This document shows positions 1-64,000 of a DNA stretch of 64,000 nt, piece after piece. This DNA comes from Thermoanaerobaculia bacterium (GTDB lineage: Bacteria; Acidobacteriota; Thermoanaerobaculia; UBA5066). The stretch is from positions 320,001 to 384,000 of the forward strand of contig CAWFJJ010000024.1 of the NCBI GenBank assembly GCA_963816185.1. The letters are read 5' to 3'. A program made the position numbers and the translations under genes. Position 1 is the stretch's first letter; the number at the start of each line of letters is the position of its first letter. The notes below the pieces were generated by a model, which worked only from the letters and a program-made list of their open reading frames with translations, ran no database searches and was not told the origin of the DNA.

Positions 1-693
1 GAGTCGGAAGTGCATGCGCTCGACGGAATCACGCTGCAGGTTCTGCCGGGCGAATTCCTTGCGGTCATGGGTCCGTCCGGCTCGGGCAAGTCCACGTTCA
101 TGAACATCGTGGGCTGTCTCGACCGGCCCACCTCCGGCAGTTACGTCCTCGAGGGAGTCGACGTCTCGGGCCTCGACCGCGACGAGCGCGCGAGCATCCG
201 GAACGACAAGATCGGGTTCGTATTCCAGAATTTCAACCTGCTCTCGCGGACGAACGCCCTCGAGAACGTCGAGCTTCCGCTCCTGTATTCGAAGAAGTCG
301 AAGATCACCGAGGAGGAGGCACGCAGCAAGGCGTTGAAGTGTCTCGAGCGCGTGGGCCTCGGGGACCGGTGGGATCACACCTCGGCCCAGCTCTCGGGGG
401 GGCAGCAGCAGCGCGTCGCGATCGCGCGCAGCCTCGTGAACGATCCGGCGATTCTTCTCGCGGACGAGCCCACGGGAAACCTCGACTCGAAAACCTCGAT
501 CGAGGTCATGGCGATCTTTCAGGACCTGAACGACGAGGGAAAGACCGTCGTCCTCATCACGCACGAGCAGGACATTTCCGAATACGCGAGGCGCATCGTC
601 ACCTTTCGCGACGGAAAGGTTCTCTCCGACGTCCCCGTGACGCAGCGGCGGCAGGCTGTCCGCGCGGCGGCCCTGGAAGGAGCTACACCATGA
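1..693 (+). CDS. ABC transporter ATP-binding protein (MacB/LolD-like), 5'-truncated by the window edge
   Basis: Walker [10 protein letters not shown], signature [13 protein letters not shown], Walker [13 protein letters not shown]; frame is open back to base 1. Confidence 0.92.
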
Positions 694-1916
694 CGAAGAC
701 CGGGAACATCCTGAAGGTCGCGTTCCGGGCGCTCTCGCGCAACAAGCTGCGCTCTCTGCTGACGGCGCTCGGCATCATCATCGGAGTCGCGTGCGTGGTC
801 GCGACGATCGGAATCGGCGAGGGAGCCCGGCTGCAGGCCGAGAACCAGCTCAAGTCGCTGGGCACGAACTTCCTCATGATCTTTCCCGGCACGACGACGT
901 CCTCCGGGGCGAGGGCCGGGTGGGGCTCGAACTCGAAACTTTCGAGCGACGACGTGGAGGCGCTCAGGCGCGAGGTGGAGACCGTCGCGTACGTGTCGGC
1001 GACGATCCGCACGGTCGCGCAGGTCATCTATGGCAACCAGAACTGGTCGACGTCGATCCAGGGCGGCGAGGTCGACTGGCCTCTCATCCGCTCCTGGAAC
1101 GTCGAGGAAGGCCAGTTCTTCACCGATCAGGACAACCGGTCCGCGAGCAAGGTGTGCGTGCTCGGCCAGACCGTGAAGACGAACCTCTTCGGCGACGAGG
1201 ACCCGATCGGCAAGACGATCCGCATCAAGAACATCCCGTTCAAGGTCGTGGGAGTCCTCGAGTCCAAGGGAGGGTCCACGATGGGGCAGGACCAGGACGA
1301 CCTCGTCATCGCCCCGTACGAGACCGTGCGCAAGAAGATCATGGGGACGACCGCCGTCGGAGCGATCCTCGCGTCCGCGGCCTCGAACGAGCTCGTCCCG
1401 CGGGCGCAGGAGGAGATCACCGCGTTGCTGCGCCAGCGGCACCGCATCAACAAGGCCGCCGGCCAGGACGACGACTTCATGATCCGCTCGCAGACGGAGA
1501 TGCTTCAGCAGGCCGAGGAGCAGAGCCGCACGATGAGCGCGCTCCTGTGGTCGATCGCGGGCGTCTCGCTGCTCGTGGGCGGCATCGGCATCATGAACAT
1601 CATGCTCGTCTCGGTGACGGAGCGGACACGCGAGATCGGCGTACGCATGGCGATCGGGGCGAAGGGCAGCGACATCCGTGCGCAGTTCCTCGTCGAGGCG
1701 GTCGTCCTCGCGATCACGGGCGGAGCGGTCGGGATCGGCTTCGGCATCGGAATCCAGCGGACGGTGGCGCGATTCGCCGGCTGGCCCGTCTCGGTCCAGC
1801 CGCAGGCCATCTGGCTCGCATTCGTGTTCTCGGCTCTCGTCGGGATCACGTTCGGCTTCTATCCGGCGCTGAAAGCAAGCCGGCTGGATCCCATCGAGGC
1901 CCTGCGGTACGAGTGA
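690..1916 (+). CDS. ABC transporter permease (MacB/FtsX family)
   Basis: ATG at 690 overlaps the upstream stop (ATGA); motifs RSLLTALGIIIGV, GGIGIMNIMLVSVTERTREIGVRMAIGA, DPIEALRYE. Confidence 0.92.
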   Translation: MTKTGNILKVAFRALSRNKLRSLLTALGIIIGVACVVATIGIGEGARLQAENQLKSLGTNFLMIFPGTTTSSGARAGWGSNSKLSSDDVEALRREVETVAYVSATIRTVAQVIYGNQNWSTSIQGGEVDWPLIRSWNVEEGQFFTDQDNRSASKVCVLGQTVKTNLFGDEDPIGKTIRIKNIPFKVVGVLESKGGSTMGQDQDDLVIAPYETVRKKIMGTTAVGAILASAASNELVPRAQEEITALLRQRHRINKAAGQDDDFMIRSQTEMLQQAEEQSRTMSALLWSIAGVSLLVGGIGIMNIMLVSVTERTREIGVRMAIGAKGSDIRAQFLVEAVVLAITGGAVGIGFGIGIQRTVARFAGWPVSVQPQAIWLAFVFSALVGITFGFYPALKASRLDPIEALRYE

Positions 1917-1943
1917 CCCGCAAACCGCGTTAACCTCTCTCCA

Positions 1944-4580
1944 GTGAGCCCGGAGATCTCAGGCGCGAGTTCCGACGATTCCGGTCCCGTCCGCTCGGGT
2001 GATGCCCCGGCCCTTCGGGATGCCGGCACCTGGAACCCGCGGCGCTCGCTCGTGGCGCGGCTGCTCTGGTACGTCGTCCCGGTCGCGCTCGTTCCGGCGG
2101 CCGTGTACTGGGTCATCGTCGACCGCATCGCCGCTGCGCAGCAGGAGAGCCTGCTCCAGACTCTCATCACCGACGCGCGCCGCCACGAGGCCCGGACGCT
2201 CTCCGAAGATGCGGCCGACCGCGTCCGGGCGATCACGAACGCGGCCGGCGAGGTGATCACGATCGTCCGCCGGGCCGCCGAAGAGTCGCGGCGAGCGCTG
2301 GCGGAGGGGCCGGACCCGACGCTTCCGGCGGAAACGCTCGTCGACGAGCCCGGCGGCTTGCTCCGCACACCGGGAAACGGCGTGAGCGCCGCGATCGTAA
2401 GCCGTGAGCGCGGGCTCGTCCCCGAGGCGCGGCGGGACCTCGCCGCGACGCGCCGCCTCGAGGCCCCGTTCGTCGTCCTCGGACTCGGCCCCGTGGACCT
2501 GTCGGCCCTCGCGATCCGGACCGCTTCCGGCGTTCTTCGCATCGTGCCCGGTCTCGACGTGAAACCGGGCGGAAAGGCGATCGTAGACCCGCGGTTCCAC
2601 TTCCCGAGCAACTCGGCCGTCCCGCTCGCCGACGGGACCGGCGGAGCCGGATCGCCTCCCGTCGTCTGGACCTCCGTGTACGAAGACACGTATGCCGGAA
2701 ACGGGAAAATCGTGTCGGCCGTGGCTCTCGTGAAGGGAACGAACGGCCGGCTGCTCGGAGAGGTCGGCGTGGACTGGGTCTTCCCGCGGATGTTTCAGGG
2801 ATCGCAGGACCCGACACGGCCCGACGACGTCGAATTGGTATTCGCGGCGGACGGACGTGCGGTCGTCGTCGCGCCGGGGAACCGGTTCCCCGCCGAGCAG
2901 ATTCGAGAGCTCGGCGCGCTCGCGGCGGGGTGGGGAACCGAAACGTTCGAGACGAAGGTCGGCGAGCAGACATTCCTGGTGGCCGCGCGTCACGTGCCCG
3001 ACCTCGGATGGACGTACGCGAAGATCACGCCGCGAGCCGCCGTCGAGAAGAAAGTCGCGGACCAGCTTCTTCCCATCTTCGCCGAGTCGCTCCGCAAGCG
3101 CAACGAAGTGCGCCTCCTCTACGTCGCCCTCGTCGGGCTGTTCGCCGCGGCCGTCGTCGTGGCGACGCGCCGGGCCCTCGCGCCCCTGCGCCGCGTGGCG
3201 CGCGCCGCCGATGCGGTCGCCGTCGGACGGCCGTCGCCTCATCTCGCAGAGAGCGGCCAGCTCGACGAGGTCGGCCGTCTTTCCCGGGCCGTGACGGACC
3301 TCGATCGACGCGTGCGCTGGCGGATCGCTTCCATGGAGGGCGTTCACCGACTCGCGCAGGCGGCCGCCCTCATGACGCGTCCGGAGGAGACGTTCCAACA
3401 GCTCACGCGGCAGATCGCGGCACTCGTCGGCGCCACGAAGGCCTGGATCTGCCTCTGGGAGCCCGAGACCCGCTCCCTCGTGCTGACGCCGCCGGGCTTC
3501 GGAGTGCCCGACGAAGCCCTCCGCGGCCGGCACGTCGGCCTGAACGAACCGAGCCTCGCGATCCTCTGCTACCGGACCGGCGAGACGTGCCTGCAGAACG
3601 ACGTGGCGTCCGACCCGAGGATCTCGAAGAAGATCCTCGAGGCGCTCGGCGTCCAGAAGAACATCGTCTTCGCATCGCTCAAGGCCGAGGTCGGGATCCT
3701 CGGGGTCCTCGCGGTGGCCGACAAGCCCGGCGGCTTCGACGCGGAGGACCAATCGGCGATCGACGGATATGCCGGCGAAGCCGCGCTGCTCCTCCGAAAC
3801 GCGCGCCTTTACGAAGAGCTGCAGCGCAGCTACGAAAGGCTCAGGGACGCTCAGCGCAACCGTGATTACTTTCTCCAGAACATCAACCACGAGCTCCGGA
3901 CGCCTCTCACGGCCATTCTCGGGTGGAGCGAGGTCCTCGCGGAGGACCGGCCTGACCGGGAGACCATGCGGATCGCCGTGGACCAGATCAACCGGTCGAC
4001 CCAGTTTCTTCTCGCGCTCATCTCCGATCTCCTCGACCTGTCGCGCTTCGAGGAGGGCCGGACGCGCCTCGAGCCGGAGGAAGTGGACCTCGGCCCGCTC
4101 GTGACGGACTCCGTCGAGCCCGTCTCCGTCATGGCCGAGGCCAAGGGCATCCGGATGACGCTCGCCGTGCCTCCTCGAAAGACGTTCGTTCGCCTCGACC
4201 CGCTTCGTGTCCGCCAGGTGCTGTGGAATCTCGTACACAACGCCGTGAAATTCACGCCGAAAGGCGGCGAAATCCGCGTCGAGGCCGGAGCCGACGAACG
4301 CGGCGTCACGTTCTCGATCGCCGACAACGGCGTCGGCATCGACGCGAAGGACCTGCCCCTCATCTTCGAGCGCTTCCGGCAGATCGACGGATCTTCGACG
4401 CGCGCCTACCGCGGCATGGGCATCGGGCTCGCGCTCGCGAAGGCCTTCGTCGAGCTGCACGGCGGGACGATCCGGGTGGACAGCCAGCCCGGCCAGGGCA
4501 CGACGTTCCGCATCCGCCTGCCGCGGATCGCGAGCGGCGCCACGGCGGCGGCGGAGCCCCTTCAGGGGACGCTGCTCTGA
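1944..4580 (+). CDS. Membrane sensor histidine kinase (periplasmic sensor, HAMP, GAF, HisKA, HATPase)
   Basis: Two TM segments, HAMP DEVGRL, H-box NHELRTPL, N-box NLVHNAVKFT, G-boxes DNGVGI and GMGIGL. Confidence 0.88.
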   Translation: MSPEISGASSDDSGPVRSGDAPALRDAGTWNPRRSLVARLLWYVVPVALVPAAVYWVIVDRIAAAQQESLLQTLITDARRHEARTLSEDAADRVRAITNAAGEVITIVRRAAEESRRALAEGPDPTLPAETLVDEPGGLLRTPGNGVSAAIVSRERGLVPEARRDLAATRRLEAPFVVLGLGPVDLSALAIRTASGVLRIVPGLDVKPGGKAIVDPRFHFPSNSAVPLADGTGGAGSPPVVWTSVYEDTYAGNGKIVSAVALVKGTNGRLLGEVGVDWVFPRMFQGSQDPTRPDDVELVFAADGRAVVVAPGNRFPAEQIRELGALAAGWGTETFETKVGEQTFLVAARHVPDLGWTYAKITPRAAVEKKVADQLLPIFAESLRKRNEVRLLYVALVGLFAAAVVVATRRALAPLRRVARAADAVAVGRPSPHLAESGQLDEVGRLSRAVTDLDRRVRWRIASMEGVHRLAQAAALMTRPEETFQQLTRQIAALVGATKAWICLWEPETRSLVLTPPGFGVPDEALRGRHVGLNEPSLAILCYRTGETCLQNDVASDPRISKKILEALGVQKNIVFASLKAEVGILGVLAVADKPGGFDAEDQSAIDGYAGEAALLLRNARLYEELQRSYERLRDAQRNRDYFLQNINHELRTPLTAILGWSEVLAEDRPDRETMRIAVDQINRSTQFLLALISDLLDLSRFEEGRTRLEPEEVDLGPLVTDSVEPVSVMAEAKGIRMTLAVPPRKTFVRLDPLRVRQVLWNLVHNAVKFTPKGGEIRVEAGADERGVTFSIADNGVGIDAKDLPLIFERFRQIDGSSTRAYRGMGIGLALAKAFVELHGGTIRVDSQPGQGTTFRIRLPRIASGATAAAEPLQGTLL

Positions 4581-4602
4581 CGGCCCTCCGGCGAAAGCGG
4601 CC

Positions 4603-6813
4603 TCACGCGGCCGGCGGCCGGGCCTTGAGGCGGTGCGCTTCCGCGGCCTTCGGGTGACCTAGGCGCTGCTCGATGTCGGCGAGCCTCTCGTGAGCGCGTG
4701 CGACGGAGCTCCGCGCCCACGCGTTCGCCGGGTCGCTCGACGCCACCGCCTGGCGCAGCTCCAAGGCGCGCGTGTACAGCGCGCGTCCCGTGGCGAGGTC
4801 TCCTGAGTCGACCGCCAGCGATCCGAGCGAGCCGACGCTGAAGGAAAGGTCCATCCGGGCTTCCGAGGAGAGAGGGTTCTCGGCCACGCGAGCCTCGTCG
4901 AGCGTCGTCGCTTCCTGGTAGAGCGGCCGCGCACCCGCGAGGTCTCCCGTCTCGTGAAGAAGCGCGCCGAGCAGCTTGTCCGACAGGGCGAGGCTCCGCC
5001 GATCGGACGGGGTGGCCGCCGGCCCGGCCGCCAGGCGCGCGAACAGCTCGTGCTCCCGCCGCCGGAGCGCGAGCGCCTCGGCGAACTCCTTGCGCTCGCG
5101 GTGGTACGTCGCGGAGGCCTCGAGGCTCCGCGCGAGCCCCCGCTGGAACGCGGGGGATGACGGATCTTTTTCGAAGAGTGCCGTGCAGATCTGGAGCGCT
5201 CGCGCGAGCGCCGCGGACGTGTCCGGATCCGACGACTCGAGGAGATACGCGAAAGCATTCAGCTGCGCCGCGAGCGACTCGAGGTCTTCCGGGGCCGCAT
5301 CCCGCGACGCGGTGAGACCTTCCAGGAGGGCGATCGCCGCCCGCCGGCTGCGGAGCGCTCCCGCCCGATCCCCGAGATTCGTGTTCGCGCCGCCCTGGAT
5401 GTCGGCGAGGCGGGCGTAGCCGGCGGCGACCTCGCGCGCGAGCGCGGGATCCGGACCGGCCTCCTTCGCGAGGGAATCGAGATAGTGGAGCGAGGTCGAG
5501 ACGAGCGTCGCGCGCGCCTTCGTGGAGCCCGGCAGCGTCTCGATCTGGTCGTGGAGATCGAACAGCACGGTCTTCGCGAGAGCGCGCACCTCCTCGAAGC
5601 GCCGCCGCGCGACCGCCTCGCTTGCTCGCGCGCGCGCCGCCTGCCAGAGCGCGACTCCGGCTCCGGTCACGAGCGACGCGGCGATGAGGCCCGCGGCGGC
5701 GACGCCGGCCCGGTGGCGCCGCAGGAACTTGCCGAGCCGGTAGCCGAGCGTGTCGGGCCGGGCGAGGACGGGCTTCCCATCGAGGTAGCGGCGCAGGTCG
5801 TCCGCGAGCTGCTCGACGGTCGCATAGCGCCTCTCGAGCTCCTTCGCGAGCGCCTTGCGCAGAATCGTGTCGAGGTCCGCCCCGAGGACAGGCTCCGTCG
5901 TCGCGGGATCCTGATCGACGACGGCGCGCTCGAGCTCGCCCGACGCGCCTGTTTTCAGGCGGTAAGGCAGGGCTCCGGTCAGGAGCCGATAGAGGACGAC
6001 GCCGAGGGAGTAGACGTCGGTCGCGGTCGTGATGCGGTCGCCGCGCACCTGCTCGGGGCTCGCGTATTCGGGCGTCAGGAGTCGGTGCACGGTCGCCGTG
6101 CGCTCCTCCGAGGGCACGTCGAGGAGCTTCGCGAGCCCGAAGTCGAGGAGCTTCGGCGTCCCGTCTTTCGTCACGAGGATGTTTCCGGGCTTGATGTCGC
6201 GGTGGACGACGAGGCTCTGGTGGGCGAACTGCACGGCGGCGCAGACGTCCAGGAAGAGCCGGATCCGCGCCGTGCGCGGGAGGTTCCGGCGCTCCGCGAA
6301 GTCGAGGAGGTGCTCGCCCTCGACGACCTCCATCGCGAACCACGGGAGTCCGTCCTCCGTCGTCCCGCCGTCGTAGAGGCGCGCGATGTTCGGATGCTCG
6401 AGGGCGGAGAGGATCCGCCGCTCCATGTGGAACCGTGCGAGGAGGAGCTCCGACCCGAGCTCCCATCGGGCCACCTTCAGCGCGGCGCGGTTCGCGAAGC
6501 CCTCGCCGCGCCGGACGCCGAGGTACACCGCACCCATGCCGCCGCGTCCCAGCGTGCCGCGAATCTCGTACGGTCCGATCCGCGGCGGCGCGGCCGCGCC
6601 GCGCGCGCGCTCTTCGTCGAGACTCGCTGCGGCCTCGCAGACGACGCCCTCGAGACGGCCCGGCTTCTCAGCCGCGAGAAGCGACTCGACGTCGCGCCGG
6701 AGGGCGTCGTCCTCCCCGCACGCGGCCACGACGAACGCGGCACGTTCGCTCTCGGGGCGCTCGAGGGCCGCAAAGAAGGCGTCCCGTGCCTTGCGGAAAC
6801 GGACGTCCGTCAC
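4603..6813 (-). CDS. Ser/Thr protein kinase with one TM segment and TPR-like C-terminus
   Basis: GRGGMGAVY, HRDIKPGN, DFGLAK, TPEYASPEQ; GTG start at 6813 overlaps the sigma factor stop (GTGA). Confidence 0.9.
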   Translation of the reverse strand: MTDVRFRKARDAFFAALERPESERAAFVVAACGEDDALRRDVESLLAAEKPGRLEGVVCEAAASLDEERARGAAAPPRIGPYEIRGTLGRGGMGAVYLGVRRGEGFANRAALKVARWELGSELLLARFHMERRILSALEHPNIARLYDGGTTEDGLPWFAMEVVEGEHLLDFAERRNLPRTARIRLFLDVCAAVQFAHQSLVVHRDIKPGNILVTKDGTPKLLDFGLAKLLDVPSEERTATVHRLLTPEYASPEQVRGDRITTATDVYSLGVVLYRLLTGALPYRLKTGASGELERAVVDQDPATTEPVLGADLDTILRKALAKELERRYATVEQLADDLRRYLDGKPVLARPDTLGYRLGKFLRRHRAGVAAAGLIAASLVTGAGVALWQAARARASEAVARRRFEEVRALAKTVLFDLHDQIETLPGSTKARATLVSTSLHYLDSLAKEAGPDPALAREVAAGYARLADIQGGANTNLGDRAGALRSRRAAIALLEGLTASRDAAPEDLESLAAQLNAFAYLLESSDPDTSAALARALQICTALFEKDPSSPAFQRGLARSLEASATYHRERKEFAEALALRRREHELFARLAAGPAATPSDRRSLALSDKLLGALLHETGDLAGARPLYQEATTLDEARVAENPLSSEARMDLSFSVGSLGSLAVDSGDLATGRALYTRALELRQAVASSDPANAWARSSVARAHERLADIEQRLGHPKAAEAHRLKARPPAA

Positions 6814-7412
6814 GCGGGCCTCGCCATCTCCCTGTGGAGCCAGGCCTCGGCGTGCCGCCACTCGCGGCTCACGGTCGCGTGCGAGACGTTGAGGACCTCG
6901 GCGGACTCCTCGATCGTGAGCCCCGCGAAGAGCCGAAGCTCGACGAGGCGGGACTGCCTCTCGTCGAGCGACGCGAGCTTCGAGAGCGCGCGGTCGAGGT
7001 CGAGGAGGTCGAGGCTCCTCGGGAGCGTCGCGGCTGCGGCCGCCGCGGGGTCATCGAGGCCGAGAAGAGTCCGGGCCGAGCCCCGCTTCTCGGCGTTGCG
7101 CGCCCGCGCGTGCTCGACGAGGACCTGACGCATCGCGCGCGCGGCGACCCCGAAGAAGTGGGCGCGGTTCTTCCAGTCGACCGAGGCGCTCCCGACGAGC
7201 TTCAGGTAGGCCTCGTGGACGAGGGCCGTCGGCTGGAGCGTGTGGCCTTCGCGCTCGTTCCTCAGGTAGGCGCCGGCGCGCCGCCTGAGCTCGTCGTAGA
7301 CGAGGGGCAGGAGCTTCTCGAGCGCTCCCTGGTCCCCGGCGCTCCACCGCCGGAGGAGCCGCGTGACCTCTCCGTCTGGAGGGACGGCCGGGTCGTCGGG
7401 GAGTCGTCCCAT
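6810..7412 (-). CDS. ECF sigma factor, kinase-associated type (ECF43/TIGR02999-like)
   Basis: EVTRLL..W..GD, LLPLVYDELRR, HTLQPTALVHEAYLKL, RAHFFGVAARAMRQVLV; coupled to the downstream kinase. Confidence 0.88.
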   Translation of the reverse strand: MGRLPDDPAVPPDGEVTRLLRRWSAGDQGALEKLLPLVYDELRRRAGAYLRNEREGHTLQPTALVHEAYLKLVGSASVDWKNRAHFFGVAARAMRQVLVEHARARNAEKRGSARTLLGLDDPAAAAAATLPRSLDLLDLDRALSKLASLDERQSRLVELRLFAGLTIEESAEVLNVSHATVSREWRHAEAWLHREMARPA

Positions 7413-7475
7413 GAGGTGAAGTGAGACCGATTCTCGCATTTCTCACCGGGGAGGAAGCCGCCCCAGGAGACCCTT

Positions 7476-10130
7476 ATGCGAAATCGCCTCGCGCTCGCCG
7501 CCGCCGTGACGCTCCTCACGCCCGCCGCGCACGTCCTCGCGCAGTCTCCGGCGTCCGCGTACACGTGGACGGTTCCCGGGACCGTGAACGTCTCCGGCCT
7601 CAACGGGACGAAGTTCGTCTCGGACCTCGCGATCACGAACCCCGGCGCGGCGCCCGCCGTTGCGATCCTCTCGCTGGTGCCCGCCAACGGGACGGGGCAG
7701 TCCCTCCAGCTTCTCGCCCCGGGCCAGACGCTCGTCGTGCGCAACGTCCTCCAGCAGCTCTGGGGAGCGAGCGGCGCGGCGGCGACCATCGTCACTTCCA
7801 CGGGACCGCTCTTGATCCGGGCGCGGACCTACAACACGGCGGCGTCGGGGACATACGGTGTTGCGCTTCCTGTCATCGCGGACGACCGGTTCCTGTTTCC
7901 CGGTGTTTCGGCCGACAGCCTCTGGATCGCGCAGTCGGCGGACGGTTCGACGGGCTACCGAACGAACGTCGCCGTCGTCTTCCCGGATGCGGATGGCGGC
8001 GACGCGACGGTGACGGTGTACGACGCGAACGGCAACGTCGCCGGCTCGCAGGACTTCTCGATGAGCTCGGCGGGCTTCCAGCAGTTCGCGGTGGGCGCGT
8101 TCGCCGGCGCGGTCGCCGTCGGGCGCGCACGGATCGCCGTGACGCGCGGCCGCGCGACGGCGTATGCCGTCGTGGTCGACAACGTCACGGGCGATTCGTC
8201 GCTGTTCGCATTCGAGGACCTGCCCGCGGGGCGGCAGGACGTCCTCGTCAACGGCGTGGCGCGCGCCGGCGGACGCAACAACACGTTCTTCCGGACGGAC
8301 GCGCGGATCTACAACCCTTCGGGCGCCGATGTGTCCGTGGCTGTGGCGTTCCACGCGAACCAGAACGCGAACCCGAGCCCGGCCACCGCGACTTTCGACG
8401 TGCCGGCGGGGCAGGTCCTGGACGTCGTGGACGTCCTTCAGGCGCTCCTCGGTCTTCCCGTCGGTTCCGCCGGGGCCCTGCGCTTCACGTCAGATGCTCC
8501 TGTCGCGATCCTCTGCCGGACGAGCAACGTCGACCCGAGCAGCGCGAAACCCGGCACGTTCGGGGCGCAGCAGAGGCCGACGCCCGTGCTCTCGTTCCTG
8601 TCGTCGGCCGACGCGGGGGCGGTCGTGACGGGGGTGCGACAGGGCACCGACTTCCGGACGAACGTCGGCTTCGCAGCGGGTGCGGACGGCGCGAGCTGGT
8701 CGCTCGCCCTGAAGAACTCCTCGGGAGCCGTCGTCGGGAACGCGTCGGGCTCGCTCGGGCCCTGGGGCTGGACGCAGCCGAACGTGCAGGACCTTTTCCC
8801 CACGACGACGATCCCCGACGACGCGATGCTGCAGGTAAACGTGACGTTGGGCAGCATGGATGTCTTCGACTCGTCCATCGACAACTCCTCGGGCGATCCC
8901 GTGGTCACGCCGATCATGCCGCTGCCCGTCTCAATTTCCTCCTCGGCCATGATCGGCCCGGCGGGCGGCTCGGTTCAGTCGAGCGACGGCCGCCTGAAGC
9001 TGAAGATCCCCGCGGGCGCGCTCGCGTCACCGACGGCGTTCACGGTCACGCCCTCCACGAACGGGGCGCCGGGAGGTCTCGGGTCCGGCTACCAGATTTC
9101 GCCGGGTGGCGTCGCGTTCGCACGGCCGGTCCGGCTCGTTTTCGCGTACTCGTACGACGACCAGAACGGCTCGGACCCCGGTTCGCTCGGAATCGCCTGG
9201 AACGGCGGTTCGGCGTGGTACACGGGAACGAACAGCGCGATCGACACCAAGGCGCGAACCGTCACGCTCGAGATTCCCGCCCTCGAGCTCGCGCTGCGCT
9301 CCGACGGAGGACGCGCACCCCTCGCGGCCGTGGACGTGTACAGCCCGTACGTTGCGCTCACGATGACGGGCCCCTCGATCGTCCTTCAAGGCGGGGGCGC
9401 GGACTTCACCGCGACGAGGGTGCAGCTCACGCCGCAGAGCACGGACGTCCTGCGCCTTGCGCCGGGTGCGCCGGTGGAATCTTTCGGCTACACCTGGTCC
9501 GCGGCCGCCGGGACTTTCGGGGCCGCCGGCTCCGGCGCAACCGGTCATTACACCGCGCCCGGATGCCCGCCTCCGGAACCGGTCGAGATCAAAGTCGACG
9601 TCCACGACGCGGCCTCGGGAGGCCCGATCGGCGTCCTGACGAAGAGCGTGCGGATCCTCTGGAAGGACTGGAAGTACATCATCACGGAGGCCGTTGCCGA
9701 CGCCGAGACGTGCTCCCTCGGATTCGCCTTGAACTACAGCTCCCAGGCCGAGGCGACGTTCTCGCTGGATGCGAACGGCGCCGCGACCGGGGTCACGACG
9801 CGGACCGTGTTCGTCACCAACAGCGTCACGGTCTGTCCCGGAACGCCCCTCTGCTCAGCGAAGCAGTCCGACCCGGACCCCGTGAAGATCACCAGCCTCA
9901 CGGTCGGGTACCTCAGGGGTGACCTCGTTTTCACCGCGGAGTTCACCCATATGAGCGGCACGGACCTCACGATCACGTGCAAGGATGGAACCGGCCAGAC
10001 GAAGCATCATTCGCCGGGAGTAGACGACTCGTCTCTCGGCGTGCCCGTCGACGCCTACGCGGGCGGGCAGAACGCGACGTCGAACGGCGAGGTCACCGAG
10101 GAGTTCCATCCCGTGCGGGGAGGCTGCTGA
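7476..10130 (+). CDS. Large secreted beta-rich hypothetical protein (duplicated N-terminal module, ZU5-like segment)
   Basis: RBS AGGAG, signal peptide; repeated motifs FVSDLAITNPG/FRTDARIYNPS and YRTNVAV/FRTNVGF; IGPAGGSV..LKIPAGAL. Confidence 0.72.
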   Translation: MRNRLALAAAVTLLTPAAHVLAQSPASAYTWTVPGTVNVSGLNGTKFVSDLAITNPGAAPAVAILSLVPANGTGQSLQLLAPGQTLVVRNVLQQLWGASGAAATIVTSTGPLLIRARTYNTAASGTYGVALPVIADDRFLFPGVSADSLWIAQSADGSTGYRTNVAVVFPDADGGDATVTVYDANGNVAGSQDFSMSSAGFQQFAVGAFAGAVAVGRARIAVTRGRATAYAVVVDNVTGDSSLFAFEDLPAGRQDVLVNGVARAGGRNNTFFRTDARIYNPSGADVSVAVAFHANQNANPSPATATFDVPAGQVLDVVDVLQALLGLPVGSAGALRFTSDAPVAILCRTSNVDPSSAKPGTFGAQQRPTPVLSFLSSADAGAVVTGVRQGTDFRTNVGFAAGADGASWSLALKNSSGAVVGNASGSLGPWGWTQPNVQDLFPTTTIPDDAMLQVNVTLGSMDVFDSSIDNSSGDPVVTPIMPLPVSISSSAMIGPAGGSVQSSDGRLKLKIPAGALASPTAFTVTPSTNGAPGGLGSGYQISPGGVAFARPVRLVFAYSYDDQNGSDPGSLGIAWNGGSAWYTGTNSAIDTKARTVTLEIPALELALRSDGGRAPLAAVDVYSPYVALTMTGPSIVLQGGGADFTATRVQLTPQSTDVLRLAPGAPVESFGYTWSAAAGTFGAAGSGATGHYTAPGCPPPEPVEIKVDVHDAASGGPIGVLTKSVRILWKDWKYIITEAVADAETCSLGFALNYSSQAEATFSLDANGAATGVTTRTVFVTNSVTVCPGTPLCSAKQSDPDPVKITSLTVGYLRGDLVFTAEFTHMSGTDLTITCKDGTGQTKHHSPGVDDSSLGVPVDAYAGGQNATSNGEVTEEFHPVRGGC

Positions 10131-10225
10131 CAAGGTTTCCGGCGGCTGGAACGAGTCTCTTCGACGCCTTCGTGCCTGACATAGAATCGGCCTCGTGACG
10201 CTTTTCACAAGCGTCAGGGGTACCC

Positions 10226-10911
<686 letters not shown>

Positions 10912-10915
<4 letters not shown>

Positions 10916-12657
10916 GCGCGACTCTCGCCAAGCCCCCCGTCCCGTCCTCCATTTCGTTCGGCCCGGTCCTCGAGCAGAACCTCGGCGGCCGCGTGACCGT
11001 CGAGCCGCGTCCGGCGTTCGACATCCCGACGCTCGTCACGGATGCGGCGACGCTGAAGGAGGCCGCTCTTTTCCTCAGGGACGACCCTTCGACGGCGTAC
11101 GACCTCTTCCTCGACCTCGCCTCCGTCGACCGCTCGAAGCTCCCGGGCGATCAGGCTCCCAAAGACGGAACCCGCTTCCAGGCGAACTACATCCTCTACT
11201 CGACGAAGCGGAACGAGCACCTCAGGCTGCGCGTGAACCTGCCCGCGAAGGACCCGGCCGCACCCTCTCTCGTCGGCGTCTGGCCCGCCGCGAACTGGTT
11301 CGAGCGCGAGGCCTGGGACCTCATGGGGATCCGCTTCGACGGCCACCCGAACCTCCAGCGCCTTCTCACGCACAACGGGTTCGTCGGCCACGCGCTGCGC
11401 AAGGACTACGACAAGAAACAGCGCTGGCTCTGCACCGAGGAGGACCTCCTCCAGACGGAGCTCGCCGCGAAGACGGACGACCCGGCCGACATGTTCGAGA
11501 CGATGACGCTGAACTTCGGGCCGTCCCACCCGGCGACGCACGGCACGCTCCGCGTCGTGATGCGCGTGGACGGCGAGAAGATCGTCGCGGCCGAGTCCGA
11601 GTGCGGATACCTGCACCGCTGCTTCGAGGGAATGTCCGAGACGCATACGTGGGTGCAGGTCGTGCCGTACACCGACCGGCTCAACTACTGCTCGCCCATG
11701 ATCAACGGCAACGGCTACGTGCGCGCCGTCGAGCAGATGCTCGGCGTCGAGGTCCCGCCGCGCGCGAAGGCCGCGCGCACGGTGCTGAACGAGTTCTCGA
11801 GGATCATGGACCATCTCGTCTGCATCGCGGCGAACCTCGTCGACATCGGCGCGCTCACGAACTACTGGTACGCGTACCAGCCGCGCGAGGAGATCTACGG
11901 CCTTCTCGAGGCCTGCTGCGGCGCGCGCCTCACGTCCTCGTACGCGCGCATCGGCGGGCTCGCGAAGGACGTGCCGGAGAACTTCGTCGAGTGGTCGCGG
12001 TCGCTCCTGCCCACGATCCGCGACCGGATGGCCGACGTCGACCGCCTCGTCACGAAGAACAAGATCGTCTGGAACAGGTTGCGCGGCACGGGCGTCGTCT
12101 CGAAGGAGCAGGCTCTCGCCTGGGGCTTCACGGGGCCGTGCCTGAGGGCTTCCGGCGTCGCGTACGACGTCCGCAAGGACAAGCCGTACGAGATGTACGG
12201 CGACGTGGACTTCGACGTCCCGATCTCGACGGACGGCGACAACTTCGCGCGCTACCTCGTGAGGATGGAGGAGATGCGGCAGTCGATGCGGATCATCGAG
12301 CAGCTCGTCGCGCGGTTCCCGAAGGGGCCGATCAACTCGGACGACTACCGCGTCATCCTGCCGCCCAAGGAGATGGTCTACAACGAGATGGAGGCGCTCA
12401 TCTACCACTTCAAGCTCGTCTTCGAGGGCGTGAAGGTGCCGCCGGGGGAGATCTACTCGTACACCGAGGGCGGCAACGGCGAGCTGGGCTTCTCGCTCGT
12501 ATCGGACGGCAGCGGCTTCCCCTACCGGATCAAGGTGAGGCCGCCGTGCTTCCCGCTCTTCGCGGCGTTCGAGAAGATCATCAAGGGCAGCATGGTGTCC
12601 GACGCCGTCGCCACGCTCGGCTTGCTGAACATCATCGCCGGCGAGCTGGACCGGTAG
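10912..12657 (+). CDS. nuoCD: NADH-quinone oxidoreductase fused subunit C/D
   Basis: NuoC motifs [14 protein letters not shown] and GHALRKDY; NuoD motifs [28 protein letters not shown]; no NiFe CxxC pairs. Confidence 0.93.
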
Positions 12658-12668
12658 GCAGGTAGCAC

Positions 12669-13331
12669 ATGGCCGCACGCGTCGTCACCGTCAACGCTCC
12701 AGCCCCCACGCTCCTCGAGAGTCTCTATCTCCCGGAGATCTTCAAGGGCCTCGCGCGCACGCTCTCTCACCTCGTGAAGAACCTCGCGAACATCAAGGGC
12801 ATGCCGACGATCCAGTACCCCGAGATGCGCCGGAACTACTCCGGGCGCTTCCGCGGGCGCCACATCCTGAAGACGCGCGAGGACGGCACGCTCAAGTGCG
12901 TGGCCTGCTACATGTGCGAGACGGCGTGCCCGGCCGAGTGCATTTACATCGAGGCGGGCGAGCACCCGGTCCTCGCGTACGAGAAGTACCCGACGAAGTT
13001 CGAGATCGACATGCTGCGGTGCGTCTTCTGCGGATACTGCGTGGACGCGTGCCCGAAGGACGCGATCTGGATGACGAAGGACTACGAGCTGTCCTTCTTC
13101 GACCGCAAGAGCGCCGTCCTCGGCATCCCCGAGCTCACGGAAAAACCGTCCGACACTGGCCCGGACGGCCCCGGCTACGGCTACCGGCCGTACGAGGGCG
13201 AGAACCCCATGAAGAAGGCGGGGGAGTTCGAGCCCTCGGGCCTCGCGCTCCTGCCGGCCCTCGCGGAGCGCGGCCTGGCGATCAACCGCATGCCGCCCCC
13301 GCCGCCGCCGCCGCCGGCGAAGGCGGGCTGA
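12669..13331 (+). CDS. nuoI: NADH-quinone oxidoreductase subunit I
   Basis: TIQYPE, FRGRH and two [4Fe-4S] motifs CVACYMCETACP, CVFCGYCVDACP. Confidence 0.93.
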   Translation: MAARVVTVNAPAPTLLESLYLPEIFKGLARTLSHLVKNLANIKGMPTIQYPEMRRNYSGRFRGRHILKTREDGTLKCVACYMCETACPAECIYIEAGEHPVLAYEKYPTKFEIDMLRCVFCGYCVDACPKDAIWMTKDYELSFFDRKSAVLGIPELTEKPSDTGPDGPGYGYRPYEGENPMKKAGEFEPSGLALLPALAERGLAINRMPPPPPPPPAKAG

Positions 13332-13342
13332 GGGCGCACCAA

Positions 13343-13438
13343 AGTGCCCAGATGTCTCCACCACGCGGTGGGCACATCTGCACATTTGCGGAAGAGTGCC
13401 CAAATGTGTCCGCCGTTGCCGTCTAATACTAGTTAGGC
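13343..13438 (+). other. Putative attI-like integron recombination site
   Basis: GTCTAAT-ACTA-GTTAGGC (13421-13438) is an L-box-like heptamer plus a GTTRRRY core; upstream direct repeats AGTGCCCAGATGT (13343-13355) and AGTGCCCAAATGT (13395-13407); the core is the exact complement of GCCTAAC at 15385. Confidence 0.55.
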
Positions 13439-13447
13439 TGCGCAACG

Positions 13448-13975
13448 ATGGCCGAAGCCCTCCTTCTCTCAAAGCTTCAGGTGGCGCGGCGGCAACTCGA
13501 GGCAACCGTCGGACTCTTTTTCCGGGACGGCGACCCCGTTGCAATCCATACCCTCACAGCAGCGGCGTACGAAGTACTACATGACCTCACCAAGATCTCC
13601 GGGCAGCACGCGATGCTCAAGGCCCGGGTCGAAGAGGTAGTCAAGCCCGAGCATGTCAAGGCGTTCCGGCTCAAGCTGAACGAGGCTGAAAACTTTTTCA
13701 AGCATGCGGCTCGTGACCCGGCCGCCCTCCTGCGGTTCTACCCCGGTCAAACCGAAATCCTCCTGTTCGACGCCGTCAGAACGTATCGCCTCATCTCGGG
13801 CAAGCCGGCCCCCCTTCTCACGGCGTTCGAGTACTGGTGCGTTCTTCACGCCCCCGATCTTTTCTTGCCGCTGGCGGGCGCCGCCGCTTTTCAAGGCCTC
13901 TTTCCAAGCCTCCTTTCAATGTCCCGCTCGGAGTTCCTCGAATCTCTCCTTCCAGGTCTCCCTGTGAATGGCTGA
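13448..13975 (+). CDS. Gene-cassette-encoded hypothetical protein, HEPN-like; last codons displaced by IS481
   Basis: Helical 175-aa ORF with ENFFKHA motif, starting 10 nt after the core site; removing the IS gives ...PVNGSAA-TAA with the stop inside the attC R'' box. Confidence 0.7.
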   Translation: MAEALLLSKLQVARRQLEATVGLFFRDGDPVAIHTLTAAAYEVLHDLTKISGQHAMLKARVEEVVKPEHVKAFRLKLNEAENFFKHAARDPAALLRFYPGQTEILLFDAVRTYRLISGKPAPLLTAFEYWCVLHAPDLFLPLAGAAAFQGLFPSLLSMSRSEFLESLLPGLPVNG

Positions 13976-15375
13976 ACGGTCGGGCACATAGGTAACACTT
14001 TAGTCCAGGCACATGGGTAACACTTATCAACAGTTACCTCGTCGTCGTCGTGCTGTGGAGATCGTGGAAATCTTCTTGCGTAGAGCTCTCAGCCCCGCGC
14101 CCAGTGCGGCCGCCGCGATGCCAAGGCCGGTGTTCATAGAAGGCTGCATAGAGTTTCTTGTCGCGCTCGTCGAAGCGCCCCAGCAGTAGCGAACCGAAGT
14201 ACAGGTTCCAGATGCCGTCGTCGACCTCCTCGAGCCCGACGTACTCGTCGATCAGGGGGTGGCTGACGCTGAGCCAGCCCGTCTTCCAGCGGATCCCGCC
14301 GTTGCGGCTGACGCGCCTGACCTCGAAGTGGCCCGGGTACTCGATGGGTGCGAGCTTGGACGGGAACGTGCGCAGTGAAGGACGGTAAAGATCGGCGGGC
14401 CGTTTCATGCCGATGCTTTCGTGGGGCCGCTCGGTGTTGAACTCCAGCTGGAAGGCGTCGAAGCGTTTCTGCTGGCCTCTGAGGTCGCGCCCCACGGGGT
14501 GAGTCGTCGCCCGCTTGAGCGTGCGATGCATCCTCTCGTGCGAGCCGTTCTGCTCGGGGTGGGCCGGCTGCGTGAGCTCGGGCCTGATTCCCAGCTTGAT
14601 CCACCACACCGAGAGGCGCGAGAGCCGCCCCAGGCCCGTCGACGCAAACGGAACCCCGTTGTCGCTTCGGATCGCATCGGGCAATCCATGTTCGCGAAAC
14701 AGCCGTTCGAAGCTTTTCTTCACGCCGTCCGCCTTCGTCGAGAGCAGCCCTCTGCACCCGATGAGGTATCGGCTATAGAGGTCGCTCACCGTCAGCGGGT
14801 AGCAGTAGATCCCGTCGCCCGTCAGGAACTCGCCCTTGAAGTCCGTGGCCCACAGCGCATTCGCCTTCTCAGCCACCGTCATCGGACGTCCCGGATGCCC
14901 GACGGGCCGTCTGCGGCGCCGCGCCTTCACGAGCCCGTGTCTCTTGAGAATCGCCGCCACCGTGCTTCGTGCCGGCCAGCTCGTCTCCTGGTCGCGCGTC
15001 GCCAGCACGTGGACGATCTTCTTCGGGCCCCAGTCGGGGTGTTTGCGTCGAAACTCAGTGATGGCCGACTCGACATCCCCAGCGGTCTGATTCGGGTGCC
15101 AGTGCGGCCGGCGCACCTGGTCCTCGAGCCCTGCCACACCTTCCGCCTCGAATCTCTCGATCCACTTGTAGAGCGTCTTGCGGCTCACGCCGTGCCGCTC
15201 GGCCAGAAACCTCACCGTGAAAAGCCCGCTTCGATAATCCACCAGGCTCTGCATCCTCTCGGCCACGGGTGTCGTCTCCTTCCAGGGCATCGGGCGTTTC
15301 TCCTCCCGCCCGAACTCTGCCCTGTGTCACCCATGTGCCTGGACCGTTCTGTAACCCATGTGCCCGGACTGAACC
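13973..15375 (-). mobile_element. IS481-family insertion sequence
   Basis: Two tandem GGCACAT(A/G)GGTAACA sites at 13983-14022, two inverted copies at 15325-15344 and 15350-15369; flanking GGC at 13970-13972 and 15376-15378; exact ends uncertain by a few bases. Confidence 0.82.
14034..15290 (-). CDS. IS481-family DDE transposase
   Basis: MPWKE start, HTH (GVSRKTLYKW), integrase core WATDFKG, IRSDNG, QNGSHERMHRTLK. Confidence 0.92.
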   Translation of the reverse strand: MPWKETTPVAERMQSLVDYRSGLFTVRFLAERHGVSRKTLYKWIERFEAEGVAGLEDQVRRPHWHPNQTAGDVESAITEFRRKHPDWGPKKIVHVLATRDQETSWPARSTVAAILKRHGLVKARRRRRPVGHPGRPMTVAEKANALWATDFKGEFLTGDGIYCYPLTVSDLYSRYLIGCRGLLSTKADGVKKSFERLFREHGLPDAIRSDNGVPFASTGLGRLSRLSVWWIKLGIRPELTQPAHPEQNGSHERMHRTLKRATTHPVGRDLRGQQKRFDAFQLEFNTERPHESIGMKRPADLYRPSLRTFPSKLAPIEYPGHFEVRRVSRNGGIRWKTGWLSVSHPLIDEYVGLEEVDDGIWNLYFGSLLLGRFDERDKKLYAAFYEHRPWHRGGRTGRGAESSTQEDFHDLHSTTTTR

Positions 15376-15426
15376 GGCAGCGCAGCCTAACAACGCGCTG
15401 CAGCGGACTTCCATGAGAAGGCCGGT

Positions 15427-15707
15427 TGTTGTCAAGAGAGGGCGGAATCGCCGGTGGGAATCCCTGGGCTCGAGTGTGTCGCCGCGCTTCCATTCGCACT
15501 CGTATGGGCCGCGTCTTGTCGGCCTGGTGCATGAGGGGGTCTAGTCCGCAAGGGCGCTGCAATCTCGCTACCGGTGTTCCGCCCCGGGCCGAAGTCCGTG
15601 GGGACCGGAGTCCGCTGCGCAGTCGCCCTGACGGGGCGTTGACTCGAATTTGGGATAGCCACGATTGAACGCGTCCTCTCGCTGGTTCCTTTCTTTTTTG
15701 CCCTGTG
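15427..15707 (-). ncRNA. Predicted bridge/seek RNA of IS110 element A (boundaries approximate)
   Basis: Stem 15551-15560/15619-15629 encloses an internal loop with attC-matching segments (15608-15618, 15564-15571) around an inner hairpin with a minus-strand C-UUCG-G loop (15589-15594). Confidence 0.72.
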
Positions 15708-16874
15708 TCAGGCCGCTGCGGCCGTGCCGTGAGGCGCAGGGGCCTTGCGTAGCGGCTCGTAGACCTCCGCGGTCCGCCACAGCCGATGCAGCAACACCGC
15801 GAGTTTTCGTGCGATGGCAATGACCGCCCGTTTCTTCGCATTGCGCTCTCCTCGGGCTGACAGCGCCAGGCCGGATCGTCTGAGGTCGCAGTCCGGCCCG
15901 AATGGCCCGAGGACGTACTGCGCCGACTGAACCAGAAGCCGGCGCAGGAAGTGGTCCCCCTCTTTCGTGATGCGCAGCTGCGGGTCCGAATCACCGCTCT
16001 GACTTCGCGAAGGTACGAGCCCAAGGTACGCCCCGACGGCCCGGCTCTTCCGGAATCGACCCGGATCCTCCAGCGTCAGGACGTAGGCCAGCGCCACGAT
16101 CGGGCCCACTCCTCCCACCTGCCTCAGCAACGCCGTCTCCGGGTACTTCTTCTTCCCCAGTTCTAAGATGCGCTTGTCGAGCGCCAGGATCTGTCTGGAC
16201 ACGACTTCGATCGTCGTCAGGACGTTCGACAACGCTTCGCGTACCTCCTCGGGAATCTCGCCCACCGCCTGGATGGAGAACGTCCGGGTCGAGCACTTCC
16301 TCAGGCGGTGTCCCGTCGCTTTGACCGCCCCGCGGACGTGGTTGACGAGCTGCGTCCGCGTCCTCACCAGCACATCGCGCGAGCGCAGGACGGCCATGTC
16401 CTGTGCGACGCTCTCGGGACGGTGCTCCACGGGGTACAGAAGCTTCGGGTCCAGCCGGGCGATCCGGGCCAGGGCCTCGGCATCCACACGGTCCTGCTTC
16501 CCACGGTTCTGGTAGATCAGCCGGGTCTTTCGGGGGTTGGCCACCAGCACCTCGTGCCCTAGCTCTTTCAGAAGGCGGCTCACCCACGGGGAATGCGTTC
16601 CCACCTCCAGCGCGATTCGCATTCCCACCGGCCCTTCGAAACGCTTCCGGATCCCTTCCAGAGTCGTCTGGGCCCTTCCACGCTCGACGACCATCCCATC
16701 TTCATCGAGCACGCAAAAATGGCTCGTCCGATCCCCCAGGTCTATTCCGACGGTCCACGTCGGACAAAAAGCCGGAAGGACGTTCACCACTTTGCCCGAC
16801 GTCAATCTCGCCGTCCCATCACTCCTCGTCGCCGTCCTCTCGCTCCCGCTCGTCCCGGTGCTACGCTTCCTCAC
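15708..16874 (-). CDS. IS110-family recombinase/transposase A
   Basis: DEDD RuvC-like motifs VGIDLG, ALEVG, KQDRVDA; C-terminal GVGP and YLGLVPSRSQSG; GTG at 16874 follows an AAGGGAG RBS. Confidence 0.93.
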   Translation of the reverse strand: MRKRSTGTSGSERTATRSDGTARLTSGKVVNVLPAFCPTWTVGIDLGDRTSHFCVLDEDGMVVERGRAQTTLEGIRKRFEGPVGMRIALEVGTHSPWVSRLLKELGHEVLVANPRKTRLIYQNRGKQDRVDAEALARIARLDPKLLYPVEHRPESVAQDMAVLRSRDVLVRTRTQLVNHVRGAVKATGHRLRKCSTRTFSIQAVGEIPEEVREALSNVLTTIEVVSRQILALDKRILELGKKKYPETALLRQVGGVGPIVALAYVLTLEDPGRFRKSRAVGAYLGLVPSRSQSGDSDPQLRITKEGDHFLRRLLVQSAQYVLGPFGPDCDLRRSGLALSARGERNAKKRAVIAIARKLAVLLHRLWRTAEVYEPLRKAPAPHGTAAAA

Positions 16875-16997
16875 GGCCGGTCTCCCTTCTGGGCCTCGAG
16901 CCCGCAATGTCCTTGCAGCGAATTTTCCGACTGCGCCGGGGAGACCGGCCTTCTCATCCCATCTCGCTACGCTCGCCGCTGAGCTTGCCCATGAAGA

Positions 16998-17204
16998 TTC
17001 CTGTCAAGCCCCTCGCTGAATAATTTCTTGCTTGCGCCGCACGAAACAGCCGGCCACTCGTCCATTCGGGGTCAGAGCCCCACGTATCACTTCAGCGGAT
17101 GGCGCCCCAAACGATATCCCGGGCTCTGCGGCCCAATGCTCAGCAGCAGGGTCATCCACCCGATTCTCGGCAAGATTTGCGGCGTGCTTTTCCTTTCTTC
17201 GTCT
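16998..17204 (-). ncRNA. Predicted bridge/seek RNA of IS110 element B (boundaries approximate)
   Basis: Target-matching GCTCAGC (17138-17144) and CGATATC (17112-17118) flank hairpin GGGC/GCCC (17121-17134) inside outer stem GGATGGC/GTCATCC (17097-17103/17151-17157). Confidence 0.62.
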
Positions 17205-18308
17205 TCAGCGGCTCTTTGCCGCTTGAGGTTTCAGTCGATAGATCCGGGCATCCTTTACCGCCGTGCGCGGCTCGTGGGCTTTCAGCATCGATCGATCAAA
17301 GCTCGTCTTGTCTCGAAGCATCGCGTAAAGAACCCGACAGAGACGATGCGCCACGGCGGTGACAGCGCGGCGTGTCCCCAGGCGCAACGTGAGAGTTCTC
17401 AGAAACGGATTCAGTGGGCTGCTTTGCCGCCTGGCCGTGTGAGCCGCCTGCACGAGCATGGCCCGCAGCTCGGGCGAACCCGTCCTGGTGATGTGGCCCT
17501 GGCGGTTCGTTTCGCCCGACTGGTAGGTTTGCGGGACGAGCCCCGCGTAGCTCGCCGCATGCTTGGCGGTCGGAAAGCGCGTGGCGTCTGAGAAGACAGC
17601 GATTGCCGTCAGCGCCACGATCTCCCCGACTCCTGGAACGGTTTTGAGTCTCTCGAGGTCTTCGCCGAAGGCGGCGTGCTGGCTTTCGAGGCTCTTCTCG
17701 CACGCGTTCTTCTGCTCGAGGGCAGTCTGCCAGGCGCGGTGGTGAAGCTCGACGTAGCTCCTTACCTGCGGATGTGGAACCAGGGCCCCAAGAAGGCGCT
17801 GCCACGCGCGAAGGGTCCCGAGATGCTGGCGGCTGAGCTCGGAGAGCCCCGCGCTCCGGAGCATCTTTTTCGCCGCGTTGATCTGCGCCGTCCCGAGACG
17901 CACGAAATGGCGGCGCCTCGAGAGGGTATTTCTAAGGTGCTCGATCTTCTCCGGCGGCACATGCACGATCGACCGGTAGATTCCACGCCGCAGGCCTTCG
18001 CACAGTTCAACGGCGTCTCTCGTGTCGCTTTTCTGCCGGGGCCGATGGGCTTTGATCCTGACCTCTCGCGCATCCACCACGACGGGTGAAAGCCCCAGCT
18101 CACTGAGCTTTCGCGCCGCAAAAAACGCCATCGTCCCCGATTCGAGAGCCACCAGCGTCGAGGCGCGAAGCTTGAAACGTAGCCGCAACGAGGAAAACCC
18201 TTCCACAGAGGTCGGCACCTCGCCTCGTCCCAGCTCCTCTCCCCGCTCGTTCTGAATCATGAAAACGCTCGACTTGCTGTGAACGTCCAGTCCCACATAA
18301 GATTTCAT
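17205..18308 (-). CDS. IS110-family recombinase/transposase B
   Basis: YVGLDVH, ALESG, KSDTRDA, TVPGVG, YAGLVPQTYQSG; RBS GGAGG before ATG 18308. Confidence 0.93.
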   Translation of the reverse strand: MKSYVGLDVHSKSSVFMIQNERGEELGRGEVPTSVEGFSSLRLRFKLRASTLVALESGTMAFFAARKLSELGLSPVVVDAREVRIKAHRPRQKSDTRDAVELCEGLRRGIYRSIVHVPPEKIEHLRNTLSRRRHFVRLGTAQINAAKKMLRSAGLSELSRQHLGTLRAWQRLLGALVPHPQVRSYVELHHRAWQTALEQKNACEKSLESQHAAFGEDLERLKTVPGVGEIVALTAIAVFSDATRFPTAKHAASYAGLVPQTYQSGETNRQGHITRTGSPELRAMLVQAAHTARRQSSPLNPFLRTLTLRLGTRRAVTAVAHRLCRVLYAMLRDKTSFDRSMLKAHEPRTAVKDARIYRLKPQAAKSR

Positions 18309-18470
18309 CGGGCTGTCCTCCCTTGCTTGGGGCACCTCCTCGGAGGTTGACCCCGTTAAACTTGTGGCCCGATTCTTCGGTGACCACGTCGGCGAGGACA
18401 GCCCTTTTCTCGTCTTCATTGAAACGATATCGTTAGACGCCGGAAGGTAAAGCAGAGCTAGAATCTCCTC

Positions 18471-18692
18471 ATGTCGCTCGAACTGACCGCCGTCTTTCAG
18501 CAGGTGCCTGAAGGCTTCATCGCCTTTATCGAGGAGCTTCCGGGTGCGAACTCGCAGGGAGCCACGCTCGAGGAGGCCCGTTCAAACCTGCACGAGGCGG
18601 TAACGCTGGTTCTCGAGGCTAATCGCGCCCTCAGCGAGCAGGCGCTCGCGAACGCCTCGGTCATTAGGGAGCGTTTCAAGATCTCGGCGTGA
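18471..18692 (+). CDS. hicB: HicB-family antitoxin (short form, no obvious DNA-binding domain)
   Basis: GFIAFIEELPGANSQGATLEEARSNLHEAV. Confidence 0.88.
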   Translation: MSLELTAVFQQVPEGFIAFIEELPGANSQGATLEEARSNLHEAVTLVLEANRALSEQALANASVIRERFKISA

Positions 18693-18880
18693 AGCGCGCC
18701 GAGCTCATTCGTCACCTCGAACGCCATGGCTGCCAGCTCCTTCGCGAAGGCGGCTCGCATACCGTGTACGTCAATCGGCCCGAGCGCAAGGTATCTACCA
18801 TTCCCCGGCATCGCGAGCTCAACGAATTCCTTGCCGTCAAGATCTGCAAGGACCTCGGCGTCCCGAAGCCCGGCGTCTAA
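18689..18880 (+). CDS. hicA: HicA-family mRNA interferase toxin
   Basis: MKRAELIRHLERHGC..REGGSHTVY..IPRHRE; GTGA overlap with hicB; TAA stop lies in the attC2 R'' box. Confidence 0.9.
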   Translation: MKRAELIRHLERHGCQLLREGGSHTVYVNRPERKVSTIPRHRELNEFLAVKICKDLGVPKPGV

Positions 18881-18918
18881 CAACGCGCTGCAGCGGACTC
18901 GTCGTCAGTCGCTGCGCT
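18875..18918 (+). other. attC site 2, left half only (truncated)
   Basis: GTCTAAC AACGC GCTGCAGC GGACTCG matches the attC1 left arm; GTCTAAC complements core GTTAGAC at 18432; no L'/R' arm follows. Confidence 0.75.
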
Positions 18919-18975
18919 TAACTCGCTGCAATCTCTCTCCCAGGATCGCTCAAACCCAGATGGAGGTCGAAGACC

Positions 18976-21009
18976 ATGAGCCGGACCCATCGAGCGTTGA
19001 ACAATTGGATTGTGTTGGCTACGGTAATGGTGGTGGCAAGATACAGCAATACGTCGCAGGCTGCACCGCCAGTGGTGCCGGAGAGGGCATTACGCATCCA
19101 TGGCCCGTTCACAGTGGGCGCTGCGGACCTGAATCCGGCGAACGGTGGCGCTCCGACCAGCCCCAATGCCCCGAGGCCGTCGGGCGGCGGCACGCATCAC
19201 CATCCCGACGACGGGACCGGAGAGCCTCCCGGTCCTCAGACCCCTCCGGCGACGTCCGCGTTCGTCGATGTCGCGGGGTTGGGGGGCATCGACCCCGGGA
19301 TTGCGGCGGGTGACCGCTACGTCCTCGTCTGCGACAACGCGACCGGGCTGGCCTTCTACGACAAGACCGGGAAGCTGCTGGGTCCGAAGTCTCCCGGCTC
19401 CCCGTTTGCAAATCCCTTCTCGGTGTTCTCGCTGTTCTCTCAAGTAAAGGCGGACATCGACCCGCAGTTGAACTATCCCCCGGGTCTCCCACCCGGCTTC
19501 AACGTCGCCCACGGCAATGGCATCAGCGCCTATGGCGACGTCCGGGTGATGTTCGATCCATATCGCAAGCGGTTCTGGATCTACGCCATGGCGAAGAACG
19601 AGATCCCCACCGACTCGCCAAGTGTCATCAAGTTCCCGGCCATCAAGATGGCTCGGCGGGACAAGGCGGCCGTCGCGGTCTCGCTCACGGAGGACCCCCG
19701 GGACGGCTTCCTCACCTACTGGTGGAACAATACGGTTCACAACGGCGAGTCCAACGTGCCAGCGGGCGGCCCCGATCCGGTGTTCAAGACCTCGGGCGAG
19801 GGCGCCGACTATCCGAGCCTCGGGATCTCGCCCAAGTATTTCCTGGCGACGATCGGGGTGAACCGGAGGGATCCCACCTTCCAGACCAAAACGGACAAGC
19901 AGGTTAAAGCCTGGCTAGCCTGCCAGACCACATTCGTGGCGGACGGCCAGACCTTCGACTATTGCGGCCCGTTCTACATCCACATGATGGTAGTCGACGC
20001 CGAAGCCCTGGTCGGCGCATGCAAGGGCGGCAAGCCGGGCAAGCCATGCGCAGACGGGCGGTCGTTCGGGCTGTTCGTGAACGCCCGGAATTTCGTGACG
20101 GATCGGACCGACAGCGGGGACTTCTACACGAACATGGCGAGGGGCGTGAAGCCCGTCGTCATGCACGGTCTGCCGCCGACCGACCACGCAACAGACGCCT
20201 ATTTCGCGAACAACTTCATTGAGAGGGGCGGCGACCCGGCAACGAAGGCCAAGCTCGCGGACCTCAAGGCGAAGGTCAAGGATCTCCAGCGCCAGATTGC
20301 CGATGCCCCGCCCGCCCGGGCGGCCGACCTCTCGGCAAAGATCCTGGAGAAGGACGTCGAGATCCTCAAGCTGGAGAAGGAGCTCGGGCCGAAGTACTAC
20401 GTGGTCCTGTGGTCCCTCGAGGGAAACAGCCTGACCCCGGCCGCGTATCCGATCCGGCCTTTTGCGATCGACGGGTACAACGACTGGAAATTCGTCCTGA
20501 ACGCCTGCTTCAGGAAAGGGAACCTGTATGCCGCGTTCCAGGACTGCTTCCATGATCCCGATGGGAATTGTCTGCAGGCGATCCGAGCCATCCGCGTCAA
20601 CACCCTGAGCGGCAAGACGGAGGTCGACCGCACCTTCGGGCTGAACAATCCGATCGATGACAAGCCCACCGACCGCTTCTCCTACGAATTCCCTGCGATC
20701 GAGGCGAACAAGCACGGGGATATGGTGCTCGTCTACGCCCGCTCGTCCGCGACCCTCAAGAGGTCCCAGGAGGTACGTTTCAGCGTGTGGTACCACAATG
20801 AGTCGGATATCCGCCCCAGCCGGCTTCTCCATGCCGGCGAGGCGCCCTATTCGGCAACCGAATTCGGGAGAGGTACCGATACGGCAGGGATCAGCGTCGA
20901 CCCATCCGATGACGAGTCGATCTGGATTGCGCAGATCTTCGCGGCCAAGGAGGGGTCGGGGAATGGAACGAATCGGATCGCGTTCGGCAAGGTCTTCGGG
21001 ATGCCGTAA
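18976..21009 (+). CDS. Secreted hypothetical protein, probable beta-propeller with a coiled-coil insertion
   Basis: RBS GGAGG, signal-like N-terminus, motifs shared with the 37392-40013 protein. Confidence 0.7.
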   Translation: MSRTHRALNNWIVLATVMVVARYSNTSQAAPPVVPERALRIHGPFTVGAADLNPANGGAPTSPNAPRPSGGGTHHHPDDGTGEPPGPQTPPATSAFVDVAGLGGIDPGIAAGDRYVLVCDNATGLAFYDKTGKLLGPKSPGSPFANPFSVFSLFSQVKADIDPQLNYPPGLPPGFNVAHGNGISAYGDVRVMFDPYRKRFWIYAMAKNEIPTDSPSVIKFPAIKMARRDKAAVAVSLTEDPRDGFLTYWWNNTVHNGESNVPAGGPDPVFKTSGEGADYPSLGISPKYFLATIGVNRRDPTFQTKTDKQVKAWLACQTTFVADGQTFDYCGPFYIHMMVVDAEALVGACKGGKPGKPCADGRSFGLFVNARNFVTDRTDSGDFYTNMARGVKPVVMHGLPPTDHATDAYFANNFIERGGDPATKAKLADLKAKVKDLQRQIADAPPARAADLSAKILEKDVEILKLEKELGPKYYVVLWSLEGNSLTPAAYPIRPFAIDGYNDWKFVLNACFRKGNLYAAFQDCFHDPDGNCLQAIRAIRVNTLSGKTEVDRTFGLNNPIDDKPTDRFSYEFPAIEANKHGDMVLVYARSSATLKRSQEVRFSVWYHNESDIRPSRLLHAGEAPYSATEFGRGTDTAGISVDPSDDESIWIAQIFAAKEGSGNGTNRIAFGKVFGMP

Positions 21010-21061
21010 TGAATGTGTCCCATGCGGAACCCGCCAAGCGGCGGACTCCGCCGAGGCCGTC

Positions 21062-21940
21062 GTGACACGCGCACGTGTGCAACCCGTCCTGGTGACGGGA
21101 GCCACCGGCCGAGTCGGGCGCGCGGTGGTCGCCGAACTGCTGGGCATGGGCGTGCCGGTGCGCGCGCTCACGCGCCGACCGGCGACGGCAGGGCTGCCGG
21201 CGACCGTCGAGGTCGTGGCGGGCGACCTCACCGTGCCCGACTCGCTCGACTCGGTGCTGCAGGGCGTAGGTGCGGTCTTCCTCCTCTGGACCGCGCCGCC
21301 GGGCACCGCTCCTGCCGTCGTCGAGCGTCTCGCGTCGCACACGCGGCGCGTCGTCTTTCTCTCCTCGCCGCACCAGACACCGCACCCGTTCTTCCAGCAG
21401 CCGAACCCCATGGCTCGCTTCCACGCCGAAGTCGAGCGCCTGATCGCGGCCGCCGGACTCCAGTCGACGTTCATCCGGCCCGGGATGTTCGCATCGAACG
21501 CGCAGTTCTGGTGGGGGTCCGCGATCCGTGACGGCGACGTCGTCCGGTGGCCCTACGGCGCGGCCGAGACGGCACCGATCGACGAGCGCGACATCGCGGC
21601 CGTGGCGGCGCGCGCCCTGTTTGGGGACGGGCACACGGGCGGCGATTACGTCCTCACGGGCCCCGAGTCGCTGAGCCAGGCGGAGCAGGTGAGCGTGATC
21701 GGGGCCGCCCTCGGGCGCCGGATCCGGTTCGAGGAACTATCGCCCGAAGAGTTCCGGCGTGAGACGGCGGGTCGCTGGCCGGGTCCGGTCGTGGACATGC
21801 TGCTCGCCGCGTGGGGTGCGACGATCGGACGCCCGGCGTTCGTGACTTCCACCGTGTCCGACGTCGTCGGATCGCCGCCGCGGACTTTTCGCCAGTGGGT
21901 CGCCGATCACGCCGACGCGTTTCGGGGCCCCAGACCATGA
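21062..21940 (+). CDS. NmrA-like NAD(P)H-binding protein (atypical SDR)
   Basis: VLVTGATGRVG, VRALTR, FIRPGMF, PIDERDIA, LTGPESLS; start could be 21062 or 21077. Confidence 0.85.
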   Translation: MTRARVQPVLVTGATGRVGRAVVAELLGMGVPVRALTRRPATAGLPATVEVVAGDLTVPDSLDSVLQGVGAVFLLWTAPPGTAPAVVERLASHTRRVVFLSSPHQTPHPFFQQPNPMARFHAEVERLIAAAGLQSTFIRPGMFASNAQFWWGSAIRDGDVVRWPYGAAETAPIDERDIAAVAARALFGDGHTGGDYVLTGPESLSQAEQVSVIGAALGRRIRFEELSPEEFRRETAGRWPGPVVDMLLAAWGATIGRPAFVTSTVSDVVGSPPRTFRQWVADHADAFRGPRP

Positions 21941-21956
21941 CTCCCGGCTTGCGGGG

Positions 21957-22934
21957 ATGAACCGCATGAAGGCAATCGTCCGTCACGGCTACGGCCCACC
22001 GGACGTCCTCCGGTGCGAGGACGTCGAGAAGCCGGGCGCCGGGAACGACGAAGTCCTGATCCGGGTTCGCGCGGCCTCTCTCAATCCGCTCGACTGGCAT
22101 TACATGAGGGGCTCGCCGTACATCGTTCGCGCCATGACAGGACTGCGCGAACCAAAGGTCCCACGCCTCGGGGCGGACCTCGCCGGTCAGGTCGAGGCGG
22201 TCGGCAGGAGCGTGACGCGGTTCAAGCCGGGCGACGAGGTTTACGGCGCGGGCGCGGGCGCCTTCGCCGAGTACGCGTGTGCCCGCGAGAACAGAGTCGC
22301 GCCGAAACCCTCCAACCTCTCGTTCGAGCAGGCGGCGGCCGTGCCGGTGGCGGGGTGCACCGCCCTCCAGGCCCTTCGGGAAAAGGGGCGGATTCAGCCG
22401 GGGCAGAAGGTCTTGGTCAACGGCGCGGCGGGAGGCGTGGGGACGTTCGCCGTGCAGATCGCCGGGTCCTTCGGCGCGGACGTGACCGGAGTGTGCAGCA
22501 CGAGAAACGCCGACATGGTCCGATCCATCGGCGCGGGCCATGTCGTCGATTACACCCGCGAGGATTTCACCGAGGGCGACCGGCCATACGACCTGATTCT
22601 CGATTGCATGGGGAACCACCCCTTCTCGGCCTTGAGGCGCGCCATGAGTCCGGCGGGGATCTACGTCGTGGTCGGGGGGTCCGACACCGGATGGATGGGC
22701 GGCCTGGCCCTCGATCTCCTGAGGACCGCGCGGTCCCGGTTTATGAACCGGAAGTTCGTCGTGATGCTGGCGCGGGTCGACGGCGCGAGTCTCGCCGTTC
22801 TGACCGAGCTGATCGAGGCGAAGAAGGTCACACCCGTCATCGACAGGTCCTACGCGTTGAGCGAAGTCCCCGAAGGTATACGCTATCTGGAAGAGGGGCA
22901 CGCCCGGGGGAAAGTCGTCATCACCGTGACGTGA
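21957..22934 (+). CDS. NAD(P)-dependent medium-chain dehydrogenase / quinone oxidoreductase-like
   Basis: YGPPDVL, AASLNPLDW, VLVNGAAGGVGTFAVQIA, GHARGKVVI. Confidence 0.9.
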   Translation: MNRMKAIVRHGYGPPDVLRCEDVEKPGAGNDEVLIRVRAASLNPLDWHYMRGSPYIVRAMTGLREPKVPRLGADLAGQVEAVGRSVTRFKPGDEVYGAGAGAFAEYACARENRVAPKPSNLSFEQAAAVPVAGCTALQALREKGRIQPGQKVLVNGAAGGVGTFAVQIAGSFGADVTGVCSTRNADMVRSIGAGHVVDYTREDFTEGDRPYDLILDCMGNHPFSALRRAMSPAGIYVVVGGSDTGWMGGLALDLLRTARSRFMNRKFVVMLARVDGASLAVLTELIEAKKVTPVIDRSYALSEVPEGIRYLEEGHARGKVVITVT

Positions 22935-23055
22935 TCGGCAACCAAGGTTTCGCCGGGTTCGGCGCCCGTCTTGCTCGGTACGGGGAGCATCTGCTGGGCG
23001 GAATCGATCTCCGTGCGCTGGGCTATGCTGACCGGCAACGCTTCGGAGGGAATCG

Positions 23056-23442
23056 ATGCCACCGACACGCAAGAACGGCAAGATCTGCTATCTCGAGATT
23101 CCCGCGTTCGACGTTCATCGCTCGATCGACTTCTACCGAACGGTCTTCGGCTGGAAGATCAGGCAGCGCACGGACGGCCGCACGGCCTTCGACGACGCCG
23201 TCGGCGAAGTCAGCGGCACGTGGGTGACCGGCCGGCCACCCTCCCGGGAACCGGGTCTGCTTCTCTACGTCATGGTCGACAGCGTCGAAGCGACCGCCGA
23301 AGCGGTCATCGCGAACGGGGGCGAGATCGTGCAGCCGATCGGTGCGGACGCACCCGAGGTCACGGCCCGGTTTCGTGATCCTGCAGGCAACGTCATCGGT
23401 CTGTACCAGGAACCCGGCAAGTCGGCGTCGGAGGCACCGTGA
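23056..23442 (+). CDS. VOC/glyoxalase family protein
   Basis: ICYLEIPA, FYRTVFGW, ARFRDPAGNVIGLYQ; RBS GGAGG. Confidence 0.88.
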   Translation: MPPTRKNGKICYLEIPAFDVHRSIDFYRTVFGWKIRQRTDGRTAFDDAVGEVSGTWVTGRPPSREPGLLLYVMVDSVEATAEAVIANGGEIVQPIGADAPEVTARFRDPAGNVIGLYQEPGKSASEAP

Positions 23443-23786
23443 TCGTTCCGGCCGTGTTGGTTCATTGCGGCTTCGGTCTGCTCCTGACGGTGTTCTCGCT
23501 GCCTCTCGTGTTTCGTCTCGTCCCCATGAACCGCGCCTACGGCATCCGGATACCGGAGGCCTTCGGCTCCGACGCCCGCTGGTACGACATCAATGCTTAT
23601 GGTGGCCGCCTCTTCTTCGTCTACGGTGTCCTTTTGACAAGTCTCGGTTTCCTCGCCCGCGACCTCGCGCCCGCCAAGACCAGCCTCTGGTCCCCCGTCT
23701 TCATCGTCGGGCCGCTCCTCGTGGCGCTTGCCCTTCTCCCTCCCATCCGTTCTTACGCCCGCCGTCGCGTTCAGCAGGGGCCTTGA
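23439..23786 (+). CDS. SdpI-family membrane protein
   Basis: Three TM segments with MNRAYGIR...SDARWYDINAYGGR. Confidence 0.72.
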   Translation: MIVPAVLVHCGFGLLLTVFSLPLVFRLVPMNRAYGIRIPEAFGSDARWYDINAYGGRLFFVYGVLLTSLGFLARDLAPAKTSLWSPVFIVGPLLVALALLPPIRSYARRRVQQGP

Positions 23787-23802
23787 TACCGACTCCCTTC
23801 GG

Positions 23803-24396
23803 ATGAACGTCGCCTTCGGAATGAAAGCCCATTCGGGCTGGGCGGCCCTGATCGTCGTCGGAAAACGTGGCGGCGACGTCGCCGTGGTCGACCGGCGCCG
23901 CATCGAACTCGTGGACGAGGGGTGGGCCAGGCAGCCATATCACGCGGCCGAGAGCCTGAAGCCGGACGCGGCGCGGGATCTCGTGACGCGCGGCGTCGAG
24001 GCGGCGCACCGGATCGCAGTCAGGGAGATGCAGGCGGCCGTGAAGCGGGAGCGGGATCGCGGCAACGAGGTCAGGGCCTGCGCCGTGCTCGTCGTCGATC
24101 CCATGCCCGATTGGAGCGTCGAGGAGATCCTCGCTGTGCATTTCCGGATGCACAAAGCCGAAGGCGTCCTGTTTCGCGGGGCGCTGGCCGGCGCCGCCGA
24201 GGCGTGCAGGCTGACGTTGGTCGCGATCCCGGAGAAGCTCCTGATGAAGCATGCCGAGAAGGCGCTCGGGACTCCCGCGAGCGGCCTCGCGAAGAACCTC
24301 GCCGCGCTCGGCAAGGCCGTGGGCCCTCCCTGGGGGAAAGATCAGAAGGACGCCGCGCTTGCCGCCCTGGTCGCGCTACGGGGCCGCTCGAGATAA
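23803..24396 (+). CDS. Conserved-looking hypothetical protein
   Basis: MNVAFGMKAHSGWAALIVV...GPPWGKDQKDAALAA; host-like codon usage. Confidence 0.65.
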   Translation: MNVAFGMKAHSGWAALIVVGKRGGDVAVVDRRRIELVDEGWARQPYHAAESLKPDAARDLVTRGVEAAHRIAVREMQAAVKRERDRGNEVRACAVLVVDPMPDWSVEEILAVHFRMHKAEGVLFRGALAGAAEACRLTLVAIPEKLLMKHAEKALGTPASGLAKNLAALGKAVGPPWGKDQKDAALAALVALRGRSR

Positions 24397-24423
24397 CGGA
24401 ATTCGTCGCGGCGAAGCCCGCGT

Positions 24424-26152
24424 CTACCGCGTGCCCGGCTTGTCGCCGATGAGGACGTGAGGCTGGACGTAGCTCGTCAGCCGCGAGACCTCGTCCGTGA
24501 GCGCTGTGGAGAAGACCTGCGCGCCGGCGCGCACCTTGAGCGTCGCGACGTAGGTGAAGATCTTGCCGGCGATGGCGCCGAGCTCGGACTCTGGGATGTC
24601 GAGCGGCGCACGCTCGGTCATGACTTTCGAGACCTTGCCGTTGGGCGTCGCGGTGACCGCCGTGAAGAGGACAGCGCCCCTCGCTCGGCCGCCCTTCGGC
24701 ACGAGCGTGAGCTTGTCGAACGGGATCTTGAACTCGAGGGGTACGAGCCACAGCTTTCCCGACTTCTTCGGGGTCCCGATCTGGAGCGAGGCGCGGAGCG
24801 GGTTGACGACGTGCGGGATGTGGGCTCCCGAGAGCACCGCATCGGCGACCTTCTGCTCCGGCGTCCTCTCGATGACGTCCCGCCGCGTTCTCACGCGCGC
24901 GCCGGGCCGATCGACGGTGACCCTGAGCGACCTCGGCGCTCCGGGCTTCGTGTCGGGACTCTCGTAGCCGAGCGAGTAATACGCCGTCCAGTCCGCCTCG
25001 AGCCCTTTCAACGCGACCGCGAGATTGTTGCGGCCCTGAATCGTCGCCCCTCCGGTCTCCTCGGCGAGGAAGCCCATCGCGGTCTGCATGTCGAGCGAGC
25101 CGATGCCGCTGTCGATCCTTCCGCTGAAGCCTCCATTGGTTTCCGGGGAGAGCGAATCGTCGAATCCGAGGCCTGCCGCGTCGATCGTGACGATCGAGAC
25201 GCCGGCGACGTTCGCTGAGGACGCGATGTCCTTGAGCGCCTCGCTGCGATCCCACTGCGTCCAGACGAGATCGTTGACCGGCCCGCCCGCCATGGCGGAT
25301 CCGGGTGACCTCCTGCCGCTCGAACCCGCGTTTTGCATTCCATACTGGAGATAGTCGAAGAGGTCGCGCGCCGGGTGAGGGGTCAGGCGCTCGGTCACGA
25401 AAAAGAGCACCTTGCGACCTTCTACGCCTGCCAGGGAGGAAAGGGCGACGCGCACGGCTTCGGCCGTGGAGTCGAGATCCGCGGCTTGCGCGTCGGCCCA
25501 CGCCTTCACGGAAGTGATGGCCGAGTCGAGGAGCACCTGCTGGGTCCGCGGATCGGCGGAAAAGGCCTGATCGATCTCTCGAATCAGGAGGGTGCGCTCG
25601 CGGACAGGAACGCTGCCGAGCGTGGCTTCCTTCCCGAGCTCGGTCAGCATCGTACCGAGGAGGGGCACCTCGTTGATGAACGGCCCCCGGATGCGCAGCG
25701 ACCGGTCCCACGTCACGAGCTGGACTTCCACGTTCGGCCCGACCACGGTCGAGAGGTACTCCTTCAGGCTCGATCAGCGCACGATTCCGGTTGATCGAGG
25801 TGAGGTGGAGCTCGTCGAGAAAGACGATCAGGTGCGCGCGGGCGGCGGCGGGCGGGGCCGCCTCGACCGGCACGATCGTCGGTTCAGGCGTCTGCCCGTG
25901 CTCGAGCACCGGCGGAGGTGGAGGAAGAGGGTTGCGCACGAACGAGAAGTTCGTGATCGGCTGGACCTTTCCGTCCTGCCGAATCTCGAAGTCCGCCGCG
26001 GTGAGATCCGTAATGGGCTTTCCCGACGAGTCCGTCACGACGACGTCGACGTTCGTCACCGAGACGCTCACCGAACGCGAGACCGAGCCCGTCTGCGCGG
26101 CAAGAGGAAGTGCGAGGGCGATGGCGCCCGCGCAGGAAAAGGCTGATCTCAT
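24424..26152 (-). pseudogene. VWA-domain exported protein (acidobacterial VWFA-related type) with one frameshift near 25770
   Basis: N-terminal VTNVDVVVTDSSGKPITDLTAADFEI and IVFLDELHL in one frame; continues SLKEYLSTVVGP..., LAGVEGRKVLFFVT, LAEETGG, YYSLGY in another; true pseudogene or sequencing indel. Confidence 0.75.
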
Positions 26153-26162
26153 CTCCGCGAGG

Positions 26163-26615
26163 CTACCAGACGAGGCGGGCTCCCAGGCGAAGCTGGTAGG
26201 GCCGCCCGGACGCGTCGAGGGGCAGGAAGCTGCCCGCGGCGCGGGGGCGCGTTTCTCCGAGACCCTGGCTCGCGTCGGGCGGGATGGCCTTGAGGTGGAT
26301 CTCGTTCACCTCGATCGCGGCCTTCAGGTGCACCTGCCCCTCGGGCGTGGGATCGCCGAGCGTGAACAGCGAATCGGGATCGCCTGGCTCGTGAAGCAGG
26401 CGCTTCTCCTCGGGCAGCCCCGAGAGGTCGAGGACGGGGAGAGGAAGGAGCGTGAGGGAGAAGAGGCGGAATCGCTCGACGAGAGGCGGGCGCGGCGAAG
26501 GGGCTGGCGCATCTGGCGCGTTCGGGGGCGTCGACGGCGGCGTTGACGGCTCGGCCCCACCGGCCGCTGCCGCCGGGATCAGAGCGAAGACGAGGACCCA
26601 CGCGCGCCTCGACAT
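26163..26615 (-). CDS. Small exported hypothetical protein
   Basis: Signal peptide, Pro-rich linker, C-terminal YQLRLGARLVW strand. Confidence 0.5.
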   Translation of the reverse strand: MSRRAWVLVFALIPAAAAGGAEPSTPPSTPPNAPDAPAPSPRPPLVERFRLFSLTLLPLPVLDLSGLPEEKRLLHEPGDPDSLFTLGDPTPEGQVHLKAAIEVNEIHLKAIPPDASQGLGETRPRAAGSFLPLDASGRPYQLRLGARLVW

Positions 26616-26673
26616 GTCCCGATCGCAAATTATCCGCCCGATTCCGCCGGGCGGCTGGAATTTCGAGGGACCC

Positions 26674-27456
26674 TCAGTGGAGGTAGGAGCCGCCGTTCAG
26701 GGGAATGGCGATGCCGTTCGCGTACGAGCCGAGAGGAGACACGAGGTAAAGCACGGCGTTCGCGACGTCGACAGTCGAGGCGACGCGGCCGAGCGGGATC
26801 TGGGAGAGGACCTCGGCCGCCTGTGGGCCGTCCAGCGATTCGCGGACCGCCTCGGTGCGCACCCAGCCGGGGCAGATCGAGTTCGCCGTGATCCCATGCG
26901 GCCCCTCGTTGCGCGCGAGGCAGCGGGCGAGATTCACCAGGCCAGCCTTCGAGACGGCGTAGTCCGGATGGTCCGTTTCGGCCCGGAACGCCGAGCGCGA
27001 GGAGATCATCACGATTCGTCCCCAGCCCTTCTCGCGCATCGCGGGCAAGGCGAGGAAGCTCATGTGCGCGGCCGCCTCGAGGTTCACGGACATCGTCTCC
27101 CTCCACCGCGCGAGCCACGCTGCGTCGTCCGTCTCCTCGAACGGGTTCTTCCGGTAGAAGCCCGCGTTGTTCACGAGGATCGAAGGGGCGCCGAGCCCGG
27201 CGACGACCTCGCGGTAAAGCCGGCGCCTCTCGTCCTCCGACGCGACGTCGGCCTGAACGAGGAGCGGTGTCGCATGCCCGGCCGCGGTGATCGATGCGGC
27301 GACGGCACGCGCCGCATCGCGCGACTTCCCGTAGTGGAGCGCGACGTGCGCGTTCGCCGCCGCGAGCCGCCGCGCGATCGCCGCGCCGATGCCGCGCGAG
27401 GCGCCCGTCACGAGGGCGACCCGGCCCTCGAGGTCCACGGTCACGCCGGCCGTCAC
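26674..27456 (-). CDS. SDR family oxidoreductase (FabG-like)
   Basis: TGASRGIG, LVNNAG, YAVSK, ICPGWV. Confidence 0.92.
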   Translation of the reverse strand: MTAGVTVDLEGRVALVTGASRGIGAAIARRLAAANAHVALHYGKSRDAARAVAASITAAGHATPLLVQADVASEDERRRLYREVVAGLGAPSILVNNAGFYRKNPFEETDDAAWLARWRETMSVNLEAAAHMSFLALPAMREKGWGRIVMISSRSAFRAETDHPDYAVSKAGLVNLARCLARNEGPHGITANSICPGWVRTEAVRESLDGPQAAEVLSQIPLGRVASTVDVANAVLYLVSPLGSYANGIAIPLNGGSYLH

Positions 27457-28322
27457 GTCAGCAGGCCCTCGCGACGCTTGCGGGCGCGCACGAGCGCGCC
27501 GATTGCGCCGACGAACTCACCGTGAGGGAGGAAGCGAGCGCGGGCGCCGCCGACCGACGTCGCGAACGCGAGGATGTCCTTCAGGGCGACGTTGCGAAGG
27601 AGCGTGGATCCCGCGTACACGACGTCGAGAGGACCGAGCGTCGCCTCCTGCTTCGAGAGGGCCGCGGCGAGGAGCGCGACGTTCTCGCCGACGAGACCCG
27701 TGATTGCGTGCGCGATGTCGCGTGAGTCGCGGGAGGACACGCGGCCGAGGTTCGACGCCGTGAGGTCGCCTTGGAGCGGGATTTCGCCCGTCGCGTAGAG
27801 ATCCCGCACGAGAAGGTCGATGCGCCGCCGGTCCCCCTGGCCCGCGAGCGCCGTGAGCGCGTCGTGGTCGACCTGGCCGAGGAGGAGCTGTCCGAATCCG
27901 CGGAGGGTGCCGCCGCCGAGGCCGGTGCCGCCCGCACGGGCCACCTTGCCTTCCTGTCCGACGCGCAGGATCGAGGTTCCCGTTCCAAGGCTCACGAGCA
28001 GGTGGGGCATCGTCGGGACGAAGTCGGCCCGCGCCAGGAGAACGCGTTCGCCCTCGCCCCAGGCCTCGAACTCGTCCGTGAGCGCGATCTCTCTCGCGCT
28101 CCTGAAGGCATTTTGCAGGCGGCCCGAGCCTGCGCCCGTGGCCGCAAGAGAGGCGTTCGGGTGTCGGCCCAGAAAAGCCGAAAGCGCGGCCACGTCGCCG
28201 CTCGGGCACACGAGCGTCTGATACGTGCCGGGGTCGTCGAGCACCGCGCCTTCCGCCACGACGACGGCCTTCGCGAGCGTGGCGCCGACGTCGAGGCCCG
28301 CTTCTTCGCGATCGGGCGCCAT
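27453..28322 (-). CDS. coaW: Type II pantothenate kinase (fumble/CoaW-like)
   Basis: GLDVGATLAK, ATGAG, EFEAWGEG, LVSLGTGTSI, GGTGLGGGT, DLLVRDLY, TASNLG. Confidence 0.8.
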   Translation of the reverse strand: MAPDREEAGLDVGATLAKAVVVAEGAVLDDPGTYQTLVCPSGDVAALSAFLGRHPNASLAATGAGSGRLQNAFRSAREIALTDEFEAWGEGERVLLARADFVPTMPHLLVSLGTGTSILRVGQEGKVARAGGTGLGGGTLRGFGQLLLGQVDHDALTALAGQGDRRRIDLLVRDLYATGEIPLQGDLTASNLGRVSSRDSRDIAHAITGLVGENVALLAAALSKQEATLGPLDVVYAGSTLLRNVALKDILAFATSVGGARARFLPHGEFVGAIGALVRARKRREGLLT

Positions 28323-29155
28323 CAGGACTTTCGCGGCGCCGCCGCCGGCAGGTTCAGGGTTGAGAGGACGCGCGACGCGATCTCCGTGTAGCCGTTGGGA
28401 CCCGGGTGGAAACGGTCCGGCGAGAGGCGGTCCGGCCGCTCGTCGAAGAGGTCGGCGGTCGGCACGACGCTCGCGCCGGAGACCGAATAGCTCGCCTCCT
28501 CGAGGGCCACATTCCACTTCAGGAGCGTCTCTTTCGCCGTGCGCCTGTCGAAGGTCTCGGGGAACGGGTTGTAGAGGCCGAGGAGCCTGATGGGCGCGGA
28601 GCCGTTCGCTTTGCGGACGAGGAAAAGAATTCTGAGAAGGTTGATAGAAGAATCTTTGAGGGCCGTCGCGGTCGGGTCGGTGGCCGGCTCGCCCGCGCCC
28701 AGCGCCGCCGGGATCGAGTGACTCAGATCGTTGCCGGATATCGACATCAGGATGAGCTGAGCGCTCGCAAGGCGGTGCTGAACTTCCGGCTCTTCTACTT
28801 TTCTAAGCAAATCTTTCGTCTCTATTCCGTCTACTCCCAGATTCTCCACGATGACCGTACGTCCCTCTTTCCGCAGCGCCGCCGCGACGCGCTCCGGGTA
28901 TCCGCCGCTCCCCGCGGTATCGCCCGCGCCCCGCGTGAGAGAGTCGCCGAGCGCGACGATGTGGAAGGCACCCTCCGCCGTGGCGGGCGCCGCGAGGGGG
29001 GCCGGCGTCGGAACGGGAGTCGCGGAAGGATCGACCGGCTCGCCGAGGCGGCCCTGCAGCGCCGCGGTGAAGCCCGCGGCGAAGACGGCCGTGACCGCGA
29101 GACCGAGCGCGGCCGGGAGGAACCACAGGAGGAGGCGGCGGCCGGTGAGCGTCAC
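28322..29155 (-). CDS. GDSL/SGNH hydrolase, membrane anchored
   Basis: ALGDSLT, NLGVDG, ISGNDL, LYNPF, DRFHP; N-terminal TM. Confidence 0.88.
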   Translation of the reverse strand: MTLTGRRLLLWFLPAALGLAVTAVFAAGFTAALQGRLGEPVDPSATPVPTPAPLAAPATAEGAFHIVALGDSLTRGAGDTAGSGGYPERVAAALRKEGRTVIVENLGVDGIETKDLLRKVEEPEVQHRLASAQLILMSISGNDLSHSIPAALGAGEPATDPTATALKDSSINLLRILFLVRKANGSAPIRLLGLYNPFPETFDRRTAKETLLKWNVALEEASYSVSGASVVPTADLFDERPDRLSPDRFHPGPNGYTEIASRVLSTLNLPAAAPRKS

Positions 29156-29196
29156 GGGGGCGTATTGTGCCGGAACCAAGAACCGGTTCTTGACGC

Positions 29197-29949
29197 ATGG
29201 CGTACAACATGGTCGTGAGCGCCGCAGACGTCGTCCTGTCCGCCGAAGGGCTCGCGAAGCGCTATGGCGACCGGGACGTCGTCTCGGACGTCTCCTTCGC
29301 GCTCCGCCGCGGCGAGGTGTTCGGGTTCCTCGGGCCGAACGGCGCCGGAAAAACGACGACGATCCGCATGCTCGTCGGCCTCGTGAAGCCGACGCGGGGC
29401 CGAGTCGTCATCGACGGGCACGATCTCGGGCAGCAGTTCGAGGCCGCGATGCGCCGCGTCGGCTGCATCGTTGAGACGCCCGACCTCTACAAGTTCCTGA
29501 CGGGGCGGGAGAACCTCGAGCACTTCGCGCGCATGCTGGGAGACGGGGCGGCGGGTCGCATCGACACCCTCGCGGCGCTCGTGCACATGGACGGCCGCCT
29601 CGACGGCGTCGTGCGCACGTACTCGCTCGGCATGCGCCAGCGCGTCGGGATCGCGCAGGCCCTCCTGTCCGACCCGGCCGTCCTGATCCTCGACGAGCCG
29701 ACGAACGGCCTCGACCCGGCGGGCATCCGCGAGATGCGCGAGCTCGTGCGCCGGCTCGCGGGTGAGCACGGCCTCGCGGTCTTCGTCTCGAGCCACCTGC
29801 TGTCCGAAGTCGAGAAGATGGTGGACCGCATCGCGATCGTTCACCGCGGTCGCACGCTCGCGGCGGGGACGCTCGGCGAGCTGACGGACGGCGGCAGGCG
29901 CGGGCTCGAGGACCTCTTCCTCGAGCTGACGGGCGGGGAGACGGTGTGA
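29197..29949 (+). CDS. ABC transporter ATP-binding protein (ABC-2/BcrA-like)
   Basis: GPNGAGKTT, YSLGMRQR, LDEPTNGLDP, SSHLLSE; start may be a few codons downstream. Confidence 0.92.
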   Translation: MAYNMVVSAADVVLSAEGLAKRYGDRDVVSDVSFALRRGEVFGFLGPNGAGKTTTIRMLVGLVKPTRGRVVIDGHDLGQQFEAAMRRVGCIVETPDLYKFLTGRENLEHFARMLGDGAAGRIDTLAALVHMDGRLDGVVRTYSLGMRQRVGIAQALLSDPAVLILDEPTNGLDPAGIREMRELVRRLAGEHGLAVFVSSHLLSEVEKMVDRIAIVHRGRTLAAGTLGELTDGGRRGLEDLFLELTGGETV

Positions 29950-29971
29950 GCGGCCGCGGCCGGAGAGCGCG

Positions 29972-30979
29972 ATGAGGGTGATGCTGGGGCTGGTCGAGAA
30001 CGAGTGTTTGAAGATTCTTAGAAGGAAGAGATTCAGGATCGTCTTGATCGTCCTGGCCGCGCTCTTGTGTCTCGTGGTCTTTGCCCAGTACCGGCAGCAG
30101 CAGAACCAGCGCAAGGAACATCCGGAGCGCGACTGGAAGGCGCAGGTCGAGAAAAGGGCATCGGACCTCGAGCGGCAAATGAACCAGAGGCGGGGTATCC
30201 CGGAACAGTGGAAACGGTGGATGCGCTACGAGGCTGGAAGACTTCGTTATTACCTTTCCAAGAATCTTAATCCGAATTCCTTGTCCGGCCCGATGTTCAC
30301 GCGCGGGTTCGCGGGCGTCGGGAGCGTGCTCCTGATCCCGCTCCTCATCGCCGTCTTCGGAGCCGATCTCGTCTCGTCGGAGTTCGCGGAGGGCACGATC
30401 ACGTTGCTCCTCACGCGGCCCGTGACCCGCTGGAAAGTGCTCCTTTCGAAGGTCGTCGCGATGATGCTCTTCACGTCGTTGACGCTCCTCGCAGCGTTCC
30501 TTCTCGCGTGGGGCATCTCGGGGGCCGCGTTCGGCTGGTCGGGGTGGGGCGCTCCGATCCTGACGGGCTTCCGCCTGTCGGGCTCCTCGGCTTCGGCCGC
30601 CTTCGACCTGAGGGGCGTGCGTATCGTTCCGCTGTGGCAGGACATGTTCGCCGCGTGGGGCCTCGCCTGGTTCTCGGCCCTCGCGGTCGGGTCGATCACG
30701 CTGCTTTTGTCGGTCGTCTTCCGGTCGGCCGCGGCGGCGATGGGCACGATGATGGCGACGCTCGTGGGCGGCACGATCCTCTCGCGCGTCGCCTCCGATT
30801 GGGACGGCGCAAAGTGGTTCTTCGTGACGAACCTGCCGCTGCCCGACTTCTACGCGGGCCTCCCGACGCCGTTCGAGGGGATGACGCTCGCCTTCTCGGT
30901 GTGGGTCCTTCTCTCGTGGGCCGTCGCGTCGCTCGCGGCCGCTTTCCTGCTGTTCACGACCCGCGACGTGACGGCGTAG
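29972..30979 (+). CDS. ABC-2 type permease
   Basis: NECLKI, DLVSSEFAEGTITLLLTRPVTRWKVLLSK, multiple TMs, FTTRDV. Confidence 0.88.
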   Translation: MRVMLGLVENECLKILRRKRFRIVLIVLAALLCLVVFAQYRQQQNQRKEHPERDWKAQVEKRASDLERQMNQRRGIPEQWKRWMRYEAGRLRYYLSKNLNPNSLSGPMFTRGFAGVGSVLLIPLLIAVFGADLVSSEFAEGTITLLLTRPVTRWKVLLSKVVAMMLFTSLTLLAAFLLAWGISGAAFGWSGWGAPILTGFRLSGSSASAAFDLRGVRIVPLWQDMFAAWGLAWFSALAVGSITLLLSVVFRSAAAAMGTMMATLVGGTILSRVASDWDGAKWFFVTNLPLPDFYAGLPTPFEGMTLAFSVWVLLSWAVASLAAAFLLFTTRDVTA

Positions 30980-31316
30980 CCCGGGGAGCGGGCGTCGGTC
31001 GAGGTGTCGGCGTGCGGGCTTTCGTCCGCTGTTTCACGTAGCCGGGCCAGCCGTGCGTGACGAGCTGGGAGGCGGCGCCCTCCGCCTCGGCCTTCGTATC
31101 GTAGGGGCCCGCGAAGAGCATCGTGAGCGCCGGGCCGTCGGCGCGTGCGAGCGGCTCCGTCATGACCGGAAAGCCCGCCTTTCGGATGGACTCGACCATC
31201 TGCCTGAGGAACGAGGAGTCGGCGAAGGCCGCGAGCTGCACGACCCAGTCTGCTCGCGCCGCCTCGACGGAGGCGAGCAGGGCGGCAAGGACAATGCCGC
31301 GAAGGAGCGGCCTCAT
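30954..31316 (-). CDS. SPOR-domain secreted protein
   Basis: Signal peptide, WVVQLAAF, GPYDTKAEAE. Confidence 0.7.
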   Translation of the reverse strand: MRPLLRGIVLAALLASVEAARADWVVQLAAFADSSFLRQMVESIRKAGFPVMTEPLARADGPALTMLFAGPYDTKAEAEGAASQLVTHGWPGYVKQRTKARTPTPRPTPAPRATPSRRGS

Positions 31317-31372
31317 CTCTCGATCGTAGCACCCGGCCGAGCACCGCTCGCCGAGCCTAGAATGGCGCCTTC

Positions 31373-34300
31373 GTGAGCGACTCCTCCGCTTCCTCCGTCC
31401 TGAACGCGATGCTCGAGGAATTCGGCGACAACGCCCCGTTTGCGCTCGAGCTCTACGCGCAGTACCGGCTCGAGCCGGCCTCGGTGGGGGAGTACTGGAA
31501 GCAGGCGTTCCAGGAGATCGAGGAACGCGTCCCGCACGCGATGACAGGCCGGGCCCTGCGTCCGCTCGAGCTCGTCTCCGAGCTCCCGCCAGCCGAGACC
31601 GCCGCAACCGCTCCCGCTGTCTCGCCTGCCGGCCCCGCGCGTCCTCCCGCGTCCGGGCCGCGCGCCGGCGAGCAGGCCGTCGCCATCTCCGGCGGCGCCG
31701 CCACGATCGTGAGGAACATGGAGGCGTCGCTCGGCGTTCCAACCGCCGTCACGAACCGCGTCATCCCCGTCAAGACGATGGAGGAGAACCGCCGCATCCT
31801 GAACCGGCACCGCGAGGCGCTGGGCCTCTCGAAGGTCTCCTTCACGCACTTCGTCGCGTGGGCGATCGTGCGCGCGCTCGAGAAGCACCCGGGGATGAAC
31901 GACGCGTACGGCGAGGCCGGGGGCAAGCCCGTGCGCATCCGCAAGGCGGCCGTGAACCTCGGCATCGCGATCGACATCACGAAGAAGGACGGATCGCGGA
32001 GCCTGCTCGTCCCGAACATCAAGAGCGCCGAGAAATTGTCGTTCGGCGAGTTCCTCGAGGCCTTCGACGGCATGGTCTCGAGGGCGCGGAAGGGAACGAT
32101 CGAGCTGGACGCGTTCGCCGGCACGTCGATCACGCTCACGAATCCCGGCACGATCGGCACGACGGCCTCGGCGCCGCGCCTCATGCCTGGTCAGGGCGCG
32201 ATCATCGCGACGGGCGCCATGGGCTATCCGGCCGAGTTCCAGGCGATGCCCGAGGAGGCTCTCTCCACACTCGGCATTGCGCGCGTGATGAACGTCTCCT
32301 CCACGTACGACCACCGCATCATCCAGGGCGCCGAGTCGGGCCAGTTCGTCGGCACGCTGCAGAACCTCCTCCTCGGGGGTGACGGCTTCTACGAGCGCAT
32401 CTTCTCGGACCTCAAGGTGCCGCACCGGCCGATGCGCTGGGAGAAGGACTCGTCGACGCCGCTGTCGGCGGGAGGCCGCGGCCTCGAGGCCGTGGAGAAG
32501 CAGGCGCGCGTCCTGCAGCTCATCAACGCGTACCGCGTGCGCGGCCACCTCGTGGCGGACCTGAACCCGCTCGGCAGCGACTCGGTGCCGTACCATCCCG
32601 ACCTCGACCCGGCGACGTACGGCTTCACGCTGTGGGACCTCGACCGGCCGTTCATCACGAACGGCCTGGGTGGGCGGGACAAGGCCACGCTGCGCGAGAT
32701 CCTCGAGGTGTTGCGCCAGACGTATTGCGGAAAGATCGGTGCGGAGTTCATGTACAACCCGGACCCCGCGCAGAAGCAGTGGCTCATCGACCGCATGGAG
32801 TCGACGCGCAACCGGACGCTTCTTTCGGTCGACGACCGGCGGCGCATCCTGAAGAAGCTCGTCGAGGCCGAGAGCTTCGAGAAGTTCCTGCACATGAAGT
32901 ACGTCGGCCAGAAGCGCTACTCGCTGGAAGGCGGCGAGGCCGCAATCCCGCTCCTCGACCGCCTGCTCGACCGCGCGGCCGAGGCCGACCTCGGCGAGGC
33001 CGTCATCGGCATGTCGCACCGCGGGCGGCTCACGGTCCTCACGAACACCGTCGGCAAGCCGGTGGGGAAGATCTTCGCGGAGTTCGAGGGCGAGGTGGAC
33101 CCCGAGTCGATCCAGGGCTCGGGCGACGTGAAGTACCACCTCGGCGCGTCCGGTGCGCACGTGGCTCCCGGCGGCGCACGCCTGGACGTTTCGCTCGCCC
33201 CGAACCCGAGCCATCTCGAGGCCGTGGATCCCGTCGTCGAGGGCATGGTCCGGGCGAAGCAGACGCACCTCGGGGAGGACCGCGAGCACGGCAGGGTCCT
33301 GCCCGTCCTCCTGCACGGCGACGCGGCGTTTGCCGGCCAGGGGGTGGTCGCCGAGACGATCAATATGTCGCAGCTCCACGGCTACCGCACGGGCGGCACC
33401 GTGCACGTCGTCGTGAACAACCAGATCGGCTTCACGACGAACCCGGCCGACGCGCGCTCGTCGCCGTATTGCACGGACGTCGCCAAGATGGTACAGGCGC
33501 CCGTCTTCCACGCGAACGGCGACGATCCCGAGGCCGTCGTCCACGTCGTGGACATCGCGATCGATTACCGGAACACGTTTCGGCGCGACGTCGTGATCGA
33601 CCTCGTCTGCTATCGCCGCTACGGCCACAACGAAGGGGACGAGCCGAGCTACACGCAGCCCTTGATGTACCAGAAGATCAAGAGCCACGCCTCGGTTGCG
33701 CACCTCTACGGCGAGTCGCTCGTGAGACAGGGGCTCCTCGCCGCGACGGAGATCGAGGGGATGTGGGCGGCGGAGAAAGCCGGGCTGGAGCGCGCGTACG
33801 ACGAGACGCGCGGCACCGCGAAGGCTTCGTTCGCCGACTCGCTCGCCGTGCCCCCTGCGCCGCGTCTCCATCCGGAAGGCGACGCACGCGCACGCCTCGC
33901 GCGCATCGTCCGCGCGGTCTCGACGGTGCCCGAGGGCTTCGAGGTCCACCCGAAGCTGAAGCCCCTCCTGAAAAAGCGCGCCGAGTACGGCAGCGGGGAC
34001 CCCGATATCGACTGGGCCGGCGGCGAGATGCTCGCGTTCGGCATGCTGCTCCTTCAAGGAACGCCCGTGCGCCTCTCGGGGCAGGACTCCGGCCGCGGCA
34101 CGTTCAGCAACCGCCACGCCGTCCTCGCGGACTTCGCGAGCGGCGCGGAATGGGTTCCGCTCAACACGATCGCGCCCGAGCAGGCACGCTTCGAGGTCAT
34201 CGACAGCCTGCTTTCCGAGAACGCCGTCATGGGCTTCGAGTTCGGCTACGCGGTGGCCGACCCGTCGACGCTCGTCCTGTGGGAGGCGCAGTTCGGCGAC

Positions 34301-35077
34301 TTCGCGAACGGCGCTCAGGTCGTCATCGACCAGTTCGTCTCGGGCTCGGAGCAGAAGTGGAATCAGCGCTGCGGCCTCGTGCTGCTCCTGCCGCACGGGC
34401 AGGAAGGACAGGGGCCCGAGCACTCCTCGGCGCGCCTCGAGCGCTTCCTCACGCTGTGCGCCGAGGACAACCTGCGGGTCGCGAACGTCTCGACGCCGGC
34501 GCAGTACTACCACCTGCTGCTCGGGCAGATGGCGCGCGAGGACAAGAAGCCTCTGGTCGTCATGACGCCGAAGAGCCTCCTCCGTCACCCGAAGGCCGTG
34601 TCGACGCTGGACGAACTGGCGGACGGAGCTTTCCACCCCGTGCTCGACGATCCGGCCTTCCAGTCCGGCGACACGGCTTCCGTGCGCCGCGTCGTGCTCA
34701 CGAGCGGCAAGCTCGCGTACGACCTCTTCGCGGCGCGGGACAAGGCGGGGAAGCGCGACGTCGCGATCGTGCGGCTCGAGGAGTTCTATCCGTTCCCCGG
34801 CCGCGACCTCGGGCGGGTCCTCTCGGGCTACCGGCGAGACGCGGAGCTCGTGTGGTCACAGGAGGAACCCCGCAACATGGGCGGGTGGCGTTTTGTGCGC
34901 GAGCAGTTCCTCGACCGCAACGTCGAAGGCCTGGATCCCGCGCGCCCCCTCCGCTATATCGGCCGCCGTGACCTCGCCAGCCCCGCCCCCGGCTCCCACC
35001 ATGCTTTCCAGACCGAGCAGGACGCGCTGGTGGCCGAGGTGATGCGGGTGGGGGCGAGGGAGAAGGCGGCGGTCTGA
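31373..35077 (+). CDS. kgd: Multifunctional 2-oxoglutarate dehydrogenase (E2 catalytic domain fused to E1; Kgd/OdhA type)
   Basis: E2 motifs TNPGTIGT and STYDHRIIQGAESG, then E1 motifs AYRVRGH, SGDVKYHLG, HGDAAFAGQG, WEAQFGDFANGAQ, GPEHSSAR. Confidence 0.93.
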   Translation: MSDSSASSVLNAMLEEFGDNAPFALELYAQYRLEPASVGEYWKQAFQEIEERVPHAMTGRALRPLELVSELPPAETAATAPAVSPAGPARPPASGPRAGEQAVAISGGAATIVRNMEASLGVPTAVTNRVIPVKTMEENRRILNRHREALGLSKVSFTHFVAWAIVRALEKHPGMNDAYGEAGGKPVRIRKAAVNLGIAIDITKKDGSRSLLVPNIKSAEKLSFGEFLEAFDGMVSRARKGTIELDAFAGTSITLTNPGTIGTTASAPRLMPGQGAIIATGAMGYPAEFQAMPEEALSTLGIARVMNVSSTYDHRIIQGAESGQFVGTLQNLLLGGDGFYERIFSDLKVPHRPMRWEKDSSTPLSAGGRGLEAVEKQARVLQLINAYRVRGHLVADLNPLGSDSVPYHPDLDPATYGFTLWDLDRPFITNGLGGRDKATLREILEVLRQTYCGKIGAEFMYNPDPAQKQWLIDRMESTRNRTLLSVDDRRRILKKLVEAESFEKFLHMKYVGQKRYSLEGGEAAIPLLDRLLDRAAEADLGEAVIGMSHRGRLTVLTNTVGKPVGKIFAEFEGEVDPESIQGSGDVKYHLGASGAHVAPGGARLDVSLAPNPSHLEAVDPVVEGMVRAKQTHLGEDREHGRVLPVLLHGDAAFAGQGVVAETINMSQLHGYRTGGTVHVVVNNQIGFTTNPADARSSPYCTDVAKMVQAPVFHANGDDPEAVVHVVDIAIDYRNTFRRDVVIDLVCYRRYGHNEGDEPSYTQPLMYQKIKSHASVAHLYGESLVRQGLLAATEIEGMWAAEKAGLERAYDETRGTAKASFADSLAVPPAPRLHPEGDARARLARIVRAVSTVPEGFEVHPKLKPLLKKRAEYGSGDPDIDWAGGEMLAFGMLLLQGTPVRLSGQDSGRGTFSNRHAVLADFASGAEWVPLNTIAPEQARFEVIDSLLSENAVMGFEFGYAVADPSTLVLWEAQFGDFANGAQVVIDQFVSGSEQKWNQRCGLVLLLPHGQEGQGPEHSSARLERFLTLCAEDNLRVANVSTPAQYYHLLLGQMAREDKKPLVVMTPKSLLRHPKAVSTLDELADGAFHPVLDDPAFQSGDTASVRRVVLTSGKLAYDLFAARDKAGKRDVAIVRLEEFYPFPGRDLGRVLSGYRRDAELVWSQEEPRNMGGWRFVREQFLDRNVEGLDPARPLRYIGRRDLASPAPGSHHAFQTEQDALVAEVMRVGAREKAAV

Positions 35078-35100
35078 TCCGCTGCATTGACCGCGACGTG

Positions 35101-35445
35101 ATGAAAAAGAAATCCGCGAAAGCCGCCAAGACCTACGAACCCGACCCCGCCTTCGCTCCGGTCGTGGACGCGTTCGCCGGGAAACGCGACGTGACCCGGG
35201 GAATGATGATGGCGTCCTACGGCCTCAAGGTGGGGGGGAAGATCTTCGCGATGTTCGGGAAGGGGCGGTTCGTCGTGAAGCTTCCGAAGGCGCGCGTCGA
35301 TGCCCTTGTCGCGAGCGGGGCGGGTGCGCCCTTCGAGCCGATGCCGGGGCGCGCGATGAAAGAGTGGGTCGTCGTGAACGCCGGAGCGGTTGATTGGATT
35401 GCGCTCGCGAACGAGGCATACGGGTTCGTCAAGCGGGGGAAGTGA
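35101..35445 (+). CDS. TfoX/Sxy N-terminal-like small protein
   Basis: GLKVGGKIFAM, PFEPMPGRAMKEWV. Confidence 0.7.
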   Translation: MKKKSAKAAKTYEPDPAFAPVVDAFAGKRDVTRGMMMASYGLKVGGKIFAMFGKGRFVVKLPKARVDALVASGAGAPFEPMPGRAMKEWVVVNAGAVDWIALANEAYGFVKRGK

Positions 35446-35658
35446 GCGTCAACGGCCGCCGCGCCGGGAGATGATTCGTGCGCTCAGGAGCCGACCATCC
35501 GACGAGACAGTCGGGAGGCGCCGGGGGATCGGGACCATCGACGGAAGCATAGCGGGCTCAGCGTGGCCGGCGCGGCCCGAGCGCGCATGCGCCGGTCCCG
35601 GTATCCTTCGAAGCGTGGGCGCGACCGCGTGTGCGCCTCGATGAACGAGGGAGGATCC

Positions 35659-36198
35659 GTGAAGATACTTCGTCGCCTCGTCATTTTCGGCTGTGCCGCT
35701 CTCCTCACCGGGCTGCCAGCGGCCGCTGCGGACCGCGCCGCCGTCCTCCGCGCGGCTCACGAGGTCGCGCAGAGGGCCCGATACGCCACCTTCATCACGA
35801 TCGGGCTGGACGGGCAGCCGCAGGCGCGCATCGTGGACGCGCTCGAGCCGGACGAGGATTTCAACGTCTGGGTGGGGACGAATCCGCTCACGCGCAAGGT
35901 CGCCGAGATCGCGAAGGATCCGCGCGTCACGGTGTCGTTCTTCGACGCCGCGGGCCCGGCGTACGTCACGCTCGTCGGGGTCGCGCACCTCGTCATCGAT
36001 CCTGCCGAGAAGGCGAAGCACTGGAAGAGCGCATGGGCGCCCTTTTACAAGAACGAGTATCGCGGCGCGGACTTCGCGCTGATCGCCGTCGTCCCGCGAC
36101 GGCTCGAAATCGTCAGCGAGGGCCACGGCCTGATCAACGAGCCCCTGACCTGGCGCCCGGTCTCCGTCGAATTCCCCCCGAAAGCGCCGCCGCGCTAG
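35659..36198 (+). CDS. Pyridoxamine 5'-phosphate oxidase-like FMN-binding protein with signal peptide
   Basis: RBS GGAGG then GTG; ATFITIGLDGQPQAR, TRKVAEIAKDPRV. Confidence 0.8.
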   Translation: MKILRRLVIFGCAALLTGLPAAAADRAAVLRAAHEVAQRARYATFITIGLDGQPQARIVDALEPDEDFNVWVGTNPLTRKVAEIAKDPRVTVSFFDAAGPAYVTLVGVAHLVIDPAEKAKHWKSAWAPFYKNEYRGADFALIAVVPRRLEIVSEGHGLINEPLTWRPVSVEFPPKAPPR

Positions 36199-36251
36199 TC
36201 GCCGGCCCGCCACGCCGCGCGATATCGTTACCGGCAGGAAGTCGCCTCTCG

Positions 36252-37337
36252 ATGCCTCCCTATCTTCTCCAAACGCTGCCCGGCCCGTACCGTTTCTACC
36301 GTGGGGGCGAGATCCCCGAGGTGACGCTCGCGTACGAGACGTGGGGAACGCTTTCGCCGGCGAAAGACAACGCCCTTCTCCTCACGACGGGCCTTTCCCC
36401 AAGCAGCCACGCGCGCTCGAACGCGCTCAACCCGGAGCCCGGCTGGTGGGAGGAAATGATCGGACCGGGCCGGCCGCTCGACACGAACCGCTGGTTCGTG
36501 ATCTGCAACAACTCGTTCGGGTCCTGCCTGGGCTCGACCGGACCGGCCTCCACGGACCCCCGTACCGGTCGGCGTTACCGGCTCACGTTCCCGTGCCTGT
36601 CGATCGAGGACATCGCGATTACGAGTCGGCTCCTCCTGAAATCGCTCGGCATCCATCCCGTCGCCGCCGTCGTGGGCTCCTCGATGGGTGGGATGACGGC
36701 GCTGGCCTACGGCGTCATGTTTCCCTTCGAGGCGGATCGGATCCTGTCCATCTCGGCGGGTGCGCACGCGCTGCCGTTCGCGATCTCCATGCGGTCCTCT
36801 CAGCGCGAGGCGATCCGGCTCGATCCGGATTGGCAGGGCGGCGGATATCCGCCGGAGAAGCCGCCCAAAAGCGGGATGCGGCTGGCCCGGAAGCTGGGCG
36901 TCGCGACGTACCGGTCGCCGGGCGAGTGGAACGAGCGATTCGGCCGGAAGCGCATCGCGCCGCCCCCGGCCGATCCGTTCGCGACGCGCTTCGAGATCGA
37001 GTCGTACCTCGATCACCAGGCGGAAAAGTTCGTGGGCCGCTTCGACGCCAACTGCTACCTCTACCTGTCGCGGGCGATGGATCTCTTCGATCTCGGCGAC
37101 CATGGCTCGTCGATCGTGGACGCGCTCTCGAAGCTCAGGGCGTGCCGCACGCGGATCATCGGCGTGGAGAGCGACATCCTGTTCCCCGTCGAGCAGCAGA
37201 ACGAGCTCGCCGCGGCGCTTCACGAGGCCGGCGTGGAATCCTCGTTCGTGAGCCTCGGCTCCATCCACGGCCACGACTCGTTTCTGATCGACTACGAGCG
37301 CTTCGGTCCTGCGGTGGGAGAGTTTCTGAAGGATTGA
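36252..37337 (+). CDS. MetX-family serine/homoserine O-acyltransferase
   Basis: LAYETWG, TGLSPSSHA, GWWEEMIGPG, GSSMGG nucleophile, SDILFP, HGHDSFL. Confidence 0.88.
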   Translation: MPPYLLQTLPGPYRFYRGGEIPEVTLAYETWGTLSPAKDNALLLTTGLSPSSHARSNALNPEPGWWEEMIGPGRPLDTNRWFVICNNSFGSCLGSTGPASTDPRTGRRYRLTFPCLSIEDIAITSRLLLKSLGIHPVAAVVGSSMGGMTALAYGVMFPFEADRILSISAGAHALPFAISMRSSQREAIRLDPDWQGGGYPPEKPPKSGMRLARKLGVATYRSPGEWNERFGRKRIAPPPADPFATRFEIESYLDHQAEKFVGRFDANCYLYLSRAMDLFDLGDHGSSIVDALSKLRACRTRIIGVESDILFPVEQQNELAAALHEAGVESSFVSLGSIHGHDSFLIDYERFGPAVGEFLKD

Positions 37338-37391
37338 GGCTGCCCGGGGGCCCCGACCCGTAGAATGCGCCCTCGCATCCGGGAGGATCCG

Positions 37392-40013
37392 ATGAAGATG
37401 CTCTTACGCGCGGCACGGTATCTCGGCGCAGCGGCTCTCTTGGTGGCCTCCTCAACGATGGCGGCAGGACGGGACGAAGGAGCGCCGCCGCAGGCCGGTA
37501 CGGGTCCGCTTTACCGTTCCGTCACCCGTCATCCGGTGGCGGTCGCCCCGGTCGTCGAAGACCTGGCGACGGCCGCGCGCCGCGATCGCGAGACCCATCG
37601 CTCGCGGCCGCCGATTATGACGAGCCAGCGGTGCCCGGAAATCGACGAGCCTGCGCTCTCTGGAACGAAGCCGGCCACGCGTTCGTCGCGGGGGAGAGCC
37701 CCGCTCTTCCTCGCGACGCCGTCGCCTCTTCCCGATCTGCAATTCGACACGAACCCGTTCTCGAATCTCAACCGTCCCGACAGCGCGATCGCGGCGGGAC
37801 CCTCCGATCTCGTGACCTCAGTCAACTTCGCCTTCCAGGTGCAGGATCTCGACGGCGGGAACGTCGAATCGACCGGTGTCAACTCGTTCTTTCCCGGCGA
37901 TCCCACGCACTCGGTCGGCGATCCTCGGCTGAGCTACGACCAGGCGAGCGGCCGATTCATCATGTCCTGGCTCGGGTTCGACTACCCCGGCACGAACGAG
38001 CCTCCCACTGCGGGCGACTCCTACTGCGACGTGGCCGTCTCCGCGACCTCGGATCCGCGGGGCGCCTGGAACAAGTACACGTTCCACGTCCTTCGCAACG
38101 GGACCGAGCAGATGGACTTCGACAGCCTGGGCTACGACGGCAAGGCGATCTACGTCACCGCGAGGATGCGCGACTTCGCCAACAACACGCAGTTCAGCGG
38201 AAATCGGATCCTGATCCTCGACAAGGCGAAGGCGCTGGCCGGCCAGGCGCTCGCCCCGCTCATCGTGGACGATCTCATGCTGCCCGGCGGGGGTCTCGCC
38301 GAAATCATCAAGCCTGTCGAGTCGGCCGAGCCCGTCACTCCGACCTCGCCGGCGTATTTTCTTTGCGCGAAGGGGAACAATGCGGTCGCGCTGTACACGC
38401 TCGCGGATCCTCTCGGATCGCCGTCGTTCGGAAGCGTCTCGATCCCCATCCCGGCGTGGCAGAAGGCCGGACTGGCGCCCCAGGCGGGAGGTCTGCCGGA
38501 CCTGGGTCAGGAGGCGGGAACGCCGCTTCACAAGACGGTGATCCGCGACGGAGTGATCTGGTCGTGCCAGTCCCCCTCCGCGACGGGCGTCGCGGACGAG
38601 CGATCCGGCGTCGTGGTCTACAAGATCGATGCGGCCGCTGGGACTCTCCTCGAGAGCCACGCGATCTCGGATCCGTCCATCTGGTACTACCTGCCGGCCG
38701 TCATGCCGGACCTTTCCGGAAACGCGGTCGTCGTGTTCGCCGGATCGGACGCGACCCACTTCGCCTCCATCTACTACGCGCGATACGTCGCGGCGCTCGG
38801 CGATTTCGAGGCACCGGTGCTGGTGGCGGCGGGCACGACCAACTTCAGCTCGAGCGGGACGCCGCAGAGCGAGGAAGCCTGGGGCGACTACCTGGACGCG
38901 GCGCCCGACGTCGCCAGCGGCAGCCGGGAGATCTGGATCCACGGCGAGCTTCCGGCCACGGCGACGACCTGGAAGATGCACGCCGCGCGCATCCCTTCGA
39001 CTCCGCGGCCGATCATCGGCGTGAGCAGCACCTCCCTGCAGTACGGCACGGTCTGCGTCGGCGAGACGAAGGACGTGACCCTGACCGTATCCAACAGCGG
39101 GACCGCCGACCTCGACGTCGCGAGCATCCTGCGGATCTCGGGAAGCGCGGAGTTCTCCCTCGCCGGAGGCGCGGCGTTGCCAACCACCATCACGCCGGGC
39201 GGCCACGCCGACTACACGATCCGGTTCGCCCCCTCGCTCCCGGCCGGATCTCGGACGGCCGCGTTCCGAGTCGCGAGCGACGACCCTCTGACACCCACGA
39301 TCGACATCGCCACGGCCGGCACCGTCGCGGCCATTCAGATCGGCTCCACGACACATCTCGCTTTCCCGCCGACCGTCATCGGCGGCACGTGCTTCACGCA
39401 GCTGCCCCTTTCGATCCAGAACGCTGGAACCTGCAACCTGACGATCAATGCGGTCGGCGTTAGCGGAGCGGATGCGTCCGAATTCACCCTGGTCGGTCAA
39501 CCCTCGGGAGGATTCCCGGTCACGCTGGCTCCGGGGCAGAGCCTGGGGAGCGGTCTGGCGGTGCAGTTCCGCCCCAGCGCCGTCCGATTCCATCAGGCGC
39601 AGATCGCCGTGACCTATGTCTCGGACCCGGGCGCGCAGCCGCCGGCGACCAGCGCCGTGACGATTCCCGTTTACGGGGAAGGAGTCAACACGGGAGCGCG
39701 CGTCCTCGTGACCTTGAACGGGGTTCCGGTGAGCGAGGTCGAGAAGCTGCATCTGCAGCTCGCCGATCCATCGCGCAACGGCGGAAACGAGGTCACCCAC
39801 GATCTGCCGCTCGTCACGGTCGTCGGGCCGACCCCCGAACTGACGTACCAGTACCACCGCGAGTGGGGCGGCGCGTCGAACCCCGCGGGCGTTCCGCCCG
39901 ACGACTACAAGATCACCGTGACGATTCGCGTGGGTAACAAGCGCCAGACGCAGACGGTGTTCTTCACGATCCAGCCGTGCGGTTTCGCGAACGTGGTCGT
40001 CAGCTTCTTCTAG
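37392..40013 (+). CDS. Secreted protein, probable beta-propeller plus two Ig-like (ASH/choice-of-anchor D type) domains
   Basis: RBS GGAGG, signal peptide; LTVSNSGTADL and LSIQNAGTCNL repeats. Confidence 0.72.
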   Translation: MKMLLRAARYLGAAALLVASSTMAAGRDEGAPPQAGTGPLYRSVTRHPVAVAPVVEDLATAARRDRETHRSRPPIMTSQRCPEIDEPALSGTKPATRSSRGRAPLFLATPSPLPDLQFDTNPFSNLNRPDSAIAAGPSDLVTSVNFAFQVQDLDGGNVESTGVNSFFPGDPTHSVGDPRLSYDQASGRFIMSWLGFDYPGTNEPPTAGDSYCDVAVSATSDPRGAWNKYTFHVLRNGTEQMDFDSLGYDGKAIYVTARMRDFANNTQFSGNRILILDKAKALAGQALAPLIVDDLMLPGGGLAEIIKPVESAEPVTPTSPAYFLCAKGNNAVALYTLADPLGSPSFGSVSIPIPAWQKAGLAPQAGGLPDLGQEAGTPLHKTVIRDGVIWSCQSPSATGVADERSGVVVYKIDAAAGTLLESHAISDPSIWYYLPAVMPDLSGNAVVVFAGSDATHFASIYYARYVAALGDFEAPVLVAAGTTNFSSSGTPQSEEAWGDYLDAAPDVASGSREIWIHGELPATATTWKMHAARIPSTPRPIIGVSSTSLQYGTVCVGETKDVTLTVSNSGTADLDVASILRISGSAEFSLAGGAALPTTITPGGHADYTIRFAPSLPAGSRTAAFRVASDDPLTPTIDIATAGTVAAIQIGSTTHLAFPPTVIGGTCFTQLPLSIQNAGTCNLTINAVGVSGADASEFTLVGQPSGGFPVTLAPGQSLGSGLAVQFRPSAVRFHQAQIAVTYVSDPGAQPPATSAVTIPVYGEGVNTGARVLVTLNGVPVSEVEKLHLQLADPSRNGGNEVTHDLPLVTVVGPTPELTYQYHREWGGASNPAGVPPDDYKITVTIRVGNKRQTQTVFFTIQPCGFANVVVSFF

Positions 40014-40067
40014 CGAGGGACGGAGGGAGGACGCGCCCCGCACGTCAGATAATGATCGTGCGACTCG

Positions 40068-42726
40068 ATGAGCCTGTTGCCCGGCACCCCTCTCGGCCCC
40101 TACGAGATCATCTCGCCCCTCGGGACGGGCGGGATGGGGGAGGTCTACCGGGCGAGGGACACGCGCCTCGCGAGAGATGTCGCGATCAAGATACTGCCGG
40201 AGGATTTCTTAGAGGGTGAAGAGGGGAAGGCAGCGATTTGAGCGGGAGGCGCGCCTCGCTGGCGGCGCTGAGCCACCCCAACGTCGCCGCCATCTTCATT
40301 CCTTCGAAGAAATCCCCGGGTCTTCTCCCCCTTCCCGCCACGTCCTCGTGATGGAGCTCCTCGAAGGGACGACGCTGCGCGACAAGCTGGACTCGGGGCC
40401 GATCGCCCAGCGGCAGGTCGTCGACTACGCCCTCCAGATCGCCAAAGGCCTTTCGGCGGCCCATGAGAAAGGAATCGTCCACCGGGACCTCAAGCCCGAG
40501 AACCTCTTTGTCTCGAAGGACGGTCACGTGAAGATCCTCGACTTCGGTCTGGCGAGAAGGATCGAGCAGGACAGGACCGGAGACGAGACCCGCACGCCGA
40601 CGGAATCGAAGCACACAGAACCGGGCGTCGTCATGGGGACGGTGGGCTACATGTCGCCCGAGCAGGTGCGTGGGCAGCGCGTGGACCACCGCTCGGACAT
40701 CTTCTCGTTCGGGGCGATCCTTTACGAGCTGCTCTCGGGGCAGAGGGCGTTCAAGAGAGACACGGCCGCCGACACCATGTCGGCGATCCTGAAGGAAGAG
40801 CCGCCGGAGCTTTCGGGATCGGGCCGGAACATCTCGCCCGCCCTCGATCGCGTCGTCACGCACTGCCTGGAGAAGGACCGGGGCAACCGATTTCAGTCCG
40901 CGAAGGACATCGCGTTCGCTCTGTCGGAGGCGTCGGGTCAGGCAACGAGCGGGGCACAGGGGAGGGCACCGTCCGCCGTCCCGACGAGAGCCCTCGCCGC
41001 CGTGGCAGCCGTTGCGGTCCTCGCCGTCGCAGGAATTCTCTTTCTTCGTCGTTCTCAAAAGGTCGCGACGGACGCGGGCGGCGTGAAGCGCGTGGCCGTC
41101 CTGCCGTTCGAGAACCTCGGCACACCCGAGGACGACTATTTCGCGGATGGCATCGCGGACGAAATTCGCGGGAAGCTGACATCCTTGTCCGGAGTTCAGG
41201 TGATCGCTCGAGGCAGCTCCACGCCCTACAAGAAAACGAGCAAGACGCAGAGGCAGATCGCCCAGGAGCTGGACGTCAGATACCTCTTGACCGCAACAGT
41301 GCGGTGGGAAAAGGGGACCGGCGCGAGCCGCGTCCACGTCAGCCCGGAGCTCGTCGAAGTCTCCGCTTCCGGAGCGCCGACGTCTAAGTGGCAGCAGCCG
41401 TTCGACGCGGCGCTGACGGACGTCTTCCAGGTGCAGTCCGACATCGCCTCGCGCGTGGCGCAGGCTCTCGGTGTAGCACTCGGCGCGGGCGACGAGAAAC
41501 GGCTCCTGGAGAAGCCCACACGGAACCTCGCCGCCTACGACGCCTTCCTCAAGGGCGAGGACGCCTCGAAAGGCATGGGAGTCATCGATCCGCCCAGCAT
41601 TCGGAAGGCGCTCGAGTTCTACGAGCAGGCCGTCGCGTTGGATCCCGACTTCGGGCAGGCGTGGGCACGAGTATCACAGGCCAGCTCGGGCCTGTATTTC
41701 TTCAGCACTCCCACACCCGTGCTGGCTGAGCGCGCGAAGCAGGCCGCGGAGAGGGCAGTCGTGCTCGATTCCGGCCGGCCCGAGGGGTATCTGGCGCGCG
41801 GCCTGTACGAGCGGCTGGTCGTCGGGGACTCGAACCGAGCCTTGGAGCAGTTCGCAAATGGACGACGGATTGCGCAGGGCGACAGCCATCTCCTCGGGGG
41901 AATCGCGCTGGCCGAGGAGGCTCTCGGACGATGGGAAGCGGCGGTGGAGCACTTCAGGCAGGCGGAGCGCCTCGATCCCCGCTCGCCCGGCCCCTCGGGC
42001 GCTTTCAGCGACCTGCTCGTCCGTCTGCGACGGTACCGCGAGGCGCGCCAAGCCTGTGATCGGGGGCTAGCCTTCGCGCCCGCCAACCTGACCCTGATTG
42101 AGACAAAGGCCATGACGTTCCTCGGGGAGGGAGACCTGGCCGGTGCCAGGGCCACGCTGAAGGCCGCGCCGGCAGGCGTCGAGCCCACCGCACTCGTGGC
42201 CTACGTGGCGACCTACAACGATCTGGTTTGGGTGCTCGACGAGCAGCAGCGCGGGCTGCTCTTGCGGCTGACGCCACACGCATTCGACGACGACCGGGGC
42301 GTTTGGGGACTCTGCCTCACCCAGGCCTGCGCCTTGCTGGGCGATGCGACGAACGCTCGTATCTACGCCGAAGAGGCGAGAAGGACTTTCGAGGAGCAGC
42401 TCGGCGCGGCGGCGGGGGATTCACAGCGTCACGTCGTTCTCGGCCTCGCGCTGGCTTACCTCGGCCGGAAAGAGGAAGCGATTCGGGAAGGCGAGCGCAG
42501 TGTCGCTCTGCTGCCCTTGACCAAGGATGCAGCCGCAGCCCCCTACAACCAGCACCAGCTCGCCCGCATCTACATGCTCGTCGGCGAACAGGAAAAGGCC
42601 CTCGACGTGCTGGAGCCGCTTCTGACGATCCCCTACTACCTGTCGCCCGGCTGGCTCAGGATCGACCCCAACTTCGACCCGCTGCGAAAAAACCCGAGGT
42701 TCCAGAAGCTCGTGGCGGGGAAGTAG
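40068..42726 (+). CDS. Ser/Thr protein kinase with TM, TolB-N-like and TPR regions; frameshifted at about 40225-40300
   Basis: N-terminus [27 protein letters not shown] from 40068 is in a different frame from [32 protein letters not shown]. Confidence 0.82.
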
Positions 42727-42790
42727 GCGAGGCGCCGCTCCAGCCAGCAGGGGGGCTTGTCATATCCTCCGTTCCCATCGGAGGTAACAC

Positions 42791-44824
42791 GTGGCTTCTG
42801 AAGTCTCTCCCGTGAAGCTGACGCACCGCGTCTGCACTCTGTTCGTGCTCGCAGCGCTCTCAAGCGCGCTTCTCTTCGCGCAGCCCGCGACCGCGCAGGC
42901 TCCGGCCGCGAAGGCCGCTCCCACGCCGCCGCCGCCGCCCGTCATGTACCCCGCGTTGCCGAGCGAGATGCCGGCGAGCTTCGTGCCGACGTACGACGGC
43001 TTCGACTACGTGAGGCGCGAGGTGATGATCCCGATGCGCGACGGCGTCAGGCTGCACACGGTCATCCTCGTGCCGAAGTCGGCCCTCGGCGCGAAGAAGG
43101 CGCCGATCCTCCTCACGCGGACGCCCTACGACGCCGACAAGCTCACGACGATCAACGAGAGCTCCCACCTCGGCATGTCGCTCGACGGCTACGACAACCC
43201 CGTCGAGACGATCGTCGAGGGCGGCTACATCCGCGTCGTCCAGGACGTGCGCGGCAAGCACGGCTCCGAGGGCGACTACGTGATGAACCGCCCCGTGCAC
43301 GGGCCGCTGAACCCGACGCCCGTCGACCACGCGACGGACACGTACGACACGATCGACTGGCTCGTGAAGAACGTCCCGGAGACGAACGGCAAGGTGGGGA
43401 TCCTCGGGATCTCGTACGACGGATTCCTGCCGCTCATGGCGCTCGTGAACCCGCACCCCGCGCTCAAGGTCTCCGTGCCGATGAACCCGATGGTGGACGG
43501 CTGGATGGGCGACGACTGGTTCCACAACGGCGCCTTCCGCCAGCTCGGGATTTCGTATTTCTACGATCAGGAAGCGGACCGCAAGTCGGAGAAGAAGTGG
43601 TGGACGAGCCACTTCGACGACTACGACACGTTCATGGAAGCGGGGTCGGCGGGAGAGCTCGGCCGCCGCCGGGGCCTGGAGCAGGTCGGGATGTGGCGAA
43701 AGGTCCTCGCGCATCCGAGCTACGACGCCTTCTGGCGCGATCAGGCCGTCGACAAGGTCCTCGCGGCGCTGCCGCTGAAAGTGCCCGTGATGCTGGTACA
43801 CAGCCTGTGGGATCAGGAGGACATTTACGGCGCGACCGCCGTGTACAAGGCGATCAAGCCCAAAGATACGGGCAACGACAAAGTGTTCCTCGTGATGGGG
43901 CCCTGGTATCACGGCGAGGAGATTCGCGACGGAAGCACTCTCGGTGCGATCAAGTTCGACAGCGACACGGCTCTCACGTTCCGGCGCGAGATCCTTCGGC
44001 CTTTCCTCGACCAGTACCTCGTGGACGGCGCTCCGAAGGCAAACCTCGCACCCGTCACGGCGTTCGAGACCGGGACGAACACGTGGCGTCGGCTTCCTGC
44101 ATGGCCGGCCGGGTGCGCGAGCGGATGCACGGTGAAGGCGACGCCGCTCTATCTCGCCTCCGGGTCCAAGCTCAGCTTCGCCGCGCCGAAGCCGGGCGAC
44201 GGGGCGTTCGAGGAATACGTCTCCGATCCCGCCAGGCCCGTGCCCTTCGTCGCGCGCCCTGTCGTCCCGAACAGCTTCGACAAGGGCACCCAGTGGCGCG
44301 GATGGCTCGTGAGCGATCAGCGGGAGGCGTCCGGACGCCCGGACGTCGCCGTGTTCGAGTCGGACGTCCTGACCGAGCCGCTCAAGATCAGCGGACAGCC
44401 GATCGCGAACCTGGTCGCCTCGACGAGCGGAACGGACTCCGATTGGGTGGTCAAGCTGATCGACGTCTACCCCGACGAAGTCGCGGGCCAGCCGCCGATG
44501 GGCGGGTATCAGCTCGCGGTCTCGATGGACATCTTCCGCGGCCGGTACCGCGAGAGCTTCGAGACGCCGAAGGCGATCGAGGCCGGCAAGGCGCTCCTCT
44601 ACCGCTTCGCGCTCCCGAACGCGAACCACGTCTTCCTGCCGGGACACCGTGTGATGGTGCAGGTGCAGTCGAGCTGGTTCCCTCTCTACGACCGCAACCC
44701 GCAGACGTTCGTCCCGAGCATCTTCTGGGCGAAGCCCGGGGACTACAGGAAAGCCACGCAGCGGATCTACCACGCCCCGGGACAGGCGAGCTTCATCGAG
44801 CTGCCGCTGGTGACGACGCCCTGA
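42791..44824 (+). CDS. CocE/NonD family hydrolase (alpha-amino acid ester hydrolase-like)
   Basis: IPMRDGVRLHT, LTRTPY, QDVRGK, GISYDG nucleophile, DQED, GPWYHG. Confidence 0.9.
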   Translation: MASEVSPVKLTHRVCTLFVLAALSSALLFAQPATAQAPAAKAAPTPPPPPVMYPALPSEMPASFVPTYDGFDYVRREVMIPMRDGVRLHTVILVPKSALGAKKAPILLTRTPYDADKLTTINESSHLGMSLDGYDNPVETIVEGGYIRVVQDVRGKHGSEGDYVMNRPVHGPLNPTPVDHATDTYDTIDWLVKNVPETNGKVGILGISYDGFLPLMALVNPHPALKVSVPMNPMVDGWMGDDWFHNGAFRQLGISYFYDQEADRKSEKKWWTSHFDDYDTFMEAGSAGELGRRRGLEQVGMWRKVLAHPSYDAFWRDQAVDKVLAALPLKVPVMLVHSLWDQEDIYGATAVYKAIKPKDTGNDKVFLVMGPWYHGEEIRDGSTLGAIKFDSDTALTFRREILRPFLDQYLVDGAPKANLAPVTAFETGTNTWRRLPAWPAGCASGCTVKATPLYLASGSKLSFAAPKPGDGAFEEYVSDPARPVPFVARPVVPNSFDKGTQWRGWLVSDQREASGRPDVAVFESDVLTEPLKISGQPIANLVASTSGTDSDWVVKLIDVYPDEVAGQPPMGGYQLAVSMDIFRGRYRESFETPKAIEAGKALLYRFALPNANHVFLPGHRVMVQVQSSWFPLYDRNPQTFVPSIFWAKPGDYRKATQRIYHAPGQASFIELPLVTTP

Positions 44825-44850
44825 TCCGGACCGTCTAATATTGACCCGTC

Positions 44851-45357
44851 ATGAGAAAGAACCTCGCCGCACTCGTCCTCCTTACGGCCGCCGGCGGGGC
44901 CGCCGCCCAGGTCAATCCGGGCGGCAAGATCGTGGAGACCAAGGACGGAATCGTCTTTCAGAGGAACACGCCGGCCCCCCGGCCCACGCCGTCGAGGGCG
45001 GATCGTTCTTCGGACGCCGGCGGCGGACTCGTGACCGTCACGCCCGCGCGCGGCCCGACGGGCCCGGCCGTCGTGAACGCGGCCTTCGTCACGTTCCGGG
45101 GCACGGTCGTGCGGATCGAAAAGGGCACGGCGATCACCATTCTCGACGGCCACACCGGAAGGGAACGGCGTTTGCTGCTCGCCAAGGCCGCGGTCGTTGC
45201 CGAGGGAATCAAGAAAGGCGATGTGGTCGCCCTGCGTGTCCCGCTCGAAGAGGGCTCCGGCGCCCGCACGGCCGATCGGGTGGATCTGCAGAAGGCGCCC
45301 GTCGTGACGGATCAGAAGTCGAAGTTCACGCAGGCGCAGGCGCCCGCGACCCGCTGA
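44851..45357 (+). CDS. Secreted hypothetical protein
   Basis: Signal peptide; beta-rich C-terminus (FRGTVVRIE...IKKGDVV). Confidence 0.6.
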
Positions 45358-45370
45358 TCGGCTGCTCGCC

Positions 45371-47299
45371 GTGACGGATGTCGCTGCGCACAAGGCCCTG
45401 GAGGGCGTGCCGGGGCGTCCGGAGCAGCTTCTCCAGCTCGTCATCGACTCCATCCCGCAACGCGTCTTCTGGAAAGACCGGAACTGCGTCTACCTCGGCT
45501 GTAACCGGTCGTTCGCGCGCGATGCGGGCCTGGACGACCCCTCGCTCATCGTCGGCAAGAACGACTTCGAGCTCGCGTGGAAGGCCACCGCGCATCTCTA
45601 CGTCGCGGACGATCGTCTCGTCATGGAGTCGAACATCGCGAAGGTGGACATCGAGGAGCCGATGACGTTCACGGACGGGCGGACGATCTGGCTCCGGACG
45701 AGCAAGGTCCCGCTGCGCGACGCGGGCGGCGCCGTCTTCGGCATCCTCGGCACGTACGAGGACATCACCGAACAAAAGCGGGCCGAAGCCGAACGGACCC
45801 GCCTCGCGGAGATCGTGGAACAGGCGAGCGAGGGCGTCGTCATGACGGACGTCCTGGGAAACATCACGTACGTCAATCCGGCCTTCGAGAGGGTCTCCGG
45901 GTACAGCCGTGAGGAAGCGGTGGGGAAGAACCCCCGCTTCCTCCAGGGCGGCCGTCGGGACCGGAAGTTCTACGCGGAGCTCTGGGAGACCATCAAAGGC
46001 GGTGGCATCTGGTCGGGACATTTCGTCAACAAACGGAAGGACGGGTCGCTCTTCGAAGAGGAGGGCACGATCTTCCCCGTACGCGACCATGCGGGCCAGA
46101 TCGTGAGCTACGTCGCGCTCAAGAGGGACGTGACTCACGAGATCCGGCTGAAGGAGCAGCTTCAGCAGGCCCAGAAGATGGAGTCCGTGGGCCAGCTCGC
46201 CGGCGGGATCGCTCACGATTTCAACAACCTTCTCACGGCCATCCTGGGTTTCTGCGAGCTCATCCTGGGAGACGAGAAGTCCTCCCATCGAAGCGAGCTC
46301 GAGGAGATCAAGCACGCGGGCGAGCGGGCCGCCGCGTTGACGCGGCAGCTCCTCGCCTTCAGCCGGAAACAGGTTTTCCACCTCGAGCTGCTCGACCTGA
46401 ACGACGTCGTCGTGAACATGGAGACGATGCTCCGCCGGTTGATCGGCGAGGACGTGCGGCTCACGAGCACGCTCTCGTCGAAAATCGGCCTCGTGAGAGC
46501 CGACCGCTCGCAGATCGAGCAGGTTCTCCTGAACCTCGCGGTGAACGCGCGCGACGCGATGCCCGGCGGAGGCGTGCTGAGGATCGAGACCTCGGTCGAG
46601 GAGGTCAGCGAGGAGCTCGCGGCGGCGCACGCGCCCTGCGCGCCCGGCCGGTTCGTGGTGCTCAACGTCTCCGACACCGGCTGCGGGATGGATGCCGAGA
46701 CGCAGCACCGGGTCTTCGAGCCTTTCTTCACGACGAAGCCGAAGGGAAAGGGGACCGGCCTCGGCCTCGCAACGGTGTACGGCATCGTGACGCAGAGCGG
46801 GGGCTTCGTCTCGTTCTCGAGCGAACCGCGGAAGGGGACGAGCTTCCGCGTCTACCTGCCCTGCGCCATGGAGCCCGCCGCGATGAAGATGCTCTCCGGG
46901 TCGTATCCTCCGGCCTCGCCGCGGGGAACCGAGACGATCCTCATGGTCGAGGACGACGACGGCGTCCGCCGTCTCGGGTGCCAGGTGCTGGAGAAGCTCG
47001 GGTACACGGTCCTGTGCGCGGAGTCGGGGCATCAGGCCCTCGATCTCGCGCGGGATCACGAGGGGAAGATCGACCTCGTCCTGACCGACGTCGTGATGCC
47101 GGAGATGAGCGGCCGCGAGGTCGAACGGCGTCTCGCGGAGGCCGGACACGCGGCGCGCGTCCTTTTCATGTCGGGATACTCCGACGACGCCATCCTCCAG
47201 CACGGCGTCCTGGAAACCGGGGTCGCATTTCTCCAGAAGCCGTTCACGCCCGACGCTCTCGGGCGCAAGGTCCGTGAAGTGCTGGACGCTCCCGGATAG
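45371..47299 (+). CDS. Cytoplasmic hybrid histidine kinase (2 PAS, HisKA, HATPase, receiver; CckA-like)
   Basis: [54 protein letters not shown]. Confidence 0.93.
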
Positions 47300-47317
47300 C
47301 GTGGAGGAGAGGCTCTC

Positions 47318-47419
47318 ATGTTCGTCTGTCGGTGGCATCTCGACGAGGCGCTTGCGCCATTCATCCTTCCGGGCTCAACGCCGGGAGGTTTTTCGCGTCC
47401 TCGCCTGAACCCTTCTTGA
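47318..47419 (+). pseudogene. 33-aa ORF with strong RBS, possibly an internally deleted gene remnant
   Basis: GGAGGAGAGG 7 nt before ATG; MFVCRWHLDEALAPFILPGSTPGGFSRPRLNPS. Confidence 0.3.
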
Positions 47420-47435
47420 TAAGATTTGCCGTTCC

Positions 47436-48059
47436 ATGAGCGAAAAGAAGAACTGGGGCTCGACGGTCCTCGGGTGGTTTGTCGTGAAGGAGGACGGAGC
47501 GCCGGGCGACGCGTCTCCTCCGGACGATTCGCCTCCGCCGGCGGCTCCGGAGCCCCCGGCCTTCGTGAAGGAGCCTCCGGCCGCGCCGGGAGGGCAGGTG
47601 GACTTTCCGAAAGTCTACGAGGCCGCCGGTCTGGACGCCGAGGAGCAGGGCCGCGTTGCGAAGGCGGCCGAGCTCCTCGCGGCGCTGCCGGCCGCAACCG
47701 AGCCGGCGATCAAGAAGCAGATCGTCGAGGCCTCGCTGAAGGCGTTCGGAGTGCCGATCGAGAAGATCATCGAAGGCGCCGTGCAGGAGATCCAGGCGCT
47801 CGAGGCCTACATCCGCGCCGGCTCGCTCGACACGCAGAACGTGCACGAGGAGTCCGAGAAACGCATCCGGCAGTTCGAGGGCGAGATCGGGCGCATCAAG
47901 TCGGTCATGGAGAGCCGCACACAGGAGCAGCTGGCCGTGGCCGCGGCGTGCAACGAGAGGAAGCTCGGCATCCAGAAGGTCCTCGAGTTCTTCGGTCAGG
48001 AAACGGTCGCACGCGTCGTCCGCGACTCGCCGAAGCTCGTCGAGCCGCAGGGTTCGTGA
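47436..48059 (+). CDS. Alpha-helical hypothetical protein, first gene of the PspA cluster
   Basis: N-terminal [11 protein letters not shown], Pro-rich linker, coiled-coil C-terminal half. Confidence 0.75.
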
Positions 48060-48075
48060 AAGGAAAGGACATCAC

Positions 48076-48789
48076 ATGGCGGACATCGGTTTCTTCCATC
48101 GTCTGGGGAACATCTGGCGGGGCTTCCTGTCGATCTGGATTTCCAACGTCGAGAAGGAGCACCCCGAGATCGCGTACGAGAACGCGATCAACTCGATGGT
48201 GGAGAAGTACGCGAAGCTCAAGTCGGCCACGGCGGCCATCATCCGGCGCCGCGAGGACATCGACGAGCGCCTGAAGAAGTGCACGAAGGACCTCGCCCAG
48301 ACCGAGCTCGAGCTGAACGCCGCCGTCGAGACGAACCAGGACGATCTGGCCGTGGTTCTCATCCAGCGGAAGAACGCGCTCACGGCCGAGTCCACCGAGA
48401 TGCAAGGCGACCTCGGGACGGCGAGCAAGGACGCCGACGCCGCCAAGGCGTCGCTCCTCAACGTGCAGGGCGAGATCCGGAAGCTCAAGGCCGAGCGCGA
48501 CGTCATGCTCGCGAGAATGCAATCGGCCCAGGCGCGCCTGAGGATTCAGGAACAGCTCGACGGCCTCTCGGTCGACGCCGACGTCAAGGCGCTCGACAAC
48601 GTGCGTGAGCACATCAAGAACACGATCGCCGAGGCGAACCTCGGCCAGGAGCTCGCGGGGACCTCGCTCGACGCGCGCCTCGCGGCCCTGAAGACACAGG
48701 CTGGCGACGTCCAGGCGAGGCAGCAGCTCGCCGAGCTGAAGGCGAAGAAGGCCGCCCAGCAGGCCGCCCAGCCCCAGAAGACGATGTAA
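48076..48789 (+). CDS. PspA/IM30 (ESCRT-III superfamily) protein
   Basis: Amphipathic N-helix [17 protein letters not shown] motif, long coiled coil, [34 protein letters not shown]. Confidence 0.85.
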
Positions 48790-48800
48790 GGAAGGTCCCC

Positions 48801-50444
48801 ATGAAGCTCACACCGTTCGCCAAGTTCTTCATCACCGTCGTCATCCTCGGCGTCATCGGATACGCCTTGTGGCATTACAAGAGTCTGGACATCCGAAAGT
48901 GGGCGGGCGCGGACAAGGGCGGCACGACCACGGCCGCGAAGTCCGGGAGCGGCGTCTCGTCCGACGACTTCAACGCGCTCCGGAACGCCCCGCCCGACCC
49001 CGAGCGGGGCAAGGGCGCGGCGGGGGTGTCGGGCGCGGCTCTCGCCGGCTCCGGAAGGCTCAGCCGGCCGCTGGTCGTGGCGATCAACACGTGGGCCGGG
49101 CATGCGCCGGGCATCGTGGCCGCGAACGGCATGTCGAGCAGCGCGAACTCGCGCTACAAGCAGACGTACGGCCTGGACGTGAAGTTCGTCCTTCTCGAGG
49201 ATCCGGCCGCCAAGCTCGCGGCCTTCCGCAAGGGCGACGTCGACATCATGTGGAATACCGTGGACAACTGGGCCCGGGAGGCCTCGATTCTCGCCGAGCA
49301 GAACCAGAAGGCGAAGTCCGTCATGATGCAGGACTGGTCGCGCGGAGGCGACGGCATCGTGTCGCTTTCGACGATCAAGTCCGTCGAGGATCTCAAGGGC
49401 CACAAGATCTCGTGCACGCAGTTCACGCCCTCGCACTTCCTGCTGCTCTATCTCCTCGCGCAGTCGGGCCTCTCTTCCGACGACCGCGCGGCGCTCGAAA
49501 AGAACATCATCTTCACGCAGGACGCGCCGGCGGCCGCCGCCATGTTCAAGGCGAAGCAGGTGGACGCGGCCGTCACGTGGGAGCCGGATCTCTCGGCGGC
49601 GGTCACGGCGCGGGGCGACGAGGCGCACGTGCTCGTCTCCACGACGGCGGCCACGAACATCATCGCGGACACGCTCTGCGCTCGGCAGGATCTCATCGAC
49701 AAGGCTCCCGACACGCTGCGCGACTTCATCCACGGCTGGTTCGACGGCATCGAGATGATCAAGTCCGACCCGAACGGGGCGTACGCGGTCGTCGCCAAGG
49801 CGCTGAAGCTCGACACGGACACCGTGTCCGGGATGCTCTCCGGCCTGAAGCTCACGCCCTATGCCGACAACGCGCAGTTCTACGGCCTCGCGGGCGGGAA
49901 GGCCCACTACGAGACGCTCTTCGACACGGCCTTCGTCATCTGGCGGAAGAAGGGGCTCGTGACGAGGCCGGTCGAGGCGAGGGACTGGGCCGACACGCGC
50001 TTCCTGTCGGCGCTCGCGGCGAACTACCCGCAGCAGAAGGTCGAGGAGCCGAAGATCGCCGCGAAGGCGCCCTCGTCGAAGGACCGCGCGATCCTCAACA
50101 AGCAGATCCAGATCCACTTCACGCCGGGCTCCGACGAGATCATGCCGGGCTCCAACTTCGTCCTCGATGCCCTCGGCGAGACGATGACGTCGTTCGGAAA
50201 CACGTATCTGCGCGTGGAAGGGAACACGGACGCCACGGGCAACCCGACCTCCAACATGTCGCTTTCCGAGCGGCGCGCCCTCGCGGTGAAGAACTACGTC
50301 CTGAAGAACTTCCCGAACATCCCGCCGCAGCGCTTCCAGACGATCGGGCGCGGCTCGACGCAGCCCGTGGCTCCGAACACGACGGAGACGGGACGGCAGC
50401 TCAACCGGCGCACGGACATCAAGGTCGTGCTCGCGAGTGAGTGA
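48801..50444 (+). CDS. Membrane-anchored NitT/TauT-type substrate-binding protein fused to an OmpA-like domain
   Basis: N-terminal TM; [31 protein letters not shown]; C-terminal VEGNTD..G....N..LSERRA and NRRTDI. Confidence 0.85.
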
Positions 50445-51249
50445 GAAGAAGCGCAAGAGGAGCGAGCTCTTCCAGCTCCGCGCCCCGCTGCCGCGCCCGA
50501 CGGCGTTCGTCCTCGGGCTCGTCGCGCCGGCGCTCGTCCTCGGGGCATGGTGCGTGGCCTCTTACGGAGGTCTCGCGCCGCCCGACTTTCTGCCGTCGCC
50601 GTCCGAGGTCGTGCGCGGCACGGTGCAGCTCTTCCTGCAGTACGACCTCGGTGAGGCCGTCCTCGTCTCCACGCGCCGCATCCTCCTCGCGTTTTTTCTG
50701 GCTTCGGCGCTGGCCCTCCCGCTCGGCATCCTGATGGGAGCCTTCGAGCCCGTGAACCGGTTCTTCGAGCCGGTCGTCGCTCCGCTCCGGTACATGCCGA
50801 TCTCGGCGTTCATCCCGCTCCTCATCCTCTGGTTCGGGATCTACGAAAAACAGAAGATCGCGTTCCTGTTCCTCGGGGTCTTCGTGTATCTCCTGCCGGT
50901 CGTCGTGACGGCCATCCGAGCCGTTCCCGACGAGCTCGTGCAGACGGCGCTCACCCTGGGAGCCACGCGCACGCAGGTCGTCCGTACGGTGCTGCTGCCG
51001 TCCGCGCTCCCCGAGATCTTCGACTCCTTCCGCGTCATGAACGCCATCTCCTGGACGTACGTCATCCTCGCCGAGGCCGTGAACCCAGAGCGCGGCCTGG
51101 GCTATATGGTCGAGCTGGCGCGCACGCATCAGAAAGCCTCGTGGTCCTTCGCGGGCCTTCTCGTCATCGGCGGCATCGGCCTCCTGACGGACTTCGTCAT
51201 CCGCACGGTCTCGCGGATCCTCTTCCGGTGGCGGGAGGTCGAGGCGTGA
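50437..51249 (+). CDS. NitT/TauT-type ABC transporter permease
   Basis: [46 protein letters not shown]. Confidence 0.9.
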
Positions 51250-52142
51250 AGGAGGACGACGCGCCGAAGCCGGTACCCCAGGCGGGCGAGCCGGGCACCG
51301 TCGCCGTCGACGTCGGCCCCGCGGGTCAGAAGAGACCCACCTATCGCGCCGACCTGAAGGGTACGCCGCCGAAGCTGCGCGTCGCGGACCTTTCGGTCAC
51401 CTACGTCAACCGCGATGGCGACGGCACCGAGGCCGTGCGAGACGTCTCTTTCGACGTGGAGGACAAGCCCGGGGTGGGCGAGGTGGTGGTGTTCCTCGGG
51501 CCCTCGGGCTGCGGCAAGTCCACGATCCTGAAGGCGGTCGCGGGGCTCCTCCCTCCCACTAAAGGCGAGATCCTCGTCGACGGAAGCGCCGTGACCGGCG
51601 TCGGAAAAGACCGCGGCATGGTCTTCCAGGCCTACACGTCGTTCGGGTGGCTGACCGTGCGCGACAACGTGGAGTACGGCCTGAAGCTGCAGGGTGTGCC
51701 CGCCAACGAGCGCGTCGCGCGGTCGGACAAATACCTCAGGTCCGTCGGCCTCATGGACTTCGCCGACCGGTATCCGAAGGATCTCTCGGGCGGCATGAAA
51801 CAGCGCGTCGCCATCGCGCGCACGCTCATCAACCGCCCGCGCGTCATCCTGATGGACGAGCCGTTCGGGGCGCTCGACCCGCAGACGCGCTGGGGGATGC
51901 AGGGTCTCCTCCTCGACGTCTCGCGCACCGAGGATCCGACGATCCTGTTCGTGACGCACGACGTCTCGGAGGCCGTCTACCTCGCGGATACCGTGTACAT
52001 CCTGTCCTCGCGCCCGGCGCGGCTCCTGCATCGCGTGGACGTGCCGTACTTCCCGGTGAGGAACATCGAGCTGAAGTCGGCGTCCGAGTTCCGGGCGGTC
52101 GAGAAGAAGCTCCTCGACCTTCTGTATACACAGGCGTCCTAG
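51246..52142 (+). CDS. NitT/TauT-type ABC transporter ATP-binding protein
   Basis: GPSGCGKST, LSGGMKQRVAIAR, MDEPFGALD, FVTHDVSEAV; GTGA overlap. Confidence 0.92.
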   Translation: MKEDDAPKPVPQAGEPGTVAVDVGPAGQKRPTYRADLKGTPPKLRVADLSVTYVNRDGDGTEAVRDVSFDVEDKPGVGEVVVFLGPSGCGKSTILKAVAGLLPPTKGEILVDGSAVTGVGKDRGMVFQAYTSFGWLTVRDNVEYGLKLQGVPANERVARSDKYLRSVGLMDFADRYPKDLSGGMKQRVAIARTLINRPRVILMDEPFGALDPQTRWGMQGLLLDVSRTEDPTILFVTHDVSEAVYLADTVYILSSRPARLLHRVDVPYFPVRNIELKSASEFRAVEKKLLDLLYTQAS

Positions 52143-52163
52143 GGCGCATTATTGGGTCGTCCC

Positions 52164-53078
52164 ATGGGAACCGTCGAGACGCCGAAGACGCCCGTGAAGG
52201 CCGCGCCGCGGATCGCGCCGGCGTCGGCCGCCCCCACGGTGCAGGAGGGCATCACCGACGCGGCTCGCTCGGTCGCGAAGGGACTGGTCCTCGACAGGAG
52301 CCCGTACCTCAAGATGGCATTTACGAATCCCTACAACCTGTCGCTCTTCGGCGGAGCGCTCGCGGCCGCGGGTCTCACGTTGAATCCCGTCCTCGCCGTC
52401 GTGGCACTGGGCCTCGAGGGTCTGTGGCTCCTCCACGCCCCCGACAGCAGCCGGCTCAAGCATCTCCTCTGGGACCCGAGGTTCGAGAAGCTGCAGAAGG
52501 CCATGCGTGCAGAGGAGCGTGCCCAGCGCCTCGCCACAGTGGGCGAGGACGAGCGCCGGCGCGTCAACACGCTCGTGGCGCGTCAGGAGGAGATCCGGCG
52601 CCTCGCGGCGCAGAACCCGTCCTTCACGGGAGACCTCCTGAGAAACGAGCTCGTGAAAACCGACCGGCTCGTGGACGCCTTCGTGGAGATGGCCGTGACC
52701 TGCGCGCGGTACGAGGCTTACCTCGGATCGATCGACACAGATGCGCTGGAGAAGGATCGGCGAAGGTACGAGCTGGCGGCCAAGGGAGGGGATCCCTCGT
52801 ATCCGCAGACCACGATCGCGAAGAAGAACCTCTCGATCGTCGGACGCCGGCTCGAGAAGGTCCAGGAGATCCGGAGCTATCTGAGCGTGGCGAAAGGCCA
52901 GCTCGACCTCATCGAGAACTCGTTCCAGCTCATCGCGGACCAGATCGTCACGATGCAGTCGCCTCAGGAGCTCTCGGGCCAGCTCGACGAGCTGCTGGAC
53001 GGCGTGGAGGCCATCCGGCAGACGGCGCAGGACACCGAGAAGATCCTGAGCGGCATGGGCATCGAGCGGGAGATGTGA
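52164..53078 (+). CDS. Membrane-anchored coiled-coil hypothetical protein
   Basis: Hydrophobic hairpin LSLFGGALAAAGLTLNPVLAVVALGLEGLWLL followed by long helices. Confidence 0.75.
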   Translation: MGTVETPKTPVKAAPRIAPASAAPTVQEGITDAARSVAKGLVLDRSPYLKMAFTNPYNLSLFGGALAAAGLTLNPVLAVVALGLEGLWLLHAPDSSRLKHLLWDPRFEKLQKAMRAEERAQRLATVGEDERRRVNTLVARQEEIRRLAAQNPSFTGDLLRNELVKTDRLVDAFVEMAVTCARYEAYLGSIDTDALEKDRRRYELAAKGGDPSYPQTTIAKKNLSIVGRRLEKVQEIRSYLSVAKGQLDLIENSFQLIADQIVTMQSPQELSGQLDELLDGVEAIRQTAQDTEKILSGMGIEREM

Positions 53079-54805
53079 CGTTGGCGGGGCCCCCGGCCGC
53101 CCGCGCCGAGACTCGGACCCTCCCCGGCTGGGCGGACGACCTCCGCCGCCGGTACCTGAGGAACGAAGCCTCGATGTTCGTCCTGCACGGAAACGTGTAC
53201 GACGTCGTCCTCTGCGGCGGGAAGATGATGTCGCTATCGGATTTTCTGACGGGCGTTCTCCTGAAGGACACGAAGGACACGGTCCTCCTCTACAACGTCG
53301 CGACAGGCGTGCGGTTCACGAAGCGCGGCCCTCTCGCCGACGCGCTCGAGGACCTCGCGGGCACGCCACAGAAAGACCGCGTTCTGCCGGCGCTGGAGAA
53401 GCTTCTCTCGGCGTCGAACAGGACCGCCGTCGTCCTCGAATACGCCGAGGCGCTCGCGCCCACCGGCGATCCCGCGTTCCAGGGCGACTCGGACCGCGCG
53501 GCGCTCGTGACGCTCCATCGCTGGTCGTTTCTGCCCGAGATCGAGAAGGGCGACAACGTGGTCCTCCTCGTGGCCGAGAACCTTACGGACCTGTCGCCGA
53601 AGCTCCTCTCGAACCCGAAGGTGGCCGTCGTCGAGATCCCGATGCCGGACGCGCCCACGCGCAGGGCGGCCGCGAAGCTTGCGGACCCGGACCTTTCCGA
53701 CCGCGACGCGGGCCGGTACGGAGACGTCACAGCAGGACTGAAGTCGATCCAGATCGCCACACTCATCAGCCCCGGGATGGGCGACGCGGCGCGCACGGAA
53801 GCGGACCAGCTCATCGCCGAGAGAAAACGCGAGATCCTCGAGCGCGAGTGCTTCGGGCTCGTGGAGTTCGTCGTTCCAGAGCACGGCTTCGAAGTGGTCG
53901 GCGGCATGGACGAGGTGAAGAAGGACCTCCTGCTCATCGCCGAGAGCATCCGCGAGGGGCGGACGAGCCGCGTGCCGATGGGCATCCTCTTCACCGGCCC
54001 GATGGGCACGGGCAAGACGTTCGTGGCCGAGGCTTTCGCGAAGGAGTGCGGGCTGACCACGATCAAGCTGAAGAACTTCCGCAGCAAGTGGGTGGGTGCC
54101 ACGGAGGGCAACCTCGAGAAGATCCTGAACGTCGTCAAGGCCATCGGCCAGGTCGTCGTCATCATCGACGAAGGCGACCGTGCGTTCGGGTCCGGAGAAG
54201 GGGAGTCGGACGGGGGGACATCCTCGCGGGTCATCGCGCGCATCAAGGAGTTCATGTCCGACACGTCCAACCGCGGACGCATCCTCTTTCTCGTCATGAC
54301 AAACCGCCCCGACAAGCTGGATGTGGATCTCAAGCGCGCGGGACGGCTCGACAAGAAGATTCCGTTCCTCTACTCGCAGTCGCCCGAGGAAGTGGAGAAT
54401 GTCGCGCGCGCGCAGGTGAAGAAGAATCAGATCAAGACGAAAGTCGACTTCACCGCGATCCGCGACGACTTCTCGAAAAAGCTCGTGGGTTACTCGAATG
54501 CGGACGTCGAGGCGGTCATCCTGATGGCGAACGACGACGCCGCCCGGGAGGCAGGGGACGCGGGAGCTTCGGATGGGCCCCTGCGGCAAGGCGGCGACGC
54601 CGAGGTCGAGGCACGGCACCTCGTGAACGCCGCCCGCGACTACTTCCCGAGCCGCGACGTCGAGCTGCTGGAATACATGGAATTGCTGGCCGTCTTCGAA
54701 TCCTCGAGTCGCCGCCTCCTGCCCGTCAAGTACGCGACCATGACGCCGGAGGAGCTGGACGCCAGGCTGCGGCTGCTCCGGGCGACGGTCGGGGGAAGAA
54801 GGTAG
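53075..54805 (+). CDS. Classic-clade AAA+ ATPase with a degenerate N-terminal AAA-like domain
   Basis: Walker A GPMGTGKT, pore loop SKWVGATE, Walker [30 protein letters not shown]; GTGA overlap with the upstream gene. Confidence 0.9.
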
Positions 54806-54806
54806 C

Positions 54807-55367
54807 TTGAGACGCCGGGTTGCCGGCGCGCTCATCGCCGCCCTGTTCGCTCAGGGATGCTCGAGCGGGCAAACGACCGAGAAGCGCGCATTTCTCGCTG
54901 CGGGACTCGCCCTCCAAAGGGAGGCGCCCGAGCCGACGTTCGACGACTTGAGAACCGAGCTCGATCTCTACCTGAACGACGAGCTGCAGGACCTGAAGGA
55001 CCGGGCCAAGCTCCAGGAGGGGAAGGAGCTGGGCCGCTACCGGGCGATCGCCCTGATCGGCTCGGGCGCGGCGGTCCTCGCGATCTCGTCGGGTTCTCTC
55101 AACAATCCGGGGAACCGCGGCTTCCAGTACAGCCTCGGCTCCGTGAGCGCGGCCGTGGCCCTCGCCGGCTACGGGCTCTATCTCGTCCGCGCGGGCGAGA
55201 TGAAGGAATGCCGCGAGTTCCTGGATCGCGGCGGGCAGGATCTCTCGTCCTGGGGGCGCCTCCACCTCGTGCCCTCGAAGGGAAAGGTGCCTCGTGCGCT
55301 CTGGCTCGACTACGTGGACCAGGTCGGCGCCCTGCGCGCCCACGAATCCTGCCTGCGGATCCGTTAG
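54807..55367 (+). CDS. Putative lipoprotein with two further hydrophobic segments
   Basis: MRRR-hydrophobic-AQGC lipobox-like sequence; starts 1 nt after the AAA+ stop. Confidence 0.6.
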   Translation: MRRRVAGALIAALFAQGCSSGQTTEKRAFLAAGLALQREAPEPTFDDLRTELDLYLNDELQDLKDRAKLQEGKELGRYRAIALIGSGAAVLAISSGSLNNPGNRGFQYSLGSVSAAVALAGYGLYLVRAGEMKECREFLDRGGQDLSSWGRLHLVPSKGKVPRALWLDYVDQVGALRAHESCLRIR

Positions 55368-55455
55368 CCGCGTGCCGCAAAAGACGGCTGGAACGCTTCT
55401 TGCGCTGGCTCGTGAGGCGTCGATCCGGCCGGGGCCGGATTTTCAAAGGAGAGCC

Positions 55456-57564
55456 ATGCGAATCACCCTTTCTCGTTATGCCCTCGCGATTTCTCTGGCG
55501 CTGGCGTCCGCATCAGCCTCTGTCCTGTTTGCGCAACAGGACCCGAATTCGGAGGGTTCCCCAGACGATCAGGGGTTCCAACAGACGGTCGCGCGCGTCT
55601 CGTCGGTCATGGGCGACGCGACTTTTCAAAGGGGCGACGACCCGGATCATTGGCAGGCTTTGGCCGCCAACATCCCCCTGACCATCGGGGACCGGCTCTA
55701 CTCTTCGGAGGCGGGCCGCGTCGAGCTCGAGGCGCCGGGGCTGCACGCGTTCGTGGCTCCGGGCACGGAGCTGTCCGTCCTGAACCTCACGGAAGACGTG
55801 CAGCAGTACTCGATCGCCGAGGGCACGGCCACGTTCCGGGTGTCACACATGGATGACGAAGATGTCTTCGAGATCGACACGCCGAACGCCGCCGTCACGC
55901 TGGAAGCCACCGGCCTGTATCGCGTCTACGTCGACGCGGACGGAAACACGCGGGTTTGGGTGAGACGCGGGGAGGCGCGCGTGTCGGCGGGCGGTGGGGA
56001 GGTCGCCCTCCGCACGGGTGAGGCGATGCACATCGACGGCATCGACTCGCCCGAGTACGACGTCTTCGCGCTTCCTCTGGCCGATTCGTGGGACCGCTGG
56101 GTGGACTCGCGCGAGCGCCGGCGTCACACCGTCGTGTCGTACGACTACGCGAGTGAAGACATCGTCGGCGTGTCGGACCTCGATTCCTACGGTCGCTGGG
56201 AGGAGACGCCCGGATACGGCAACGTCTGGTTTCCGGCAAACGTCGCGTCGGACTGGGCGCCCTACAGGGCCGGCCGCTGGATCTGGCAGGACCCCTGGGG
56301 CTGGACGTGGGTGTCCTCCGAACCGTGGGGGTGGGCCCCCTATCATTACGGCCGTTGGGTCGTGTTCTCCTCGCGGTGGTGCTGGGTGCCCGTCGCTCCT
56401 CGCGTGAGGCACGTCGCATACGCTCCTGCGCTTGTCGCGTTCGTCGGCGGAGGGCCGGGCTGGTCGGCTTCGGTCTCGGTCGGCGGCGGAGGGTTCGTCG
56501 GCTGGTTCCCTCTCGGACCGCGCGACCCTGTTAACCCCTGGTGGGGAGCGCGCGCTCGCACGCAGGTCTCCGTCACGAACGTCACGTACGTGAACCGTTC
56601 ATACGTCACCGTCGTCAGCCGCGACGCATTCGTGAACGCGCGGCCGGCGAACGCGGCCCTCGTGCGTGACAGCAGCGTCATCCGGCAGGCCGCGCAGCAA
56701 CCCGTGCTGCGCGGACCGATGCCGGTGCTTCCCACGGCCCAGTCGATTCGAGGACCGTCGACGGAGCGCGTCGGCGCGAAGCCGTCTCAGCGCATCCTCG
56801 AGCGCCCCGTCGCCGCTCGCCTCGCGCCGCCCCCGGCGCCTCCCGCTTTCTCGGAGAAGATCGGCGCGATTCGCGAGAACCGCGGCGCCCCCATGACTCC
56901 GTCCGCGGCGGCCAAAATCGTCACGCAGTCGCCGCAGGGCGCACGCGCGGCCGTCCCGATTCGTCCCGTCGCCCGGGAGAGCGGCCACGTGGACCTCGCG
57001 CCCCGCCGGGAGGCGGTCGGCGCGCCGCCCCCGGATCCCATTCGCACCGGCAGCCGCGCGATTGCATCGCCGCAGGCTCCGTTCATCTCGCATCCATCAG
57101 GCTCGCGCGAGAACGCTCAGGCGATGCGCATCGCGCCGGGCGCGGTGACGACTCCTTTGGCGAAGCCGACGCCGTTTGCCCAACCGGTGATTCCTGCCCA
57201 ACCGCCGTCGCCTGCCCGCAGGCTGGAGAACCAACCCGGCCGGCCGGTCGTGATCTCCCCTCCGGCTCGCCCGACTCCCGTCACGCAGCCGGCGCCAAGA
57301 AGCATCGAGCAGAATCGGCCGCCTCAGGTCGAGCAGGTCCACCCGGTGCCTCAGATCGAGCGGGGCCGGGCGCCTCAAGTCGAGCAGCCCCGCCCGGCGC
57401 CCCAGGTCGAGCGGGCCCCCCAGCCGGAGAGGCGCGAGTTCAGCCGGGCTCCGCGCCGCGTGGCGCCCGCCGGACCCGATCCCTTGGCCGCGCACGGGCG
57501 CGCCGCGGACAAGAAGGCGACGGACGAAAAAGGTCAGAAGGGCGACAAGAACGAGAAGAAGTAG
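55456..57564 (+). CDS. Exported FecR-like / Trp-Gly-Pro-rich (DUF6600-type) protein with Pro-rich tail
   Basis: RBS AAGGAG, signal peptide; FEIDTPN, WAPYRAGRW, WGWAPYHYGRW, GWFPLGP; PQVE repeats near the C-terminus. Confidence 0.78.
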   Translation: MRITLSRYALAISLALASASASVLFAQQDPNSEGSPDDQGFQQTVARVSSVMGDATFQRGDDPDHWQALAANIPLTIGDRLYSSEAGRVELEAPGLHAFVAPGTELSVLNLTEDVQQYSIAEGTATFRVSHMDDEDVFEIDTPNAAVTLEATGLYRVYVDADGNTRVWVRRGEARVSAGGGEVALRTGEAMHIDGIDSPEYDVFALPLADSWDRWVDSRERRRHTVVSYDYASEDIVGVSDLDSYGRWEETPGYGNVWFPANVASDWAPYRAGRWIWQDPWGWTWVSSEPWGWAPYHYGRWVVFSSRWCWVPVAPRVRHVAYAPALVAFVGGGPGWSASVSVGGGGFVGWFPLGPRDPVNPWWGARARTQVSVTNVTYVNRSYVTVVSRDAFVNARPANAALVRDSSVIRQAAQQPVLRGPMPVLPTAQSIRGPSTERVGAKPSQRILERPVAARLAPPPAPPAFSEKIGAIRENRGAPMTPSAAAKIVTQSPQGARAAVPIRPVARESGHVDLAPRREAVGAPPPDPIRTGSRAIASPQAPFISHPSGSRENAQAMRIAPGAVTTPLAKPTPFAQPVIPAQPPSPARRLENQPGRPVVISPPARPTPVTQPAPRSIEQNRPPQVEQVHPVPQIERGRAPQVEQPRPAPQVERAPQPERREFSRAPRRVAPAGPDPLAAHGRAADKKATDEKGQKGDKNEKK

Positions 57565-57579
57565 AAGAAGTAGAAGACG

Positions 57580-57597
57580 TCTCAGAGGGTTCTGAGA
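57580..57597. terminator. Hairpin between convergent genes, possible terminator
   Basis: TCTCAGA-GGGT-TCTGAGA inverted repeat; no clear U-tract. Confidence 0.3.
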
Positions 57598-57632
57598 ACG
57601 CTTCTTGACGGGGAAGCAGACACCGTCCTTCC

Positions 57633-58684
<1,052 letters not shown>

Positions 58685-58688
<4 letters not shown>

Positions 58689-60586
58689 GCGACGAGCCCT
58701 CCCTTCTGCGCGTCCCCCCGTCCGGCGCGGGACGCGGGGGCTTCGTTAAGGACCCCGTCGATCACGGTCGTCGCGTCGAGGGGAAGCCCGTTGTACTGGC
58801 GGATGGAGACGAAGCGCGTCGCGAGCTCGGGTAGCTCGTCGCGAAGAATGGTGACGAGCTGTCCGTCGCGGTTCTGCTCGACGACGTAGATCCGGTCGTG
58901 ACGCCGCATCCAGCTCACGGCTTCGTCCGCGAGCGGCAGAGACTTGAGGCGGCAGTAGTCGAGGGGCACTCCGAAAGTCGTCGCCAGCTTGTCGCGTGCC
59001 TCCGTGGCTCCGTAATGCGACGTGCCGTAGGCGAGGAGACCCGCACGCGCGCCGGGCCGGTCCTCGAACACGGGCTTCGGCACCATCGCGCGCGCGGTCT
59101 CGAACTTCCTCACGAGGCGATCCACGTTGTGGACGTAGTCCTGGGGCTTCTCCGAGTACTGCGCTCGTTCATCGTGTCCGGAGCCGCGCGTGAAGTACGC
59201 GGCGTATGCGTTCGGGGTGCCGGGGAGCGTCCGGTACGGGATGCCGTCGCCGTCCACGTCCTTATAGCGGCCCCAGGTGTTCTTGACCTTCTCGATGGCC
59301 GCGGCGTCGAGCACTTTTCCGCGGTGGTGGGGCTCCGTCGGATACGGAAACGGGTCCGCCATCCAGTTGTTCATGCCGAGGTCGAGGTCCGACATCACGA
59401 ACACCGGCGTTTGGAGCTGCTCGGCAAGGTCGAAAGCCTGTTGGGCCATCGTGAAGCACTCCTCGGGCGAGGCGGGGAAGAGCAGGGGGTGCTTCGCGTC
59501 GCCGTGCGAGCTGAAATAGCAGAGAAGGAGATCGCCCTGCATCGTGCGGGTCGGGAGGCCGGTGGAAGGACCGGTGCGCTGGATGTCGAAGACGACGGCG
59601 GGGATCTCGGCGTAGTAGCCGAGCCCGATGGTCTCCGACATGAGCGAGATGCCGGGGCCGGACGTGGACGTGAACGAGCGCGCGCCAGCCCACCCCGCGC
59701 CGAGTACCATGCCGATCGAGGCGATCTCGTCCTCCGCCTGGATGACGGCGACGTTCTTCTTCTTCGTGGCGGGATCGACGCGCAGGTCGTCGCAGAAGTC
59801 GATGAAAGCCTCGCAAAGGGAGGACGACGGCGTGATGGGGTACCACGCGCAAACGGTGGCGCCGCCGAAGACGCAGCCGAGGGCGGATGCCACGTTCCCC
59901 TCGATGATGACTTTCCCCTCCGTGGCGTTCATCCGCTCGACGCGGAACGGGATCTTGGCCGGGAAGCTCTTCGCGGCGTACTCGAGCCCCACCTTCACGG
60001 CGTTCACGTTGAGGTCCACGGCTTTGGGCTTCCCCTTGAGCTGCCTCGCGATGGCCTTCTCGATCTCGGCGGGGTCGATTCCCATGAGCTCGGCCACGAC
60101 GCCCACGTAGATCATGTTCACGATGAGCTTGCGGAGCTTCGCGTGCTCGGGCGCGGAGGTGATCTTGAGGACGAGCTCCGAGAACGGGACCGCGTAGTAC
60201 GTGACGTCGTCGCGCCTCTTCCCCGGGTTCTCGAGCCCAAGCTTCTTTTCGTAGACGACGTACGCGCCCGCGCGCACGTCGCGGACGTCCTCGTCCGCCG
60301 TCTCGGGATTCATGCACACGAGGACGTCGAGGTCGCGCTTGCGCGCGATGTAGCCGTCCTTGTTCGCGCGAATCGTGAACCAGGTGGGCAGACCCTGGAT
60401 GTTCGAGGGAAAGAGGTTCTTCCCGGAGACGGGGACGCCCATGCGGAAGATGGACCGCATGAGGACGCTGTTCGCCGTCTGCGAGCCCGACCCGTTGGCC
60501 GTGGCGACCTGCAGCGAGAAATCGTTGGCGACGACCTCGGTAGACGCGCCGGCGCGGGACGTAGTCTCGGTGAGAACGCTCGACAT
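58685..60586 (-). CDS. korA: 2-oxoacid:ferredoxin oxidoreductase alpha subunit (gamma-alpha fusion)
   Basis: NGSGSQ, FPSNIQG, YPITPSS, QAEDEIA, TSGPGISLM, QRTGPSTGLPT, VVEQN. Confidence 0.88.
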
Positions 60587-60693
60587 TCTGGTTTTTCCTC
60601 CGGGGCCGCGACCCTGCTGTGACCCTGGCGGGTCCGCGGCAAGATGAGACCTGATCTTAACTCCGCCCGGGCGCCCGTGGAAGAATCTCGAGC

Positions 60694-61473
60694 GTGCGCA
60701 TCGTCTCGCTCTGCCCGTCGATCACGGAGAGCCTCGTCGCGATGGCGCTCGCGGAGAGTCTCGCCGGCGTCACGCACTACTGCATCCACCCGCGCGAAGC
60801 GCTCAAGGGCATCCCACGGGTGGGCGGCACGAAGAACCCCGATCTCGCGGCGATCCGCGCCCTCGGACCCGACCTCGTCTTCTGCAACTCCGAGGAGAAC
60901 AGGGGAGAGGATATCGATCTGCTGAAGAGAGAGTTCCGGGTGGACGTCTCGCATCCGCGGACCGTTGCCGAGATTCCCGCCCTGCTGCGCCATCTCGGTG
61001 CCCTGACGGGACGGGAGAAGGAATCGGAAGAAATTTCTTTGAAAGTGGAAGAGGCTTTGGAGCGCGTCGAGGCGGAAACTCGGCATTGTGCGGGCGGCGT
61101 TTCGGGCGCGATGCAATCGTTTCGCTACGTCTATCTGATCTGGAAAGACCCCTGGATGACCGTCGGCCCCCGCACGTACATCGCGGATCTGCTCCGCTGC
61201 GTGGGAGGCTCTGTTTCATTCGAAGAATCTCCCGGCGCCGGTGCCTCCGACTATCCGGTGACGACCGAAGACGAGATCGTGGCGTCGCGTCCCGACGTCC
61301 TGATCCTTCCCGACGAGCCTTACCGCTTCCGCGAGCGCGACGCCGCGTTCTGGCGTGAGCGGCTGCCGGCCTCGACGCGCGTCGTCCTCGTGTCGGGCGA
61401 CGATTTCTGCTGGCACGGCGTGCGAACCCTGCGGGGCCTCGAGGCGGCGCGGAGGCTAACGGGACTTTCCTAG
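60694..61473 (+). CDS. Helical-backbone metal receptor (BtuF-like), no signal peptide
   Basis: RIVSLCPSITE, VGGTKNPD, EENR, PDEPY. Confidence 0.8.
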   Translation: MRIVSLCPSITESLVAMALAESLAGVTHYCIHPREALKGIPRVGGTKNPDLAAIRALGPDLVFCNSEENRGEDIDLLKREFRVDVSHPRTVAEIPALLRHLGALTGREKESEEISLKVEEALERVEAETRHCAGGVSGAMQSFRYVYLIWKDPWMTVGPRTYIADLLRCVGGSVSFEESPGAGASDYPVTTEDEIVASRPDVLILPDEPYRFRERDAAFWRERLPASTRVVLVSGDDFCWHGVRTLRGLEAARRLTGLS

Positions 61474-64000
61474 CGTAACCCCTCGGACAGGTAGAGCTCG
61501 GAGAGAAGCCGCTGCACCGTGTACGTGACCGTGCTCTCGTCCGCCGAGATCCAAACCGACGAAACCGCGGTCATCCCGGTCCGGTCGGCCGGAGCGATCT
61601 CGCGCCAGAGCGCGGCCCTGCCCGTGGCGACGTCGACGCGGTCGATGCGGACCGGAAGGGTGTCCCGGCGCCGCACGAGAAGGGAGCGGCCGTCGGCACT
61701 CCAGAGGAGGATGTCGTCTCCTCGGTCGACGCCGGGAAGGGGCCGCGCCTCGCCGCCGTCGATCGGGTAGAGCTTCATCAGCCCCTCGGGCTCGGCGGAC
61801 GGGACGAACCTGCCGTCCGGCGACGGAGGCAGGAGGTAGGCCGTTCCCTCCGGCGTGATCGGCCTCGCCGCCTGACCGGTGACGTCCTGGACGAAGAGCC
61901 GGACGCCTCCGCCCTTCTCGTTCCCCGAGATCACGACATGCTTGCCGTCCGGAAGGAGGCGCGCCCAGTGGTACTGCTCCATCGGTCCTCTGGGGACGAG
62001 CCGCGACTCTCCGGGACCGGTCGGAAGGAGCCGGATCTGAGGGCTCGAACCGAGAGTGATGACGACTGCCCATTTTCCGTCGGCAGACAGCGCCGTCCCG
62101 ACTCCGTCGCCAAGCCGGACGGCGGGAGAGCCGTCGGTCCCTCGGAGGTAAACGCTCGACGGGGCGCCGGCGCCTTCCCCTTCCTCGGTCAGAAGGAGTT
62201 TCGAACCGTCCGCCGAGAGGTCCCGGGCGGTCGACTGGTCGAGCCACGAGAGATCGCGTTCCTTGAGTCCCCCAGGTCCGCGGACGAAGACGCTCGTGAC
62301 CGAGCTTTCGCGCGTCACGAGGACGCGCCCCGCTCGGGAGATGTCGAGGAGCCGGAGGCGCCCGGGGGCTCGAGCGACGGTCCGCACCCGGCCCGTGAGG
62401 TCGACCGCGAGGAGCGACGTGTTCGCTCCTTTCTCGGAGGCCGAGAACCAGATCTCGCGCGCGTCCGGAGTCCAGGCGATCCCCTGCGTCGACTGGTAGA
62501 CGGGCGTCAGGCGCCGCGGCGCCTCCCCGGCGCGGACGACCGACACGGCGCCCCTGTCGTCGCCGTAGACCGGATGGTCGAGGAACGCGATCCGCGTGCC
62601 GTCCGGCGAAACCCGCGGGTGACTGATCCAGCCCGGCGTTTCGAAAAGGACGCGTCCCTCCGGACACTCGAGCCGCGTCCGTCCCTCGACCCACCGGACG
62701 ATGGCGAGGCTCCCGTCCGGCGCCCAGTCGGCGTCCTGCACGTTCTCGAGGAGCTCCCGAGGCGCGCCGCCCGCGAACGGGGCCTGGGCGAGCGTCCCGT
62801 CGGAGATCCACCCGAAGAAGAAGCGCCGATTCAACGAGAGCGCAAGTTCCCCCGACGCCGATACCGAAAGGAGGTCGGCGGGGGGAAGGTCGACCGCCGC
62901 CGACTCGGGGCTTCCGGCGCGCATGGAGAAGACGCGGAACGGCTCGCCGTCCCAGGCGGCGCCGTAGACGATCGACTCGCCGTCTTTCGCGAAGCGCGCG
63001 GTCAGGACCGTTCCTCGGCGGAAGGTGAGCTGGCGGTACCGGGCCGGCTCCGTTATCAGCACCGACAGCCGCCAGATGGCGTAGGCCGCCGCGGCCGCCG
63101 CGAGGACGCCCGCGACGGCAAGGAGGAGAGGTCGCCGCCGCGGCACCGCGGGCGCCGGGGGCATCGGAAGAGGAGCCGACGAGATCGACGAGAGCGCGTC
63201 GAGGTGGAAGGCGAGGTCGCGCGCGGACTGGAACCGCTGCTCCGGGTTCTTTTCGAGGCAGTGGTGGACGACGCGCTCGAGCGCCGGCGAGACGTTCTGA
63301 TTCGTTGCGGAGAGCTCCGGTGGGTCCTCCTTGAGTATCGCGGACATCGTTTCCGCCGCAGAGTCGCCGCGAAACGCGCGCCGACCCGAGAGCATTTCGT
63401 AGAGGATGGCGCCGAAGGAGAAGATGTCGGAGCGGTGATCGAGCGTTTTCCCGCGCACCTGCTCGGGCGACATGTATCCGACCGTTCCCATCAGCAAACC
63501 AGGCTCGGTGGCCTCATCGGCTGTCGGGGTGTCGGTTGCGATGACTTTCGCCAGGCCGAAGTCGAGGATCTTGACACCGCCGTCGTTGGTCAGAAAGACG
63601 TTGGCGGGCTTCAAGTCGCGGTGGACGATCCCCTTTTCATGGGCGGCGGAGAGCCCGTGGGCGATGGCTTGTGCAAACTCCACTGCCTTGCGCCGGGGGA
63701 GGGCTCCTTCCATCAGCCGCTCCTGGAGCGTCTGTCCCTGCAGGAGCTCGGTGACGGCGTAGAGAATGTCTCCCTCTTCTCCGAAATCGTGAATGGCCCG
63801 GATGTTCGGATGTGACAGCGCGGCGATGGCCTGCGCCTCCCGCTTGAAACGGGCGAGGGCCGGACGATTCCCTGCGAACGGACGTGGAAGAACCTTGACC
63901 GCCACTTCGCGGTTGAGCCGGGTGTCCTTCGCCCTGTAGACCTCTCCCATCCCGCCCGCGCCGAGGAGGGCGAGGATCTCGTAGGGACCGAGGCGCGTCC
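61470..64000 (-). CDS. Ser/Thr protein kinase with TM and TolB/PD40-like beta-propeller, 5'-truncated by the window edge
   Basis: [43 protein letters not shown]; repeated SPDG/WAPDG/SADG motifs. Confidence 0.92.
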   Translation of the reverse strand, partial: TRLGPYEILALLGAGGMGEVYRAKDTRLNREVAVKVLPRPFAGNRPALARFKREAQAIAALSHPNIRAIHDFGEEGDILYAVTELLQGQTLQERLMEGALPRRKAVEFAQAIAHGLSAAHEKGIVHRDLKPANVFLTNDGGVKILDFGLAKVIATDTPTADEATEPGLLMGTVGYMSPEQVRGKTLDHRSDIFSFGAILYEMLSGRRAFRGDSAAETMSAILKEDPPELSATNQNVSPALERVVHHCLEKNPEQRFQSARDLAFHLDALSSISSAPLPMPPAPAVPRRRPLLLAVAGVLAAAAAAYAIWRLSVLITEPARYRQLTFRRGTVLTARFAKDGESIVYGAAWDGEPFRVFSMRAGSPESAAVDLPPADLLSVSASGELALSLNRRFFFGWISDGTLAQAPFAGGAPRELLENVQDADWAPDGSLAIVRWVEGRTRLECPEGRVLFETPGWISHPRVSPDGTRIAFLDHPVYGDDRGAVSVVRAGEAPRRLTPVYQSTQGIAWTPDAREIWFSASEKGANTSLLAVDLTGRVRTVARAPGRLRLLDISRAGRVLVTRESSVTSVFVRGPGGLKERDLSWLDQSTARDLSADGSKLLLTEEGEGAGAPSSVYLRGTDGSPAVRLGDGVGTALSADGKWAVVITLGSSPQIRLLPTGPGESRLVPRGPMEQYHWARLLPDGKHVVISGNEKGGGVRLFVQDVTGQAARPITPEGTAYLLPPSPDGRFVPSAEPEGLMKLYPIDGGEARPLPGVDRGDDILLWSADGRSLLVRRRDTLPVRIDRVDVATGRAALWREIAPADRTGMTAVSSVWISADESTVTYTVQRLLSELYLSEGLR

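Follow-up and report, generated by a model that had tools for sequence, protein, structure and literature searches.

Sites of the attC type run from RYYYAAC through an imperfect palindrome to GTTRRRY, span 55-140 bp and follow the open reading frames of cassettes in arrays. One set of insertion sequences found in such sites, the IS1111-attC subgroup, reportedly goes back to Tetu & Holmes 2008. In the excerpted text of PMC3001079, this subgroup (ISPa21, ISPst6) is defined as a monophyletic set of transposases, and its elements insert near the attC 5' end, antisense to the cassette array. The excerpts of Siddiquee et al. 2024 (PMC11187229) present ISKpn4, ISPst6 and, as a prediction, ISPa25 as attC-targeting IS1111-family elements with a seekRNA. 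The same excerpts describe junction promoters for IS1111 elements, and give the family subterminal inverted repeats of ~11-13 bp that are extended by 7 (or 6) bp at the left end and by 3 bp at the right end. In the excerpted part of Durrant et al. 2024 (PMC11208160), bridge RNAs are predicted in 93% of IS1111 elements.

We analysed a 64,000-nt stretch of DNA (hereafter the window; G000:C24:320001-384000 in its own genome) that holds an insertion sequence, element A. We put the probability at roughly 0.88 that element A is an IS1111-type, RNA-guided insertion sequence integrated in an attC-like site, and that the non-coding region downstream of its transposase gene (tnp) gives rise to a bridge (seek) RNA. 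Element A resembles ISKpn4 and ISPst6, as the excerpts of PMC11187229 describe them, in having a DEDD transposase gene followed by a non-coding region that gives, or here would give, a short RNA; in two RNA stretches that match the two target strands, the complement of the top strand coming first; and in an attC target and subterminal inverted repeats with 7-bp and 3-bp extensions. The seekRNAs reported in those excerpts (82-86 nt) are comparable in length to the target-binding stem-loop of element A (77 nt; 15552-15628). We draw this likeness from the published description. Unlike these two elements of Gammaproteobacteria, element A comes from an uncultured, Thermoanaerobaculia-like member of the Acidobacteriota and is known from sequence alone. 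With the IS1111-attC subgroup, as excerpted in PMC3001079, it shares the insertion position and the antisense orientation. Since attC-targeting IS1111 elements with a seekRNA are already published, element A is a further instance of a mechanism known in print since 2024. It leaves the understanding of how such elements work unchanged. With it, the range of attC-targeting IS1111 elements comes to include Acidobacteriota and attC clusters in which no integrase was detected.

IS621 offers a second comparison (Durrant et al. 2024, PMC11208160, as excerpted; structures 8wt6 and others). Like element A, it has an internal loop with two guides for opposite strands, both covering a 2-nt core, and a separate donor-recognising part. 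On the window + strand the layout of element A is that of IS621: the longer 5' guide has the sequence of the left target with CT, and the 3' guide is complementary to CT and the right target. Unlike in IS621, where it is found at the left end, the RNA gene of element A follows tnp at the right end, and seen from tnp the guides come in the opposite order and the core is reversed (AG). As the order flips with the reading strand, this reversal amounts to an insertion of the element into its target in the opposite orientation. Element A further differs from IS621 in its donor side, which is not a symmetrical loop and for which only a right-end guide is established, in its long subterminal repeats and in its distant protein match. 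The initial annotation of the window had recognised the layout of IS110 bridge RNAs in this region. The region does behave as a bridge or seek RNA in its covariation, but the order of the guides is that of IS1111 elements in tnp orientation and that of IS621 only on the window + strand.

Element A and its attC-like insertion site

An unoccupied copy of the target in the same genome (C25:611875-611991, found by flank match) delimits element A. Here the two flank matches adjoin (C25:611875-611932 and 611931-611991) and overlap by 2 nt, which sets the bounds given in Table 1, with CT on each side. The empty target reads ...GCAGCGGA-CT-CGCTAC..., within which the 16-nt target site is GCAGCGGACTCGCTAC. 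The sole difference between the occupied and the empty site is element A plus one extra CT, without a long target duplication. The ends, AG/ATGGGATGAGAAGG ... CCTTCTCATGGA/AG, are conserved in homologues, and the extensions beyond the subterminal repeats (3 bp on the right, 5+2 bp on the left) fit the 7/3 bp rule in the excerpts of PMC11187229. Near the right end, the TTGACA box likely represents, by analogy, the -35 half of a promoter that would be completed only upon joining of the ends.

We assign element A to the IS110 family, IS1111 group, from its sequence. Its open reading frame matches DEDD_Tnp_IS110 (PF01548, 7.8e-20) and Transposase_20 (PF02371, 1.9e-18), both exceeding the cut-offs of the domain search, and the true start may lie later than the TTG of the longest frame. 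The protein is a distant match to the transposases of IS621 (E 1.4e-6) and ISCro4. The alignment to the IS621 transposase, which we read against what we take to be its catalytic D-E-D-D and serine residues, retains LEvGT/IEaTGT, KqDrvDA/KTDTVDA and the ...SG serine motif; GIDLGD corresponds to residues 54-59 of the element A protein. The non-coding sequence measures 298 nt downstream of tnp (15410-15707) versus 55 nt upstream of the longest frame. The placement of the RNA gene downstream of tnp and the subterminal repeats make the element IS1111-type. In all, the features of membership in the IS1111 group that we found are the domains, the catalytic motifs, the repeats, the downstream non-coding region and the site- and orientation-specific insertion.

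Table 1. Features of element A and of its insertion site, in window coordinates
Feature	Position	Strand	Remarks
Element A, IS1111-type insertion sequence	15410..16962	-	1553 bp; 1555 bp with one core copy counted at the left end
Transposase/recombinase gene, element A	15708..16907	-	longest ORF 399 aa from TTG
Conserved RNA scaffold	15475..15645	-	target-binding stem-loop, linker, donor-side hairpin; alignment A1
Outer stem P1, 5' strand	15619..15628	-	pairs with 15552-15560
5' target guide GCAGCGGACUC	15608..15618	-	complementary to core + right flank (tnp-sense top strand), extended by 1 nt
Inner hairpin P2	15572..15607	-	stem 15604-15607 / 15572-15575; variable top, UUCG in this lineage
3' target guide GUAGCGAG	15564..15571	-	identical to tnp-sense left flank + core
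Outer stem P1, 3' strand	15552..15560	-	fold and covariation
Donor-side hairpin	15496..15530	-	P3 15526-15530 / 15496-15501 around P4 15521-15524 / 15507-15510
Donor guide AUGGAAG	15487..15493	-	equals last 5 nt of right end + core
Tentative closing stem P0, 3' strand	15480..15483	-	pairs with 15635-15638
TTGACA box	15430..15435	-	25-26 nt from right end; TTGAC at that distance in 24/24 elements
Right subterminal inverted repeat	15413..15426	.	3 bp from IS end; 14 nt, 100% complementary to 16944-16957
Left subterminal inverted repeat	16944..16957	.	5 bp from IS end, 7 bp including core
Core dinucleotide CT (AG in tnp orientation), right-end junction	15408..15409	.	2-nt flank overlap in empty site
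Core dinucleotide CT (AG in tnp orientation), left-end junction	16963..16964	.	sequence and empty site
Interrupted attC-like site, 5' part	15387..15409	+	GCCTAAC box 15387-15393
Same attC-like site, middle part	16963..16987	+	between element A and element B

The initial annotation had named attC as the target, and the flanks of element A do form an attC-like site: the GCCTAAC box is followed by GCGCTGCAGCGGACT, element A, CGCTACGCTCGCCGCTGAGCTTG, a second insertion sequence (element B) and ATATCGTTAGAC. Element A lies near the attC 5' end, 23 nt after the start of the box and antisense to the cassettes; the attC and a hicBA gene pair read on the + strand and tnp on the - strand. Judged by the attC consensus, the genome holds further sites such as GCCTAAC-N8-GCAGCGGACT...CCGCTGAGC-N8-GTTAGGC, which are clustered on contigs C24, C25, C2 and C29. 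There are 28 copies of GCAGCGGACT in the genome, two of which lie in the RNA genes of element A and its copy on C7; 11 of the 28 have a RYYYAAC box at most 25 nt upstream, and many end in GTTRRRY. The central palindrome of attC folds, and thermodynamic folds of the attC sites were no better than those of shuffles. A search of the genome (94.9% complete) found no integron integrase above the cut-off, the best match to TIGR02249 scoring 74 bits versus 265, so that the sites look like attC clusters without a detected integrase.

A side observation concerns the left end upstream of tnp. The stretch 16913-16948 is 75-81% complementary to both strands of the RNA outer stem (15543-15562 and 15605-15625), which may reflect chance or a regulatory pairing. 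More distant homologues carry a hairpin of other sequence at this place.

The RNA scaffold and its guides

Relatives of element A were drawn from a scan of species genomes (6 loci from Thermoanaerobaculia and other Acidobacteriota MAGs) and from 401 genomes of the phylum, 66 of which had a match at E <=1e-20. We aligned the RNA region of 24 elements (alignment A1, 24 rows). The resulting structure of 26 pairs is 89.4% paired, versus 29-43% when one strand is slid. Compensatory changes on both sides were found in 15 of the 26 pairs, and none of 500 shuffles reached any of five measures. The initial annotation had drawn an internal loop closed by a stem; both are present in the minimum-free-energy fold, and the stem (15552-15560 / 15619-15628) is the best helix of the alignment, with 97.7% of cells paired and both-side changes in 6 of 9 pairs. 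An inner hairpin is also present as described, but its UUCG is confined to this lineage and the hairpin varies freely in homologues; its stem (P2, helix 3) is 82.3% paired, with compensatory change in 2 pairs. In the donor-side hairpin, helix 4 is nearly invariant (98.3% paired) and helix 5 presents compensatory changes in all 4 of its pairs. The closing stem P0 (helix 1) is 77.1% paired, with compensatory change in 2 pairs, and we regard it as weakly supported because the alignment is shifted in three homologues (L041-L043).

All the strings on which the initial annotation had based its proposal of guides were read at the positions that it gave. Window positions 15608-15618 read GAGTCCGCTGC, corresponding to GCAGCGGACUC in minus-strand RNA, which equals the left flank of the target plus the CT core plus 1 nt. 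Positions 15564-15571 read CTCGCTAC, or GUAGCGAG as RNA, which is complementary to the core plus the right flank. This match runs 2 nt into the IS end, with ATCTCGCTAC at both 15562-15571 and 16961-16970. Finally, CTTCCAT occurs at 15487-15493 and also at the junction 15408-15414. Whereas the 5' target guide is complementary to the top strand in tnp orientation (Table 1), the 3' target guide would pair with the bottom strand.

How far could such matches arise by chance? Of 5000 shuffled versions of the 298-nt region (dinucleotide shuffles), 44 contained a complement match of >=10 nt, 446 an identity match of >=8 nt and 13 both kinds. The observation in this single sequence is thus unusual (~0.3%), neither overwhelming nor decisive. 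These counts leave some room for a reading in which the region is a structured 3' untranslated region or a protein-binding end, whose flank matches are due to chance in G+C-rich sequence. The same reading would fit the ordinary fold energy of the region, which is no better than that of shuffles (z -0.15 and -1.04), and the result of the Rfam search, which returned nothing in the window at gathering score and nothing in 15380-15740 at E up to 10. A scan of 15300-17100 found no sigma-70-like promoter and no intrinsic terminator. What makes the observation firm is the comparative evidence, namely the conserved structure and the covariation of target guides and donor guide with the DNA.

For the 5' guide, the 14 nt (plus 3 scaffold nt) that follow the conserved ACUGCG were set against the core and right flank, reverse-complemented, in 20 non-redundant elements, and we scored the longest exact match to the element's own flank. 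The cognate matches were 10, 6, 5, 10, 10, 8, 10, 9, 8, 4, 7, 6, 5, 9, 4, 9, 4, 8, 9 and 4 nt. Their sum of 145 compares with a mean of 79 and a maximum of 117 among permuted pairings, and none of 100,000 permutations scored as high. Matches of >=7 nt were found in 12 of 20 cognate pairs versus 5 of 380 non-cognate pairs, which averaged 3.8 nt. For the 3' guide, the six positions 5' of the core were compared with the left flank in fixed register in 17 elements. Here the cognate matches (of 6) were 6, 5, 5, 5, 3, 3, 4, 3, 5, 5, 5, 5, 6, 4, 6, 5 and 4, and the non-cognate average was 1.65; the cognate sum of 79 was again reached by none of 100,000 permutations (mean 31, maximum 60).

The two sets were defined as follows. 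Both leave out near-identical relatives of element A (L018, L019, L020, L023 and L025), L033, which is the same as L021, and L031, from an unpublished genome; the claims are independent of the unpublished genomes G152 and G024. L038 was excluded from the 5' set, its right flank being a copy of its own RNA region, and L039 and L044-L046 from the 3' set, their left flank being missing. L022 and L047-L053 (30-37% aa identity) lack the scaffold motifs or lay outside the closer analysis.

The fit is imperfect in several elements. The contiguous match of the 5' guide is only 4-6 nt in 8 of 20 (L021, L026, L035, L037, L039, L041, L043 and L046), with just 4 nt in L035, L041, L043 and L046, and the 3' guide matches only 3 of 6 positions in 3 of 17 (L028, L029 and L032). 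In L021 and L036 the 5' guide requires a 1-nt bulge beside the core, in L027 and L034 it has AC in place of the expected core complement CU, and in L043 it matches a site 9 nt farther along. The homologue L040 has the core AA rather than AG at both junctions, and its RNA follows at three places that all fit an AA core: the 5' guide ends in ..CUU, the 3' guide ends in ..UAA and the donor guide is AUAGAAA. Across orthologues, two predicted target guides for opposite strands, overlapping at the core, covary with the target. Both the permutation result for each guide and the threefold change in L040 argue against chance matches in an untranslated region, and we consider that reading highly improbable.

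A further reading is that the matches are captured or left-over attC DNA within the element, for example from an imprecise excision, which would act, if at all, as DNA. No motif of the attC-like sites in this genome is more conserved than GCAGCGGACTC, which has 28 occurrences, 11 of them with a RYYYAAC box just upstream; a copied fragment would therefore look alike. Against this, the two halves in element A are oppositely oriented with a hairpin between them, unlike any attC, and homologues share the scaffold and differ at both places, each matching its own non-attC flanks. The covariation of guides and flanks thus largely refutes captured attC DNA, to which we give hardly any credence. Guides that follow the target remain our preferred reading.

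CTTCCAT had been proposed as a possible donor guide, and this proposal is borne out: in 22 of 24 elements, the 7-mer behind the conserved GUGCGN repeats the last five bases of that element's right end together with the core. Its states are ATGGAAG (16), ATAGAAG (5) and ATAGAAA (1), and in L029 and L037 the 7-mer is off by one position. As the left end is still ATGG in elements of the ATAGA group, it is the right end that the motif tracks. The helices, both target guides and the donor guide all covary in this comparison of homologues, a check that the initial annotation had called for.

The best candidate for a left-end donor guide is the linker consensus CCCA, for which compensation is seen in L026, L030, L039 and L043. 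At least four homologues (L018, L029, L034 and L041) lack compensation, and the motif is absent in element A, which reads CCCCCUC. Two other candidates for this role were ruled out: CCCAU at ~15505-15509 is part of a variable, non-conserved hairpin, and CUCAU at 15531-15535 varies while the left end is constant.

Next to the 3' guide, the conserved AU(U/G) at 15561-15563 corresponds, in nearly all homologues, to the bases with which the left end begins (AT[G]), so that the 3' guide plus these bases spell the product junction. A handshake-like contact has been described for IS621, and AU(U/G) may correspond to such a contact or merely to scaffold.

Proposed mechanism and mobility

The comparison of sequences establishes where the junctions lie, that the RNA structure is conserved and that three guides covary with the target and donor DNA. 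Published relatives are the model for the production of the RNA, its binding by the recombinase and the activity of this copy, and for the steps proposed here. By analogy with IS1111 and IS110 elements, element A would excise as a circle with its ends joined through the core, the junction reading ...CTCATGGA-AG-ATGGGATG.... Across this junction the TTGACA box would face a -10-like GAAGAU, and transcription from the joined-end promoter would probably read through tnp into the RNA region. The RNA would then be trimmed and bound by the recombinase. The 5' side of the loop, GCAGCGGACUC, would pair with one target strand to the right of the crossover and the 3' side, GUAGCGAG, with the other strand to its left, both covering the 2-nt core (CT on the window + strand). 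In the excised circle, single-stranded AUGGAAG would pair with the core and the right end of the element itself, and the DEDD/Ser recombinase would exchange strands at the core.

It is also possible that the element is RNA-guided as proposed but survives here as a fossil copy, whose guides record a past insertion and which is immobile in this genome. The genome holds one intact copy of element A, one broken copy and two short end fragments, and two perfect and six one-mismatch target sites are empty; in contrast, element B has six full copies in the same kind of site. The broken copy (L002, G000:C7:292-1863) is 99% identical to element A and likewise sits in an attC-like site, at the same insertion position and in the same orientation. 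Its reading frame is broken into three pieces, and its last right-end bases and flank are replaced. Conversely, the 399-codon frame of element A is open with its catalytic motifs aligned, the ends, the repeats and all conserved RNA positions are intact, and the near identity of the two copies also speaks against a fossil. We consider a fossil unlikely, though clearly less so than chance matches or captured DNA.

The initial annotation suggested that the recombinase could be reprogrammed. Experimental reprogramming has been published for other members of IS1111/IS110, and natural reprogramming is visible among the relatives of element A, which may itself prove reprogrammable. These ~20 related elements, with one scaffold, one pair of ends and differing guides that each fit their own insertion site, form a clean natural series. 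A series of this kind reveals the RNA positions that tolerate variation, knowledge that is required for retargeting such recombinases.

Relatives, element B and neighbouring genes

Close relatives of element A (80-87% aa; L018, L019, L020 and L023, in four other genomes) share the attC position and orientation, and their guides are unchanged. Relatives at 47-60% aa keep the ends, the TTGAC box and the RNA scaffold, and their flanks differ. Contexts resembling attC were found only in the lineage of element A and perhaps in L026. On plasmids, the best 5000 records of PLSDB included no relative with >=60% aa identity, those listed reaching 31-35%, and a plasmid DNA search with the sequence of element A gave no match.

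As the nearest relatives of element A (47-60% aa) are mostly in non-attC targets, attC targeting may have arisen separately by a change of guides. We tentatively suggest, at somewhat less than even odds, that attC targeting arose by guide change in a clade whose other members share the RNA scaffold and the ends and aim at unrelated repeats, independently of the gammaproteobacterial IS1111-attC subgroup; that the unrelated elements A and B converged on different halves of one attC family in a genome lacking a detected integron integrase; and that the A-type RNA carries three guides, leaving the left end to repeat and protein.

Element B, a second IS110-family element (16988-18426; tnp 17205-18419 on the minus strand), is 29% aa identical to element A. 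Within the attC-like site that it shares with element A, it separates the L' arm from the GTTAGAC box, and its six full genome copies are all at GAGCTTG/.../ATATCGTTAG. Its downstream non-coding region presents GCUGAGC, the complement of the right flank, then a short hairpin and GAUAUCGUUU, which equals the left flank running into the element's own left end. This guide-like region suggests that element B is RNA-guided too; its junctions read CG and CA where a common core would be expected. Two apparently RNA-guided elements thus split one recombination site, which probably makes its cassettes immobile.

Fragments resembling the left end of element A lie beside attC sequence at G000:C24:735360-735491 and C2:10049-10190, one of them adjoining a full copy of element B. 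In the homologue L038 (G266:C38), a copy of this element's RNA region takes the place of target DNA beyond the right end, suggestive of a second copy, tandem or partial. The homologue L035 (G352:C1) measures 1989 bp, with ~450 extra bases between the RNA region and the right end (oriented positions ~2880-3340). These bases contain what looks like an open reading frame and may represent a passenger gene in an IS1111-type element.

Directly upstream of the interrupted attC lies an IS481-type transposase gene (14034-15290, minus strand; HTH_32, rve and LZ_Tnp_IS481), so that three mobile elements adjoin between NADH dehydrogenase genes and the hicBA cassette. The hicB-hicA pair (18471-18880) matches HicA_toxin over the cut-off and a HicB-like family under it, and is followed by an intact attC-like site, the stop codon of hicA lying within the GTCTAAC box. 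This site (window 18471-18925 with the gene pair) carries the target of the 5' guide, GCAGCGGACTC, and differs in its right half, which reads CGTCGTC.

Follow-up and report, generated by a model that had tools for sequence, protein, structure and literature searches.

A 60-bp attC-type site in a Thermoanaerobaculia genome is interrupted by two different insertion sequences (ISs) 23 bp apart, which raises the question of how both elements came to occupy the same site. The locus lies in a window of 64,000 nucleotides, i.e., the whole stretch of DNA analysed here, to which all unprefixed positions refer. Its host is a MAG of the Acidobacteriota from soil or sediment (assembly G000; 30 contigs, 5.1 Mb, 94.9% complete). 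With high probability, the arrangement results from two separate, site-specific insertions of unrelated IS1111-type elements, with predicted guidance of the seekRNA or bridge-RNA type, into an attC site of the chromosomal integron family typical of the genus, with an IS481-family element at its 5' edge. The locus is composed as follows:

13973..15375, minus strand: IS481-family IS; transposase at 14034-15290 (Pfam rve, rve_3, HTH_32, LZ_Tnp_IS481).
15385..15409, plus strand: attC 5' part (25 bp), consisting of the R'' box GCCTAAC, the spacer, and the 5' arm of the L stem as far as the A junction behind GGACT.
15410..16964, minus strand: element A, a complete IS1111-type IS of 1555 bp (DEDD_Tnp_IS110 and Transposase_20).
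16965..16987, plus strand: attC middle, 23 bp; apex and 3' arm of the L stem, between A and B.
16988..18426, minus strand: element B, a complete IS1111-type IS of 1439 bp (DEDD_Tnp_IS110 and Transposase_20).
18427..18438, plus strand: attC 3' part, 12 bp; remaining L'-R' spacer and R' box GTTAGAC.
18471..18880, plus strand: toxin-antitoxin cassette, hicB (18471-18692) and hicA (18689-18880).
18874..18918, plus strand: truncated attC of the long type (about 83 bp), marking the end of a displaced cassette fragment.

Joining 15385-15409, 16965-16987, and 18427-18438 yields a 60-bp site with the cores GCCTAAC and GTTAGAC. It is identical at 58 of 60 positions to an intact copy in the same assembly (G000:C29:452094-452153), where further near-identical intact sites occur, and is nearly identical to 28 aligned sites of a congener integron array. 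The 5' part matches model positions 2-28 in nhmmer and recurs unchanged in intact sites. With A and B deleted, the site is colinear with intact ones; hence both insertions are precise and lack target-site duplications. An empty counterpart is also available: in the congener contig G429:C7, the same hicBA cassette junction is uninterrupted (the apex differs in length by one base), and the sequence of 18427..18438 follows the uninterrupted attC there. The split of one attC by two complete IS1111-type elements is thus confirmed, as are the originally noted positions of A in the central loop and B in the L'-R' spacer, corresponding to insertion points 25/26 and 48/49 of the 60-bp site.

Both elements are inserted in the same orientation, antisense to the cassettes, and both have the traits of the IS1111 group, which the available text of PMC11187229 gives as extensions of 7 nt (left) and 3 nt (right) beyond the subterminal repeats relative to tnp and a long non-coding region (NCR) downstream of it. 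The transposase ORF of A spans 15708-16907 at most, with a start nearer 16769-16874 according to homologues, and leaves 298 nt of 3' NCR (15410-15707) vs. 57-195 nt upstream; that of B (17205-18308; 367 aa) leaves 217 nt (16988-17204) vs. 117 nt. Subterminal inverted repeats, given on the plus strand, measure 13 bp in A (15413-15425 and 16945-16957) and 7 bp in B (16991-16997 and 18413-18419), in each case with the 3-nt and 7-nt extensions. Both proteins combine a DEDD N-terminal domain with a Transposase_20 C-terminal domain (PF01548 and PF02371, each over its cut-off), show the D, E, D..D and SG motifs in alignments, and match the IS621 and ISCro4 transposases in the PDB (E-values from 7e-9 to 1e-6). 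The two transposases share just 28% identity. The original observation of a common orientation and repeat offset combined with clearly different transposases and repeats stands.

Site-specificity extends across copies and genomes. All six full copies of B in G000 (99.4-100% identical at the DNA level) occupy the same attC position, preceded by GAGCTTG and followed by ATATCGTTAG. One B copy has just 13 nt of attC on one side. B-type left ends from metagenomes lie behind (C/A/G)TAAC(G/T)ATAT in 7 of 7 cases, and right ends precede C(A/G)AG(C/T)TCAGCGGCGAG in 3 of 3. For the A-type relatives, the right flank is AGTCCGCTGCA in 6/6; the left flank is recognisable as attC in 4/6 and differs from the common attC half in 3/6. 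A 65% relative, present in seven copies in a single genome (G422), shares the central insertion position, there in a variant attC, and the dinucleotide AG is shared at all eight A-family junctions examined (the window A and seven relatives). Other copies and relatives were found at the same two attC positions, so that the refuting condition originally named, insertion of other copies in unrelated sequences, did not arise. The second A copy of G000 (contig C7), 99% identical, carries a stop codon and an altered end, so that the current mobility of A rests on one intact copy. With the B transposase as query, tblastn against plasmids scored 5000 records, every one under 60%; of the 40 that were listed, none exceeded about 33% identity.

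Within the 3' NCR of each element, two short segments match the junction that the element occupies:

15608..15618, minus strand: A 5' candidate guide, RNA sense GCAGCGGACUC; complementary to the target top strand from -1 to +10 at the A junction.
15564..15571, minus strand: A 3' candidate guide, GUAGCGAG; identical to the target top strand from -6 to +2, including the shared AG.
17134..17144, minus strand: B 5' candidate guide, GCUGAGCAUUG; complementary to the top strand right of the B junction with one bulged nucleotide.
17110..17118, minus strand: B 3' candidate guide, GAUAUC within GAUAUCGUU; identical to the top strand from -5 to +1.

The A 5' segment is invariant in 8/8 A-type elements and forms part of an internal loop, on its 5' side. 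A match of equal length occurred in 6 of 5000 random NCRs, and the 11-nt and 8-nt junction-spanning matches of A were found together in none of 5000. The evidence for B is weaker: its 5' guide can pair only if one nucleotide bulges out, the longest exact match (GAUAUCGUU) coincides in part with a palindrome, and both matches came up together in 7/5000 random NCRs. The 3' guide of B is invariant in 4/4 B-type NCRs, although the palindromic nature of GATATC makes its strand assignment ambiguous. In both elements the segment matching the top strand lies 5' of the one matching the bottom strand and the two overlap in the target, an order that the available text of PMC11187229 also reports for IS1111 seekRNAs.

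The only cross-match of at least 6 nt was a single 6-mer from the B NCR at the A junction. Furthermore, the candidate guides co-vary with the target in seven relatives (L040, L012, L025, L070, L075, L071, L069). For example, the 3' guide of the A-type L040 is GUGCCGAG, and this element is located behind TGCCG, with AG next. The 5' guide of the B-type L012 is GCUGAACUCUG and the element adjoins the GAACTCG subtype of attC, and in L025, a 57% relative, this place is taken by CCUGCGCC, in agreement with the different target of that element. Two relatives deviate: the guide of the B-type L022 differs from its own flank at about three positions, and L041 has a 3' guide, CGCCGAG, that matches neither of its two flanks. 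Matches and co-variation across relatives, as read from the sequences, agree with the original prediction of two separately programmed elements using non-overlapping parts of attC.

These data suggest the following model. Each element would consist of a DEDD recombinase gene followed by an NCR with a conserved scaffold, in which two segments separated by a hairpin would pair with both target strands around the crossover, as in the seekRNA or bridge-RNA arrangement; we infer that the NCR RNA is made and guides the recombinase. A would be programmed for the apex of the attC hairpin (bottom strand GTAGCG before and AGTCCGCTGC after the crossover; 25/26 on the cassette strand), and B for the L'-R' spacer (AACGATAT before and CAAGCTCAGC after; 48/49). 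Both footprints, each from about -6 to +10, would be read as linear sequence and do not overlap; the attC middle holds the left 6-nt footprint of A and the right 10-nt footprint of B, separated by 7 nt. Hence either insertion would spare the target of the other, and both fit one site.

The strongest competing explanation, which we still consider improbable, is that the proteins recognise the folded attC and that the short NCR matches are by-products of a palindromic, GC-rich site. Indeed, attC sites work as folded single strands for IntI, the B matches are short, and RNA fold statistics are not significant: the predicted folds of the A and B NCRs are not more stable than shuffles (z of -0.79 and -0.51), and the minimum-energy fold of the B region lacks the internal-loop layout. 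A further point against the guidance model comes from ISPa21, taken as a positive control: matches in the same layout could be seen by eye, but these were imperfect, and an exact one of at least 6 nt across the junction was not found. Against recognition of the fold stands, firstly, the double occupancy itself, as a site whose hairpin had already been split by 1.4-1.5 kb was still targetable; the B copy with a mere 13 nt of attC on one side points the same way. Secondly, family members with non-attC targets have matching segments at the same scaffold positions. Thirdly, RNA guidance has been demonstrated experimentally for ISKpn4, ISPst6, ISEc11, and ISPa11 (available text of PMC11187229). The stacked insertion argues that the recombinases read a short linear sequence and can use an attC in which the hairpin is already destroyed.

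The double hit by itself requires no special targeting. A second double site was found at G000:C24:735393-735491, where a 90%-identical A-type end and B flank an attC middle that measures 27 bp and differs from the one described above. If 4 A-type and 6 to 9 B-type insertions fell by chance on about 35 attC loci, 0.7 to 1 double sites would be expected, compared with the 2 observed. No description of double occupancy came up in our literature search, the scope of which did not include the key 2008/2009 papers (Tetu & Holmes, Post & Hall) and supplements.

Could the double structure have arisen once and then been copied, or does it stem from homologous recombination among copies of the ISs? IS-mediated rearrangements abound in G000 (e.g., nested fragments at C24:730-742 kb and C25:603-613 kb), and the locus itself is a displaced array fragment. 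However, an A-spacer-B junction must already exist before recombination between B copies could yield another. The two double sites have spacers of 23 and 27 bp and A-type ends of 90% identity, whereas identity between their B copies reaches 99.65%. In addition, contigs of the Logan runs X4 (record 26) and X2 pass from the attC middle straight into an uninterrupted 3' part, ATATCGTTAG. As the X4 contig has A upstream of this part, a site occupied by A and free of B exists in the X4 population. Copying or recombination is accordingly a slightly poorer candidate still than recognition of the fold, and two separate insertions remain the preferred reading.

An assembly artefact, i.e., repeats collapsed or misjoined in the MAG, would be conceivable for an assembly of 30 contigs in which A and B are multi-copy repeats, the more so as the runs appear to be short-read data, present as contigs. 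Nevertheless, the MAG-independent Logan contig X1 (record 7) spans 16726-18359, and contigs X2 (record 12; 15420-17016) and X3 (record 18; 15592-17016) lead from A through the entire 23-bp middle into B, of which they include only 29 nt. All four Logan runs (X1 to X4) come from one study, and X1 may be the source sample. The second locus repeats the layout with a different spacer sequence. The junction, for which mis-assembly had been named as a possible refutation, thus appears in independent contigs, and we regard an artefact as very improbable. Joints 15407>16963 in X2 and X4 were considered as excision products and rejected, since their sides are 18-23 nt in length and probably belong to other attC copies.

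The identity of the repeat is best judged from the congeners. Inverse core sites of attC, R'' RYYYAAC and R' GTTRRRY, lie about 60-140 bp apart. The repeats studied here have the cores GCCTAAC and GTTAGAC/GTTAGGC and fall into length classes of 60 bp and about 83 bp. A consensus fold of 28 sites comprises a 5-bp R stem, an unpaired spacer of 8 nt/5 nt, and an L stem from which single bases bulge out at two places, with one pair showing compensatory changes; the DNA hairpin is not more stable than shuffles (z of -1.05 and -0.67). Of the 151 genomes available for the class, 64 have an integron integrase intI (TIGR02249) above the cut-off; among the 10 congeners, 8 show a match at E<=1e-40. In the congener contig G362:C10, intI (463 bits vs. 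the cut-off of 265) is followed by at least 33 near-identical sites (E<1e-10) spaced by 350-650 bp on one strand, and an array next to the integrase is also present in a second congener, G154. Since near-identical sites directly follow an integron integrase in a congener, the repeat is, on the sequence evidence, a true integron attC. In G000, the attC sites form integrase-less clusters scattered over 9 contigs, and a TIGR02249 search of this assembly gave no intI over the cut-off and only Xer-like matches below it. G000 has 5.1 Mb and a scattered array, most congeners are listed at 3.4-4.8 Mb, and G362 has a clean array.

The neighbourhood of the split site fits a displaced fragment of such an array. 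The hicBA cassette has a 95% identical copy inside the attC array of G429:C7 and occurs at five more places in congeners; HicA_toxin scores above its curated Pfam cut-off, UPF0150/HicB_lk_antitox below. The hicA stop codon falls within the next R'' box, that of the truncated attC, at which homology to the congener arrays ends. A regular expression for paired R''/R' cores had no match in the window, which holds just the split site and one truncated site, and an Rfam scan of the window at gathering thresholds gave none either. It is most unlikely that the repeat is instead one of the REP-like palindromes of the chromosome into which many IS110/IS1111 elements insert: the lack of a detected intI in G000, the sites scattered over its contigs, and the insignificant hairpin energy would suit it, but not the integrase-headed array of G362, the RYYYAAC/GTTRRRY cores, the small ORFs between sites with stop codons inside the R'' box, or the same hicBA cassette in arrays of several congeners. 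The search for literature on Thermoanaerobaculia and integrons returned unrelated work only.

The IS481-family element is the third IS at the same attC: its right end is located 9 nt upstream of the R'' box, and Logan contigs break at this end (15375). Its copies at five loci stop 7-11 nt short of an attC R'' box, and the sequence in between differs each time. The attC occupied by A and B would be dead for the integron integrase. IS occupancy might thereby lock the cassettes, as originally suggested; this is moot in G000, where no integron integrase was found in the 94.9%-complete assembly.

A broader reading, which we put forward tentatively and rate somewhat below an even chance, is that attC serves as a landing pad colonised repeatedly and independently by RNA-guided DEDD recombinases, and that stacking together with IS481 insertion breaks up the integron. 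Several elements could stack in one attC because a linear sequence, and not the folded site, would be recognised. If true, at least three lineages would have settled at three different positions, and sub-lineages would have retuned their guides to attC subtypes (GAGCTTG vs. GAACTCG). To our knowledge, the attC targeting by IS1111-type elements described so far concerns one proteobacterial clade and one end of the site; the present locus adds two further, unrelated lineages from Acidobacteriota, each at another position within a single 60-bp site. Since guides and targets co-vary naturally in the A and B families, these may offer ready-made reprogrammed seekRNA or bridge-RNA scaffolds. The locus is also a testable case of ISs disabling integron sites, a process with little experimental evidence according to the available text of PMC11616780.

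The closest known counterpart of these elements is the IS1111-attC group (Tetu & Holmes 2008), a monophyletic ISPa21/ISPst6 subset inserted in attC antisense to the cassettes (available text of PMC3001079). A and B resemble ISPa21 in this orientation, the 7-nt/3-nt extensions, the long NCR downstream of tnp, and the candidate guide layout (5' guide, hairpin, 3' guide; pME-1a for ISPa21). They also share with the group the absence of target duplication (available texts of PMC3001079 and PMC11187229). On the other hand, their host phylum is Acidobacteriota and not Proteobacteria, and their transposases are just 24-27% identical to that of ISPa21. In the protein tree, A, B, and ISPa21 fall into three separate clades (support 100/99, 100/99, and 98/95), and ISPa21 groups with IS4321 (100/99) away from both; this tree has few named references and long branches, and of the IS1111-attC group (ISPa21, ISPst6, ISKpn4, ISPa25) it includes ISPa21. 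Membership of A and B in the proteobacterial clade is thus not upheld as judged against ISPa21, the one member compared. Insertion points differ as well: 14/15 of the 60-bp attC (R''-L'' spacer) for ISPa21 (pME-1a), 25/26 (apex) for A, and 48/49 (L'-R' spacer) for B, so that neither A nor B lies near the attC 5' end, the location by which the IS1111-attC group is recognised.

Group IIC-attC introns likewise insert into attC antisense to cassette transcription (available text of PMC3001079). Unlike A and B, they are retroelements (ribozyme and reverse transcriptase) and not DEDD recombinases, and none is present at the locus. With IS621 and ISCro4, A and B share a DEDD recombinase with a C-terminal Tnp domain and, as predicted for A and B from sequence, two segments for both target strands around a short shared core. 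In the IS110 group, in contrast to A and B, the RNA is encoded upstream of tnp and the order of the target matches is reversed (available texts of PMC11187229 and PMC11208160).

Two elements of the IS1111 type, A and B, lie next to each other in the window, each with one long minus-strand ORF:

15410–16964, 1555 bp, transposase ORF on the minus strand: element A (TnpA; DEDD_Tnp_IS110 and Transposase_20)
16988–18426, 1439 bp, transposase ORF on the minus strand: element B (TnpB; DEDD_Tnp_IS110 and Transposase_20)

The pieces left without A and B (15385–15409, 16965–16987, and 18427–18438) join into a 60-bp site with the cores GCCTAAC and GTTAGAC, identical at 58 of 60 positions to the intact copy at G000:C29:452094–452153 in the host genome; the original prediction that removing both elements from the sequence rebuilds an attC is thus confirmed. 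Its two further claims, a shared orientation and end offset but distinct transposases and repeats, hold as well. On the plus strand both elements read 3 nt, inverted repeat, repeat partner, 7 nt, which, seen from the transposase, is the IS1111-type layout, the 7-nt left and 3-nt right extensions being its defining trait (PMC11187229). The repeats are 13 bp long in A and 7 bp in B, and TnpA and TnpB are 28% identical.

A third IS, of the IS481 family (13973–15375), has its right end 9 nt ahead of the R'' box of the split attC. Five loci of the host genome show the right end of this element 7–11 nt upstream of an attC, the sequence in between differing each time, which suggests a preference for the outer 5' edge of attC. 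Its first three bases form the stop codon of the ORF at 13448–13975; if the flanking ggc is a target duplication, this ORF originally ended at the TAA inside GCCTAAC. A repeat of the ggc type is absent at the other full copy in the host genome.

The cassette downstream of the split attC is hicB/hicA, also found within the attC arrays of congeners. On contig C7 of the congener G429, hicB/hicA is 95% identical, an uninterrupted attC precedes it, and the flanks match the window on both sides (...GCGCAGCCTAAC... and ...GTTAGACGCCGGAAGG...); G429 thus has the same junction in its empty state. Homology of the window to congener arrays ends at 18918, within a truncated long-type attC, hence the locus is a displaced two-site array fragment among housekeeping genes. 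The attC after hicA (18874–18918) is cut off after approximately 45 bp of the long-type site, where the chromosomal gene region begins, and this end is the breakpoint of the fragment.

A trivial explanation, mis-assembly, is contradicted by contigs assembled independently of the MAG, which bridge the junction of A, the 23 bp, and B. They come from four sequencing runs (X1–X4) of one study, of which X1 may be the source sample. Record 7 of X1 spans 16726–18359, i.e., the end of A, the 23 bp, and most of B; record 12 of X2 (15420–17016) and record 18 of X3 (15592–17016) contain A, all 23 bp, and 29 nt of B, just short of the 31-nt threshold on the B side. Record 26 of X4 (15387–16987) passes from A and the attC middle into ATATCGTTAG, not B; hence an A-occupied, B-free site of this sequence is present in that population, its flank being too short to assign the locus.

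No integron integrase was found within the window, nor did a profile search of the host genome (completeness 94.9%) yield an intI over the TIGR02249 cut-off. An attC profile built from nine intact copies gave 35 matches at E<0.01 among the 55 listed for this genome, clustered on 9 contigs. Integrases over the cut-off occur in 64 of 151 genomes of the class, and matches at E<=1e-40 in 8 of 10 congeners (both counts take in the unpublished genomes G378 and G024). In the congener G362, downstream of intI (C10:28560–29501; 463 bits vs. the cut-off of 265) and on its strand, lie 33 sites at E<1e-10, spaced by 350–650 bp and mostly near-identical to the rebuilt 60-bp site; A, B, and the IS481-type element are absent from all 33. 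Folding the consensus of 28 sites from this array gives an R stem of 5 bp, an unpaired spacer, an L stem interrupted by two one-base bulges, and a small apex; the DNA fold energy of attC is not better than that of shuffles (z −1.05 and −0.67). We conclude that the repeat represents genuine attC sites, a family belonging to a sedentary chromosomal integron, and is retained in the host genome as integrase-less clusters. The host belongs to Thermoanaerobaculia (Acidobacteriota), in agreement with the closest named homologues of one of its chromosomal hydrolases. Integrons of Acidobacteriota are already on record (PMC8618304).

In G362:C10:9700–29600 (locus L057; at least 33 sites in 18 kb) and in G154:C13 (L056), intI and the cassettes run in the same direction, the array lying downstream of the intI 3' end. 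The host genome lacks intI and is larger (5.1 Mb vs. 3.4–4.8 Mb for most congeners listed). Across L057 and the loci L022, L012, and L042, attC sites fall into two length classes (60 bp and about 83 bp).

The original prediction would have been refuted by copies in unrelated sequences; the other copies and relatives of A and B compared here recur at the same two attC positions. All six full copies of B in the host genome (DNA identity 99.4–100%) lie between ...GCCGCTGAGCTTG and ATATCGTTAGRC; in one of them the left side has just 13 nt of attC. Metagenomic B-type ends (81–92% protein identity) follow (C/A/G)TAAC(G/T)ATAT on the left (7/7) and precede C(A/G)AG(C/T)TCAGCGGCGAG on the right (3/3). 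For A, the host genome contains two full copies and two end remnants, all four followed on the plus strand by the attC middle CGCT(A/G)CGCTCGCCGCTGAG or a close variant. A-type relatives from Thermoanaerobaculia/Acidobacteriota MAGs (82–87% identity) have the right flank AGTCCGCTGCA in 6/6 cases and a recognisable attC half, short or long type, on the left in 4/6; in G422, the seven copies of a 65% relative are inserted at the central position used by A, in a variant attC. TnpA-like proteins (E<=1e-80) were found in 16 of 151 genomes of the class, and TnpB-like proteins (E<=1e-60) in 4 of 301 genomes of the phylum, including the unpublished G152.

Only one further copy of A is full-length (G000:C7:315–1869; 99% DNA identity). 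There a TGA stop interrupts the transposase frame and, in transposase sense, the last six bases at the right end are changed, which shortens the subterminal repeat; this copy is probably inactive. In another Acidobacteriota MAG (L044, DAIOUV010000077.1, 640–2024), a decayed B-type left end (~65 nt) lies in the 3' part of an attC, and about 800 bp away a second attC contains an A-type element of which the 3' half is present; thus both families co-occur and decay elsewhere. Two A-family relatives from two genomes of the same order, L068 (G308:C2) and L070 (G311:C4), 58–60% identical, share a different target, ...TCTCCCGA(G/C)CG(G/A)(G/A)(A/G)(G/G)(C/G)G|AGGGAGGAGG..., possibly a further repeat family.

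Within the 23-bp spacer the footprints of A and B are 7 nt apart, so neither insertion removes the target of the other, and the predicted use of non-overlapping parts of one attC stands. A second double site, G000:C24:735393–735491, combines an A-type end (72 nt, 90% identical, truncated by an rve-type transposase gene fragment) with a copy of B; the attC middle between them is 27 bp long and differs from that of the window. By our own arithmetic, independent placement of 4 A-type and 6–9 B-type insertions over ~35 attC loci would give ~0.7–1 double sites; with two seen, nothing suggests attraction between A and B. Such sites suggest that the second element hit an attC whose hairpin was already split, which favours recognition of linear sequence over that of a folded site. 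An occupied attC is plausibly dead for IntI, as earlier suggested for ISPa21 (PMC11616780); in a genome without intI this would have no consequence.

The regions G000:C24:730500–742200 and G000:C25:602500–613400 are IS graveyards inside attC clusters. Their nested and truncated pieces derive from A, B, the IS481-type element, and an rve-type transposase; they include a B copy cut short by the IS481-type element and, in tandem, two sites occupied by B.

Candidate guide segments, given here in transposase orientation, were found in the non-coding region (NCR) downstream of each transposase gene. In A, GCAGCGGACUC is complementary to the target top strand from −1 to +10 and, beyond a hairpin, GUAGCGAG is identical to it from −6 to +2; the two matches overlap on the AG common to the element start and the right flank, an order and overlap reported for IS1111 seekRNAs (PMC11187229). 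Both matches together occur in 0 of 5000 Markov-random NCRs. The consensus fold of eight A-type NCRs opposes the two segments across an internal loop closed by GGGCGACUGC/GCAGCGCCC; its z-score is not significant. In B, GCUGAGCAUUG matches +1 to +10 given one bulged base, and GAUAUC(GUU) follows past a short hairpin (both together in 7 of 5000 random NCRs); the strand assignment is less certain because GATATC is palindromic.

Natural co-variation of putative guide and target is stronger evidence than these matches. The A-type L040 has the segment GUGCCGAG and is inserted behind ...TGCCG|AG; the B-type L012 has GCUGAACUCUG and adjoins the GAACTCG attC subtype. L025, a 57% relative of B, targets an unrelated palindrome, CCTGCGC|CGGCGCAGG, and carries CCUGCGCC and UGCGCCG at the corresponding scaffold places. 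In five A-family members (54–60% identity) with other targets, most scaffold segments fit their own junctions:

Scaffold segments and own targets of A-family members
L070: segment CCUCCUCCCU; target |AGGGAGGAGG
L075: segment UGUCAUCCU; target |AGGATGACA
L071: segment CCCAUAG; target CCCAT|AG
L069: segment GGGCCAG; target GGGCC|AG

Only partial matches to their own flanks are seen for L022 and L041, for L069 and L071 in the 5' segment, and for L070 in the 3' segment. The proposal of separately programmed elements is supported in silico at the level of predicted guides, A and B each having its own junction-matching segments that vary with the target in relatives. The target of B has two sequence subtypes, GAGCTTG and GAACTCG, with the candidate guides of B sub-lineages suited to one of the two.

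ISPa21, identified through PMC7232449 and located in pME-1a, lies in the attC of the smr cassette, antisense to the cassettes, with the same 3-nt/7-nt layout as A and B. Its insertion point, however, is 14|15 (25|26 in A, 48|49 in B), which fits the position "near the 5' end" of attC given in PMC3001079. Its transposase is 27% identical to TnpA, 24% to TnpB, and 30% to that of IS4321, an element that targets transposon ends. The original prediction had looked to the known IS1111-attC transposases; with ISPa21 as the member compared, A and B fall outside that clade, since a 20-protein tree has three clades, i.e., ISPa21 with IS4321 (100/99), the A family (100/99), and the B family (98/95). As non-attC targets occur among members of both families, attC targeting would have arisen at least three times, by reprogramming.

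The abstract of Tetu & Holmes 2008 reportedly mentions arrays in which several elements are inserted. The literature search, made without that paper, Post & Hall 2009, and supplements, yielded no account of two IS1111-type elements in one attC and no description of attC-targeting lineages outside the proteobacterial group. New, as far as checked, are the lineages, the host phylum, the target positions, the stacking, and the natural guide series. Judging from sequence, the mechanism would be the known one, and A and B appear to work like the IS1111-attC clade without belonging to it.
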